From contig CM119376.1 in the NCBI GenBank assembly GCA_051294905.1, positions 22,382,001 to 22,446,000 of the forward strand: a stretch of 64,000 nucleotides of DNA, read 5' to 3'. The notes below the pieces were generated by a model, which worked only from the letters and a program-made list of their open reading frames with translations, made no database searches and was not told the DNA's origin. Both the position numbers and the translations under genes were made by a program. Shown in pieces: positions 1-64,000 of the stretch; the stretch's first letter is position 1; every line of letters begins with the position of its first letter. The stretch comes from Botryllus schlosseri. Its lineage: Eukaryota.

Positions 1-333
1 TCAGACGTATAAATTCAGTCAATCTATAATACAGATCACTGATGTGCTCTGGCAGCCCATACACCGGAAAAGCCGAATAACAGCGAATAAAAAGTTAAGG
101 CGAAAAATAGTTGATCAGTAAACTGTATCTATTTACGTAATACTCCGAAGGCAGACCGTAACTTTTGCGGTCGCCTTCTTTGCCACTGATGGCGTATTTC
201 CATTTCACATGTTGACTGTTCAATCGTCGGTTTCTGATACTTTCATGCTTGTCTCGAATGTATCGCAGCTGTTCAAGTTGCCTGCAAAATTGAAAAGGAA
301 ATGTTGGGTAGATAGTTGTACTAACCTATTTGC

Positions 334-1234
334 TAGGGATGGTCTGAACCTCTGAAGGGTTCAGTTTCGTGTGAACGCGAACCTTTTTGAAGCGTTCTGT
401 GTGAACGCGAACGTGAACCTCGTGACGTCACATGATGTCATTTTGTTAATTCCAACTCTATATTTAAATGCAGCGATAGCAGCCTGAATGTACACACGAT
501 ACCTAGCGACGACGTCGCTAATTGTATCAACTGGGGCAATCAAAAGGATATAATAATCCCACAAAATCAATATCTGCCTTTGCTTTGCCAACAATTTCGA
601 CGAGGACTTGCAAGGGAATATAAGATTTAAGCTTTAAGCCTAAAAGGTCTAGGGCAGGCCGGACAATGTACTCGGCGTCTGAGTATTGCTACGTTAAATA
701 TTGAGCAGAGTGTAAAACGGGTTTCTATACAGCAGTAGCCGACACCCCAATCTCACGGATTTGATTTATATGATACAGTATACATATAAAGTCAAGATTG
801 ACCCCGTACGCCTGTTAGATTTTTTACATCAGACAACGATATCAATTTCCTTGATTGCTTGAATAAGCATCATTCGCTGACTACATGTAGAGTACTTCGC
901 CCTTGATATTGTGTGATCGTGGGTCAAGCTCACATCAGAGAGTCACTAATTATTCACAAGCGTTAAGCTGGATATTTGAGCAAACTTCTGTAACAAAGCA
1001 AGTAACATTTTTGAGATTGTCAATATTTTTATGCTGCCAGCGACATGCATCGAGTGGCACGCAGTTGAAATGCAATAAATTTCGACCAAAGATGTTATAA
1101 TGAAGTGAAAATTGTAACATATGATAAAGGTTCACAGTGCAGAACCTACCACGGTTCGTTTGTGAACGTGAACCTCTAAATATCTGAGGCTCACAAACAA
1201 CGCGAACATGAACCTCACGCTCACACCATCCCTA
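334..1234. mobile_element. Non-autonomous hAT DNA transposon (MITE family A, copy 1)
   Basis: Termini are TAGGGATGGT...ACCATCCCTA (Ac-like). A perfect 8-bp TSD CTATTTGC lies at 326-333 and 1235-1242. Subterminal GTGAAC/GCGAAC repeats. A second copy is at 36521-41520. Confidence 0.92.
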
Positions 1235-1431
1235 CTATTTGCTGCTTTTAGGGCTTTCCATTATCGTAACGACTAAAGGGAAACAGTTACAAGACAACAA
1301 TATAAAGAATAACGAAACTGCCAAATATCAGTCTATTTACAGGACAGGGACAGGGAGATTCATAATCAGAATTTGTTTCCGAATTCCGCATATCTCAACG
1401 ACGTACACGGCAATCAAAAATGTTTGCCGTT

Positions 1432-3590
1432 TTACGATCGTTTGATATGGGTACGACTAATTGGGTTTGCTCTGAGAATGTTTTCAATATATTTGCATGT
1501 CATCTGCTGAGTTTTATCAAGTGATATACCTTTCCCTGGATTCTCTAAGGTTCGCCTGATGACGTACGGCCATTCGCCTTTTTTCCTTCCATTGTTTCAC
1601 TTGCACTTCTTCGAGAGTGCTGTAAAACCTCTCTTTCCTGCTGTTCTTCCATCCTTGACCCAAGTACACTAACACCGTGCCGCGGTAACGTGCCAGCTGC
1701 TCCAAACTGGTGAAATTGCTGCAAATAAATGGAGCACTGAGAATGGCTGCCCTATTGAACACTTTGGAAAAGTGCACTATTTCATTATGCCAAGGATATC
1801 CCTGCAAACGGAGTCAATTTGGCTATGAAAGAGACACTTTTCGTTATTCTTGGGTTAATAGAAAATTATGTTTATTGTTCTGTGACCCGCATCTAGTACA
1901 TGGAGTGCTACACAAATATATTATGTATACGTGCATAGCAGTTTTGTGTTAACTAATCTGAATGCTTGTAAATTTGCACGAAGTAGCCTATACCACGTGA
2001 ACCTCTCAGACCCCATTACAGTGTGTCGTGCTATTTTCAATAAGGGCTCACATATATATTTGAAATATATCATTAGGAGAAGACGGCAATAACAGAATAG
2101 GTTACAAAGGGAATAGAATTATATTGCTATCGCTGATCAAGAAAAGATATCATAATATAGGCTACATATGTAGGCTACACATATTAAACGCCAGTCCATG
2201 CCGTGTTACATGGTAGGTTAAGGAGAATTAGCCTACTCTATGATCGGATAATCGGATTAATCGGAATCTTTATCGGAATGGGATGCGGCGGGTTATCGTA
2301 TGAAAATATTGATAACGTTTGAAATGACTTTAAGGAACTCGATATCGAAGTATTTCTATTGGGGTTAATGCGAACAAGAGGTAGGCTAGACATCGAACTT
2401 TACTCTACTTGACGATGCTGATCACAGTCTGCTTACTCCCCATGGAGTCGAATTTTCGAAACTGAAAAAAAAAACAGCGAGGAACTGTTGAGTCGAAGGA
2501 CAGGGATACGCACTACGCACTGCTCAGTGTTCAAGTGGTCACTGCTCACACCTTGTCATTATGCGGTCCGTTCGAAATGATCTATACCTACACCACATCA
2601 CCCAAATCTACTCTGAGATATTGGGTGGATTGGATCCACCGTGAAAATTTCACTGGGTTTTTATAGCAAACCCCAGTTTGTGGAGCCCGGACTTAGCCAT
2701 TGTAGCTCGGTAGGTATATATGTCAAGACATGGAGATTCAAATGTTCAGCCTATATACCGTGCATCTACAGACGATGTATACATAGAAAATTTGGCACGA
2801 ACCGTGACAATGAAAGATATTACCTTCTGTATGGTGTAATTTCCGATCTGGGTGTTGCTTTTTCCTTTAAACCCTGTCCACGAGTGCGTACGTCTCCACC
2901 ACCGATTTGATGAGCCTGATCCAGATGTCTTTTACCGGACATTTTATGTTGCTCCCCGGATACCAAGCTGCGGTGCTTAGTATCAGGACAGTAGCTAGAG
3001 AAGGAGGGGTCTCTGTGCTTGAGATCGCGGTCGATTATTTGATGTTGGGACGCTCTGTAGGGAGACGATAATTTAGCTCTCGCTATTATATGAGTGTCTT
3101 TTTCATTCTGCTTCCACGTTTGGATTTTATCCCCTGACAGCACTTGTCTCGATAATAAATTCGCCTTCGTGGAGTGATTAACGGTTCGTGGAATCGAATA
3201 TTCCCGATAGGCATCGTTGTTTCGGTCCAGTATTCTTGTCTGTGAGCCCGCTTTGTGTGGAGAGGGTTTGGGCTTCGATATCGATGACGCTGGTGAAGTT
3301 TCGCCACGAATTTCAAAACTATCAGCTTTCCTGATATTCCTCCCGGAAAATTTATCGACCTGATGGGAATTATCGGCTACATGCGGTTCTCGATCTAGCG
3401 TCATTCGAGGCCTATCTTTTATAGGCAATCGATGTTGCTTGTTTCTGGAATTCTTCGGTGTACTTCGAAAATCCGGGTGACCATTCACAGGATGATCGCC
3501 GTTTATTTTTCTGGTCGGTTTTGTTATAGCTGGGAGAAATGAAGTCGAATTGTCTTTATTCCAATTGCCAGAAATGACCCCGCTTGTCAT
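1432..3590 (-). CDS. Putative uncharacterised multi-exon protein-coding gene (low-complexity S/K/R/P-rich N-terminal exon plus a basic C-terminal domain)
   Basis: The 256-codon ORF ends on a strong donor AG|GTAATA (2824/2823). Phase-consistent chain: exon 3590-2824, optional 36-nt exon 2587-2552, 25-nt microexon 2461-2437 (T10-CAG acceptor, GA|GTAAGC donor), exon 1801-1530, 58-bp intron, exon 1471-1432 (TAA). I recognise no family, and the 5' end is uncertain. Confidence 0.5.
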
Positions 3591-4344
3591 TGGTTGGTGA
3601 ATTCTTCAAAGAAATCAGCTCTTTATGGATCAATGCGGTCGTAAAAAGTATAAAAATCAAAGTTGTATGTCGTTACACACCAACGCCAACAGTCCAGAAG
3701 GAAAGTTAGAATTATTTCAGTGTCAATGTATGATTGGAGGAACATGCATGCACAAACTTGCGATAAAAACAGATCGTATTCGAATCGTAAATTTTCTAAA
3801 TTTTGTTGTTGTGTCCTCGCAACATTCTCGGCCTGGTGTGTCATAAAAATCAAGCTGTTTATATATAGGGAAAAGTCCTGTTGTATATAGTTGTTGAAGG
3901 TTATGGGAATTGCCTTGGCAATCCACTAACGTGCTGCTGTAGGTAGTTACATCTCGGTTTCGAGTACAATCGCACACTTTTCTCTCACATTTTGCATATT
4001 CGGTGACTTTTGACATGATTCGCCTCATCTTATTTAACTAAATAAACTAACAATTTCTTTTCAATATGAATACTGATTCTAGCTGATCGACGCGGTTCAA
4101 ATCCATCTATATTAATAGCTATACCTGATTCCGAGACAAGCAATAACACAAATTTTCTAAATCAACCATTGAAATTATTTACGCAAAGAGACCTATGAGT
4201 CAAAGGAATTTCGGTCCAAAATTGGCATCCTAGTTCCATCGACACAAGAATCCCTCATATATGCCTCTTATGCATCTATACGCCGCGTCCACTCCGCAAT
4301 TGATAGTCACCGCAACATAATTCCAAAATATGTATGTGCTGTGT

Positions 4345-5358
4345 CAGGGTTGTAATGACTCGAGTCATGACTCGACTCGAGTCCGACTCGAGTCACAATT
4401 TTCTGATGACTCGACTTGACTCGAGTCATTTTTTCAAAATACGGAAATGACTCGACTCGACTCGAGTCAATCTGTGTACTGACTCGACTTGGACTCGAGT
4501 CACTGCACATGACTCGAACCAAGTCATTGACTCGAGACTCAGACGGCCAAGACCGACATTTCATTGTAATTCCGAAGCCAACGCACTATTGGGATTTCGT
4601 CTGTGGGTACTGGTACTTGAATATGCGACCAGAAACTGCTAAAAGTGAGGAAAATTGGAATATTATATATGCGAAACATTCGATATCACCAAACAGAGTT
4701 ATAAAAAGTGGATTTACCAATACTTTAACTGGAAACTGAGCAGTCTATACAATGGCTTGGACTCGGACTCGAGTCATAATTCCATGACTCGGATTCGACC
4801 CTCTACCAGAGGGAGCGGATTTGAAATTTTTATGTCCTAATCCAATCCAAATCCGAACCTTCAAATCCAAATCCAAATCCTAATCCATAATATTTTCCAT
4901 GTCTATGTCCAATCCTAATCCGATTCCAACTGGAAATTCAGAAAAAATACTAATTTATGCAATGGAGAGATTCGAAAATTTTCTTTCACAGCCAACGATT
5001 CACTTGATTCAAGATAACTTAGTAACCATAATTACAACAATAACTGATCTGAATAAAGTTTGTCGCCATGCGCCACAGGACATTTCAATCTCCCAGAAAA
5101 TAGGTAAATCCAATCCAAATCCTAATCCGTTCTGAAAAAAATGTCTAATCCAAATCCAATCCAAATACGACGAAATTTCACAAATCCTGTTTTTTCAAAA
5201 CCTAATCCTAACCCATGCTCATCTCTGCCCTCTGCTCGCTGACTTGGACTCGGACTTGACTCGGTGGTGAATTGAAATGACTCGACTTGACTCGAGTCCA
5301 AACTATAAAAGTGAGATTGACTTGTGACTCGCAGCCTTGTGACTTGGTTACAACCCTG
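4345..5358. mobile_element. Non-autonomous hAT transposon (MITE family B, copy 1), rich in GACTCGAGTC subterminal repeats
   Basis: TIR CAGGGTTGTAA...TTACAACCCTG. The 8-bp TSD is TGCTGTGT/TGTTGTGT (1 mismatch). An inverted copy lies at 49372-49943. Contains a nested insert at 4807-5227. Confidence 0.88.
4807..5227. mobile_element. hAT-like MITE (family C, AATCC-repeat rich) nested in family B copy 1
   Basis: Ends are CAGAGGGAGC.../...GCTCATCTCTG. The 8-bp TSD is CCCTCTAC/CCCTCTGC. The segment is absent from the family B copy at 49372-49943, which shows the empty site. Many (A)ATCC/AAATCC repeats. Confidence 0.8.
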
Positions 5359-7159
5359 TGTTGTGTATACTACTGTATAGTCGTTTCGTCGCGTACGCAA
5401 TGAGGCCTATATTTTCCAGCCTCGCATAGTTATTTCCCGTCTGCGAGACCAAACGAATGATCTGAATAGCTACAACTATGATGGTGCCGACACCGAACAG
5501 TGACCGAAACGCAATATATTCACCGAGTTTATTATTACAATACGACGTACATTTTGTTTAGTGTCTACTGGCGCACAAAAGCGACGAATGAGGACGAAAT
5601 ATCTCAGTGGAATAGATTCTGTGAATATAGAAGTTGTTTTGATTTTATTCTGTTGGATGGGGTGTAGAAGTTGAAGTAAAAAACAACAATCCCTTGAAAT
5701 GAGAAGTCCCTGAAATCACAATCAGGCAAAGTCAATTGTATCCATAGTAACTAAGATCGTGGTAAATGGATCCGTCTCGCTTGTGAATGATAAAACCCGA
5801 ACAGACCTTTTCATAACACTGGACAAGTTTCGATTGTAATCTGATTGTAATATAGCGCGGATCACAACGATAAAAGATAAAAACATTATAATGATTCATA
5901 TACGGAAGCGATTCTGTATGATAAATGATAATAATCGACAATGTTCGAGACGATCTATTTTTATCTTTAAATTGCAAACGCAAAATGTGATTCTACATTG
6001 GTAAAAGTATCCTTTTGCGAATTTTAAGAGTCGTAAAATTGGATCCGCCGTAAAAATGTCACTGGGCTTTTATCGCGATCAATATGATTTCGCAGAATTG
6101 TAAGAAGAGCTAATATCGAGTTAACATAAGAAGCGAAGACATCATAGGGTCTTAAATAGTATCTTGAATAAGAGGTGCTTGTCCGCAAATGCACATGACT
6201 AATATCATTTTTATCTAACTCGAGTTTCTGATCGTATATAGTACTACGTCGCAACTAGCAAAAATTCCTTCTGAGCTGAGCTGGCTAGATTCGCAAACTA
6301 ATGTGCGATTAGGGATGATGATGAGCAAATACCTAGCCCGACGGAGTATCGCTAGATCAATTATAAACACCCATTCTTAATTCCCTGCCAATAATTTGAC
6401 TCAGCAATATACAACTTTCAATATGGTGTTATGTTGCTTCAACATATCGGAGCCCATTCGACACGATCATTTCCAAATAAGGTTCATGATACACTATACT
6501 AGCAGTTCAAAGTTAAACAATTTACCGACCTTGGCAGGCGAAGTACATCAGTAGACATTCTGTACAGTTCTTCAGTCTTCGAAAATATGTAAAAACAAGG
6601 CTTTATCTATCTCATGGCAAATTAGTACGACACTTCAAGAAAACACGAAATAGACCCTCTTTATAATACACTTACCGCACATGTAGTGAGTCTTTCGAAT
6701 TGAATCAATACCGGTTGTTATTTTGAAAACGCGCAAATGTTTTTGTTATTTGATCTCTCTGCGTAAATGATGTATAGTGAAGTTGTTGACGCAACGAATC
6801 TATTTTCTAACTTGTATGGTTAGGTTACCGTTAGATCAAACTCAGAACTTGAGGATGTTGCAGAATCCTAGCGTATAAGGATAAGATCACTGATGGATCG
6901 ATGAATATGACTAATGGCAATTTGTGAGACGTGTGTAAACAACGTATGTTAATAAATTAACACAGATGCAACACAAATGGCTTGCGAGTTCGAGTCCGAC
7001 AGAAGCCGAGTCCAGAAATTCCTTCAAAGGGATGGGGTTTATCTAGGCTCCTCCTCGCCAGCTGACCCGTGCCAGCGGTGTCCTAAAAAGAATAAAGTAT
7101 TAGGCCATGCTATACAAGTCGGCAGATACGGAATCAAAATAAAGAATATCGGCCTAGTG

Positions 7160-8281
7160 TAGGGTTACCATATTTCAACAAACCAAATTCCAGACACTCT
7201 TTAGCGCCCACTAGTGGATTTCAAAATGAGTTATGACGTCACACTAGCAAAGTTTTGCTCATAAACCAGAGGTGGTCACGGTCCGGTTCAGGAGTATGTG
7301 GCTGTGTGTTGTGTAACCGGGACCGAAAGCACATGTTTTCATCCCCCTCCCGTCCAAATAAACAATGATTTTGAGCCCACGCTACGGGATAATCGATGCA
7401 ACTTCTGGGCGGGGGTGCTTGCTATATGAATCTGGTTTCTATATGCATCTGGTCGTTAAATTATCTGAATAAATTCTGTCAATAATATTGGTCGTTCCAT
7501 ATATAGATAAGCCTACTACTCTCCGCCCTCACGATCAGAGTTAGCGGTAGTGTTGGTGGAGGATGATGATGAGTTCGACAATACAGGGAGCGTAATTGCA
7601 CATCGTTAAATCATGTTCATGTTCTACCTATAAGATGGTTTATCAGCCTTATGCCGGTGCGCATCACGGAGCTTTATAAACACCCCAAATCCAGTGGTTT
7701 CCGAGCTTTTATGGTCGCGACACCATCTCCAATTTGAAAATGTTCCGTGACCCAGATCAAAATTTTACGAGCTGATTACTAAAAGAAGTCAGCACCGTTG
7801 CCCAGACTTACTCACGGGCTATTTTGGAAGCTGATTACGTTCAACATTTTCGCAAACCCCAGAATAAAGGAAAAATACCCCCCCTCCGTTTGGAACCACT
7901 ATCTTTGAATAAAGCATTTGAACGGCCTTAACGATCTCTATAGGAATATACCGTTCCCTATAATTGTGATTACAATTAGGCTTATTTCAGTAAATGAAGG
8001 TCGTATTTATTTATATTTTTTGGCAGTTATTGCGAGGGTGGTATAGTCTCCATATTAAAATCAATAAATGTGATAGTAAATCGCGCGCAGCGCGAAGAAA
8101 AATATGATACATCAGCATAAATATTCCAAAAAAATATTGTTTTATGCTGATCTACGAAAAAATTATGAGCCTACGTCAAAATTCCGGACATTTGGCATAT
8201 TTTAGAAATTCCTCCCGGACGCTAGTTTGAACAGTGAAATTCCGGACATGTCCGGGAAATTCCGGACGTATGGCAACCCTA
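7160..8281. mobile_element. Non-autonomous hAT transposon (family D, TAGGGTTGCCA termini)
   Basis: TIR TAGGGTTACCATA / TATGGCAACCCTA (12/13). Perfect 8-bp TSD GCCTAGTG at 7152-7159 and 8282-8289. TCCGGAC subterminal repeats at the right end. Confidence 0.9.
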
Positions 8282-11200
8282 GCCTAGTGTAACATGACAA
8301 ATGTATAGTCGAAACACAATCGGTACCATAACCTAAACAACAGCAACAATTTAACTGTATGCATACAAATATACTATATTATTATATAGTATATATATTG
8401 ACCGATGACCGTTCAATGACGTATGTGATGTATTCAGTTCTTCAGTTATACGGCCCGAATTGTCCAATGTGACTATGACTAGAGGGAGCTGATGACCAAG
8501 TCAATGTTTCAGAAAATAGATTCGGCAACATAAATCGAGTGCTGCACTTCAGCAGATTATCAAATGCCATAATTGCCATATTCACTTTCATTACTACCAA
8601 TGACGTCGCCAGGAATTAAAAATGGTAGTTGAAAGGCGAAGCTTGTCATACAATATTGCAATACAAATGAAATTGTGAATACACAGAGGTAAATCACGCC
8701 ATGCGCGAAAAACGTTTTCAGAATATTGGATGAACTTTTTCACAAACTTCACGTGGAAAATCAGCATAGGCGTATTATAGTGTTTTTGACTTTTTTTTGC
8801 TTGTCTCAAGGTAAATATGAAACCCTGCATAAATCATTGAAAATTGATACTTCTTGGTACAAATTTTCATAGTGGGTCAAAGGCTGCACACCTAAATTAT
8901 ATTTGCGATATTTTTACTCATTCCATAGAATCATTTGATCAGTGCCCAGCCCATTTATTATTGCATGTATATAGTGTTATGCTCGATTCCCGATGTACTT
9001 AAACATTTGACACGTTTACAGATATTATGGGTCTAATGTGTCAATCCGACAGCTACGCATTACAAAATAATTTCAAAGCATTGTTTCAAATTTTATGTTT
9101 TTCGCTATATACTCAGGCGTAGAAATTGATTGTACTTCCGGAATTCGCCGAACTGAGATTAAACGGATAGTCCGCAAAAATCATACACAGTTAATTAAAA
9201 CGGCATTAAGGACGTTCTGTGTCATCGTTAAACCACAAGCAGTCGGCAATCTGATTCCAAACCAGTCTGGCCGTTGTTTATCACTCTGTATTCGCCCAGA
9301 CGTTGGTCCTCTTATGATTATCATCTTGTAAGAATAATTATGCAGACCTGACCTGGATTAACATCTGCAGCTGGCGTTAGAGAGCGCAAGTCTGAATGGA
9401 TATTTTCATATTGCTACCGGGGGAGTCATGGAAACAAATTATCAATCAACCAAGGTAATAATCCCCGCCCAGATCTACTGACAGCAGATTTCGGAAAGCT
9501 GGTTTCTACAAAAAGGCCCGGCACCGTCGCAATCACATAGAAAAGCTAACCGATACTCTCCCGGTAGAAAGCTTCAGACCCATATAAAACTCGACTTCGG
9601 TCGAACTCGAGTCAGCAACCCATTGGTGCCACACCAGTAGACAACACGATTGTGATGTTATGCACCGATATACGGACTAATGATGCATACTTGCAACAAC
9701 TTCAACGTCGGAATATATGCTTCAACACTACTGAAATACAAATGTAGCTAGCGGCGTTGACTTGACAGTACGCTTCTCAGTTTTGATGCAAATAGCGTTT
9801 GCATACGCGATCGACGAGGACGTATATCTTCTGCAGTGTATCATAAATGCTAGCATATAACATCGCCAGACTAAATCATCTATATATCTAATGCGTACAT
9901 CAACTCTGCCAAGTACTTATGAAAGGTAAATTATTTTCAATCATTTTTGCCATCTATTTAGTCGAAATCAATTCGCTTGGTACTATCTCGCCTAATCAAA
10001 CAGAAGTTTCGGCTTCAATCTTGCAATTGCAAATATTTCAATACAACATCAATTTGACGAACATTGGTTGTTGGTGTCGTTTGAATATTAATGATTTTTC
10101 GACTTCTTAGGTCCTTTTTACGCCAGGTCGACTTGTAGCAGCACGGCCCACTTTACTTCATAGCTTTTGGAAGACACCGCTTACGTGAATTTGCGTGGGT
10201 CATAAATTATTCATTGTAAGCCTACTGCGCATATTTAAATTGACGAATAGTAATTGCTAGTCATACTTTATATATTTGTAATTGGGTCAACTTACATGTT
10301 GCAAAGTCACAATTAAGTGACCACCTCGAAACACCAAAAAGACAAGGTAAAGTTTCGACAAGTGTTGCGAGGAACTAAAATAGCTTTTATCAGCCACGAT
10401 TTTTGTCTGACTGACATTTGCAGCGCGAGTTGAGTAAAATTTTGAGCGGGATTGCGGTTGTTTGAGGTGACCTTGCGCATCAATTACGAACCATCGGTAA
10501 ATATATTGGTGATATGACCGATGACCGTCTTATTAGGTTGCAAGTTTTTAATGAGCCTTATCGGAGCTACATAGATCAATGAATTACAGATAGAGCAAGG
10601 TTAAAGTACCGAATTTCAGTTTCGAGGGTTGGCAAAATGAACAGTAAACAGTGAGCACCAATCCATACTAAAGTAAGCAGTTTCGTTTTATACCTTTCTG
10701 CCAGTATCCCAACAAGCATGTGTTACTTGAGAGGGTAGTGAACAGAAGACAAATATAAGCTATGGATCAACATGCTTAGTAATAGTAGTGTTACTATATA
10801 TCTAGGCAGCGAAAGTGCACGTGAAAGGACTACGTGGATTTCATGTGAATTGTTATCACTTTATGATCTACTTGTGGTGGAGTAACAAGCGGTCGATCAT
10901 GATCAATCGCGTTACTTTGTTTATGACGTGTGATTCTTTTGAACTATGACTCATCACCGTATTGCCTGGGAATCCTGAGAACAGATGGCACTCTGACACA
11001 CAAGGTTGGTTCGAGAAGGGGTTATGGAAAGGGAACTGCAGATTGTTGTGCTGGTTCTCGTGCTTCGAAACTCACACACTTACGCGTGGGCGTTGCGGCA
11101 ATGGCTTACCGCAAAAGCAGACTTCGGCAGTAGCAGACCGCCTGTCTACACGGAGTGTCGTACAGAGTTGTTTTTCGTATACTCAAAACAGTTACGTGAA

Positions 11201-13386
11201 TACCAGTTTTCGAAAGCCGACATTTTCGTATACAATTCTTGCTTTCGTGTAAATAAAGTCCCAGATCCTTTTTAATGCTAATCGAACAATGATCTCACTG
11301 TGCCAATAAACGAGCAACGCTTCCGCGGTTAGAATTTCTCGGATTTATCGTTAAACCGTCATTAAGTGATTGTGCGGGTGTATTAACACCGGAGTTGTGA
11401 GAAAATGGTTCATTATATGCGAATACTGTTTGAACTTGTAATCCATGTTTTAAATATGTATAAATTGTATATATATACTTCTGCAGAGATCCGACAGATT
11501 TATGACCGTCCGTTGCTTTGATAAGAGGCATTGCATATATCCGGTTTTCAAGTAATTCCTTCTGTATGGCCTAGTCGTGAATTGAAAACAATGTAATTCT
11601 CCGCTATTTTTAAGAAGCTCAAGTGCGCCATTTTGTAGATGTCTAGAATTATTGTTAAAATTTCTACAGGCGACCGGTGCCGTCAGCTACCACGTGGCAC
11701 GTGCCGACAAAACTTTGCAGAATAAGCATGTAGCGATTTTTTACCCAGCTACTAGTCAGCCAACAGTTTCATAATATTCAACAACGTCTAGAATTACTAC
11801 AGGCCAGCAAAAGTTTGCAGGAGAATAACATCTAAAAGATTTGTACCTAGCTTGTAGCCAGCCATCAGTTTTATGACAATAAAATCTACTAATAACACGC
11901 TAAACTATCAGCGATGATGATAGAAAAATCCACGGGATATCACAGGATGACATTATTGAGTAGGCTAATACATTAGCAAATCTTCAGAGGACTGCGCGAC
12001 ATCTCACATCATTGGATTTGTCTGCGTCTGTGGCGTTTCCGCACCTGCGCTCATTTCACAGCACACATCGTTATTCACCCACTTAATGCCCTGCTCAGTT
12101 CTCACATTCTATCTGGGCTTCCGAAAACAATGTTATTACCCAGCTTGGGTGGATATGAACCTGCAACACCTAGCATATTCCAATTATGGCCGGTGATGAA
12201 AAAAACTAGATGACAAGCGTCACCTCAAACTACAATAAAAATAATAATACTAAAATAAATATACTTATGGACGCATAGTATCAATACGTCACGGTCTGCA
12301 TATGTTGTCTCGATTTATCGTCATAGCGTTTGTCCACAAATTTAGGCGCGACCCATTGTCGCTTATATCTGACTTCATGTATCAGGGGGACAGAAGATCC
12401 ACAAAAGGGCGGCAATCGATTTCTTGTCGCAAAGCAATTTCATATTTCAAATCGAGTGAAGTTATAATCTTTGAGACTTCAAACTTGAGCAAACATGCGT
12501 ATTGCATGTTGATCATCAAACAATCAAAGCCAAATAACTGTTGGACGAGTGCGCAGGAACAATAATTTGCTTGATGAAGCCTATGATTTCGTCAGTATTA
12601 CTGTGATATTTCTGTGAAAGGTGATTCCCGAGCTAAATTGGGAGTCGTCCTAATAAAAAGCTGAAACGCTAATTACACCGGCGTTGTCATTGCTACCGCG
12701 TTTTATCGTGTTAATTTTGTACTAATACCTGTAGATTTTAGGAAACCGTGGGTCAATTTTGTAATTGGTGATGGTATATGAGACAATTGATAGAGGCGGG
12801 TATTGAACAATCGTAATTTGTGTCCGATCTCCTTTGCAAGCACAATCGTTCGCGATTGACTGTCTGGTTGAAACATTGTACGCGCGTGACACTGACTATA
12901 ATTGCGAGTCAATGGGCTGCTAGTGACACCTTTATCATGATTCAGCAACTGCAAAAAATACAGCTAAACTGTCTCGCATGTATCATACGCATCACCATTA
13001 GGACAGTGAGTCATTTTGAAAATTCGATACTAAAATCAGTATAGCCTTGTGCGGCGCACGCATATTTTTCAATATTAGATTCTTCCGATTACTAAAATCG
13101 AACACTTCAATTCATCGCGTAAATATCACAAAACACAGGGGCGCGTATCAATACGGACCGACAACGAACATTGATACAAAAATATAGTTTTTCGAAAAAT
13201 CCCACTATTTGGATCCACGACTGTTCGGTATCTCCGTCGCTTATTGAGGCCATTGGCAGCGACGCTCTTCCATCAGTACTGTATCGTGTTATTCTTCTGA
13301 TCTGCCTCAATCTTGTCAGTCCACGAATCCTGACCTTTTCGGACGCAGCTCTCAACTCACAGACCCACTCATCGTGCTGTCGAGGC

Positions 13387-14001
13387 TTAGCTGTCCCTTC
13401 CACATTTGATGTTAAGATAGATACCGCTAGCAATGAGATATCCATGTAGCTCATTGCAGAGCCTCGACAGTTCTCTTTGCAGTTTGATCTTAATCAGCCT
13501 GCTATGAGAATTGGTGAATCTTAGATTCGAAGTACGCAAAATGTCAATTTCTGGCAGTGGCAGGTCCATTGTTTCCGACCTAACACGAAATCCGGCCGGA
13601 ATCTCGACTTCATTGTTCATCCTTAGGTGGTATGGTTCGATTGGCGGCAAATTCGCATGCTCAACTCGGACAGCGAACGCCTCATTTATAGTATTAACAA
13701 CTTCGCGTTCGATTTCCTCCCGGATATTCCCATCTCTTTCGATTACTCGAGCCTGGAAATTTTCTTTCAGCTTCTTGACAAGTAAACGCAATTTTGCGAC
13801 TTGTGTCTTCAGGTCTCTCCGCCCTCTGTTGACATGCCACTGCGCACCGGATTGGCGTCTGTAAACCAGAAGGGAAAGTATGTTTAGGTTCATCTCCATC
13901 ACGATATCTGTTGTAACTCTCTCTTACTTTCTGATGGCATGACCACTGAGTGTAGAAATGCAAACAGCAAGTATCACGTAGCGCGCGACAAACGTCTTCA
14001 T
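13387..14001 (-). CDS. Putative secreted prohormone/neuropeptide-precursor-like protein, 181 aa, 2 exons
   Basis: Exon 1 (14001-13928) reads MKTFVARYVILAVCISTLSGHAIR, a signal-peptide-like sequence, and ends at donor AA|GTAAGA. A 69-bp intron ends in ...TTCTGGTTTACAG|. Exon 2 (13858-13387) is in the frame of the 171-aa ORF and the phases match (2/2). RKR and RGRR basic sites follow the signal peptide. TATAAAT lies upstream. Confidence 0.7.
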
Positions 14002-14090
14002 GGCTTGAAGGTTGTTAAAGGCTTATTGATTCTTGTTGTCACTCTAACTGATCACACTCACGTTGATATCGAGCAATTCGAAAATTTCGA

Positions 14091-14097
14091 ATTTATA
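14091..14097 (-). promoter_or_regulatory. Candidate TATA box of the secreted-precursor gene
   Basis: TATAAAT on the - strand about 90 nt upstream of the ATG at 14001, with a possible initiator (TCAAC) about 33 nt downstream. Confidence 0.5.
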
Positions 14098-17000
14098 CTG
14101 CTTGCCTCCTTTCTTCTACCTTGATCGTGATTCTTTTTTTCACATTTTTACTTTTTTTCAGAACAATGTCGTCCGGAAGCCTGTGAGAAGAACTGGGTAT
14201 TTCGCACGCACGCAAGGGACTGCTTGCTGCTGATTTACTTAACTTATTCATCAACACGTCATTAAGAATATGTATTTAAATGATACTGCTTAAATATAAT
14301 GTATGTATTCAATTTCCCCTCTGAAATATGCTTTTGTGTGTCGACCCATGTCTATGCATGCATTGCTCATATCTAATTGTCCATATTTTAATTATTTGAT
14401 CGGTCAATAAAATGCTCAGGGAGTAATGTGTTGGCAGAGTGGATAAATCTAACAAGCATTTGCAGCAAGGTTGTTACAACGATGCTAAATATGATGTATT
14501 AATTTATGTTTTTAGAAGGTCGGAAATATTCAAACATTGTTGGTGATCAGGAGGAACATATTTTATAAAAATCGATAAACGATAAAATTGAGAGCGGTCA
14601 CGTTTCTTGATTCCGTTAAATTTGGGTCATAATTATAAAGTAGTTGGTCATATTTGCAGGCAGTTATTAAATTAGGAGCCTTTATAAACGTCCAACAATT
14701 AGGATGAGATTCGACCTCGGTCGAAATTGAGCCTTGCAACCCATTGGTATTGTAGCGTAGTGGAACGTACTTATGCTATACTGCCCAGTGGCTATCACGA
14801 ACAACGGCATTGATATAACTGTTGTATGGTCATCCAAAAGTTGAAGACGGTTTGTTCACCATTCGCTAAGGATAATAGATAGCCTAGTAGGCACGCAGTA
14901 ACTGATCGAAGACCAGGACTTATGGATGCGGTCCAATTTGTGACCGCCCATGTCAAGGTGTTCTTATTGTCAAATCCAGCACTTCTATTTGCATTCCGAG
15001 AAGTTGTGCCTGTTTTTAGATTTCTTCTATAGAACAATGAGCTATGCTGAAATAAACTATTTGTTTCCGCGAACCAAATGGATTCGCGGGACAAATCACA
15101 AGAAGTCTCAAATTTCCGTCTTCAGTGGATCTCATGCGTGGGTGATGTGCATAATCCAATTTACACTACAAAGTTCGTTGCCGTCACAATCCAGACTTGT
15201 TCGCCTCAGATACAGTGATATCAAGGTGCTCCACTAACGTCAATGTATGCGGTCGAACTACGTCAGACACACATCTGAAAACACACGTTGACGCAGTGAC
15301 CATCACGTCATTGGATTGGATCAATTGTCAGCTGAGAACTGAGTACCAGCTTGCCAAACATGATTTATTGAGTCGGCAGCATGTCATGAGAAAAGGTTTT
15401 GTGTTTTGCGACTGTTATTATGTAAAATGTGATGACACCCGGTAAAGATCGAATGAGCATTTAATTGTTATGTAGGCCTATTGCAAACAAATGCTACAGC
15501 CGCAAAGAATTTCGTTGGTCTCCAGCAAATGGGGAGTTTCTTGATCCTGTTGTAGAGACTGTAAGAAATGGCCAATGAAGTTATTATATGCGTTAAATCA
15601 ACTACATGTATGTAAACAGTTTCAAAAGTACAGATAAATCTCCCGGGGTAAAGGCGGAAGACTATATATTAGAACAATATATTGAGCATGAATTCATTCG
15701 GGCCGGCGAAACGAGATTGGACGAAATGAGCTGGTTAATTTCAGACAACAAAATCGTCAACGTCAATCATCGTCAGTATGTAGAACTTTGACGGACGATA
15801 GAGTAAAGTCATTTTCTCAGTTCAGCGCAATGAACGCCATCTTTTTATATTTATTGCACTGTACTGACGATACCATCGATTCGATAGTAATTATCAAAGT
15901 AATTCGGGATTGTTCGTGTGTGGAGCAAGGACCTATTACCGCAGGAGCAATACCTCCCGCAATACTTTTGAAGGGGCTCCTAAATGACCATTTAATCACT
16001 ACCTGGCATTTAAAAATCCTTTGCTTCTCATCTTGATTATACCACGGAGAAACGACCTTGATTCAATCGTCGAACTTTGAACTATACAGTGACTATTTCT
16101 AAACATCGTACTCCAGTCACTTGGATACGTAGTATTGGATACATAGATTTACCTATTTTGATTGCTAAGGTCGCGACATGAAGTCGCACTTTTTCTGGGA
16201 CTTGGTGTTGATTAAAAAATATTCGGTGAATATCACATGAATGGTCTATTGGACCACGTTCAATGGGACCATTCAAAAGGGCTATTTAAAAATGACTTAA
16301 AAGACATGCTTGCTACCCAGATCGCATAAAAGACTTCTGATCTAACCCAGCGTGCATACAAGACGGAGAATTGCAACAACCATGAAGAATCCATTGCAAT
16401 TTCCACAATTAGGCTATATACGGCATACAGAAGAAAAGGGGTTCATATCGGACGACGAATATGTCGTCACATATCGCGTGGTAAATGCTGATTTGTTTGT
16501 AATCGGTTGGCCCACTCTGCGTAGCGAGATGAAAAGATATTAAAAGACAATAATGAACAATTGTTCCTGGTCGCTTCCTGCGTTGTGCCTAATCTTATGC
16601 GGTATCATATTAAGATATATAGAACTGGAACGCTGAAGATGTACTGTACCCCATTGTGTGAACCCTAACATTTATATCATTGTAGTAAGGGGTCTTCATT
16701 AGTTGCTCTTGATAAGTGACGCATGTCGGTTGTCCTGTACAGCAAGTGGAAGAATAATGTAGAGAACAAAACATATTTACTTTATTGCTGCATGAGACAA
16801 CGTCTACGACACATTTAAGCCGACGAGAGCCAGGCCGTATACTCCAATACGTCCAAATCTCGCCCAAGCTTCAACGCACTATACGTAAAAGCGGTACAGA
16901 TGGATCGCGTCAATCTCATACTACTAACCACCAAGTTTGTGTTGACAACACCGAATCTAGTGATGAATTCATGACGCAATTACAAAGCTTTCTGCTCTAT

Positions 17001-17588
17001 AATGCAGTTATACTCGTGGTGGAAACGGGCTATTAGCGATTGATTGATTTTCCTCATGTAGCATCGCATGCGAGGCCAAGGTCAGAAACCGGGTCCACTA
17101 AAGACATGCCCGGTGCGATTATCTGAACATTTAATTACACATAACACATTAGACATGATTGTTCGTTGATAATTTTTCCAATTCGGCAGATTTCGCCCAC
17201 ACTGATATCCATCTCACCGGCACAAAGACCAATTGTCGCGACGAAACTCAACACCGCAGCGCACAGATTGTAGCAGATAGCCAAGGCTGCAGGGCTGTGT
17301 TTCTCCATACGAGTAAATGCAAACGCCGATACAAGTGAGATAAGGACGAGTTATTAGAAAGGGTTGAAATTGAGGCAAATACCAGGTTCTAAAGAGAGTA
17401 ATCACGATATATGCGCAGAGAGGTCCTTCGTTTACACAAAAATAGACCGGCGTGGCATGAAAAACCAAATAAATAAGTCCTTGTTATATAACCATCGATG
17501 CGTTTACTCCCCTAACACTCGAGATTCCGCTGTCGCCGAATACGCTTGATACCATCCAGTCCACTGGTCCTTGCATGAATTTGCCTTT

Positions 17589-20500
17589 TCACGCCAGTAG
17601 GCTCGGGTGGTTCGTCCAAAATTCTTGGCCTATGACATCGGTGTGCATTACGTCGAAGCTTTCTGAAGTATTCGCGTCGGCTTCAACGTCTTTTCCTGGC
17701 GCGCGCTGGAAACAGAATGTGGTTAAATCATCACCCTAAAACTTGACAACAAGCTGGCTAATTCAAACTGATAAATAAGTTCGAGTCTCCTTCAAACATC
17801 CGCTTCGAAAATGTCAAGTTTCGGCAGAAGCAATTTCAAAGTCATCTGACAAGCATGCAACTGAGCAAGTAATTGTAACCAGAATAGCAGATTGCGGTCA
17901 CAAGTTCATGGCAAACACTACACATTATTACGCACCAAGAGTGTTGTTATTTCACACCGGGCCGATATTCCTTATTATGATTGCTGACATTCCTCTATAT
18001 CAGTGGTTCCCAACCTTTTTCGACTCATCGCCCCCTTTTCAAGCTCCACACCCATCATCGCCGCCTCAATTTTGTGAACCGTAAAATGGGCATACAAACT
18101 ATAATGACCGGCGGGTTGACTAAAAATAAGGTCATTTTTTCGGCTCGATGTCGATCTTTTACACTTTTGCAGCTAAATTTTCGTGGGTTGACAAAAAAAA
18201 AGGTCATTTCGCCGACTTGACTCCAATAATGCCGTTTCAACACGCCATCGCCCCCTTCGTCATTTTCGCCCCCCTAGACCGCCAAATCGCCCCCTGGGGG
18301 GCGATATCGCACACATTGGGAACCACTGCTCTAGATAGACGTTCTGTATGATACACTTACTGAACTCGGATGTGGAGAAGGAGCATATAAAGCAGGCCTG
18401 TGTTTCTTAACCTGGTCGCCAGCGCCCCCAGGGGGAGCTTTGGATTTGAAGGGGGCAGAAACGCTGAAGGGGGCGATGGGCTCAGGGGGCGGTATAGGCG
18501 GCGCTGAAGTAAAATTGCGTCGCAGTAGAGGGTACAGTAGGGGCATATGATTATATTGTAGAACAACAGTTCAATATACAGTTCTCATTGCAAATTAACA
18601 TTCGAAAAAATCTGTCAAATCTCGAAATTTTTCGTCGTGCTTGGCGCGAAGATATGCCGACAATGTTTGCAAATATTTTCATGTACGCAGTGGTTTGTTA
18701 TATGTCATGTAAAATGAATTGCGCGTACTTTTAGATCGCCAATTACCCGTTTAAATACGCCCATCACCTAGCTCGGATTATTTTCCACAAAATGTTTCGA
18801 ACTAGGTATTTTATCCCGCGGCAAACAGCGTGTCGAAATCGAAGAAATAGGCACTGTACCATGTTTGAGAGTGAGTGCCCTTTGTACAAAAGATACTTTG
18901 AAGCTTTTTGATCAAAATGATATATTGGTATTTGAGAGCTACAAAATTAAATCTTCAGAATATGTCTTTATTCTATCATAAAGGATGATACTGTTCAGTG
19001 TTGTGAACCGCAACCTTACATGAACCTGAACGTTATATAACATGGGTTGCTTTATTTGGAATACATTCATGTGATAGTTAATAACTGGGTGCATGACTAA
19101 ATTCAATGTGAACAAAGATCTCTACTACTATCCCAGTCGATTTACTAGTCATAGAAAGCAATAAAACAAAACGCAATACAATTAACGTACCCGCATTGCC
19201 AGTCGCGGAGGTTAATTCGGGATATGTACATGTACACAGGGCTCGAACCAGATGGTGTTAGCCCGTACCGGATGGTTGTTAGAACAACCTTGATTTGATC
19301 TCGAATAGCCTATAGCACATACAATTATTATAGCGTTAATTAGTCGAGTGGTCCTCGGGCGCGATTCAAGTTATTTCCAATAGTGAAGTCCCAACCCGAA
19401 AAGACCGACCGGACTTCGAACTGTTACTTGTTTTTCTTACCGTCCTTAAAATATGGGGGAGGGGGCAGACGTAGGCAATTTTGGAAAGGGGGCGCTGCAA
19501 GAAAAATGGTTAAGAACCATTGGAGTAGACAAACCTCCTACAATTAAGTAGATATTCAGGAGTTGACCTCGGTTGGTCTCGGAATCGCGAGCCATGGGTG
19601 TTGCAGCTGTGGAATACACACTACCGTTTCGCGAAGAACTAAAAACACAAACTTCACTGACACAGTGACTTGACCAGTGCGCACTGGCCTGGCCTGACAT
19701 CTCAACGACTTTGTGCGAAAGGACTGCAATTCCATCCGACAGGTCCTGGGTTCGCTATATGTCTATGAATTCACATTGGCTATCGCTTTGTGAATATTTT
19801 CGTAACCTGTATTCATTAGATCATGCACACTGCGCAGCACAATGTGAATGTAAAGCTAAACAGATGATGTAATCGGCATCCGCGCACCTCGCATACTGTT
19901 TCGTTCACGTTTCACACTACGAAACGAGTCGCAGTTGGACGCCAACAAAAATATCCCGCGAAAAACGATGAACCGGAGTCGATGGATTATGTGATAATCT
20001 TTTCCCATAGAGGAGCGAGTGACCTGTATATGTAATGACAACAGCAGAGGTCACGCTCGTCTATATTTGGCAGATTCGACAGTTGCTAGACAAACTTCGC
20101 AGGTGGCGCTTCGCCGTAGCTTGCTCGAGGCAGCGCGCTGTGACCGATTTTTTGATTCGGGAAAGGTACGACCGATATAAAACGACTCATTGTCCGAGAA
20201 CCGCCAAGCGCGTCCAAACACGATTTTGCAAAACCCGATACATTCAAATTACCGGGATCTCTTTTGATCTCGCGCAGATGTTGACCATTTTGGCCCGATG
20301 AATTACTGGGGTTATGTTTGAAAATACGCGTGTGGCCCAAGGCGGAAAGCGACGACGCGATACCCGTAAACAAGTAACGTGAACGTGTTAGATCGAAGAG
20401 CGCGCGGCTCCACGGGTGGCTACATATGAAAGGACGCACAACTCTGATCGCAGCGAATATCCGTGCCTTGACTTCGCAGCTGAACCGTCAAGCGGCGAAA

Positions 20501-22369
20501 CCGCCCGGAGCGCGATCACAATTACCTTCTTTCTCAAAATAACGCTTCCTTTGCGGTACAGCTGAGGCAGGTCGTTGTAATTGGTGCCGAACTTTGAAAA
20601 CAATAGTTCATTCTTATCGGCGGATGTAGTGCCCTGCAGAAACGAAGGCGACAAATACTCATTCGCGAAGACAACTTGTGAAACACTTTAGCGACATCTA
20701 GAGATGGTACGGAAGCCTTCCGATCTTTTGTTTTCGGGACTCGGGAGTATTGGTACAGTAGCCCGTAGCCACATGGATTGGACTCGCGTCTTGTCCCATG
20801 CTTCATAAATTGAAATAAATCGACCGAAAGGTTCGTATTTGAACATGGGCAGATAGTTTTCGAAATCTATTTATTGCATTTTTGTCATCGTGCTCGTTAC
20901 TTGAGCATCACGTGACGATACAATTTTAATAAAGACGATGCGAATGTCAAGAGCGACGTGAAATTGTAACGGCATTTGCACATGAAGTCAAATAATTCTC
21001 TGTATGCCAAGGTGGGTGGGTGTTCGATCGATCGACTTTGCAAAGCATCCCCTCATTATATCGCAACTCTTGTGGCATTCTGAACTGTTCCACTTGCTAA
21101 ATAATTATTCAGAATCAACTGGTCTGTTGTGTTTGGCATGTTACAGCAATGCGACTCTATAATATAGTCAGGGGAAAGCAACCTCTGAATCATGAACCAA
21201 GAGTGTCAAAATCGGTTTCACAGTATAGTGACGTGCGGTTCATGGTTACTGAGGCATTGAACCTTTCGAGTTAGAATTACATATACATATACCGGTACCC
21301 GAAATGGTAGCTGATTCCGTTAACCACTTGTTTCTTACCACGTTAGCACTCTTCACACGCAGGCTATGCAAGAAGATACAGGGATTGCATCACAATACCA
21401 GAGACCAAGCATCAATAAGTGCAAAATTCTGGGGAGGAAGCCTGGCTGCCGACCACCTTAAGATGGCACTCGTGGGCCCGCCATCTGAAATTTGTCAAAT
21501 GGCGCACGGCTGCTGAGTACGTTGTCATTACCATTACAACCATGTCCGCCCATAACGTTTCCTATTCGACTATACAATGGCAGAACAAACACGCCATTGC
21601 CCAGCAGCATCGTTGTCATATTAAACAATTACCCGTCATTCGCGATGTAGGATCATTGTTCTACTATAGATTAATAACCTATGGAGGTTAGTAATCTGTA
21701 TTTCTCGGTAATTACCCGCAATTCTAATTCCGCTTCGGTAGGTGTTTTGCCATCGTGCACCAAGTACCAAAAACACGTGTTGTAGAGGTTATTGATATGG
21801 CCTGGAACATGACGAATTAAAGGTATCAATACAACACTACATGTATTAAAGCATCTTACAATCAGCTTGTCTCCAGCTCAAGTAATCCCGCATGTTTTGG
21901 TTTGATGGATATAGAACAACCCTAGAATCAAACGACGGTGGATACAACAACTTCTGTGATGGAAAGTACTTCGTCCAATGGTAGACATAGCAACTTGAAA
22001 ATTGCGATACCACAGTGGACGATAGTTTGCTGCAGTAAAAATACAAGAATACAGGACGGAATTTCAATGGACATGCAATGACACATACCTCGCCCTTCGA
22101 TTGTACGTCTTCGTTTGCTTTCTAAATACAAACGAAAACTCATCACTCTGACCGTACGCGATAATTATATCATGAAAGAGGCCCATTACACCTTTTGCCG
22201 ATTCATTCATCAACGTTAAGGCATTATCGTCATTGGGTTTTGCGAACTTGTGCTGTTTCGAGAACTTGTGAAAATTCTTTCCGTCCACTCTCACCACGAT
22301 CCAACAATTTTTGAGGCATTCGTCCAATATTTCAAAGTGTTTCACATATTCAAAATGACTTTTTGCCAT
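17589..22369 (-). CDS. THG1L: tRNA(His) guanylyltransferase (Thg1 family), 253 aa, 5 exons
   Basis: Exons 22369-22089, 22029-21860, 21801-21716, 20633-20526 and 17705-17589. All introns are GT-AG and phase-consistent (59, 58, 1082, 2820 bp). Motifs [68 protein letters not shown]...YRKGS and [10 protein letters not shown]. Confidence 0.95.
18001..18328. mobile_element. hAT-Charlie-like MITE in THG1L intron 4
   Basis: TIR CAGTGGTTCCCAA...TTGGGAACCACTG. The 8-bp TSD is CTCTATAT/CTCTAGAT (NTCTAGAN-type target). Internal CGCCCCC repeats. Confidence 0.88.
18398..19522. mobile_element. Degenerate hAT-Charlie-like element in THG1L intron 4
   Basis: Left end CTGTGTTTCTTAACC; right end GGTTAAGAACCATTG. 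GGGGGCG motifs near both ends. The flanking 8-mers AAGCAGGC/GAGTAGAC match 5/8, so the TSD would be decayed. Confidence 0.5.
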
Positions 22370-22701
22370 TGTTAACTTGTAAAATATTGAGTAATCTTTT
22401 CAACAAGTACGCTCTATGTAATGTAATTCAAAAGAAAAATATATGAGAAATGACACTAGATTCATTCCAACATTTCAAGAAAAAAGTCTTATCTATTGAA
22501 ACAAAAGACTGCTGATATGACACGTTTTTTTCATATAACAAATAAAACAGTATCTAAATGTGTATTCTCATAGATCAACGATCATTGCATATAATTAATA
22601 TAATCATTATAATAACAATTGAAATGATTTTAAATATGGCAATGGGAAATGCATGTTGTTGGCGGTGTCTAAATTATTGCATATTAGCAATGACCGCAAT
22701 T

Positions 22702-23910
22702 TCACAATTCGGTATGACCTGGTTTTTGTTGACTGGCCAAATACTCAGGCAATCGGTCAGCCGCACAGCGGAATCCAAGATTTGACGCAGAACTGTCCGG
22801 AGTGTTCTGGCTGCGTGCCGCACATCTATAACGGTAACAGTATTCTCTGTGACACATGTAGGAGCCGCCTTTTTTCACTTTATCCTTGCCGGTATTGGGA
22901 CCTTTGGGGTTAGTCACTGCGTCAGGGCTGTGATGAATCGTCCACCAGTCCTGCACCCATTCCCATACGTTGCCGACAGTGTTGTAAAGGCCGTATTTGT
23001 TTGGTTCATAGGATTTCACAGGGGCTGTAGCACTGTATCCGTCTTCTTCGGTATTTGTCTTCGGGAACTCACCTTGCCATATATTCAATCGTTGCTGATC
23101 TTTGGGATTTTGTTTGTTACCCCATGGGAAAAGTCTGTTGTGTAAGCCACCACGGGCTGCTTTTTCCCATTCTGCTTCAGTAGGGAGTCTTTTACCAGCC
23201 CATTTGCAATACTCAGTTGCATCGTTCCACGAAACATGAACCACAGGGTGATCCAATCTTTCTGCGACATCAGAGTCTGCTCCTTCGGGATGCTTCCATA
23301 ACGCATTGTTGACTGGTAGCCACCACGGTGCCTGCGCTACAGCTTGAGTTATACCCTTCTTTGTCTTTTCGCTAATGAAATTATCAAGAACAAACGAATT
23401 ACCAAATTTTTCCGCTTCTGTTTTGTAACCTGTCTGGTCAATGAACGTCTTGAATTGTGCATTGCTTACTTCCGTCTCATCAATGTAGTAATTTTCCAGG
23501 GTCACTTGTCGAACGGGGCCCTCTCCGTCGGCTGGTAATATATTGTCCGCTGAACCCATTTGAAAATTTCCGGCAGGTATCAAGACCATGGTTGAAGTAC
23601 TCTGTGCTTCTGGAGATTCAGGAGACGTTTCAATGACAGATTGATCAGTGACATCTACATCCCTCTTCGCGCGATTGAGACTACTACATCCACAGTCTTT
23701 CGGTTCCTGTTCCTGACCCGTTGCTGAATTACCAGAGCCGGCACTGGTTTCACCCGTGTCCTTATTTCCTAGATCGTCTGCATTCGTACCCGAGTTGGTA
23801 CTGGTGTCACCAGAGTCCTTAGTAGCTACCTCCTCGGCATTCGCAAGTGCTGAATCCGTATATATGATTAATACAACAAGGATAGCCAAGTGTCCTACAC
23901 GTAAACCCAT
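22702..23910 (-). CDS. SUMF1: Formylglycine-generating enzyme (sulfatase-modifying factor 1), single coding exon
   Basis: Uninterrupted ORF, open from 23940; the likely start is the Met at 23910 that precedes the signal peptide. It carries the CGC motif, the FGE core ([49 protein letters not shown]) and the catalytic segment [37 protein letters not shown]. It ends in HTEL. Confidence 0.97.
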
Positions 23911-25313
23911 GATGACGGTAATTCCACGCATGATTTCCACAATCGACTCGTATCTCTAAAGTTACGACAGCTTTTGCGTAATTGACGAGTACGACGCATT
24001 CGACGATGACAACGGCAAACGTAGGAGCAACTCGGCCGATGCGACGCGAAAGACGGACGCAGATGCAGTATTTGTGACAGAAAAAACACGGCAGAAATCA
24101 CATCGTCGAACCGAAGCAAGATAATAATGTGTTGATTTTGTTGGTCGTGTTGGTGCCTTGCATCTCTAATCTGTGATTGAGATTACTGTACCACATCGAC
24201 TTCCCCTTTTTCCGACACATGCAACTTTATTTTAATTTTTGTCCTGTTTTATGCCATATCTTCTGTCATAACATTCCTCATTTACTTTCTTTTATCAATA
24301 CTGGTGTACCTGACTGCTTTGCAGGAATGCCGCAAAATGTTGCTGCAATCGTAATCGCAAGGGGGCGTTGCAGTCACCGATGGCTATGCACAATTGCACA
24401 TTTCACAGTGCAGTTTGGCGCGTAGCATAGGTGGGATAAATAGGTGCTCGCGTAGTTATGAGTCTTATGACTATAGTTAAATTTAGTTGCGAGGTCGGCA
24501 GCCAACCAGTCCATACATCTGCCAGAGATCTCCATCCTCAAGATTACCGGGCCACGACTGACCTATCGATCTCGCTTCCCATAACATGCCGCCCTAGTTC
24601 TTGTCGCTTTCTTTTTGTATACTATCTTCTTTACTTTCATTCAGTGTGCATGCCTCCTCTTTACATCGCCTAGGCCAAGGTGGGTGTCAGATTCCATAGA
24701 CTACTCCTTGTCGCTTCGACATCTTCCTGTCTTTTCATTGTATCGCATTTTTTGTGGTGTATTGAACTGATAAAATTGCTAATAAACCAATGATGATGAT
24801 GATGATATTTAGTCATCGAAAATTTGACCTGTTTGTTGTCGAACAAGGTCGCCAAGGGTATTAAATCATCAGTATAAGTAAGCCACGATTTTTTTTGACA
24901 TAGTTTTTAGAGTTAAGATAACTTTTAGAGCCTGGGTGAGGTCAATTCATTCTTATCAGCCTATTCTACTTTAAGAAGCGTGCTGTTCTCATTTTAAAAT
25001 GAATGGTGGTGGTATCAAGCGCCGAAGAAGAATTTCAAATAGTATCCCAAGCAAGGTCAAGTTCTTTATTTTTGTCTGCAAAATCGTGGTGCTTTGACGA
25101 TGGAGATACGAAGGAAGCGTGAGGTTATCGAGTGACCTTCACCTAGTCTTATCCCTGTGTTTCCTGGAACTTGTATTTTGTATACTCTCTCGCCAAATTT
25201 TGGAAACCGTGTTTTTCTTCATCCCTACACATACCAATACAAAAATTGATTTAATTGTCACATTGCCATGTTTGTTCATTCCTTGTATACTATATTTTTA
25301 GCAGAAATCCATC

Positions 25314-28300
25314 ATGCCAGGTAGACTAAAAGTCAAGATTTTGTCCGGTCGCCACTTACCTGTTATGGACAGAGCCTCAGAGTTGACCGATGCTTTCGTT
25401 GAAGTGAGTATTGCTATGCTTCCCAATTCTGTCTCTGGCTACTGTTTCAGATTAGTAGGATACATCCACGCAGACTCAGCTACAACCAGAGCAACTCCTT
25501 TTATTCAACAGATAAAATTCGGAAGTATCACTCACAAAACTGATGTTTATCCAAAGTCATTAAATCCGTCTTGGAATTCAGAATGGTACACTTTTGAGGT
25601 AAGATATTACTTGATGTCAAGTCAACCGTCATGTTCCTAGTTAACACAGTGTGTTTTAGGTAGACGATGAGCATTTGCAAGACGAGCCTTTGCAAATTCG
25701 TATTCTCGACCATGACACATACAGTTCACATGATGCTATCGGGAAAGTTTACATTGATATTGACCCTTTGTTGTCATCCGACTCAGCAAATGCTATACAT
25801 GGGTGGTTCCCTATTTACGATACTTTACATGGTAAGATGATTTCTTTGATAACCATTGTAGTTTTGTAATGTTTCATATCCATTCTTCTATTCATTAACT
25901 ATACTGTAAAGCTATGACAAATATATTTTGATTTGCTTTCAAGCTAGCAGTGCCGAAGCAATTCAAATAGCCTACTTACTGACCAAAAGAGAGTGCATTT
26001 GATGCTTTTATGACTTTGATGTCTCTGGAAGAGCGTGGTCTCATTTTTCGACAATACTACCGTAAATTTAATGTGTGCCCAAATACCATATCCTCAGTAT
26101 GTTGAAATTAATAAATTATTACATTTGACCGTCATAAATACGGTACTGGAAACACTCTCGAGCATTCCTTTGCTCTAGTAGAGTAGGCTATTGATCAACC
26201 TTAAGCAATCTGTATCATCATTGAGACACTGAGTGACGTCTTGTGGCCTCCAAATTCTGCTTGCACAATTAAATAAGGACTTGATAAATATTAGGGTTGT
26301 GGATTTCATGCTATTATTGTATTTGGTATCTAATTTATATGAGAAGATGTTAAAAATTGTATCATGAGTTCGCCACATCTGGGAGTGATTGCATCTGAAA
26401 TCATAAAAACTGACTGACATTGCGACTAGGGAGTAGTACAGAAATTGATCCAAATATCGGATCACCAAAACTTCTTTTAATATGGGAATTTCGGTATGAT
26501 GTCATGCTTTTGGATCTTGCGATAAATAGTAAAATTCCAATCATTATTGAGCTCATACCAGAGTCCTGAACATAATATGTTATCGTGTCAAAGTAATTTC
26601 AATGACATCAAGTTTCACAAACTGTTGCTCATCAATCAATCAATCACGTTTATTTTGTTATCGTAAGAATAATGAATAGAGAAATGATGAAAAAATGATA
26701 AAAGGACTGCAATAAAGGGAAACAAAATCCTAAAGTTAGCTGCAAACCGTGTACAACATGAAAATGTGTTGAAAATTCAAAAAAAATCATAATCTAATCC
26801 AATAATGAACAAAATATTTTGATAAATAAGGCGAATAATAGCCCTTTAAGAATACAGTAGATCAATAGATATGGAGCTTACGTAACACCACCACTTGACA
26901 TTTGATTTCAAGGTATTCGCGGGGAGATCCAGCTGTCAGTAAAACTGGAATTGTTTGCCGACTTCAATCGCTTCAAAAAGTCATCTTGCGGGATAAAATT
27001 CCTGCGTGGTAAATCGAAGCTAACAATTCTATGTTCTTTTCTCTCGTATCGCCCGATTTATTTCTTTGTAGGTACAGCCACGCCGGAATGTTATCGGATC
27101 TCTGGTATTCAAGGATTTGTGGAGGAACTCATCGTCAGCGAAGATCCGGTTTATCAATGGATTGATAAACTGAGGACACCGCGTGCTACAAACGAAGCAC
27201 GTCAGCGACTTTTTTCACAAGTGTCCGGAGAACTACAGAGAAGAATAGGAATGAAGGTTTCATTTATTCTTCATACGCCATACCATCAGTACGCAAATCC
27301 GATCGGAGATGCACGGTTTTTACACTAAGATTTTATCATAAATTAGCAGTGCTGGTTTTCAAAACATGCAAAAACTACTGACAATTAAAGCAGAAATCAA
27401 AATGTCTGGAAGATATTCAAGCGAGTAGTTTGCAGAATTAGATATAGACAAGGCGTTTCTTATGTTAGTCGATCGCCGGCGAAAGCATTCAAAAATATTG
27501 CAGGATGCATCTTCGCGACTAATGCAGATGAATTGATGGCGGTCAAATTTCCGAAATTGAACATGGTTACCGTGACATGCAACGTTGCTGAGTTCCTACA
27601 TGATAGATTTACTAATAAAATATGTGAATTAATCCAAATACTAATTGGCAACGTCTTTGCAACAGATAATTTTAGCAGTTTGATTTCAAAAATTGTTGAA
27701 GCCTAGTTATGGTTTTCTAAAACACAACCATTTGAATAAGAAGCCTAATTAGTTAAAACACACACGGTACTATGGAGAAGCAGAATGGTACCAAACAGTG
27801 ACCAGCTCTACATTTAGGTTATCGAAATGGGCGGAAATGCCGTTGTCGGTTATCACCAGCACTTTGACATCGAAGGAGAATTCGGTGTTGTAGTACGGGC
27901 GATAGGCACGGCCGTTACTCTGGACACAAATCTTCGAATCGTCACATCGCCCATCCGCCCCACGTGAGTAACTAATGCGATATATGATTTTGGTCATGGC
28001 CTTGGTAGACTTGATGTTGTTTTGCAGAACACCGACTTCTCAGCACAGCTGTTCTCCCGGTAACAATACTCCGTTATCGGAGTCTCCTGTTAAGGTAAGC
28101 TATTGTGTAAGCTATTATGTAAGCTAGCTATTGTGTAAGCTGTTATGTATTCAGTACTTCGGAACCGGTAGATCATCGTCTTTGGATTCAGATACCGCTA
28201 CTGGACCAGGAATCACAGTGTCTCATGCAGGCACTGCTTGGAACACGGCAGGGAATGTTCAGGATATGGCACCGGTAAGCTCCCCTGTAAGTATATGCAC

Positions 28301-31300
28301 ACTAGGGTTGTTCAGATTTGAAAAATTGTCAGAAAACTTCGATGCTTGTGACCCAAATGATGGTTTAGTACATAAAAACACTTTTATGAGCAATTTTGGT
28401 CATCTTCGTCGTGATCTTCTATCCCCGAAAACCCCCCAAAGATCCACCGGGCAATTCTACTTACTACTGGATATGCAATGTTGACCACGTCACCGGTTTA
28501 TAGCTTTTGTGACATCAGTTGAAAACGGCCGTGTAGAGATGATATATTGCAATAAAATAGCCATGATTTCAAAATTGTACTTAACTGCAGTCCCATAAAG
28601 GCCACATGCGTAATGATTTCACTCTGCACAACCTGTCTATCATGCTCATGGGAATCATGTATTGGTTGCACCATTGACATCGGCTTGTTTTGGATCGTAT
28701 ATTGAAGAAGCGCCGTTGGGTTGCAATTTGTGAACAAATACTGATATTCCCAGCTAGTTTTCATCCATAAGATATTATTCAAAGGTATGTAATGTCAGTA
28801 ATACTTTTCTCAACTTCAAATCATCTGTAAAATACCGAGTTATCTTATTTTATGGTAGACTGCAATTTAGTTGAAGAAGAATGCCTGAAACAATGCATCA
28901 ACACAATGTTCAGCGCTTGCCTTATAGATATTCTTGTCATATTCCATACGTTGTCAACCTCTTCAACAGTTAGAAGGACACAGTCCTGCGCTGTGGTAGT
29001 TTCGGGGCGATTTTCTTTCAGATATGGCGGGTGTAGTAGAACCTCATCTAGAGTCGGTAACTTGGAGTGACTAATACACTCAGATAAATATCCTTCCGAA
29101 TAGTGACCAGAATATCAGACCAAATAGTGGACAGACCTGAATCTTGTTCATGGTTGGTCCGCAAAACCCATATCCGCTTTGTTTCAGACTTTCCTCTGCA
29201 ACTAAATTGCAGTCTACCATAAAATAAGATAACTCGGTATTTTACAGATGATTTGAAGTTGAGAAAAGTATTACTGACATTACATACCTTTGAATAATAT
29301 CTTATGGCTGAAAACTAGCTGGGAATATCAGTATTTGTTGACGAATTGCAACCCAACGGCGCTTCTTCAATGTACGATCAAAAACAAGCCGATGTCAATG
29401 GTGCAACCGATACATGATTCCCATGAGCATGATAGACAGTTCATGCAGAGTGAAATCGTTGTGCATGTGGCCTTTATGGGACTGCATTTAAGTACAATTT
29501 TTAAATCATGGCTATTTTATTGCAATATATCATCTCTACACAGCCGTTTTCAACTGATAACGTCACAAAAGCTATAAACCGGTGACGTGGTCAACATTGC
29601 ATATCCAGTAGTAAGGGGAATTGCCCCGTGGATCTTTATGGGGTTTTCCGGGATAGAAGATCACGACGAAGATGACCAAATTTGCTCATAAAAGTGTTTT
29701 TATGTACTAAACCTTCATTTGGGTCACAAGCATCGAAGTTTCCTGACAATTTTTCAAATCTGAACAACCCTAATGCACACCTATAAGATTTCGTGAATTG
29801 CACCTGTGCTATGCAAGCCAATCATTACATTTTGGTGCTAACGAGCAAATTATTATGCCCGCAGGATTCTCCTTTTCTGACAATGACCGAATTCCCTATG
29901 AAGTTCTTGGTTCATATCGGCGGCGTGGTGAGTGCGCATTCTGTGAAGCTTCTTGATAAAATCCATAACCCAGGTATGGTATACTTAAAACTGGACATAT
30001 TTATTCCTGTACTGTGACTTTAATTGCTAAAATTTACCAATATTACATCGAGTGGCACAAATTCCCTTGCCTGTAGATGCTCCGGAGACTCGAGATGCTT
30101 GGTGGAGAGAATTGCGACAAGAGATCAAAAGCCATGCGTTTGCCCTCGAATGCAATGCCATCGTCGGTTATAAAGAATTCACATCCATATGGTATGGTAA
30201 TGAGCTGCTATTGTCGGCACAGGTGCATTTTGTTTAATTGAAAAACTAATGTTGCCTGTTTTGTCTTTGCAGTGATGAATTGATCTTGCTGTCAGCGCAA
30301 GGAACGGCCGCAGTTGTCGATGGCAGCATTTTCACCGTACCTGGCCAGGGAAACGAAGCGCTGTCTCTAAAGGGTCTGTTCTCCTCTGTGCAGAGATATA
30401 AGGATCGTACCATTAAGCACTAGCTGTATTAGCCCACAGTTTGGTGGTCGGAAGTAGCTAAGTAGGTTGTAATTTAAGAAATTGCGTATGGGTGGAATCC
30501 ATTGCCACGTTACTATGAGTGTAACAGCAATTTGATGATGTATTGTTCACTTTTGGTGAAGGCATGGGGAACTCTTGGTTCCTTTATTAAGTAGATGAAG
30601 ACAAATGTGTGCTATATTGCTAATATTTATGGAAGGCATTTTGTGGAGCATCTTCCAAGTTGTCCAGCATCAATATACCTGGGTTGATCGCAGATAAACC
30701 TGTTCCACCGCATTCGGCCGCATTGATTCTTGACGCAAGTAATCCGTTTGAAAAATTCGAGTTTAGGAAGAGGCATAACTCTGGCAGCGGATTTGCCATC
30801 ACCCCACCGAGAATGGTAGCGAGGTGCGTTTTACATGTTGTGAGGTGCGTTTTTTCCAACTAAAACTATCCGTTTAACATGAAGTATTCCAGTAGATCCC
30901 GCGCACTCGAACGCGAGATTGTTTCAAGTTCCATACAGTGCCGATCCGCCTTTTCCTATCAAAGTCGGTTATTCTACCCTTGATCCAACTATTCAGGTAC
31001 CGTTATTTATTGGTACGGTGTCACATAGTTCGTGATTTTATTGTATATGTCTTCTAAAGGTGCCTGAGGTTTTGTTCACAACTATCGATGTCCCTCGAGA
31101 TGTTCACATTACTGGGAAAGGAACTTTGATTCATGCAAGGTCTGTTGCTCTTTTCAATGTAATTGTGATAGCATACTATTTCATGTCGTGCACATTGCAC
31201 CAGATGATGAAATTTGATATGTAATCATTGTTTTGGTTAACTTCACATTTTGTAAGACTTATTTACGTTGAGATGATAATCATGGTCAATTACTTTATCA

Positions 31301-34300
31301 ACTTGTGGTGAAGATTATTGGACACACTTTCACAGCTGCATCAAGCAATATTATGTGTTCCGCCTCATGTCTTTATGTTGATCTAGGTTTTGCCGTAGCA
31401 AAAAGAAATCGCAAGGGGAGTCACATGCTGTAATTGTTGGTGATATCATTCCTTTTATCGAGTATGAACTTCACAAGCAACTGTACAATAAACTCAAGGT
31501 ACCATAGGCCATAAGTCATTTGCGTCTGTGCACTGCACATTTACATCTTCTCAACATATTTTAGCTACGAGGAATGAATGTGTTGTTTGGGTTACAAACC
31601 CGGATAAATGTGGGGGAGAATATTGTGATCGGGACCGCCATCGCCACCGCAGCTTATGTAACAGCCCTACCTGGAAAAACTAGTGAAGATTTTTCTGGTG
31701 AGCGGTGCTTCTTAATCTATGTAGTTGCTCGCACTACTTTGTAATCACCAACCAGGCATAGGCAGGTACCTGCACCACTTCTTGAGTAACTAAATAGCAC
31801 TTGAGCACTTCCGTTGATCCTACCGTGTGAATCACTGAACCATGAGCACCAAATTATTACATCATGGGTATTGGTATAACAAAGGCAATGCGGTTGAAAA
31901 TGCATACTAAACGAAGCGTAGTTACACTATTGTATACGTACCCAAATGATTCTGCATCCGCACACCCCTGGTTACCAATCACTAATCTAGGGTAATTAGT
32001 AGGGCAAGTTTTTGTTGCAGTTAACTCCGCATTTATTTATTTATTTTTTACAAAAGTTGCACTCAAAGACCACATTTTGCTCGGTTGACTGAAAAAAGGT
32101 CAATTTACTGGCTCAGCTCCCGAAATACCCGTACTTCGGTGCTGATTTACGGTGTTTCAGACGAATTTGGCCGTGTATTTCACCAAAACCGAAAATACTG
32201 TCATGAAAAATCGAAAAAGCTGCAAAATGCTGCAAAGAGTTGCATGAAAAAAATGGACAAAAGTTGCAAAAAGTTGCACTATAAGATTCCTTCAAACAGC
32301 TTAAAACAGCATTCTACATATCTTACTAGTATTTAGGAAGCTGCCGGAAGCTGTAAAAAAAGTTGCAAAAACTTGCCCTTAATTAGAGCATCTGTAATTT
32401 TTCTCAGGTCAAAATGTGAGCAAAGTATTGTCAACATGGGAATCGCTCGCTCATATATTTGACGGAGAAGTCGAGAGATGCAAGGATTTTTTCGATCTGC
32501 GTCCAGTAATTTTCATGAAATTAAGTTTTGAAGTCACTCTTCATTGTGTATGTTTGTATTTACAGAATTTACCAATGGGCAGCGCTGCAGAAAACGCCGA
32601 CACCTTATTGCTTAACGTCTCGTCCGAAAGCAGACAATCCCTACCTGTTACGGTAAATCCTACAGTCGCTTGCCTAGGTTTGACTGATTTCTGAAGTGTT
32701 GCATTCAAATATTTTGACAGATTGACGACACTGATGATATAGAACAGTTAAAAGGAATGGTCGATCCTTTGCCGCCAAAAAATTGCTGCATTAGTAATTG
32801 TGCATATGTACCCGGAGTGCGGTCGTTAGTGCGCAACTTGCAGGTATATCAAAAGTTATTTCTAATAGTAGACAACGTAACCGTCACCATAGTATTTTAA
32901 ATGTGTTTGTGCAGACATTTTCCATGTTCTGGCGGGTGCAATATCGAGAGCGTGCTGGGGACCGTGCCTTAAATCGCGGTCTGAAGAATTCGTGCGAGAA
33001 AATGTTCGCTAGCTTGTGGCAGCGTCTCGGGCGGTTATCGCCTTACCTGTCGATTTGCGGAATGAATTTTGACTTGATTGTACCTGAGGACGACGAGATT
33101 CACGTGAGTTCTGTATACTCGCAACATCAGGTTGAATTTTTTGAACTGCTATTAAACTGCTGTATATGACAACCGTTAGGTTTGATACTAAGCCTTTCCT
33201 CGTTGCCACCTGCAATCGCCAACCTTACCCTTTCCTGAATGACTTGGTATTTTATAACCTAACAAATGATACTTTCCCTCAATGAATGAATTTTCCGAAA
33301 TGACATTGATCAGCTCAAGCAGCCTAGTGCAAAATGTCTAAAGCACCGATCAGACCGAATACCAGTTAGAAGTGATCTTTGAATAGAGTATCGACTTTTT
33401 TTTATTGATAAACATGGCAAAGTCAGGATTCTTTCGTCGTGAAGTAACAGTTCTCGTACCCATTGACAAAGAATTGCTGCTAGGTTTACTCAGTGCAGAA
33501 CTTATTTCGTTAAGAAGGACAGTGGTATAAGAGCAGGGCAGCCTTGATTAGAAGCACAATATGGGGAATGTTGGTCAAGTATTTTTCACAAGGTCAGGCA
33601 AATGAAGATAGATCAGCTGTTTAACGATATGTGTCTATGGCGAATGTGTGAACAATATTCGCACCAATATCGACTCAATTTCTCCTTGCTTACAATTCTG
33701 ATACCATAATCACACATTTCTACCACACATCAAACGTCTCACTATCAGAACACCTTGAACTTTGGCAGAACTCTTATCCATGTAGGATTGCAGGTATAGG
33801 CTGTAGAGTGCACTTTTAGGTGGTGACGGTCGGTGATGATACGTAGTGTGTTTACAGTATCGGTGGGTTACGTTCTGATACTTCGGTACTAAGCAGTCTT
33901 TGGTGTACACCTTCAGATGATCAGGTGTTTGCTGTTCGCACTACGCGCGTTAGTATGATGCTGCAGCGGTATCGGCTAAGAGGTGCGAAAGATTGATAAC
34001 TGAGGCAGCGATCTACGAGGAATCATGAGATCCAAATTCAAATGAGGTGCTACCGTGAGCTTTCTCACTACCGTCCGTACCTCACTGAACATTGAATATT
34101 TTACGAAATGTCCGAATCTTTTATTTACATTGTCCATGCTATCCTGTATTATTATACATTGACTGTGACGCAGCAAAATATCGCGTTTGTGTATGATGAT
34201 GGGGGTGACGACCTTTTTGCGTAATAGATACTGTACGTCCATGGCCTATTATACATGCTTCAACATTGCATTTGGCGACATACCTCTTTATCGCTATTGC

Positions 34301-34954
34301 TAGATATGGATCTCGGGAGCTGCTGCAGAATACAAGCCAGTCGCCGGAGTCGGTTATCGCAGTGGCGAGAAAAAGTCATTAATGGAAGACTTGCAATTTC
34401 GTCTGGACATCGACGACGGGAAGAAAACCCCAGACAAGGAGAAACAATCCAAGGGACCGAACCAGTCACCTTTTTCCATCCGCATTCCCAAACCAGATGG
34501 GCTCCACGCTTCCAGCAGCGCAGATGATTCGGTGCTTAGTGGTACCGCTCGGCAGAACGATCGTTCTCGTCACGTCAGTGGCGGCTCTGGCCACGGAACC
34601 GCGACGCGTCACATTGAAATAATTCCGACCAGCCATGTACCAGGGAGGCGCGTAAGACGACACATTGGCTTCGTTAACATATTTCTTATTCGCGAGACCT
34701 CCGCTGTCCGCGGCGGCGACGAAGGCCTGCCCGGTACTGAGCCGCCGCGGGGTACTGGATCGTGTTGGTTCACTCACACTGTTCTTGCAGAGGTGCAAGC
34801 GATGCTACGAGCCCACGTGTCGGCCCTCGGCGGCAACGCGCTCACGTCTTATCGTATCGAACAGATAGCTTTGAGCGAAAGTGTTGCGAAAAACCAAGCT
34901 CTATGTCTAATACATGTATGCGGCGATGCAGTAGTGTGCAGTTCTTTTAGGTAA
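25314..34954 (+). CDS. C2CD5: C2 domain-containing protein 5 (CDP138/KIAA0528 orthologue), ~1015 aa, ~21 coding exons
   Basis: Exons: 25314-25403, 25512-25598, 25660-25831, 26913-27008, 27072-27256, 27818-27963, 28028-28094, 28155-28274, 29865-29973, 30077-30191, 30273-~30373, ~30649-30823, ~30885-30996, 31060-31139, 31387-31498, 31565-31697, 32408-32505, 32566-32652, 32721-32843, 32915-33103, 34304-34954. Boundaries at 30.37-30.89 kb are uncertain. Motifs MPGRLKVKILSGRHLPVMDRAS, GNAVVGY..HFDIEGE, APETRDAWW.ELRQEIKSHA, PFIEYELHKQL and AMLRAHVSALGGNALTSY. Confidence 0.95.
28303..29772. mobile_element. Foldback-like non-autonomous element with ~590-bp terminal inverted repeats, in C2CD5 intron 8
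   Basis: Arms ~28303-28892 and ~29180-29772 are near-identical inverted copies starting TAGGGTTGTTCAGATTTG, around a ~290-bp spacer. Perfect 8-bp TSD ATGCACAC at 28295-28302 and 29773-29780. The ORF track shows twin translations on opposite strands. Confidence 0.92.
32001..32379. mobile_element. MITE in a C2CD5 intron
   Basis: 14-bp TIR AGGGCAAGTTTTTG...CAAAAACTTGCCCT. Flanks TAATTAGT/TAATTAGA (7/8). Internal AAAAGTTGCA repeats. Confidence 0.75.
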
Positions 34955-37442
34955 TTTAGACTCTGTAACGATTTCATTGTGTCCCTTGAAACCCATGCGA
35001 TCGAATATATCCTTCTCGTTTATAATTCAGAGTATGAGGCAGTATGTGCAGGTACAGGTTACCAATTTGCCTTAGTTTAGTTCAGATTATCATTAACGAT
35101 TTTATCAGATCAATGTCACGATAAAAAGGAATGTGGAAGGAATGACCAGGCGGATTCAACCTTTTTGCTATTCACGGCGGCATTTTGGTTACATGTATGA
35201 CTTAAGGCCGCATGCCTATAGTCATGCGCAATGGACCACCTGAACGGCAAATATCCGTATTAAATTGGCTATGGGTGGGGGGGACTTATCGTGGACGGAC
35301 AGCCATTGTTGTGTTATGAGGCATCAATATTTTCTTGGGAAATACGGTACGCACGAACGTTTTAAATTGCAGGCGCCCCTGCAAGCTTTCCGTATGCACC
35401 GAATTCGCGTGTAGCCTAATACTCGCCTAACAATCAACGTACTAAAAGAGGGCGAATTTCGAAGAAAGAGTAAATTTGAGATACCTCGGAGGACATTACG
35501 ATTCTCCTGAAAAAAACAGGCCAAATCCTCTCAAAATAGGGCATATGAAATTCCTAAGTATAACGTAAGTCAATTGTCTTATTTAGTCCAATTAACGCAG
35601 ATCGGTCAAAGTTTAGACTTTGGAGGCAGGTACGGGAGAGACTAGTCTGTTCTGCATCGTTTGGTGGTAGCAGTGTGACATCACCCTCATTAGGAGTGTA
35701 TTTATCCTAATTATTATTGATATTGTGGTAGTACTGTTATTGTTACGTCCAGCACCGAAACAGCGCTCCGTCGAGCCCCCCAAAACCTTGGTCATGTACC
35801 CCCATATCGTGATCAACCGAATTTCTGGGGGGGGGGGGGGGGGGCATGCGTGTCACTATATTGTTACATAAGCACAGGGCGATAATAAAGTGCTGAGAAC
35901 GACCGTTGTAACTCCTATCAAGTTGCCATTAAACGTACTTGAAAACACTTGCTGTCCACAACAACAACAATATTAGTTTATATAAATAACGGATAATAAT
36001 AATGGAGGGACCGTCACATATGTTACCATATTATGCGTTTATATGCGCGATGTGGCAGCAACTAGTCGAACTCCTTCTTTGAATTGAATCCACAAAGTAT
36101 CATAAATACGCCTGATACATCAATTGGTGTCTGCCTGTTTCGTTATCTTTACATGCCGCCGCAACCGAAATATGATTATGCACCGATATTCCACAGTCTA
36201 GCAATTGTCTTCAATCATACATTTGGTTCGCATTTATTCCGGAAATTTCAATCTCATTCTAGATGGGGCATCACTCACATCAGTAGCCTAGTCCAGTACC
36301 CCCAAACTTGCGTTGTATTACGGAAATCTTCATGCATCCGGATAATGTTAATTACGTCAGAAAAATCATCTATCAAAAACCAACCTCCATATTTCGATGC
36401 CTCTTGACAAATTTTACGTAACGTAGAGGCGACAGTAGTTATTGGCTTGTCAGTCACGAAACGTAAGGTTACCTGGTTTTAAATTGCGTTTAACTGTCTC
36501 AACCTACACCAAGTAATAGGTAGGGATGGTGTGAACCTCTGAAAGGTTCAGGTTCGCGTGGACGCGAACCTTTTTGAAAGGTTCTGCGTGAACGCGAACG
36601 TGAACCTGATGACGTCACATGACGTCATATTGCTAATTCCAACCCTACATGTCAGTGGACTGATAGCCTATATTAATGTACACGACTAGGGCCACATAAT
36701 GCGACAATACTCCACTACACATTGACGTTAAAGCGTCGTCAAATGTATCAACTGCGGGGCATTCAAATGACATAATAATCCCATAAAATCAATATTTTCA
36801 GTCGCTTTGCCTACAATTTCGACGAGGACTTGAAAGGGAATATAAGTTTACGCCTTAATAACGGTTTAGGCCTGACCGGACAATGCATGAGTTTTGCGAC
36901 GTTGATATTGAGCAGAGTGTAAAACGGGTTTCTATGTTTTCTACCGATATTACCCCATCAACAAGTTGAACAGCTGTAGCCAACGCCCCAATCGCACGAA
37001 TTTTGTTTTTATGATGCAATAAACATATGAAGTCAAGATTGAACCCGTGCACCTGCTAGATTTGTTACATCAGACAACGATATCAATTTCATCCATTGAT
37101 TGGTTGAATAAGCATCATTCGCTGACTACATGCAGTGTACTTCGCCCATGATGTTGTGTCATTGCGGGTCAAGCTCACTGCAGTGAGTCACTAAACATTC
37201 ACAAACGGAAAGCTGGATATTTTGAGGAAATATTTGCAACAAAGCAAGTAAAATTTTGGTGATTGTCAAGGTACATGCTCGTTTAGTGTTGATTCTTTTC
37301 AGGCTGCCAGCGCCATGCATAGAATGGCCCGCAGTTGAAATGCAATACATTTCAATCAAATATATTACAATGAAGGGAAAATTTCAATATATGGAAAAGG
37401 TTCACAGTGCACTGCAGAACCTACCGAGGTTCGTTTGTGAAC

Positions 37443-40400
37443 TAGTCCTGTAGAATTTGGTCTAAAAATGGGTCAACCTAGAAAAACGTATTATATACCG
37501 TTGGAAAGATAATTTTACCAGCTTTTCAATGATAGGTTTTGTCGCTTTTTTTACCTTGGGGAAAAAAAGTTATGACCAAAAACGTGCCAAGGGGTAAAAA
37601 TTAAAATTGGGGAAAAATTAACATAAAAATATGAACAAAAGGCTAGAAACTAATGAATTATCAACAGAAAAGCAGGATATAGATGCAAAAAGGAGTAAAT
37701 GAAAACAACAATACAACTATATATCTGTTTCAGGGAGTAAGAGTGAGCAGGACAGAGGAATGTGGGGGGGGGGCGCAAGTAGAGCTATCGTTGTTCGTTA
37801 TAACTTCATTATGTTATTGTTTATTTACTATGGTCCGTCTCATTTACCTTGCTTGTCTTTTAGATAGTGCTTAGTCAAAAAGAAACAGCAATTTGTGTTA
37901 AATGTAGAGAAGGCTATCGGACTGGAGATTCAATGTGTCCCATTGGAGCATATTTCTGCGAGAGTGATAGTACCACACACCCTTTAGACTAGAATTGCAT
38001 TTAAAACAAAAATCTATTAAAAACAAACATGACTAAAAGAAGGACCTAATGTGAAACATGTTTTTTGTTTTTTAAACCATGACGTCACGAATATACAATG
38101 GTGACGTCAGGGATTGAAAATATAGGGTAAATATAACCTCTTTGACGAAATATCTGTACTACAACTGTGGAACCGACTATTTTGAGGGTTCCAACTTCCA
38201 TCCATCCCATAACGATATACGTCGGCTAAATTGGGTGGTAATTGTCCGTGTGCTCATACAACTTGATTTTGGAGAGTATTTACACAATTATGGCATAATT
38301 TTATAACTTGAAAAAATACAATTTTTTTAATACAACAGCGTTTCTTTTAAATGCGACCCTACTTTGGACACTATAATTGGTCATTCATTGAAACTGGATT
38401 GTGAAACGCTGATCGCAACTTTTCAGAAGAATTAAGAAAATGGCCATATTACGTACATCCACAAATCATGCCGTAATTTATTGGGAAACAATGCGAGATC
38501 CAAGAAACGTTTGTGGTGGCTTTATCGAAAAATTGGTATTTCTTCACTTGCAAATAATTTTTATCTGAGAAATGTTATTTGACCTGTGGAGTTCAGATTG
38601 GCACGATAGAATAATTAGACACGAGCCATTTAGGCAGCTATGGACAATTAGCTAGGCTTATATTTATTTCGAAGTTCACGGTCAACATAAGGGCAATCCT
38701 TTTCGGCAAAGGATTTCTCGCAGGCGATCTATTGGCACACTTTTCAGATTACTATATTGGCAAATACTTCGTATGTTTTTGTGCACCTCGGCGTGGTAAT
38801 GGTCGAAGTCGAAATGTCTATTTTTATTTTCTATAAATCATGCTTTTGTTCGTGGGGGAAGGGTACTCAATAATCAAAAATTTGGCTACATGAAATCCCG
38901 TCCAGCGTGAAAGAAATTGAAAAGAGTTGCATAAATTGTCAATAAGAGATGTATAAATAATTTATGTTCATTCACCGACATAATTTCGGGCCCCCTTCGA
39001 GCTCGGGACCCCCAATTGGACGATTTGAGATGCGGCAGTTACGGTCCTGGTAAGAGATCAAAGTTCGGTCGCTGTTTCCTTGTTGAGATTTTACTATTGG
39101 AAATATTTTGCGCTTCAATCGCATATATATATATATATTATTTGCATGTGGTATATTCGGAGTCAAATCAAGGTTGTTATAACAGCCATCGCGATCGGGC
39201 TCATACCATGTGCTTCGAATCAGATGTACACAATCCGAATTCCCATCTGTGATTGGCAATACGGGAAATTAAATGTATTGGGTTTTGTTTTAGTGCTTTG
39301 TGTGACTATAGTAAATCAACTGGGAATGTCATGGACATATCTGCCCACATTGAATTTGGTACTGCACCCAGTTATTCATTTTAACACGAATGTATTCCAA
39401 ACAAAGCTCCGCTCCGCGACGATGTTGACTGCATATGATTTCCTAAATATAGTAGCCTTAACAGCCCCTAAAGCACGGTAACTGGATATCTTTTCGAATA
39501 TTCTACCAATGCATGGGTATTGTGTTATTATAAACATTTTGAGTTAGCCGAGAAGATACATGTTGCGATTTCGTATGTCGCCACCTCCGACTAACTGTCG
39601 AACGTATGCAACCACCCTCCCCCCGACCAAATATGCTTAGATATTTCTGCCACGTGTCTTAGAAATTACTACTTATACTGTTATTTGAGTAGAAAATTTA
39701 GGGCGTTACTTGTGCTACTTGAGTAGCAACACCAATCACTTTTACAATCTCTAGTTCAGTGGCTCTCAACCGTGGGTCTGCGAAGCCTCTAAATTTACGA
39801 AATAGTTGATAACCTAATTTATATTTTAAAAATTAGGAAAATCACGAGGCTGCAGTTTTGCTTCATTGCAGTAGAACTCACATCAACAGGAAGGCCGTTT
39901 GAGATGGAATATCCTGCTGTGTGGACTCATTTTAGTTGCTAAATTGCCAATAGCCCACTGATACAAATATTTCGCTGTATAAACGTGTTTTGTTGGGCAT
40001 TGTGAAAAAATAAATGGTGGGATTAGTAAAGTCGATCACGAAGACTTCGTAATGTTCGCAAAAATCCGTTTTCGCCTGTGATATAGGCCTGCATAACCAT
40101 TTCCCCTAATAACTCCAAGGTGAGCTGCTAGATATAAATTAACAGGCTTGACGTTATATGTTCAATAAAAAAATCGTTTGTCAATTTTGGTGTCATCATT
40201 GTTGCGATCATACCCAAATGTGTCGTCGGAAGCTTTATGCCCTATTATTACATTCGCCGCCACCTTTCTTTGTCTAAATGGATTTTCAGCACTCGTTGAT
40301 ATGAAATTGAAGGCGCAGATTTTAAAGACACGGCCACGTATTTCAAAAAATGCAGTTAAATAATTAGCTTTGAAATGATAAAAGTCAACCCAATTTCTGC

Positions 40401-41449
40401 ATACATAGAATGCTGTTATTTTCAAGAAAAATAATTTTGTTGCTGTTTATCACTAGCCTACAGCTATCATTTGCACATGACAGATGACGATTGTACCATA
40501 ATTGAGCTAAATTGGAACTTAAACTTCATGGGGGGGTCCGCGGGGGTCCGTGACGGTCCAAAAGGGGTCCGCGAATACAAAAAGGTTGAGAACCACTGCT
40601 CAAGTTCATATTAAAATATTACGGCAAATCAGAAACCGCCAAAATGTAAAGCTTTTTGTATATAGAATTGGCGTTTAATATTGCAAATCACAAACAATAA
40701 GCCTCGATACCATTTAAAAACATCTCTGCCTCTGTTCCAATATGGTATTTGGTGTGGGATTACTTGTGTAATTTATGGGTTGAAAAGAGCTTCTGATTGA
40801 ACGATGATAGAGAATCACTGTAGCCAAGTTCACCGAAAACTCACTCATTCTGCATTACAACAACCCATGTTTCATGATAGATGATTCCAATAACAATATT
40901 TGAATTTTTGCTATCGTATGCTAACCGTGATGTCACTAACGAAAGCTGAAATTTGAATAATTTATGAAAATGAGAATAATTGAAACGGAAAAAATCTGAC
41001 GTGATGGAGAAATTATTAGCACAGAATCGGATTCAGCAACCATAAATTAGCCCAAATCAATCATTGAAATTTTTGACCCTAATTTTTGTTCGAAATTTGT
41101 AAACCAGTGCCCTTTTGCCCCCTTAACGTATGATAAATACCTCTTAGATAAAGTTATGTTTCATTGTTTTGCTGTTCGATTGTTAGTTTGGTTTACTGGG
41201 GGTGATATTCCAATTTATGGTGTTGTATTCTGATACGAAGGTATCGTATTTTAGCTTATAATTGTATTTTAATGTTAGGCAAAATAGTGCTTTATCTCCT
41301 GGCACGTTTTTGGTCATAACTTTTTTTCCACAAAGTAAAAAAAGTGACAAAACCCATCATTGAAAAGCTGATAAAATTATCTTTCCAACGGTATATAATA
41401 CGTCTTTATAAGAATTTTTTCTAGGTTGACCGAAAATTCTACAGGACTA
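37443..41449. mobile_element. Non-autonomous Academ-like DNA transposon nested in hAT MITE A
   Basis: Termini 5'-TAG...CTA-3' (TAGTCCTGTAGAATTT / AAATTCTACAGGACTA) with imperfect TIRs of ~150 bp. 3-bp TSD AAC at 37440-37442 and 41450-41452; the empty site is visible in the copy at 334-1234. TAG/CTA ends with a 3-bp TSD are the described Academ hallmarks. No transposase ORF. Confidence 0.78.
39757..40598. mobile_element. hAT-Charlie-like MITE nested in the Academ-like element
   Basis: TIR CAGTGGCTCTCAACC...GGTTGAGAACCACTG. The 8-bp TSD is CTCTAGTT/CTCAAGTT. GGGGTCCGCG subterminal repeats. Confidence 0.85.
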
Positions 41450-41627
41450 AACGTGAACCTCTCAATTCTGAGGTTCACACACAGAACGCGAACATGAACC
41501 TCACGTTCACACCATCCCTAGTAATAGGCCTTATGTCAATACCTTATTATCACGCGGCACCTTTGAGCATATCAATTGACACCCTGTTTGAGAACCCCTG
41601 GTATACATACGGCTTCACTGATGTCGC

Positions 41628-41709
41628 GCTGTGATGGCCGAGTGGTTAAGGCGTTGGACTTGAAATCCAATGGGATATTCCCGCGCAGGTTCGAACCCTG
41701 CTCGCAGCG
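41628..41709 (+). tRNA. tRNA-Ser (anticodon TGA), intronless
   Basis: 82-nt cloverleaf: acceptor GCTGTGA/TCGCAGC, D-loop TGGCCGAGTGGTTAAGG, anticodon stem TTGGA-CT TGA AA-TCCAA (anticodon 41661-41663), long variable arm and T-loop GGTTCGAACCC. A T5 Pol III terminator follows at 41713-41717. Confidence 0.97.
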
Positions 41710-41766
41710 AAGTTTTTATCCGAGTATTTCAATATTATTTTGAAATTGCTTATTGCCATTCGTGTA

Positions 41767-42087
41767 TAATGGTGGCCAACCCCCGGCCCGCGCAGTAATT
41801 TTCGAAATGGAATATATTATCAAAAATGAAGCGACAGCAAATTAATATGAATTTGCAAGCTCAAACACCAATTTGGTTTCACTGACCGCGAAATTTGGGA
41901 TATTGCTATTACATAAATGCCGGCGATTCTTTGGCATCTAGTTAGATAAGAGTATTGCGTACATCGTTGCCTGATCCGGCCCGCTCATATCGGACGAGTA
42001 TAAATGGGCATCAACACTCAAATGGCCCGCGCAACGGTTCAGAAAACAGCATGTGACCTTTTGGCCAAAAAGCTTGCCCCCCCCCAA
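41767..42087. mobile_element. Degenerate Charlie-like MITE remnant
   Basis: Left end TAATGGTGGCCAACCCCCGGCCCGCG, internal GGCCCGC repeats, right end AAAAGCTTGCCCCCCCCC. No clear TSD. Confidence 0.4.
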
Positions 42088-45000
42088 ATATATAAACTAT
42101 ACATGTGAGTTCAGCTTACATGGCTCGAGTTGTCCCTCAATTCAATCCATGCAGGGATTCAAAACACTAACCCCTCAAATTGTATGATTGACTCCGACCT
42201 ATAATTTCGCAAAACCAATCACACCAGACTGTTGCAAAAGGACCTTCTAGCATTGGCATTGGATTCTGTAGCGAATTAAATTACCAATGAAGGATGGTAC
42301 TAAGCTAGCAATGTGAAAAATAACAACACCGTTATAAAGATCAAGATATCCAATACAACAGCAAATAGAGCGAAGCTGAAGAAAAAATTTGACGTTCAAG
42401 AAATTTGCCCCAATTTTTTTTGTGACAATCAGGAATATACTTTCCTGCCAATTGGGATTTGTAGTCTGTTGTACTGCCGCAGTTAAGGTCCTGTCTACAA
42501 GTTCATGCTTTGAAGTCTTCGTTAACACAATTGAACGAATATTTTACTTGTTCTGTCAATTTCCATTTTCGAGTGATCGCATGGTCCCCTTTGAACGCCC
42601 ACGAGGTCCATGGAGCACGTTTGGGAAATCGCTGCTTTATTTAATTAATGTCATAGTCTTCATAGATTGTACTTTCCGCAAGATGACTCTAGGGTATCGT
42701 TACCCAAGTGTCAACCACTGAAAGCACAACCACGAGCGTGGGTGGCGGCCGACAACTGGTATGTGTCGCCAGGTTCTTATGCCCACTGCTCAGCTATGGC
42801 AATCATTAGTAATAGCTCACTTCTCAGTTTCGTATTTCATAGCCGCTCCGCAATGTGGCGCCGTTGTGTACTTGGCAATGTCAAACTTCATTTCGAATTT
42901 CATCATCGGGGCGTTGCCAAGACCAACCCACTTCCTGCGGCGCAGTAATAACGTCATAGCCGTGGTTTGTTGAGCGTTCGGCCATAGTTGCATGCGTAAT
43001 AAGTGTTTATTTTTTCTTCAAATGGTCTGCTTGGATTCGTGGGCAATGTTTCGGTAAATGGAGGCCCTGACGCTTTTATAGTCGATATTTGATTAAAGGA
43101 TTGTGCCGAGTAGCCAGAGCTGAAACGCACGCCCCTTATTAGTGAACATGAATTGAACTTAAATCACACAGTTTCGATTAACAACTTTCCCATTCACCGA
43201 GGGAGCCCGAATTCCAATTCGTCGTACGATTATCTCAGCACTGAAAAACATAGCTCAGTCTACGACAGTCAGTGTTATAACTGGTGCTACAACATAGTTA
43301 TTTTTAGCTACTATGTCCGATATTGTTTTCCCCGTACATGTAAGGATATATCTTTGAACTTCGAGATGTTCCTGGGAACAATAAGGATGAGATGTTCGAA
43401 TACTAAATTTCAGCAGGCATCGAAGCAGTAAAGTCGTCTATTTATCCCAGCTTTGATTATAAATGCTCTGGCATTCCGTCTTTCGTGCCGCATGTCATTC
43501 ACAGAACCAATTAGTCGAGGGTATAAAGAAATGAACGGCTCCCCACATCCGGAAACTCTGATGAGTTACTGGCGATCGATAAGTCCAACATTCAAATTTG
43601 ATGGATATGTCGACGCATAGGGTAGTCCATACGAATTGAGTGGAAGTCAGACTAGGCTACTATTTGTAATGGTGCGTTTCTCTTAAGAGCATAAACGACA
43701 ATCATGCTGAAACCAAGAAAATAAAATCAGCTTGAAACATGATTTTTTGCTATTACCGAAGCCAATCAAGATTATTAGAAAGAGGAAAAATAGAATAAAT
43801 AATTCCACAATTTCTAGGAATGAATAAGGCGGCGCATGTCGCCGTATAGTAAGCCGCTTGCAAAACGCCTTCACGCTGAATTTGATCTCTTAATGATATA
43901 TTTGTGAAACGGACAGCAGGCGTCGTCTTGTCGGTGACGGTTTATTGTCTGCCGACACGCGCTTATGTCAACACACCCACATCCGACGAGTTTCTGCGCG
44001 GCATTAATTACCACCCATGACTTCCCGCATAGGGTCCCAGGTCGTTCGCCAAAGTTTCGTGAGTGTCCCGTCGCAAAACTGTATGACTCTCTCTTCAGCA
44101 GACCGATTACACATATACCTATGCGGCAATACCTCACCATTCATGATATATTCAACTTGACGTTTGTGATATTACAACCGGAAAGTGGATCTACAATTAG
44201 TATCATACCAACCATATCGTGTTCATGTTCACACTCTGTATCGATATCTGCGTGTAGTTGTGACAATTTTTCCGTACGCGTTCTTGTGGTCAGAGACATT
44301 TATGCCCTGCTCGTGACCTCAGAGGCCCACCCATAAATTGCGCGCTCAATTTCACTTCTTTATCACCGTTGACTCTGAGGAATTCTCCACTATACTACAC
44401 CAAACGTCATTCACGCTCGTTCCAATTTCTTGATTGTTTTTTGGCGAAATATAATAACCTATATGGGTAACACTCATTTGACGCTTTTTATAACAACTTG
44501 TTTTTGTTGCACTCTGCCAACCTACCTCCGAGAATGAGTGTAAGTCGTGAATAAGCGACGGTGATTTGATAGAACGATGTCCATCAGACATAAACGATAA
44601 CAAGTGACCGCATCTAGCGATATCATTTATCCACCATCATGCGACTTTCGTGGAAAATCAAGTCGCGTGGGAAATACAGAGTGCACAAGACGCGTGCTGG
44701 AATGAGTGACCGACTGAAAAATCTGGCGCCTGCCGTCAAGTCGTAATTGGATGAGGCGGACGATGAAAATCTTTGATTGACGGTAATCGCTTGCACAAAT
44801 ACAAATATGCCCCCTCGCCTGACATGGTCAACCCGCAGGCGGTAGAAGCTCGTGAACTTTTTCGATTACCTGACGCGATGTACAATGATTTTTGAAGCCT
44901 TGTGGTTAAAAGCAATCTGGAAAATTATATTCAAATATGGTTAAAATTCGCCGTTGCGTGTTTAGACAGAGAACTGAACTAACCAGCTAAAGGCTATATG

Positions 45001-48000
45001 ATCCCCGAAACCTATAGGAACCATCATTACGAAGTTTCAAAAGGTGTAATTCACTGACTGCACAAAACATCTGCTTCATATCCAATTGCTAGAATTCAGA
45101 ACTGTACCACTAACGGCACTGCGTCACATCGTAGAGCTGTTGTGTATTGGATCGGCCATCATTCCTGTGGATTGATTGCCATTGGCCATGGATAGGCTCA
45201 TTATGTACTGGACAAACATCCGTGGTCAACACAAAAAGCATCCTACTTAAGAGTTGCGCGCATATTCTCTAGATTGCTCGTCACTAGTCAGCGTAGGCCG
45301 GTCTTACAAACCCAAACATAATAATCGGGACTGTGACCGGGTTGTATCCCTGCCATAGTATCCAGGAGGAAGTAATTGACGGTTTCCGCCTCCTACACAC
45401 ATTGCCGCTTCGGTCATTGTGGAGTTACGTGACTTAAATTGTATGTTTTTCTGGCGACAGGGGGCAGCGCGAGTACACATAAAATAAATTTTGCAGCAAT
45501 GCTTATCCATCCATCAAGTCATCTTCTATCACTATTGCCTGGGATATGTTTTTGAACCAGAGCAAATTCATGGTATCATTGGATACTTGCATTTGTGCTG
45601 TCCCGAATAAGTCGAGTGCATTCATTTGCGTGTAGAATCATGAACAATTACATTATTGCATTTCAAGTAGGCTGTGTTTACTATATGGGATTGTTTGGTA
45701 TATAGTAAAGTGTCCCGCAATAATAATAACATTGGAGGATATAATGCGTGAAATATTGTAGAAATATGATCGCGAATTGACCTAACTTGCCTTTTCGAAT
45801 TATGTAAAACCACTTAACATCGACTAAGAGCCCTACCCTACAGAGGCTTTAAAATCTTGATTTGGTAAGTAGAGTAACTTTCCTTCGGATATGCACTCTT
45901 GACTAATCTCGCGCTACCGCTTTACCCGACGTAAACACATCATCAAGATTTTGGCACAGGTCGCGCGACAAATGAAGTACGGAGTTCAACGAGTGAAACC
46001 TTGAAAGTGATTTTCCAAGTGGCTACTCTCAAGATTGAACGAGAGTTCCCGTGCGGGGGGAATTTTGGTTTTCAGTCCCCGCGTGCCGAGAGAACCGTAG
46101 AACGTAAAACCGGCATTGCGTTTTCAATTACAACTTATTGCATTAAACTGCGGGCGGGATGTATTGGGTTACATTAGGACCCACATTAGATCCAGCCCGT
46201 TCAGTCCTTATTTCTTCTCAAATTCCTCGATCTGCTATCCTGACAATTTCCAGCATTTATATGGTCGATCCAAATGCATATCGCATGATGCAGAGGTTCA
46301 GATTGTGAACACAAACAGATATAGCTCAGCTTTTTGAACTAGAAGCTCATTTCTCAATTCCCATTCCATAAACTTCATAAAGGATATATGGGTATGGACT
46401 ACGGATGTGTACCGGATTCACATTGTCGTATTGTTTCTCCGTTTAGCTTACGATACTTGATCCGGTATTTCCAACGTTGCGTGTGGCTCCCTGCGTACAG
46501 CTAAGTTCCGAACATACTTGCCTGTGAACTCTACATGTAACCAACTGCGGGATAGTAATCGCATTAAACGGTTCAGACATATTTTGTATAGGCTACAACT
46601 CCACGCGTGCGCATATGCTGAAGAAAATATTTTCCAATAACTTTATTTCGTCATCAAAATCTACTCGTCTGCGATTCTGAAGTGCTCTCTAATTTGTAAT
46701 TGTTTTTAAATTAACCGCGACATATTGACTGCGATGTAAACAGTGGAATTTGCGGGAACGCGTCTATTATAAGGTGATAGATATTTGAATTGTTGACAAA
46801 ATGGTGGATTAATATCTTTTGATGCTCTTAAAGGCGGCGGAATTTCCGATGAAACGCGCCGAACGTGATTTAACGTGAATTAACTTCTGTGAGAGAGTTA
46901 GCCTTTACGAGACGCATGAACTTGGTAGATATAGACGTTGAATTACCGATTTTGTTCATAATTTGCGATGACGACACAGGAATGGGTGGAAGATGTATAG
47001 TGGGGGTGAGAGAACTTATCAGTCTAATGTCCCCTCGGCGAAAGTATACTGCACAAAATGTAACGAAGCACATATAATTATGTGGGAATCGTCCAGACCA
47101 AATCTATTATACCTATTTTGACTATATACGAAGACATCAACTGCCAGAGGGAAAGTTTTACGTGATCGATGCTGTGAGTTGAATAATATCAGTGTTTAAT
47201 GGTGACAGTGTGTATTTGAAACTGATCCCAGTTCGCCAATCCAGTTTGTGTATGATGTATATACAGAGTCCTAACCACCCAAGTCGCTGGGTGAGCTTCT
47301 TTGCGTCGGATGAAGCGACGCCGTTTGATGGATGCGTACGAAGTGGGGTATTAGTCAGGCATTACAGGAGAGGTGATTCGCTAAGAATATATTTTCGGAC
47401 CCGAAAACCTAAATGAATCATCTGGATATGTTTTATCAGGCCCCACAATACAACTATACAACCCGGAACCGAACTTTCGCGCTAATACCTGTGGGAAGGA
47501 ATCCTGTCGAGAAGCATTTTAAACCGAGATTACATTATAAAAATACGATTCACCCGACTAAACCTAGTAGCCTTCTATATAGACAAAACAATATCATTGT
47601 ACCCACGCGGAGATTCCCAAAACATGAAGTCACAGAATGGAAACATACAGAATAAACCTTGGCGGATTAAATTTTCACTTCGCCGGTGAAGATTTATGAT
47701 CGCCTGCCATACGTCGCAGCTGCTTTCAGCTGTTTTGTGATTTGATGAAATTTGCAGAATTGGCTTTTCACAGCTCGTACATAGTTTTACATATCATTTT
47801 TTGGAAAGACAGCCTACGAGCGCCGACTAGTCTAACGATATCTCAATCCCACGGGAAACTCCGCACATTGTTTCTTATTGTGTTTCTTTTTTGTTTCCTA
47901 AAAAGGCCGTCCCACAGATCACTATCATAACTCGACAATCGCGAAGTATCCGTGTCACACACTGTTTTCCACTGTCGTTAACGTACTCCTTATTGTGTTC

Positions 48001-49371
48001 ATCGTTATCTGGTTTGATGTATCGCCCGGTCGAAATATTTTACAAATTATTTATAGATTCTTCACATAACATTCTGTTCAGAAGTTGTCTTTTCGTCGTC
48101 GATTTTTAAGGGGAAAACTTCCAAAGTCAGATTCGTGTGAGCAGGAGTCAAAATAGCTTATAACCGCTCATAAAGTTCCTTTGCGGATGTGATAAAACGA
48201 TTAGCGTTACCGGCCCCATAGATATGTGCAATGTGCATATGTTTACCTACAAAGCTTGAGGCGAGATTTGCACGTAATTCAATACTCTCCGCTACTATTC
48301 AACTTCGAGATGCGAGAGAAGTGAAACGGACTTCTTTTGACGCAAGCTTGCGATTGGATATCTCGGTGTTCACTATGTCAACCAAATATCTAAAGTGGGC
48401 GCAAATAAGCGGGTATTACGCCTGTTACTCTCATGCCAATTAATTAGTCCGATGCCACGGTTACCGTCGATTCGTCTCGTATAATATTAATATGTTTCGA
48501 TCGTCGTTGACAGTCAGTCGGTGTTTTTGCGTAGGTGTGTGAAATCTACCATCAAGAGCAATTAAGACGAATGCAGTCGTGAATTGTGCGTGACTCGCCT
48601 GCTAAATTGCATGCCACTCAGCGCTTTTCTGGAGATTTTATGAAAACAATATATTTTGTTATTGAATAAATTGAGTGAGGTGTGGTTTAAATCGCCTTTA
48701 TGATGTTTGACAGGGTGTATCTCGGAAAATAGCCTATGTAAATTATCCTTTGGATGTGCGATTCCGTAGAACCAGTGTAGTATACTGTATACAATTCTGA
48801 TCGTACACATATATATAATCCATATACAATCACTATCAGTTACACGTTGCGGGCTAAGAATGCCAGCGAAGTCGCCAGTCTGCCTGGCTCGCCATCCATT
48901 AGGTTCGTTTCAATGCCGGTATTATTGTTGTATAATGTTACGCTACCGTATTCCCACGCGCGACCGGGGACGGGTAGCGTCTTCCAATCGGTGCACCCAC
49001 ACTATTTACAAATGTCTGAATACCAACTTCAGAATGCTTTTCTTCGCAACTTGGCCGTATCGGCCACACAAAACTAATCGTATCAAAGGATCGTAAAGGC
49101 ATCGGGGCGACATCATAACAAGTCGTGTCGGTAAGAAGTGTCGAAGTTCGTTGGTCAATGATTTGGGATCCGCACCCAACAGTTCGAGCGTGCGTTTTCT
49201 TCGATGCTATTTCACTGAGTATCTCTACCCTCTGCCATATTAAGGATTACGAAAACAAGCATATATAATCAATAGAATCGCTATTTGTTACGTCATCGCT
49301 GTTTGTTCAGGCTCTTGTGACACACAAGAGTCACAGGTATCAGATGCGAAATTTTGGTTGTTACTTTCAGC

Positions 49372-49943
49372 CAGGGTTGTAACCAAGTCACAAGGTTCTA
49401 AGTCACAAGTCAATCTCACTTTTATAGTTTTGATTCAAGTCGAGTCATTTTCAATTCACCACCGAGTCAAGTCCGAGTCCAAGTCAGCTAATAGAGGGTC
49501 GAGTCCGAGTCATACTGTTTTGACTCGAGTCCGAGTCCAATTCATTATGTTCCACTGTTCAGTTTTCAGTTCAATCCTGTTCAACCCGAATTTTTCAACT
49601 TTGCACGAGTGATATATACCAGCACTAGCTCATATTCATATTATAGTACTTTTCCTCATTTACAACAGTTTCCGGTCATATTAGCCAAGTATCAGGACTA
49701 ATAGACGGAATACCAATAATGTGGTAACTTTATTATTCGAAGTAACAATGACATGCCTGTCTTTGGCCGTCCCATAGTCTCGAGTCATACGAATTGGTTC
49801 GAGTCATGCACAATGACTCGAGTACAAGTTGAGTCAATGCAAAAATTGATTCGAGTCTAGTCGAATCATTTTAAGCATTTGAAAAAATGACTCGAGTCAA
49901 GTCGAGTCACCAAAAGTCGCGACTCGAGTCCATTACAACCCTG
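49372..49943. mobile_element. hAT MITE family B copy 2 (inverted relative to copy 1)
   Basis: TIR CAGGGTTGTAA...TTACAACCCTG. TSD CTTTCAGC/GTTTCAGC. The reverse complement is collinear with 4345-5358 minus the nested insert. Confidence 0.9.
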
Positions 49944-50208
49944 GTTTCAGCATTTGTGACCGGCCAAGCCACCACCACCTGATACACGTAATCGGTGCAT
50001 TAAAAGCCCAGAAGTGGATCGTGCTACCGATCGGCGGCTACAAAATCATAATAAAGAATATCGACACGGTGTAAAGTATCATTGCAGTCGAAAATCACCA
50101 TCAATACCACAAACAACAACTATACCCAAGCTAAGCTTACGACCGCGGTTCATATAGCGCCACAAGTCAGATGATGCGCTTTTCGTCATAGCTTGTGGGG
50201 GTGTATGG

Positions 50209-50611
50209 TAGTGCGGAGCATGGACCGGAGCCGGATTGGATATCCGGCCGGATTTTTACAATTTTGACCGGACCGGATCGGAGCCGGATCAGTACTTTTT
50301 CTGTTACGGTCGGAGCCGGATCACTACTTTTTTGATCCGGCCAGAATCTTTATGGATATGCATAACTTTTATAACTATATAAGTACCAACCAACCACACG
50401 TAAATAACCACAAAGCCAGTGTGAACATAAACGAGGCATATTTATCAATTCACGGAACCTCCGTACTGAGTAGGGCCGGATTTTTTCATTTTTGGCCGGA
50501 ACCGGATTGGAGCCGGATCAGTACTTTTCCTGATGCGGCCGGAGCCGGACTAGAGAATTGAACAACCGGATCGGAGCCGGACCAGAGAATTTGTCGATCC
50601 GCTCCGCACTA
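50209..50611. mobile_element. hAT-like MITE with CCGGA(T/G)C repeats
   Basis: TIR TAGTGCGGAGC...GCTCCGCACTA. Perfect 8-bp TSD GTGTATGG at 50201-50208 and 50612-50619. Confidence 0.92.
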
Positions 50612-53600
50612 GTGTATGGATGACGGACACGAAGGACCACAACGAAATCCTTTTTTAAATCATCATTCCATTACAATGATCCCCCTTCGTGTCACATCAC
50701 ATTACTATTTTTCAACTATTGTTTCGATTGTACGCTTTTGTGTATCAATGCAATACTAAAGAGTGCGGTCATTTTGAAATCGGCTGTAACGAAGTTGTTT
50801 TACGCGAAGATCAATTTGTTGCGATTTCAGACTAATCTGTTTTCACGTGGCCTTGCGCGTTCGTTCATTACATTTCAAGAGCTTGATGATGCCCCTCCTT
50901 GAGTTGGGATCCCGGCGGCGTGCGAGGTCAAATTTCGATTTTAATTTTCTCGGATTCCTAATTACCCGCGATCCATAATCTCGCTGATTTAAAAGTCGCG
51001 CCGTCTTGCGTCCAGCACTCTGCACAGAATATAATCTCGATGTATCAAGCTCCGCGTAAGTGTTACAAAAATAGCTGGGGGTGCATTTCATATTGCTCTT
51101 TGGGATTTCGCGTAATTACCCGCGGAACTGAATAACCCCGGAGCTTGATTGATTTGTGTTATATTATGTGCAAATCTGACCGGTGTCGCTAATGCGGTAA
51201 TAGGTAATTGATATAGGTGACTCGTAATACTATAATCCCTCGAAAAGAATAAGCTTAAAATATACTGAAATAATATGCATTCTTCGTGTAAGCGCGTATT
51301 TGTAATTCCCTATACATGCATGCGTTGATTGTTGACAGAAATCACCCAAACCTTCAAATGTATACCTCTCGTATTATCTCGTGATAAAGGTCATATTCTA
51401 ATCAGCACCAAGTTTCAACACAATAAAAGGTGTTCTTCATCTTATCGTGCTGCAAGATTGTCACGCAACATAAGTTTTGAAAAGTTTTGAATCTGTGAAT
51501 GAGTTCTCTGCATCTCAAATAATCAACTCCGGCATAACCAGTAATATCTGTTTAGAAACGCATGCTAATTGTTCATGATATATCCAAGAATTGAAGAGCA
51601 TTGGGGCTACAATCGCACAGACATCACATCGTGCCCACTGTGCAATGTGCAAAAAAGGGTAATAGATTTATTCAAATCTCGCGTTGTTTTCGTCTTTCGG
51701 ATAATGTCATTGAATTCCCGCAAGTCAAATTCGTTAAAAAAACTAGCCTTTCATGAATTGAATATACCGAGTAAATACATTCTAAATGTCTTCCGTCTTC
51801 AATATTCGTGTTGTACTATTCGTTCCTGGAAGCATTACACGTTGACCTGTGGCATTGTAAAATGGTTGTTTCAAGTGGGCGTCTTTGTACATGGGAAAGG
51901 CCAGGCTCTGTATACTACCGTGAGCATTAATTAGCGAAGTACGATTTCATTGGAATCGGCCCAATATGAATCATTTCTCCCGGCTTATTGTTTTCCAAAG
52001 TTCTTGTTTTCAGCCGGTTTATAATGGATGAGATTGTGACGGAGTCAAGTTGATCGTCGTTAAAACTGCAATTACATCATCGAAATGATCTTCTCCTGGC
52101 ACAAATCAATTTCACTGTCCATCTCAGGACATAAGTGCGGATTCATTAGTCAGCGCGACTGTGACAGGTCGAGTCGCCGTAAGAAACACACTGAGCACAT
52201 ACACGGAACCTGCTGTGGTAAGTCGACAGGTGAATATGTAAGCTCATATTTTCAGCAGAAATGATTACCCGTTTAAGAAAATGAAACCGTTCTGCTAATG
52301 ATATGAGTAAGACAACGGAATAACCTGCCGTCACAAGCTTCGCCACCTGGTTGTTCTGTACTAGATCTCAAATGAGTTTGCAAGAAATTCATTCTCCGTC
52401 GCAGTTTGCGGTGATCTTGCAAAATCACTTTGTCGTGTTGATTCGATCTTGGATTGCATTGCTATCAGCGTAGTATATTTAGAAGTCCTCGCAAAAACGC
52501 GCAGATTAAGGCACCTATTGAACATGCACGAGCTCGAAACTGATGTTCAGACATATCTAATTTTCCGTAAAATTCCCATTGCAAAATGCAGTCCGTATAT
52601 TTAGTGATATAGATTGAATGTAATGGACGAATGTTACGTTATGTTCGTGCACAACTGATCTTCAATGCCCGTGAGGCAAGACACTAACCAAATACAGCCT
52701 ATAGTATATACCATAGATATTGTATCGTTCACTTAACCCCATATGTAGGATGATGGGGCAGGGATTTAGAACTTTTTTGTGTACGAGTTACGCTATTAGT
52801 TTTTGATCAACTGATATGGTTGAGATACTGTAATTCCCCGATTACAAATTTTCTCCACTTTCTTCGATGGGGTGCGGGTAACAACTCGCGCACCGCCCGC
52901 ATCGTCCCGCCATTTTGCTTCCGATGCATAATTGCCGCTTTGCCCATCTCTCTCATTTGACATTAGTCACTTCATTTGTCGCTTGGTGCGGAGTTAATCA
53001 CATGTACTTTCTTCTTCGTCGGTATCATATATCTACACTCTATTCGAATTCTATCCATTCCGAAGTTTAATCCGAGAATGACAGATCAGGTTAGCACAGA
53101 CCTCATGCGAACGAATATCGGCTCCTATATTTTGATACAAAATTTATAAACACATGCAGTGTCAGAATAATATATCGCTGTCATAAATATTTGTAGATAT
53201 TGCATGCTACAAATTGCCCTTAGCCAGTTCATGATTAGGAGCTCGTTGTCGTTATTACTTTAACCCGGTTGGCTTTGTCATTATCAATCTGCTATGTTTA
53301 ATTACTCACCGTATTATCAAATTTGCGTTTAGACTCTGAGCCATCAAATTGCTCTGAGGTTAGATCACTTGAGTTGATGCCTGATAGGCCTATTTTCAAT
53401 CGGCCGATAACATAGACGGATAGTCTGGTTAACATGAAATCTTCGGATGTCTGCTGTTGCCGTGACGGAGATGCAACGCCGTCGTACGACAGGCATCGCG
53501 GTTTATCGAATTCGCGTGCTGCGTAGTAAGTGTGAGATGCAGTCAGTATATACTTCAAATGCGATTGCAGCGCACAGAATCCTCGGTATCCCGCACACAA

Positions 53601-54051
53601 GATTCCTATAATACAAACAGTTTTGGTTATCGCGTCTGTGGGGTTGGTAGATAATGAGCTGTTATGATCTTCAATTAGGGCAGAACGAGATGCAGAACAG
53701 GGCTAGATAAACCCGTGTCACGCGTGTTCGTAAATTTAGATAAGAGCGAAAAAACACAGGGTGCCACCATTCCGGAACATGTTTTCCGCGGTAAGCAACA
53801 GCGGTCGGTAGTCATCAAATTTTCCAATTAGCTTACTTTGATTTTTGCGATTGAACATATCAGTCGTGCGATCGGATGAGAGAAGTACAGCATTCAAATT
53901 AGAAACAGGAGGATATCAATATCACCACTTTTATTGCATTGAAAACATTCATATTTGCGTATGGTGCGTATCGCAGATTTCTTTACGAAAATACTATTCT
54001 ACTCATAGTTGCGAGCGAGTAAAGAGGTTCGAACTCTGCATATGCAGTAAC

Positions 54052-57000
54052 ATGCTATCGAGCCCAAACAATTCGACTCCGTTTTCCGTAAAAGACATTT
54101 TGAACCTGGAGAGTCAACGTCAACAAGTGGAAGCAGGATTTCTCGTTAACGATCACCACCCGTCGAGTCGCAGGTCAATATCTCACGAAACTTTGCCTCA
54201 AGGAACTATCGAATCAAGTTACGAATATCCCGGGGGAGAAAGGGGTTTTCGCTACGGTAACGGCGCTCCTGGGTCCCCGCTGACTTCATTAGATTGCAAT
54301 ATGGCGTCCTCTGGATTCTCGAAATCGGTTGGAGACGAGCCAAGTTACGCGTACATGGGACCGATGCCACCCCACGAATATGGTTCGGCTCCCATTCCCC
54401 CAACGAGCAATATACGGCATCATTCGCCAATGAGCAATAGTCAATATTACGGACCAGACAAAAACGCGAACATTTACAGACAGAGTGAACCGAGATCAAT
54501 TGAGGAATCCGGAAGAAAACACGGCGACGGGTCAGAAAGGGCTAGCTCTGCCCACTCGGATGGATTCAGCTACACTACTATTACCTCTAATCCAGGGAGT
54601 GTCCCGATGGCGCCAACTGGTTTGAATGGTTCGGGTTTTATGTCGTCGCCAAATTCAACTACTGGCGGCTATCTGAACGAATACGGCTATTCGACTTCGT
54701 ACAGTTCTCCTTCCGGCCAACTACAAGACCCGTCATATCCATACAGTCACCACCAGGCAACTTACCCGCCGACCGACAACGCTACAACTCTCCCAAGACA
54801 TCACTCCCCCAACAGTCATCAGTATGCCTCCTTGCCCTACTCTCAACCGCACCAACAAACTTGCGTCCCCGCCGTCCAGAATGGGTCCTCTCCCCAACCA
54901 ACACATTTTTATCCACGCGGAGGCCCCGCATCGGAAGCTGGGAGTGAAGAACTCATAGACCCCAGCGGTCCAGGTGACATGGCCGATACAGCGAATAATT
55001 TCCCAAGCAGTCAGCCGTTCCCTCGGTCCGGCGTGGACAGAGACAACGCGGACAGCAACGGACTCTATCACGTCAATGAATCTATGCATGCGCGGACGGA
55101 TGTTTCGCAGTTCAATGCAAGCAAGTCGCCGGAATCGCAGAACAAATTGACGGAATCTGATGCCACCCCTGATGATGTGAGCATTCACATGGAAGGTAAA
55201 TCAGTTTTTAATTCCACTTTGCTATCTTGTTATTGGACTGCTAGTGATCGTGAACCGAGTAAACAAATAAATACAGATATAGCTCGTATTAACTCATCAA
55301 ATCCTCCGACCGATAATCGTCACGAGGTCAAATTAATGACAACGATCATGGAATCCCTGCATGATTAGTATAGGAGTCTTCAAGCGTTTCATGGTTTTGC
55401 GATGAATTAGAAACAATTTTCCTTTATTATAAATACTTCTAGGTGACACGAACTTCGGATTCGATTCTAGTCTACAGCACACGCGGTTACACGTCCACAA
55501 AGTTTAACTCTTCATAATGTTTCGCATTGATCCGGATAGGATTTTGTAGTTTGGGTCACGAGTTAACACTTTCCCTGTCGCCTTCAAATCGATCTTCGTG
55601 AATGTACAGTAGAAGTATGCTCCCGACGACAAATTAAGTGAACATTATGCCGACTAAATAAGATCACCGGTCACACTTGGCTAAATTGTTGAAGCCAGAA
55701 GTACAGCCTCCCGAATGTAATATATAAAGTAAATTCAACGCTTGTTTCTCAACGGTTTGCATTAGTGCAGATTCATGTCGACGTATCTTCATTATATTAA
55801 TTCTAAACTGTGTCGCGTCATTTCGCAGTAATATAAACGGATGTTTTTGCGGCAATGAAATTGCCGGCACTACAGTGAATTTCACTAACCAACGACGCAT
55901 ATACCTACCGCATATAGATAATATCTGTAACTGAAACTATATGCGCGCGAGCGCAGGAGTCACCTTGTAAGTAAAGTTAATCCAGTAGCTGTAAGAAATA
56001 GATTTAGTAAATTAACATCAATAACGTATTACATTTCGTTATTCCATAATTAATGAATTCACCGTGCCGATGAATTGGGTTTCTTCGTTCCGTTTGGTCA
56101 TCAAGCGTCTGATTCATCGTTTATAGCCGATGAAATGCTACAATTTTCGTCACAACTCCGCCCGTAATAATTTGACGTATTTGAGAAAAGAATAACTTGT
56201 TTATAATCATGACATATTGACCTTAAAGACCATGTTGCACTCGCGCTTAATCTAACCTGTTCGCGACAGTCGAGCTCTTTTGAAATGTGCGATATGGCAT
56301 CGATCGAATCGAGTTATCTGACTTTATCTAGAAGGCGAATTTTCGCGGCCCAAGTTTCGTGGGAAAATTGGGATTGCTGTAATCGATGGCAGATGAATAC
56401 CCGTTGATTACTCTTGAGTGAAACTGGTAGTTGGTCTTGTCTAATTTGTTTCATTATCATTCCTTACAAATGGACTTATCACCTCCCTTGTTATTAGTCT
56501 CCTAGTGTTCTGTAGATTTGGAAAATCAAAATATGATTGATGTCGTTGTTTAGCAATGGATTTTGATAACGCGAAAGGTGACTGAATCAGAGGGTGACGT
56601 TTTTGAAAGTCGCCATTGTGGCATAACGGATCGGATTCATAAAATTCCAATAAATTTGTCTAATACGTAGACACATAAACATCGAGTAGCAACTATCATC
56701 GTATAATTGGATGGAGCGTTTATTGATGAAATGCGGAGCGTCAGTGGTATGCGGTGTTCAAAATGTATATAATCCAAAAGTGCCGAATATTTCGTCTCTT
56801 CCGATAGCGTATTTGAATATTACCGTGACACACCAAATTATTCGTGTCCATGACATATTTCACGGACTGATAGCCTTTTTTTGTCACCAGCGCAAGCAAT
56901 CTACCGCTTCTCGATTCGATGAATTAACCAAAAATTGCAAACCTCGTTATTGAAATTCGCTAACCAGGCATTCCGACGTGGCCATGAGTCTTCACGTCTA

Positions 57001-60000
57001 TTTCATCAGATTCGCCCGTCTTAGTCACTGCGATTGAACTTCATGAATTCTCGTCAATAAATGTAGTTAGTTCACGTTTTCGAAGAAATTTTCTATCTTC
57101 AAATTAAAGGATTAATGAGTAAGAATGAAATAATAGCCTTGCAGGTCGACCGCAGACCGCAGAAATGACATGGTTTCACTGTAGGTCTTGCGCAGATGGA
57201 CTGGAAAACTCGTGATATTCTCTATATTCACACGAACTTCGTGGTGGGCAAAAGAAGCGGTTGACCTCAGTCTCTGTCATTTAATTCTTCGTATATGATC
57301 TTTCGCTCCACAACATGCAATGATCGTGCTAATAGAATATTGTTTTTTGTTCCGTATCTATGCTCCGAAAGTAGCTTGGATTCTGTATGTGAACATGTAA
57401 TTGATGTTTGCGTAGTCACGTGATTTTATTTCGTTCATGGAACGTTAATGCGATTCTCTTTGCATTCACAAATAGATTGTGGTTTATTTAAGAAAGAAGT
57501 AGTAAATAATTTGTTACACCTCCTACTTGATCTGCTTTAAAGTAGGGTACTTGATGAGCACGGAACGTTAAATAAACTTATGTTGTTGTTCCTAAGTAGG
57601 TAAATATTTGAATAGCTTTGTAAGACTTTGTATTCGGGCAGTATTGTTTTTATTTAGTGTCAATGAATCGATTTGATCACAGTCATGCAGACAGCCAGTC
57701 GTAAGGCGATATCCCGTTCGGTCGGTTAATGATAATTCATTATCCCCCGATCAGTTGTGGTCGTTCGAGCTATACGAAATCGAAGCGACGCCAACATAAC
57801 ATTGCCTAACTGTGAGTAGTTTGCGCACGCTCTGATTGGAAACCCAGTACGCAAAACAATCCTTGCAATGGCGCCTATCATTCTATGGTTCCAGAGACGG
57901 CGTACGGAACTGTAGACAAAAGATTCTACAGCGAGTTTGCAATAGTACGTAGTGGTCGCTAATTATTTCACACACCTGTTTGTCTGATGTTGTGTTTCGA
58001 GTAGATACTTTACTGTCTCGGGCGAAATTAACAGCGTTTCACCAACATATGATTCTAAATACTGACGTTACGGAATTAAGTTGCAAAAAAAACTATAGAA
58101 AAATACATTCCACATCACGGTTGCACTTGAAGTGACACTTGAAATAACATATCATCGAGTATATGCAAAGCATGCTATTATCTAATGATGTTCGTTTGAT
58201 TTGAAAGGAGTAGCAATTAACGCTAACAAGGTATTTTGTTGCCTCGTGCTCATCGACCCTAAATATACGCGGAACTATTGTCTTTATGGCGCACTCATTC
58301 TCACCGTAGTTCGCTGCTGGGCGCATTGTTATGATTTGGCGTGCAATGTATTTGAAAAACATCACGATTTCAAATGTCGTTTTGGTTTCGACTATTGAGT
58401 AGATCTTTTCTCAAGCTATCCCATGCCAAATAAATACTACATTTTCCGGCGACCCAAATTTTATTTTCGGGTTACCAATCCTCGGATATATTTTGCTTTC
58501 AATATGATGAACCACAAATTTGGGTACAATGACTCCTTGCTGTGTTTACATAATCCTAGTTTCAGTGTAGCGCATCACGGAGTCGAAGAAAAGTTCTACA
58601 AACCAAACACAGTATCAAAATATAATTTCCGCGTTTTTGGTATCGTTTTAAAATCCGCGCGGTGTAATTAAAGCAAAAAGTACGCTGTCACAACATGAAC
58701 ATGGAATCGAATTTTGCTAGGAAAATAAGCTTCACGAACCTTGAAATTTTCGGAGACCGTGTCACGCCATGTAGCAAGTCTCGAAAACAGTTGACGATTA
58801 AGGTCATAACTTGTAATTAAGACCTGAACAATATAGTTGACGTAATCTACGCAACCACGCTCGTGCTTAGTTAATTGCTATGCTTAATTGATGGGCAGAG
58901 CACATGAGAATTTCCAGCCTGTGATTTGTATAATACCTGTTCGCAAAAACAACTTATTTTTCTTGGGAAATTACTATAGCTTCGTTTTGAATATCGCTAC
59001 ACCCTTTGCTCTCACGGTGTATATCCACGACTTTCGGAATACATACGGCCTGACATCTGTCTTGTCTTGGGATTAAATATTACCTTGATAGTCTTACCTG
59101 GTTAATGAAAGTAACTATTCACGTCCATTTTTATTGCAAAGATGTGACAGTCGCGGAATGTGTATGATGAAGGTCATGTTTTGTTAAATACTTTTAGCCG
59201 GGAGTCAATCATCGGTCATATGAAAGCTACAACCTGAAAACACGATGTCATCCTGTTTTCGTTACTTTTTTCACTTTCTTGCCGATTTCCCATGCGATCT
59301 CCAAGTCCACTATCGGAGTAAACATGTTGATATTTATGGAGCTACTTCCACCGGCGCGATGTCTCCACATTTATGAGCAAGAAAACGAGAAACCGGTGAA
59401 AACACTTCAATAACACAACAAGCCAATTAAGCAATTTTCCAGAAACCTCACAACTTCTTCCGACGCCGAGAGAGTTGCGGGAGATCGGAGAGCTTGGCTC
59501 CTGTTGTCTTTCACCTCTACAAAATGGCGTCTCGGTTGTGTACTTTAATTCTTCGGTCCTCAATATTCAGAGAGGTCGCCTCAGACCCATTGTGCTTTGA
59601 ACTTGCCCGGGATTTGATGACGCTAATCCGCAATCAGTTACCGTATGTCGAAGGCGTCCGCTCCATCTCCATTTTCCCTATTCGCAATGAAAACAATTTT
59701 CGCTTTAAGAGATACTTCACGACTCGACACGAGACTGTGGATGGATAGATTTACGCATCTATCTACGGTCGCATTAATTTGGATGTTTGTTTGAAATGTA
59801 GCTTTAACATGATGCATGCTTCCTTGTACCAGTTCATTATAATTCCCTTAGTTCATCCGCCGGTGGAAAGTCTTGAACTTTTGATGTTCAATTTCGGTCA
59901 ATTTGCACGGCTCCCTTGTGCATTCCTACTCTTGTAATGTGCTCATGTTCACTACCTGTGTAGTCCACCCTAGTTATGGGGGTAACGGTAATTCATGCCG

Positions 60001-61190
60001 CACGTCTCGCGGAGGAGGATATGAATCAACCCGGGTGATTAATCATGTAGGTTGATCCGACAAGTTTACGTTTTGTTCGGTGGCTCGTTTGCTGCGTCAA
60101 GTCGGTGACAACATAGTTTACGACTCCGTCTTCTGCATCGCTGGTGTATAGTTTCGAAATGATATTCTCTCTCATCGGGATTCCGAATTTCCGTTCCTCG
60201 TTATTCCGCAGCGCGCGATAAAGCAGAACTGCGTCGCCTTTCGTATGTGTGACCTCGCAGTGTCATCAGCACTGCTACAAAGATCGGTTGCATAAACCAT
60301 CGACCGCATATTATCAAAGTCGCGTTATAGCTAGACGGCGGTTATGCTGCGCCAGCCGAATTTCATCTGGTCGCAAAATTTTAATCCACGACATAACAGC
60401 ATTACGTTTTCATTTAGAATCGGAGAAACTAGACAACGTCAGCAATTCCAGTGGAAGTCCCGAGGACGATGACAAAAAGAAACCAGAGGAAGACCCGTCG
60501 AAGAGCAGACAGCGCACGAGGCGCAAACCACGCGTTCTGTTTTCCCAGGCTCAGGTTTTCGAGCTGGAAAGGCGGTTCAAGCAGCAGCGGTATTTATCCG
60601 CTCCCGAGCGGGAGCACCTGGCTCAGTTACTCACACTTACCTCCACTCAAGTCAAGATTTGGTTTCAAAATCGACGGTACAAGTGCAAACGCCAAAGGCA
60701 AGACAAAACACTAGAGTTAGCCAGCGCTTGTCCCCCTCGCAAGGTACACGTGCCCGTTCTTATCAGAGACGGTCAACCATGCCTCCCCAGTCCTACGGGA
60801 TCCATACCAGGTGGGCACCCGTCACTGCAAGCGTCTTACTCCGCGCCGTACAATGTTACAGTTTCTCCTTATCACAGCTATCCGAGCTCTTACACTTCGT
60901 GCGGTTATAATACTTACCACCCCAACAGCAACACGTACTCACACAACGCCGCGGCCGCGGCGGCTGCCGCCGCTTACGGTAGCGCCGCCACTGCCGGGTA
61001 CAATCCGTTGTCGGCTCCGCCAATGGGCTCCGGGATGAGCGCAGTGGGCGGAATCGCTGGCTCCACACTCCACCATCAATCAGCAGTAAGGCCGACAACT
61101 TTCGCTACAATGCAGGGGCAAATGCAACAGCAACCGATCCGAAACCACTCGACCACCGACTATATGTATAAGTTTGGCCTGTGCACATGA
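54052..61190 (+). CDS. NK4: NK4 (tinman / NKX2-3/2-5/2-6 class) homeobox transcription factor, 638 aa, 2 exons
   Basis: Exon 1 (54052-55195) begins [20 protein letters not shown] (TN/eh1 motif) and ends at donor G|GTAAAT. Exon 2 (60418-61190) follows acceptor TTTCATTTAG| and the phases match. It encodes the homeodomain with NK2-class Tyr54 followed by QDKTLEL, the NK2-[20 protein letters not shown], and Tyr-rich and poly-Ala tracts. Additional small exons in the 5.2-kb intron cannot be excluded. Confidence 0.95.
60519..60698 (+). other. Homeobox of NK4
   Basis: [60 protein letters not shown]. Confidence 0.98.
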
Positions 61191-64000
61191 CTAGACCGCG
61201 GATGTAACGACGATCAGTCGTAATCAGACCATGACCTAGCGGGCTGTGGACAGGATCTCTGTATTTATATATGCAGTCCTATACTGGTGAATCGCAACGC
61301 GTTGAAGCGTTCGAATTCGAAGATATTTGACAAGTGCATCTTGTGCAATCAAAATACTTTTATTGTGCTTTTGCTACTCCATATTTAAGAATTTCGATCG
61401 CTGGTCGGTTATTTCGCATATGCACAGATTGCGCACTGACTGTATGTCGTCGTCGTCCGACGGTTAGATACGAAATGGCATTGCTGAATTTATGAATCCA
61501 TTATGAACTGTTTTCATTTGGAAGGTGATTTCAGTAATTATGTCGAAAGTTTGTTGCCGGGAATTGCTAGTAACATTACAATACTTATAGATTAATAACA
61601 AGATATTTTGAAAAACTAAATTATTTTTTCCCAACGTACTAGAACGAATCGAAATAATGGACAGGTGTCAGCATGTAATGAACAAGTTTCTGTTGCATTT
61701 TGTATTGGAAATATAGCCTATGTTGTTATTCGTTCGTGAATACTGAATATACTACAATACTTGATAGTAAATTATGTGAGTGAATATACGCTAAAGTTGT
61801 TAAACTATCTTGTTCTATTTGGTTGTAGAGAGTTATTCCAGCGAAGACCCCTCCCTCAATATTAGAATAATAACGAATATGATCAATAGATGATTACGAT
61901 CTTGGTCTTCATTATAACGTTTTCATTCAGAATATCTTTTAAAAGCAGCCCGTCTTCGTGTCACTTGTGTCAATTTACGACTTCGAATTTTCACTTGAAG
62001 CATCGAAATTTTTATGTCTTAATACTATTATCTTTATGAAATTTTGCTATGTATAGGATTTTGAAGACTGTTTCAACATTGTGTAATATTTATCTCATAT
62101 TTTTCTTTTCCGCTCTCCGATCGCTGCGTTGTCAGCATCTTCTTCGAGACGAAATTCACGTCAATCTTGTCATTCTCATTCGCCCTTTTAGCAAAATTCT
62201 CGCCACCACGACAAGCAATAAAGTATCTGATGATTTAATGCGATTGCGTATTCTCACTTGTTTCTGGCAGACACTAAGAACAACTTTCAGCTTCACTAAA
62301 CAAGGAGGCGTTTGCGATCTAATCTTGGCAAATCGTCTGAGTTACACTGATAAGGGCAACTAGAAAGGGTGTTATTTGCTAGATTAATTGACAAAAATCT
62401 GTCTCTGGAGATTGATGCATCGTGATTACTGACTTTCACAAATCAGGACAGTGAAGTAACCGCGCAGCAACGCGTATATATTCTGTATTGGCTGGATTAC
62501 CGTGCTTATGCATCATAGCGATGTTTGTTGTGGGGACATGTGTTAATTGGCAGCGCTGAGAAAATTTTCACTTACGCCTTGTACGACCGAAAGCCCCATT
62601 TTATCCTATTGAGCGGGCCAGCCGACAGAACAACCTAGATAGGATTAAGTCTGGTAATTTGATATACAAAGAGAGACTAAGGTAATCTAGCCCGATGAGG
62701 AAATTTCAAAGTATGAGACTGGCGCCTCTTTTTCGCCTCCTCTCTGTGAAATCTGCGTTGTTCATCGGGAAATGACCAGTAAATGGACCGCGTATAAGTA
62801 AAATATTTTGAAACATCAGTATATAGCTTAGTATACAATCACATATCCAGGCTGTTTTGAACGATACGTAATCAAATCATCTTTCAAGTCGAGAACATAT
62901 ATAGTTTTGTGGCGATAATTTTATTGATTTATACGTCCGTGTGGAAATGAATTGAAAATATCATGATATACTTCATCTTCTCGCAGGTATGTCTTGAATT
63001 CAATGTGTTTAGGATTGAAATAATATAACAGATAAAAATGTTGAAATCGGAAAACAAAATGGCTCTCAATATCATTCGATGTTTGAAATCTTAAAACCTA
63101 GTCCGATTTCTTTTATATCTTCATTTGTGTCATTCTTGAGCACATTCTAGAGTACACAATCTTCACTAATGCTGTACCGCCATTGATTTTAGTTAGATGC
63201 TGCCTACTTTATCCGGAGGCTTCAAACTATGGTGCACCCAGGTGGCAAGGGTATGTGATAACATGTTTTCGTTGTTTTATAGTTATAGCCGCTTGGATGA
63301 ATTTGATTTTGGTGGAACGAAATCCCTGATTAAAGCGATGGTAATTCCCTTGATAAGCGATCCATGAAAAGTGTGTACCATGCTTTGGAAAACGCAGAAT
63401 TCGGCTAAACCAATTAGCACGTGGTTTATGATTCTAACGAAATGCGAGTTTGTGCCTACGTGGGATATACTGCAGTAAGATTCCATTCGCCCGATGTCTT
63501 CGCGGATGCAAATCTCGAAATTGGCACGAATGCTCCGATTGCGGTCGATTTGCTGAGTCGTAAACGTTATCGAGATATTGCACTTGTTATATCACATCGA
63601 CTACAGTATCTTTGCTATTTCTGTGACGTAGACATATTTCTGGTAGACGAATGTTGATGCGTCTCAATCCGGTGTAATAATATCTCATCTTTGTAAAGTT
63701 CACGAAAAATTCAAATACGACATAAAAACTAGTACACGGATCTTAGATACTAGGCCACACGTGAGATGCGACAGATAACATGATTGCGAAAGGCGCTCGG
63801 ACCTCTGCTCGTTCGCAGTTCGCATTCCTACTTCGAGCTGAAATATGAAAATTACCGTTTTCGTACATAAATCTGCTGTCAGTAAAAGGTGGGATGGGAT
63901 GCAATGGTACAGTAGCCGTGGTGTGGCTCGTACTTTTTTTGCATTCCGCCTTCTGTTCAAGATAGTAAGCGGCAATGTAAGCCAGACGTAGACTTGTCAT

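What the first reader, a model, noticed from the sequence alone, without database searches (positions are those of the whole stretch)
13387..14097. Hidden two-exon gene encoding an unrecognised prohormone-like secreted protein
Seen: splicing a 69-bp GT-AG intron joins a signal-peptide exon missed by the ORF track to the 171-aa ORF. The product is MKTFVARYVILAVCISTLSG-HAIRKR-QSGAQWHVNR-G-RR-DLKTQVAKLRLLVKKLKENFQ...RLCNELHGYLIASGIYLNIKCGRDS*, with a TATA box upstream. Known: KR/RR are prohormone-convertase sites, Gly before a dibasic site is the PAM amidation donor, and N-terminal Gln cyclises to pyroglutamate. Inference A: processing releases a doubly blocked decapeptide pQSGAQWHVNR-NH2, which matches no tunicate peptide family I know (not GnRH, cionin, tachykinin, calcitonin or vasopressin-like). 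Inference B (weak): counted from the last Arg of RKR, the 34 residues align without gaps to human PTH(1-34) at S3, Q6, N10, G12, basic 13, N33 and F34. They lack E4, L7 and H9, so this could be a divergent PTH-family ligand or chance. The helical C-terminal region with two Cys could be a second product. This is the best candidate for a new signalling system in the window.
Basis: partly seen in the sequence, partly recalled or inferred. Interest (0 to 1): 0.78.

Follow-up and report, generated by a model that had tools for sequence, protein, structure and literature searches.

The report
Unannotated fast-evolving sea-squirt secreted protein gene

Summary

Coding rests on one homologue, P0001 (161 aa, E 4e-9 against 1.84 billion proteins, about 28-30% identity over the full length). 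It comes from another ascidian sample.
- **Kept in P0001:** both cysteines, the C-terminus, the core domain (18/44 identical) and the basic site (RGRR here, RRRR there).
- **Not kept:** the Gln start, the Gly amidation donor and the decapeptide sequence (2/11 identical).

The PTH likeness is chance. There is no Pfam or PDB match, 94% of shuffled copies reach six identities in some register, and the homologue keeps one of the six.

The protein matches no known family or fold, and the AlphaFold models are poor (pLDDT 47-50).

Best reading: an ascidian-restricted, fast-evolving secreted proprotein. A furin-type cut would release a roughly 142-aa domain carrying a C-terminal 19-residue disulfide loop. 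Function is unknown. Interest is modest.

The parts
14092..14097 (-). TATAAA, a possible TATA box about 91 nt upstream of the ATG
   Evidence: Read directly from the sequence. Function not tested.
13928..14001 (-). Exon 1 coding part (74 nt): Met1 to the first two bases of the Lys25 codon. Residues 1-19/20 look like a signal peptide.
   Evidence: Basic n-region, hydrophobic core YVILAVCISTL, c-region SG. Inferred by inspection; no SignalP or RNA evidence.
13859..13927 (-). Putative 69-nt phase-2 intron, GTAAGA...polypyrimidine...TTTACAG
   Evidence: Removing it joins the two frames exactly. Unspliced, the frame stops at a TAA inside the donor.
13387..13858 (-). Exon 2 (472 nt): last base of the Lys25 codon through Ser181, plus stop TAA at 13389..13387
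   Evidence: Homologous over its full length to P0001.
13822..13854 (-).
   Evidence: Present as described. Only 2/11 identical to the homologue, which lacks both the Gln and the Gly.
13816..13827 (-). R36-G-R-R39, a furin-type R-X-R-R site. Predicted cleavage is before Asp40.
   Evidence: RGRR here, RRRR at the aligned position in P0001. Cleavage itself is inferred.
13390..13815 (-). Predicted mature chain Asp40-Ser181 (142 aa). Predicted helices, variable middle loop, long C-terminal helix and a short terminal strand.
   Evidence: This is the conserved part: core 18/44 and C-terminal part 12/37 identical. Secondary structure comes from low-confidence AlphaFold models.
13402..13458 (-). Cys159 (13458..13456) to Cys177 (13404..13402), a 19-residue loop that probably forms a disulfide
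   Evidence: Both Cys and their spacing are identical in P0001: C-x17-C, ending IKC just before the stop. The disulfide is inferred.

Best explanation
This is an unannotated two-exon gene of a styelid sea squirt; an earlier scan note names the genome Botryllus schlosseri. It encodes a 181-aa pre-pro-protein.

Inferred steps: the N-terminal 19-20 residues direct it into the ER and are removed. A furin-type convertase then cuts after R36-G-R-R39, and perhaps also after R24-K-R26. That discards a short, poorly conserved pro-segment. The product is a 142-aa domain (Asp40-Ser181) with an N-terminal helical hairpin, a variable middle loop, and a long C-terminal helix tied to the last strand by a Cys159-Cys177 disulfide.

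Shown: the conserved mature domain is the part selection has kept. The family evolves fast and is so far seen only in ascidians. It belongs to no recognised protein family or fold.

Guess only: the role is most likely that of an extracellular ligand or binding protein.
For: - All sequence features are present and in phase.
- An exhaustive HMMER search of 1.84 billion representatives found one true relative, P0001 (E 4.1e-9). Pairwise BLASTP gives E 9e-19, 28% identity over 151 columns.
- P0001 has the same length class, both Cys with identical spacing, and a stop 2 residues after the last Cys against 4 here.
- P0001's ORF also runs upstream of the aligned ...RR junction, as the window's ORF does through its intron.
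- P0001 comes from Logan sample SRR25569784, which also gives the best match to the window's neighbouring SUMF1 gene (65% overall, and visibly higher, by eye roughly 80%, over the catalytic region). It is therefore another ascidian and not a contaminant.
- The basic site is kept: RGRR here, RRRR there. The flanked peptide is not kept: 2/11 identical, against 18/44 in the core.
- No repeats surround the gene, there are no other copies in the window, and no relatives turned up in viral or metagenome contigs. It is not an obvious mobile-element ORF.
Against:
- The signal peptide was judged by eye only.
- No canonical polyadenylation signal lies within 1 kb.
- There is only one homologue, its DNA could not be fetched, and its first exon is unknown.
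- It could be a paralogue and not the orthologue.
- Structure prediction is poor (pLDDT 47 and 50), so the fold and the disulfide are inferred.
- Furin cleavage is inferred from a motif.
- No functional clue was found in any library.
Confidence: 0.6

Rival explanations
1. Neuropeptide precursor. Prohormone convertases cut at KR26 and RR39, PAM uses Gly37, and the released pQSGAQWHVNR-NH2 is a bioactive peptide. The C-terminal domain would then be an associated peptide, like GAP or neurophysin.
For: In this genome the motif is textbook: KR-Q...G-RR directly behind a signal-peptide-like start. In the homologue the aligned segment also appears to lie between basic residues...R|NSHSTAESGIHS|RRRR.
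Against: The homologue lacks the Gln and the Gly and shares 2/11 residues in the peptide. The C-terminal domain is the conserved part. In known neuropeptide precursors the mature peptide is normally the best-kept segment (general knowledge). R-G-R-R and R-R-R-R fit the furin R-X-[KR]-R rule of constitutively secreted proproteins. There are no expression or peptidomic data.
Confidence: 0.08
2. Divergent PTH-family ligand. The 34 residues from Arg26 would correspond to PTH(1-34).
For: There are six ungapped identities with human PTH(1-34), at positions 3, 6, 10, 12, 33 and 34. At that one fixed register p is about 0.017. PTHR-like receptor genes exist in urochordates and PTH-like peptides have been predicted there (review PMC4354418).
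Against: - Pfam, which holds the Parathyroid family to my knowledge, gave no match at E<=10, and no PDB chain matched the 34-mer.
- 94% of shuffled copies reach six identities in some register, and another register in the real protein also gives six.
- The homologue keeps only position 3.
- The residues I know to matter for PTH1R binding and activation (Val2, Ile5, Met8, Arg20, Trp23, Leu24, Leu28; my own knowledge) are all different.
- The conserved RGRR site lies at positions 11-14 of the supposed hormone.
Confidence: 0.01
3. Not a working gene in this genome. Exon 2 would be a silent relic of a once-functional gene and the signal-peptide exon a chance ORF.
For: There is no transcript evidence, no canonical poly(A) signal, and ORFs of this length arise by chance in 40% of simulated windows. 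The protein is absent from every library, although the control shows that this species is not in those libraries at all.
Against: The frame is intact over 156 codons although it is only 28% identical to its relative, which implies long-maintained constraint in both lineages. A start codon, a signal-like sequence, consensus splice sites in the right phase and a TATA box all sit within 240 nt upstream.
Confidence: 0.15
4. The gene is real but has a different structure: another 5' exon (or SL trans-splicing at the 13858 acceptor), or further 3' exons, so that the 181-aa product is wrong.
For: An earlier report on this genome (s1-278701) found that a similar 'hidden small secreted precursor' was only the front of a longer gene. 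The splice is untested.
Against: The homologue ends within 2 residues of the same C-terminal Cys. Residues 13-79 of exon 2 are conserved at protein level but have no in-frame ATG before residue 80, so an upstream coding exon is needed. The nearest one supplies a signal peptide in the right phase.
Confidence: 0.12

Closest known systems
Furin-processed constitutively secreted proproteins with short pro-segments (for example proalbumin, pro-PTH, pro-factor IX; my own knowledge)
   Same: Signal peptide, then a short basic pro-segment ending in R-X-[KR]-R, then a folded mature chain. The cleavage motif is conserved while the pro-segment sequence is not.
   Different: The mature domain has no detectable relation to any of them or to any Pfam or PDB entry. 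Cleavage is not demonstrated.
Neuropeptide precursors with an N-terminal amidated peptide and a larger associated domain (GnRH-GAP, vasopressin-neurophysin; my own knowledge)
   Same: Layout in this genome: signal, dibasic site, 10-residue Gln-initiated peptide, Gly-Arg-Arg, then a C-terminal domain.
   Different: The peptide is the least conserved part, and its Gln and Gly are missing in the homologue. There is no sequence likeness to GnRH or vasopressin. Six extra residues (HAIRKR) lie between the signal peptide and the peptide.
Parathyroid hormone family
   Same: Six scattered identities with PTH(1-34) in one ungapped register, and a basic amphipathic helix after the site.
   Different: No profile match. 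The identities are at chance level and not conserved. There is an internal furin site. The product is a 142-aa disulfide-bonded domain, not a Cys-free hormone.
P0001, an unnamed 161-aa ORF from Logan assembly SRR25569784 (another ascidian)
   Same: The only true relative found. It shows full-length collinearity, a conserved RV[IV]E..G.I.E..ER.V...I..A block, LPP...YH..M, N..SRL, the LC-x17-C loop ending IKC, and a tetrabasic site at the same place.
   Different: 28-30% identity. It has 9- and 3-residue deletions in the middle loop, an acidic and not a basic first helix, and no Gln or Gly around the spacer peptide. Its first 16 residues are probably intron read-through of the ORF call.

Membership tests
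Parathyroid hormone family (PTH/PTHrP/TIP39) | Sequence match to the family profile or to solved PTH peptides | tested here: not met
   Pfam scan of exon 2 at E<=10 found 0 families. phmmer of the 34-mer against all PDB chains at E<=10 found 0.
Parathyroid hormone family (PTH/PTHrP/TIP39) | Similarity above chance and kept in relatives | tested here: not met
   6/34 identities. 94% of shuffles reach that in some register. The homologue keeps 1 of the 6.
Parathyroid hormone family (PTH/PTHrP/TIP39) | Intact 1-34 pharmacophore with no processing site inside it | tested here: not met
   The conserved R-G-R-R occupies positions 11-14. Key residues 2, 5, 8, 20, 23, 24 and 28 differ (alignment; their importance is from my own knowledge).
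Amidated neuropeptide precursor | Signal peptide | tested here: inconclusive
   n-, h- and c-regions are present by inspection and hydropathy. No SignalP was available, and exon 1 is not confirmed by RNA.
Amidated neuropeptide precursor | Peptide flanked by dibasic sites, with Gly as amide donor | tested here: met
   KR-QSGAQWHVNR-G-RR in this genome.
Amidated neuropeptide precursor | The mature peptide and its Gly/Gln features are conserved among relatives, more so than the rest of the precursor | tested here: not met
   Spacer 2/11 identical, with no Gln and no Gly in P0001. Core 18/44 and C-terminal part 12/37. There is only one relative, so this is not final.
Amidated neuropeptide precursor | Expression in neurons or endocrine cells and detection of the peptide | not testable with these tools
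No peptidomics data.
Furin-type processed secreted proprotein | R-X-[K/R]-R motif at the pro/mature boundary, conserved in relatives | tested here: met
   RGRR|D in the window, RRRR|L at the aligned columns in P0001.
Furin-type processed secreted proprotein | Actual cleavage and secretion | not testable with these tools
   Needs expression and N-terminal sequencing or mass spectrometry.
BPI/LBP/CETP (TULIP) lipid-binding fold (a lead from the ESM Atlas only) | Profile or fold match, reproducible with the homologue | tested here: not met
   Atlas score was only 0.65. P0001 gave unrelated hits instead, DDE transposase fragments. There is no Pfam match and no Foldseek match, but the model is of low confidence.

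The most novel reading that the evidence does not exclude
The conserved 142-aa domain, with its C-terminal 19-residue disulfide loop, founds a new ascidian-only family of secreted signalling proteins (cytokine- or hormone-like) with an undescribed fold. It would be released by furin, evolve fast because it co-evolves with a receptor, and in this species might also yield a lineage-specific amidated peptide.
Probability: 0.15. Interest if true: 0.5.

Novelty: new member of a known kind. Interest (0 to 1): 0.25.

Why it matters
The result adds a probably real, unannotated gene to a sea-squirt genome and defines a small orphan family, currently two members, of fast-evolving secreted proteins with a conserved furin-type site and a conserved disulfide loop. 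Taxon-restricted secreted proteins are common and their roles are usually unknown, so this is a modest annotation gain. The more exciting claims do not hold: a new doubly blocked neuropeptide, or a tunicate PTH ligand that would give the orphan urochordate PTHR-like receptors a partner. Both fail the conservation and significance tests that could be run here.

Tried and rejected
2. Word-index protein searches with exon 2 alone and with the two-sequence profile found nothing beyond P0001.
3. P0002, the second hit of the exhaustive search, is a 2322-aa bacterial repeat protein (Flg_new, beta-helix) matched on 39 residues. This is a chance hit.
4. The DNA of the P0001 contig could not be fetched because the sample file is too large. 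Its first exon, its splice site, synteny and dN/dS therefore could not be examined.
5. Pfam gave no family for the window protein or for P0001. A profile search against PDB sequences gave nothing.
6. AlphaFold2 gave pLDDT 46.6 on the single sequence and 50.3 with the two-row alignment. Foldseek against PDB, AFDB clusters and the ESM Atlas gave no hit better than E 0.6 or TM 0.4. With such models this says little about the fold.
7. ESM Atlas feature search: a weak BPI/LBP lead (0.65) for the window protein was not reproduced with P0001, so I dropped it.
8. Scans of metagenome and viral contigs with the profile found no relatives.
9. Mobile-element or tandem-family origin: no repeats in 9-19 kb and no second copy in the window.
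10. As a control for the absence of a self-hit, I searched the neighbouring SUMF1 ORF. Its best hits are only 65-72% identical. The window's species is therefore not in the protein collections, and the absence says nothing about expression.
11. A search for the run accession in papers found nothing.

Full report
**What is in the sequence.** On the minus strand an ATG at 14001 opens a 74-nt coding stretch, MKTFVARYVILAVCISTLSGHAIR plus two bases of a Lys codon. It runs into GTAAGA at 13927. Sixty-nine bases further on, a pyrimidine-rich tract ends in TTTACAG at 13859. The base at 13858 completes the Lys codon and the frame then runs to a TAA at 13389..13387. The spliced CDS is 546 nt, giving 181 aa. 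Left unspliced, the upstream frame stops at once at a TAA inside the donor. TATAAA lies at 14097..14092. The N-terminus has the usual three parts of a signal peptide: basic K2 and R7, an 11-residue hydrophobic core, and a small-residue end.

Two weaknesses remain. No AATAAA or ATTAAA occurs within 1 kb downstream of the stop, only AATAAC at +96 and AATAAG at +144. And an ORF of 171 codons or more arises in 40% of Markov-simulated windows of this composition. ORF length alone therefore proves nothing.

**Is it coding?** Pfam gave nothing, and the word-indexed search of 5.8 billion proteins gave nothing. The exhaustive HMMER search of 1.84 billion cluster representatives gave two hits. P0002 is a 2322-aa bacterial repeat protein matched over 39 residues, which is a chance hit. 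P0001 is a 161-aa unnamed ORF with E 4.1e-9 for the whole library. Pairwise BLASTP gives E 9e-19 and 28% identity over 151 columns, covering residues 2-152 of the 156-residue query.

The alignment keeps several blocks:
- RV[IV]E..G.I.E..ER.V...I..A
- LPP...YH..M
- N..SRL
- both cysteines with identical spacing (LC-x17-C, ending IKC)

P0001 stops two residues after the last Cys, against four here. Like the window's 171-aa ORF, P0001 continues upstream of the aligned "...RR" junction into non-signal-like sequence. That is what an ORF caller produces when it reads through an intron at the same place.

P0001 sits on a 6.5-kb contig of Logan sample SRR25569784, whose DNA could not be delivered. The same sample also holds the best match (P0003) to the SUMF1 gene that lies 9 kb from the candidate in the window. 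That match is 65% identical overall and visibly higher, by eye roughly 80%, across the catalytic region. The best named hit is Styela clava at 72%. The relative therefore comes from another stolidobranch-type ascidian. An earlier scan note calls this window's genome Botryllus schlosseri, which fits.

The same control shows that the window's own species is missing from the protein collections, since there is no SUMF1 hit above 72%. The lack of a self-hit for the candidate therefore says nothing about its expression.

A frame kept open over 156 codons at 28% identity, while a housekeeping enzyme between the same two species is far better conserved, indicates a real but fast-evolving gene.

Segment by segment, window against P0001:

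| Segment (exon-2 numbering) | Identical residues |
|---|---|
| Spacer peptide QSGAQWHVNRG | 2/11 |
| Basic site plus first helix | 6/24 |
| Core, residues 37-80 | 18/44 |
| Middle loop | 4/23, plus 12 gapped positions |
| C-terminal part, 116-152 | 12/37 |

With one homologue, possibly a paralogue, this is not final, but it points clearly that way.

**The PTH idea.** For that single register p is about 0.017. However, another register in the same protein also gives six, and 94% of shuffled copies reach six in some register. The homologue in the same register has three identities, of which only position 3 is shared. Pfam found no match even at E<=10, and the 34-mer matched no PDB chain at E<=10. 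The residues known to carry PTH activity and receptor binding are all different, and the conserved furin site would cut the supposed hormone after position 14. A review (PMC4354418) notes that PTHR-like genes exist in urochordates and that PTH-like peptides have been predicted there. The question is a fair one, but this gene is not the answer.

**What the mature domain is.** I could not place it. A profile search against PDB sequences found nothing. AlphaFold2 gave pLDDT 46.6 alone and 50.3 with the two-row alignment. Both models suggest two N-terminal helices, a poorly defined middle region of about 55 residues, a long C-terminal helix carrying the first Cys, and a final short strand carrying the second. 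Foldseek against PDB, AFDB clusters and the ESM Atlas returned nothing better than E 0.6 or TM 0.4, which with such models is uninformative. An ESM-feature lead to BPI/LBP-type proteins (score 0.65) was not reproduced with the homologue. There are no relatives in viral or metagenome contigs, no repeats around the gene, and no second copy in the window. Nothing therefore suggests a mobile-element origin.

**Most likely mechanism.** Shown: an in-phase two-exon reading, a conserved coding second exon, a conserved basic site, and a conserved Cys pair and C-terminus. Inferred: the protein enters the secretory pathway through the exon-1 signal peptide. A furin-type convertase removes the pro-segment, about 19-20 residues, at RGRR39. 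The secreted product is the 142-aa Asp40-Ser181 domain, stabilised by a Cys159-Cys177 loop. Its role as an extracellular ligand or binding protein is a guess based on size, secretion and fast evolution.

I give this reading 0.6. The alternatives are:
- silent relic: 0.15
- a different exon structure: 0.12
- the neuropeptide reading: 0.08
- the PTH reading: 0.01

**Verdict.** The claim that made it exciting, a new signalling peptide or a PTH-like hormone, is not supported. Interest is modest.

Noticed in passing
window 22702..23940 (-): A single uninterrupted 412-aa ORF for formylglycine-generating enzyme (SUMF1, PF03781), ending in HTEL. Relative to its ascidian relatives it carries an extra acidic, Ser/Thr/Gly-rich segment after the signal peptide. 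Best hits are 72% to Styela clava and 65% to an unnamed Logan protein from SRR25569784.
   Followed up: partly
window 41627..41710 (+): tRNA-Ser (anticodon TGA), found by both ARAGORN and Rfam.
   Followed up: no
window 60249..61190 (+): A 313-aa ORF holding a homeodomain (PF00046, E 4.8e-20), probably an exon of a homeobox gene.
   Followed up: no
window 53845..55368 (+): A 507-aa ORF, the longest in the window, with no Pfam family. It lies in a locally GC-richer stretch (0.46).
   Followed up: no
window 2820..3590 (-): A 256-aa ORF rich in basic and Ser/Pro residues, with no Pfam family.
   Followed up: no
window 13107..13454 (-) and 13511..13864 (+): Two ORFs of 115 and 117 aa overlap the candidate's exon 2, one in another frame and one on the other strand. 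They are most likely by-products of the coding region's composition.
   Followed up: no
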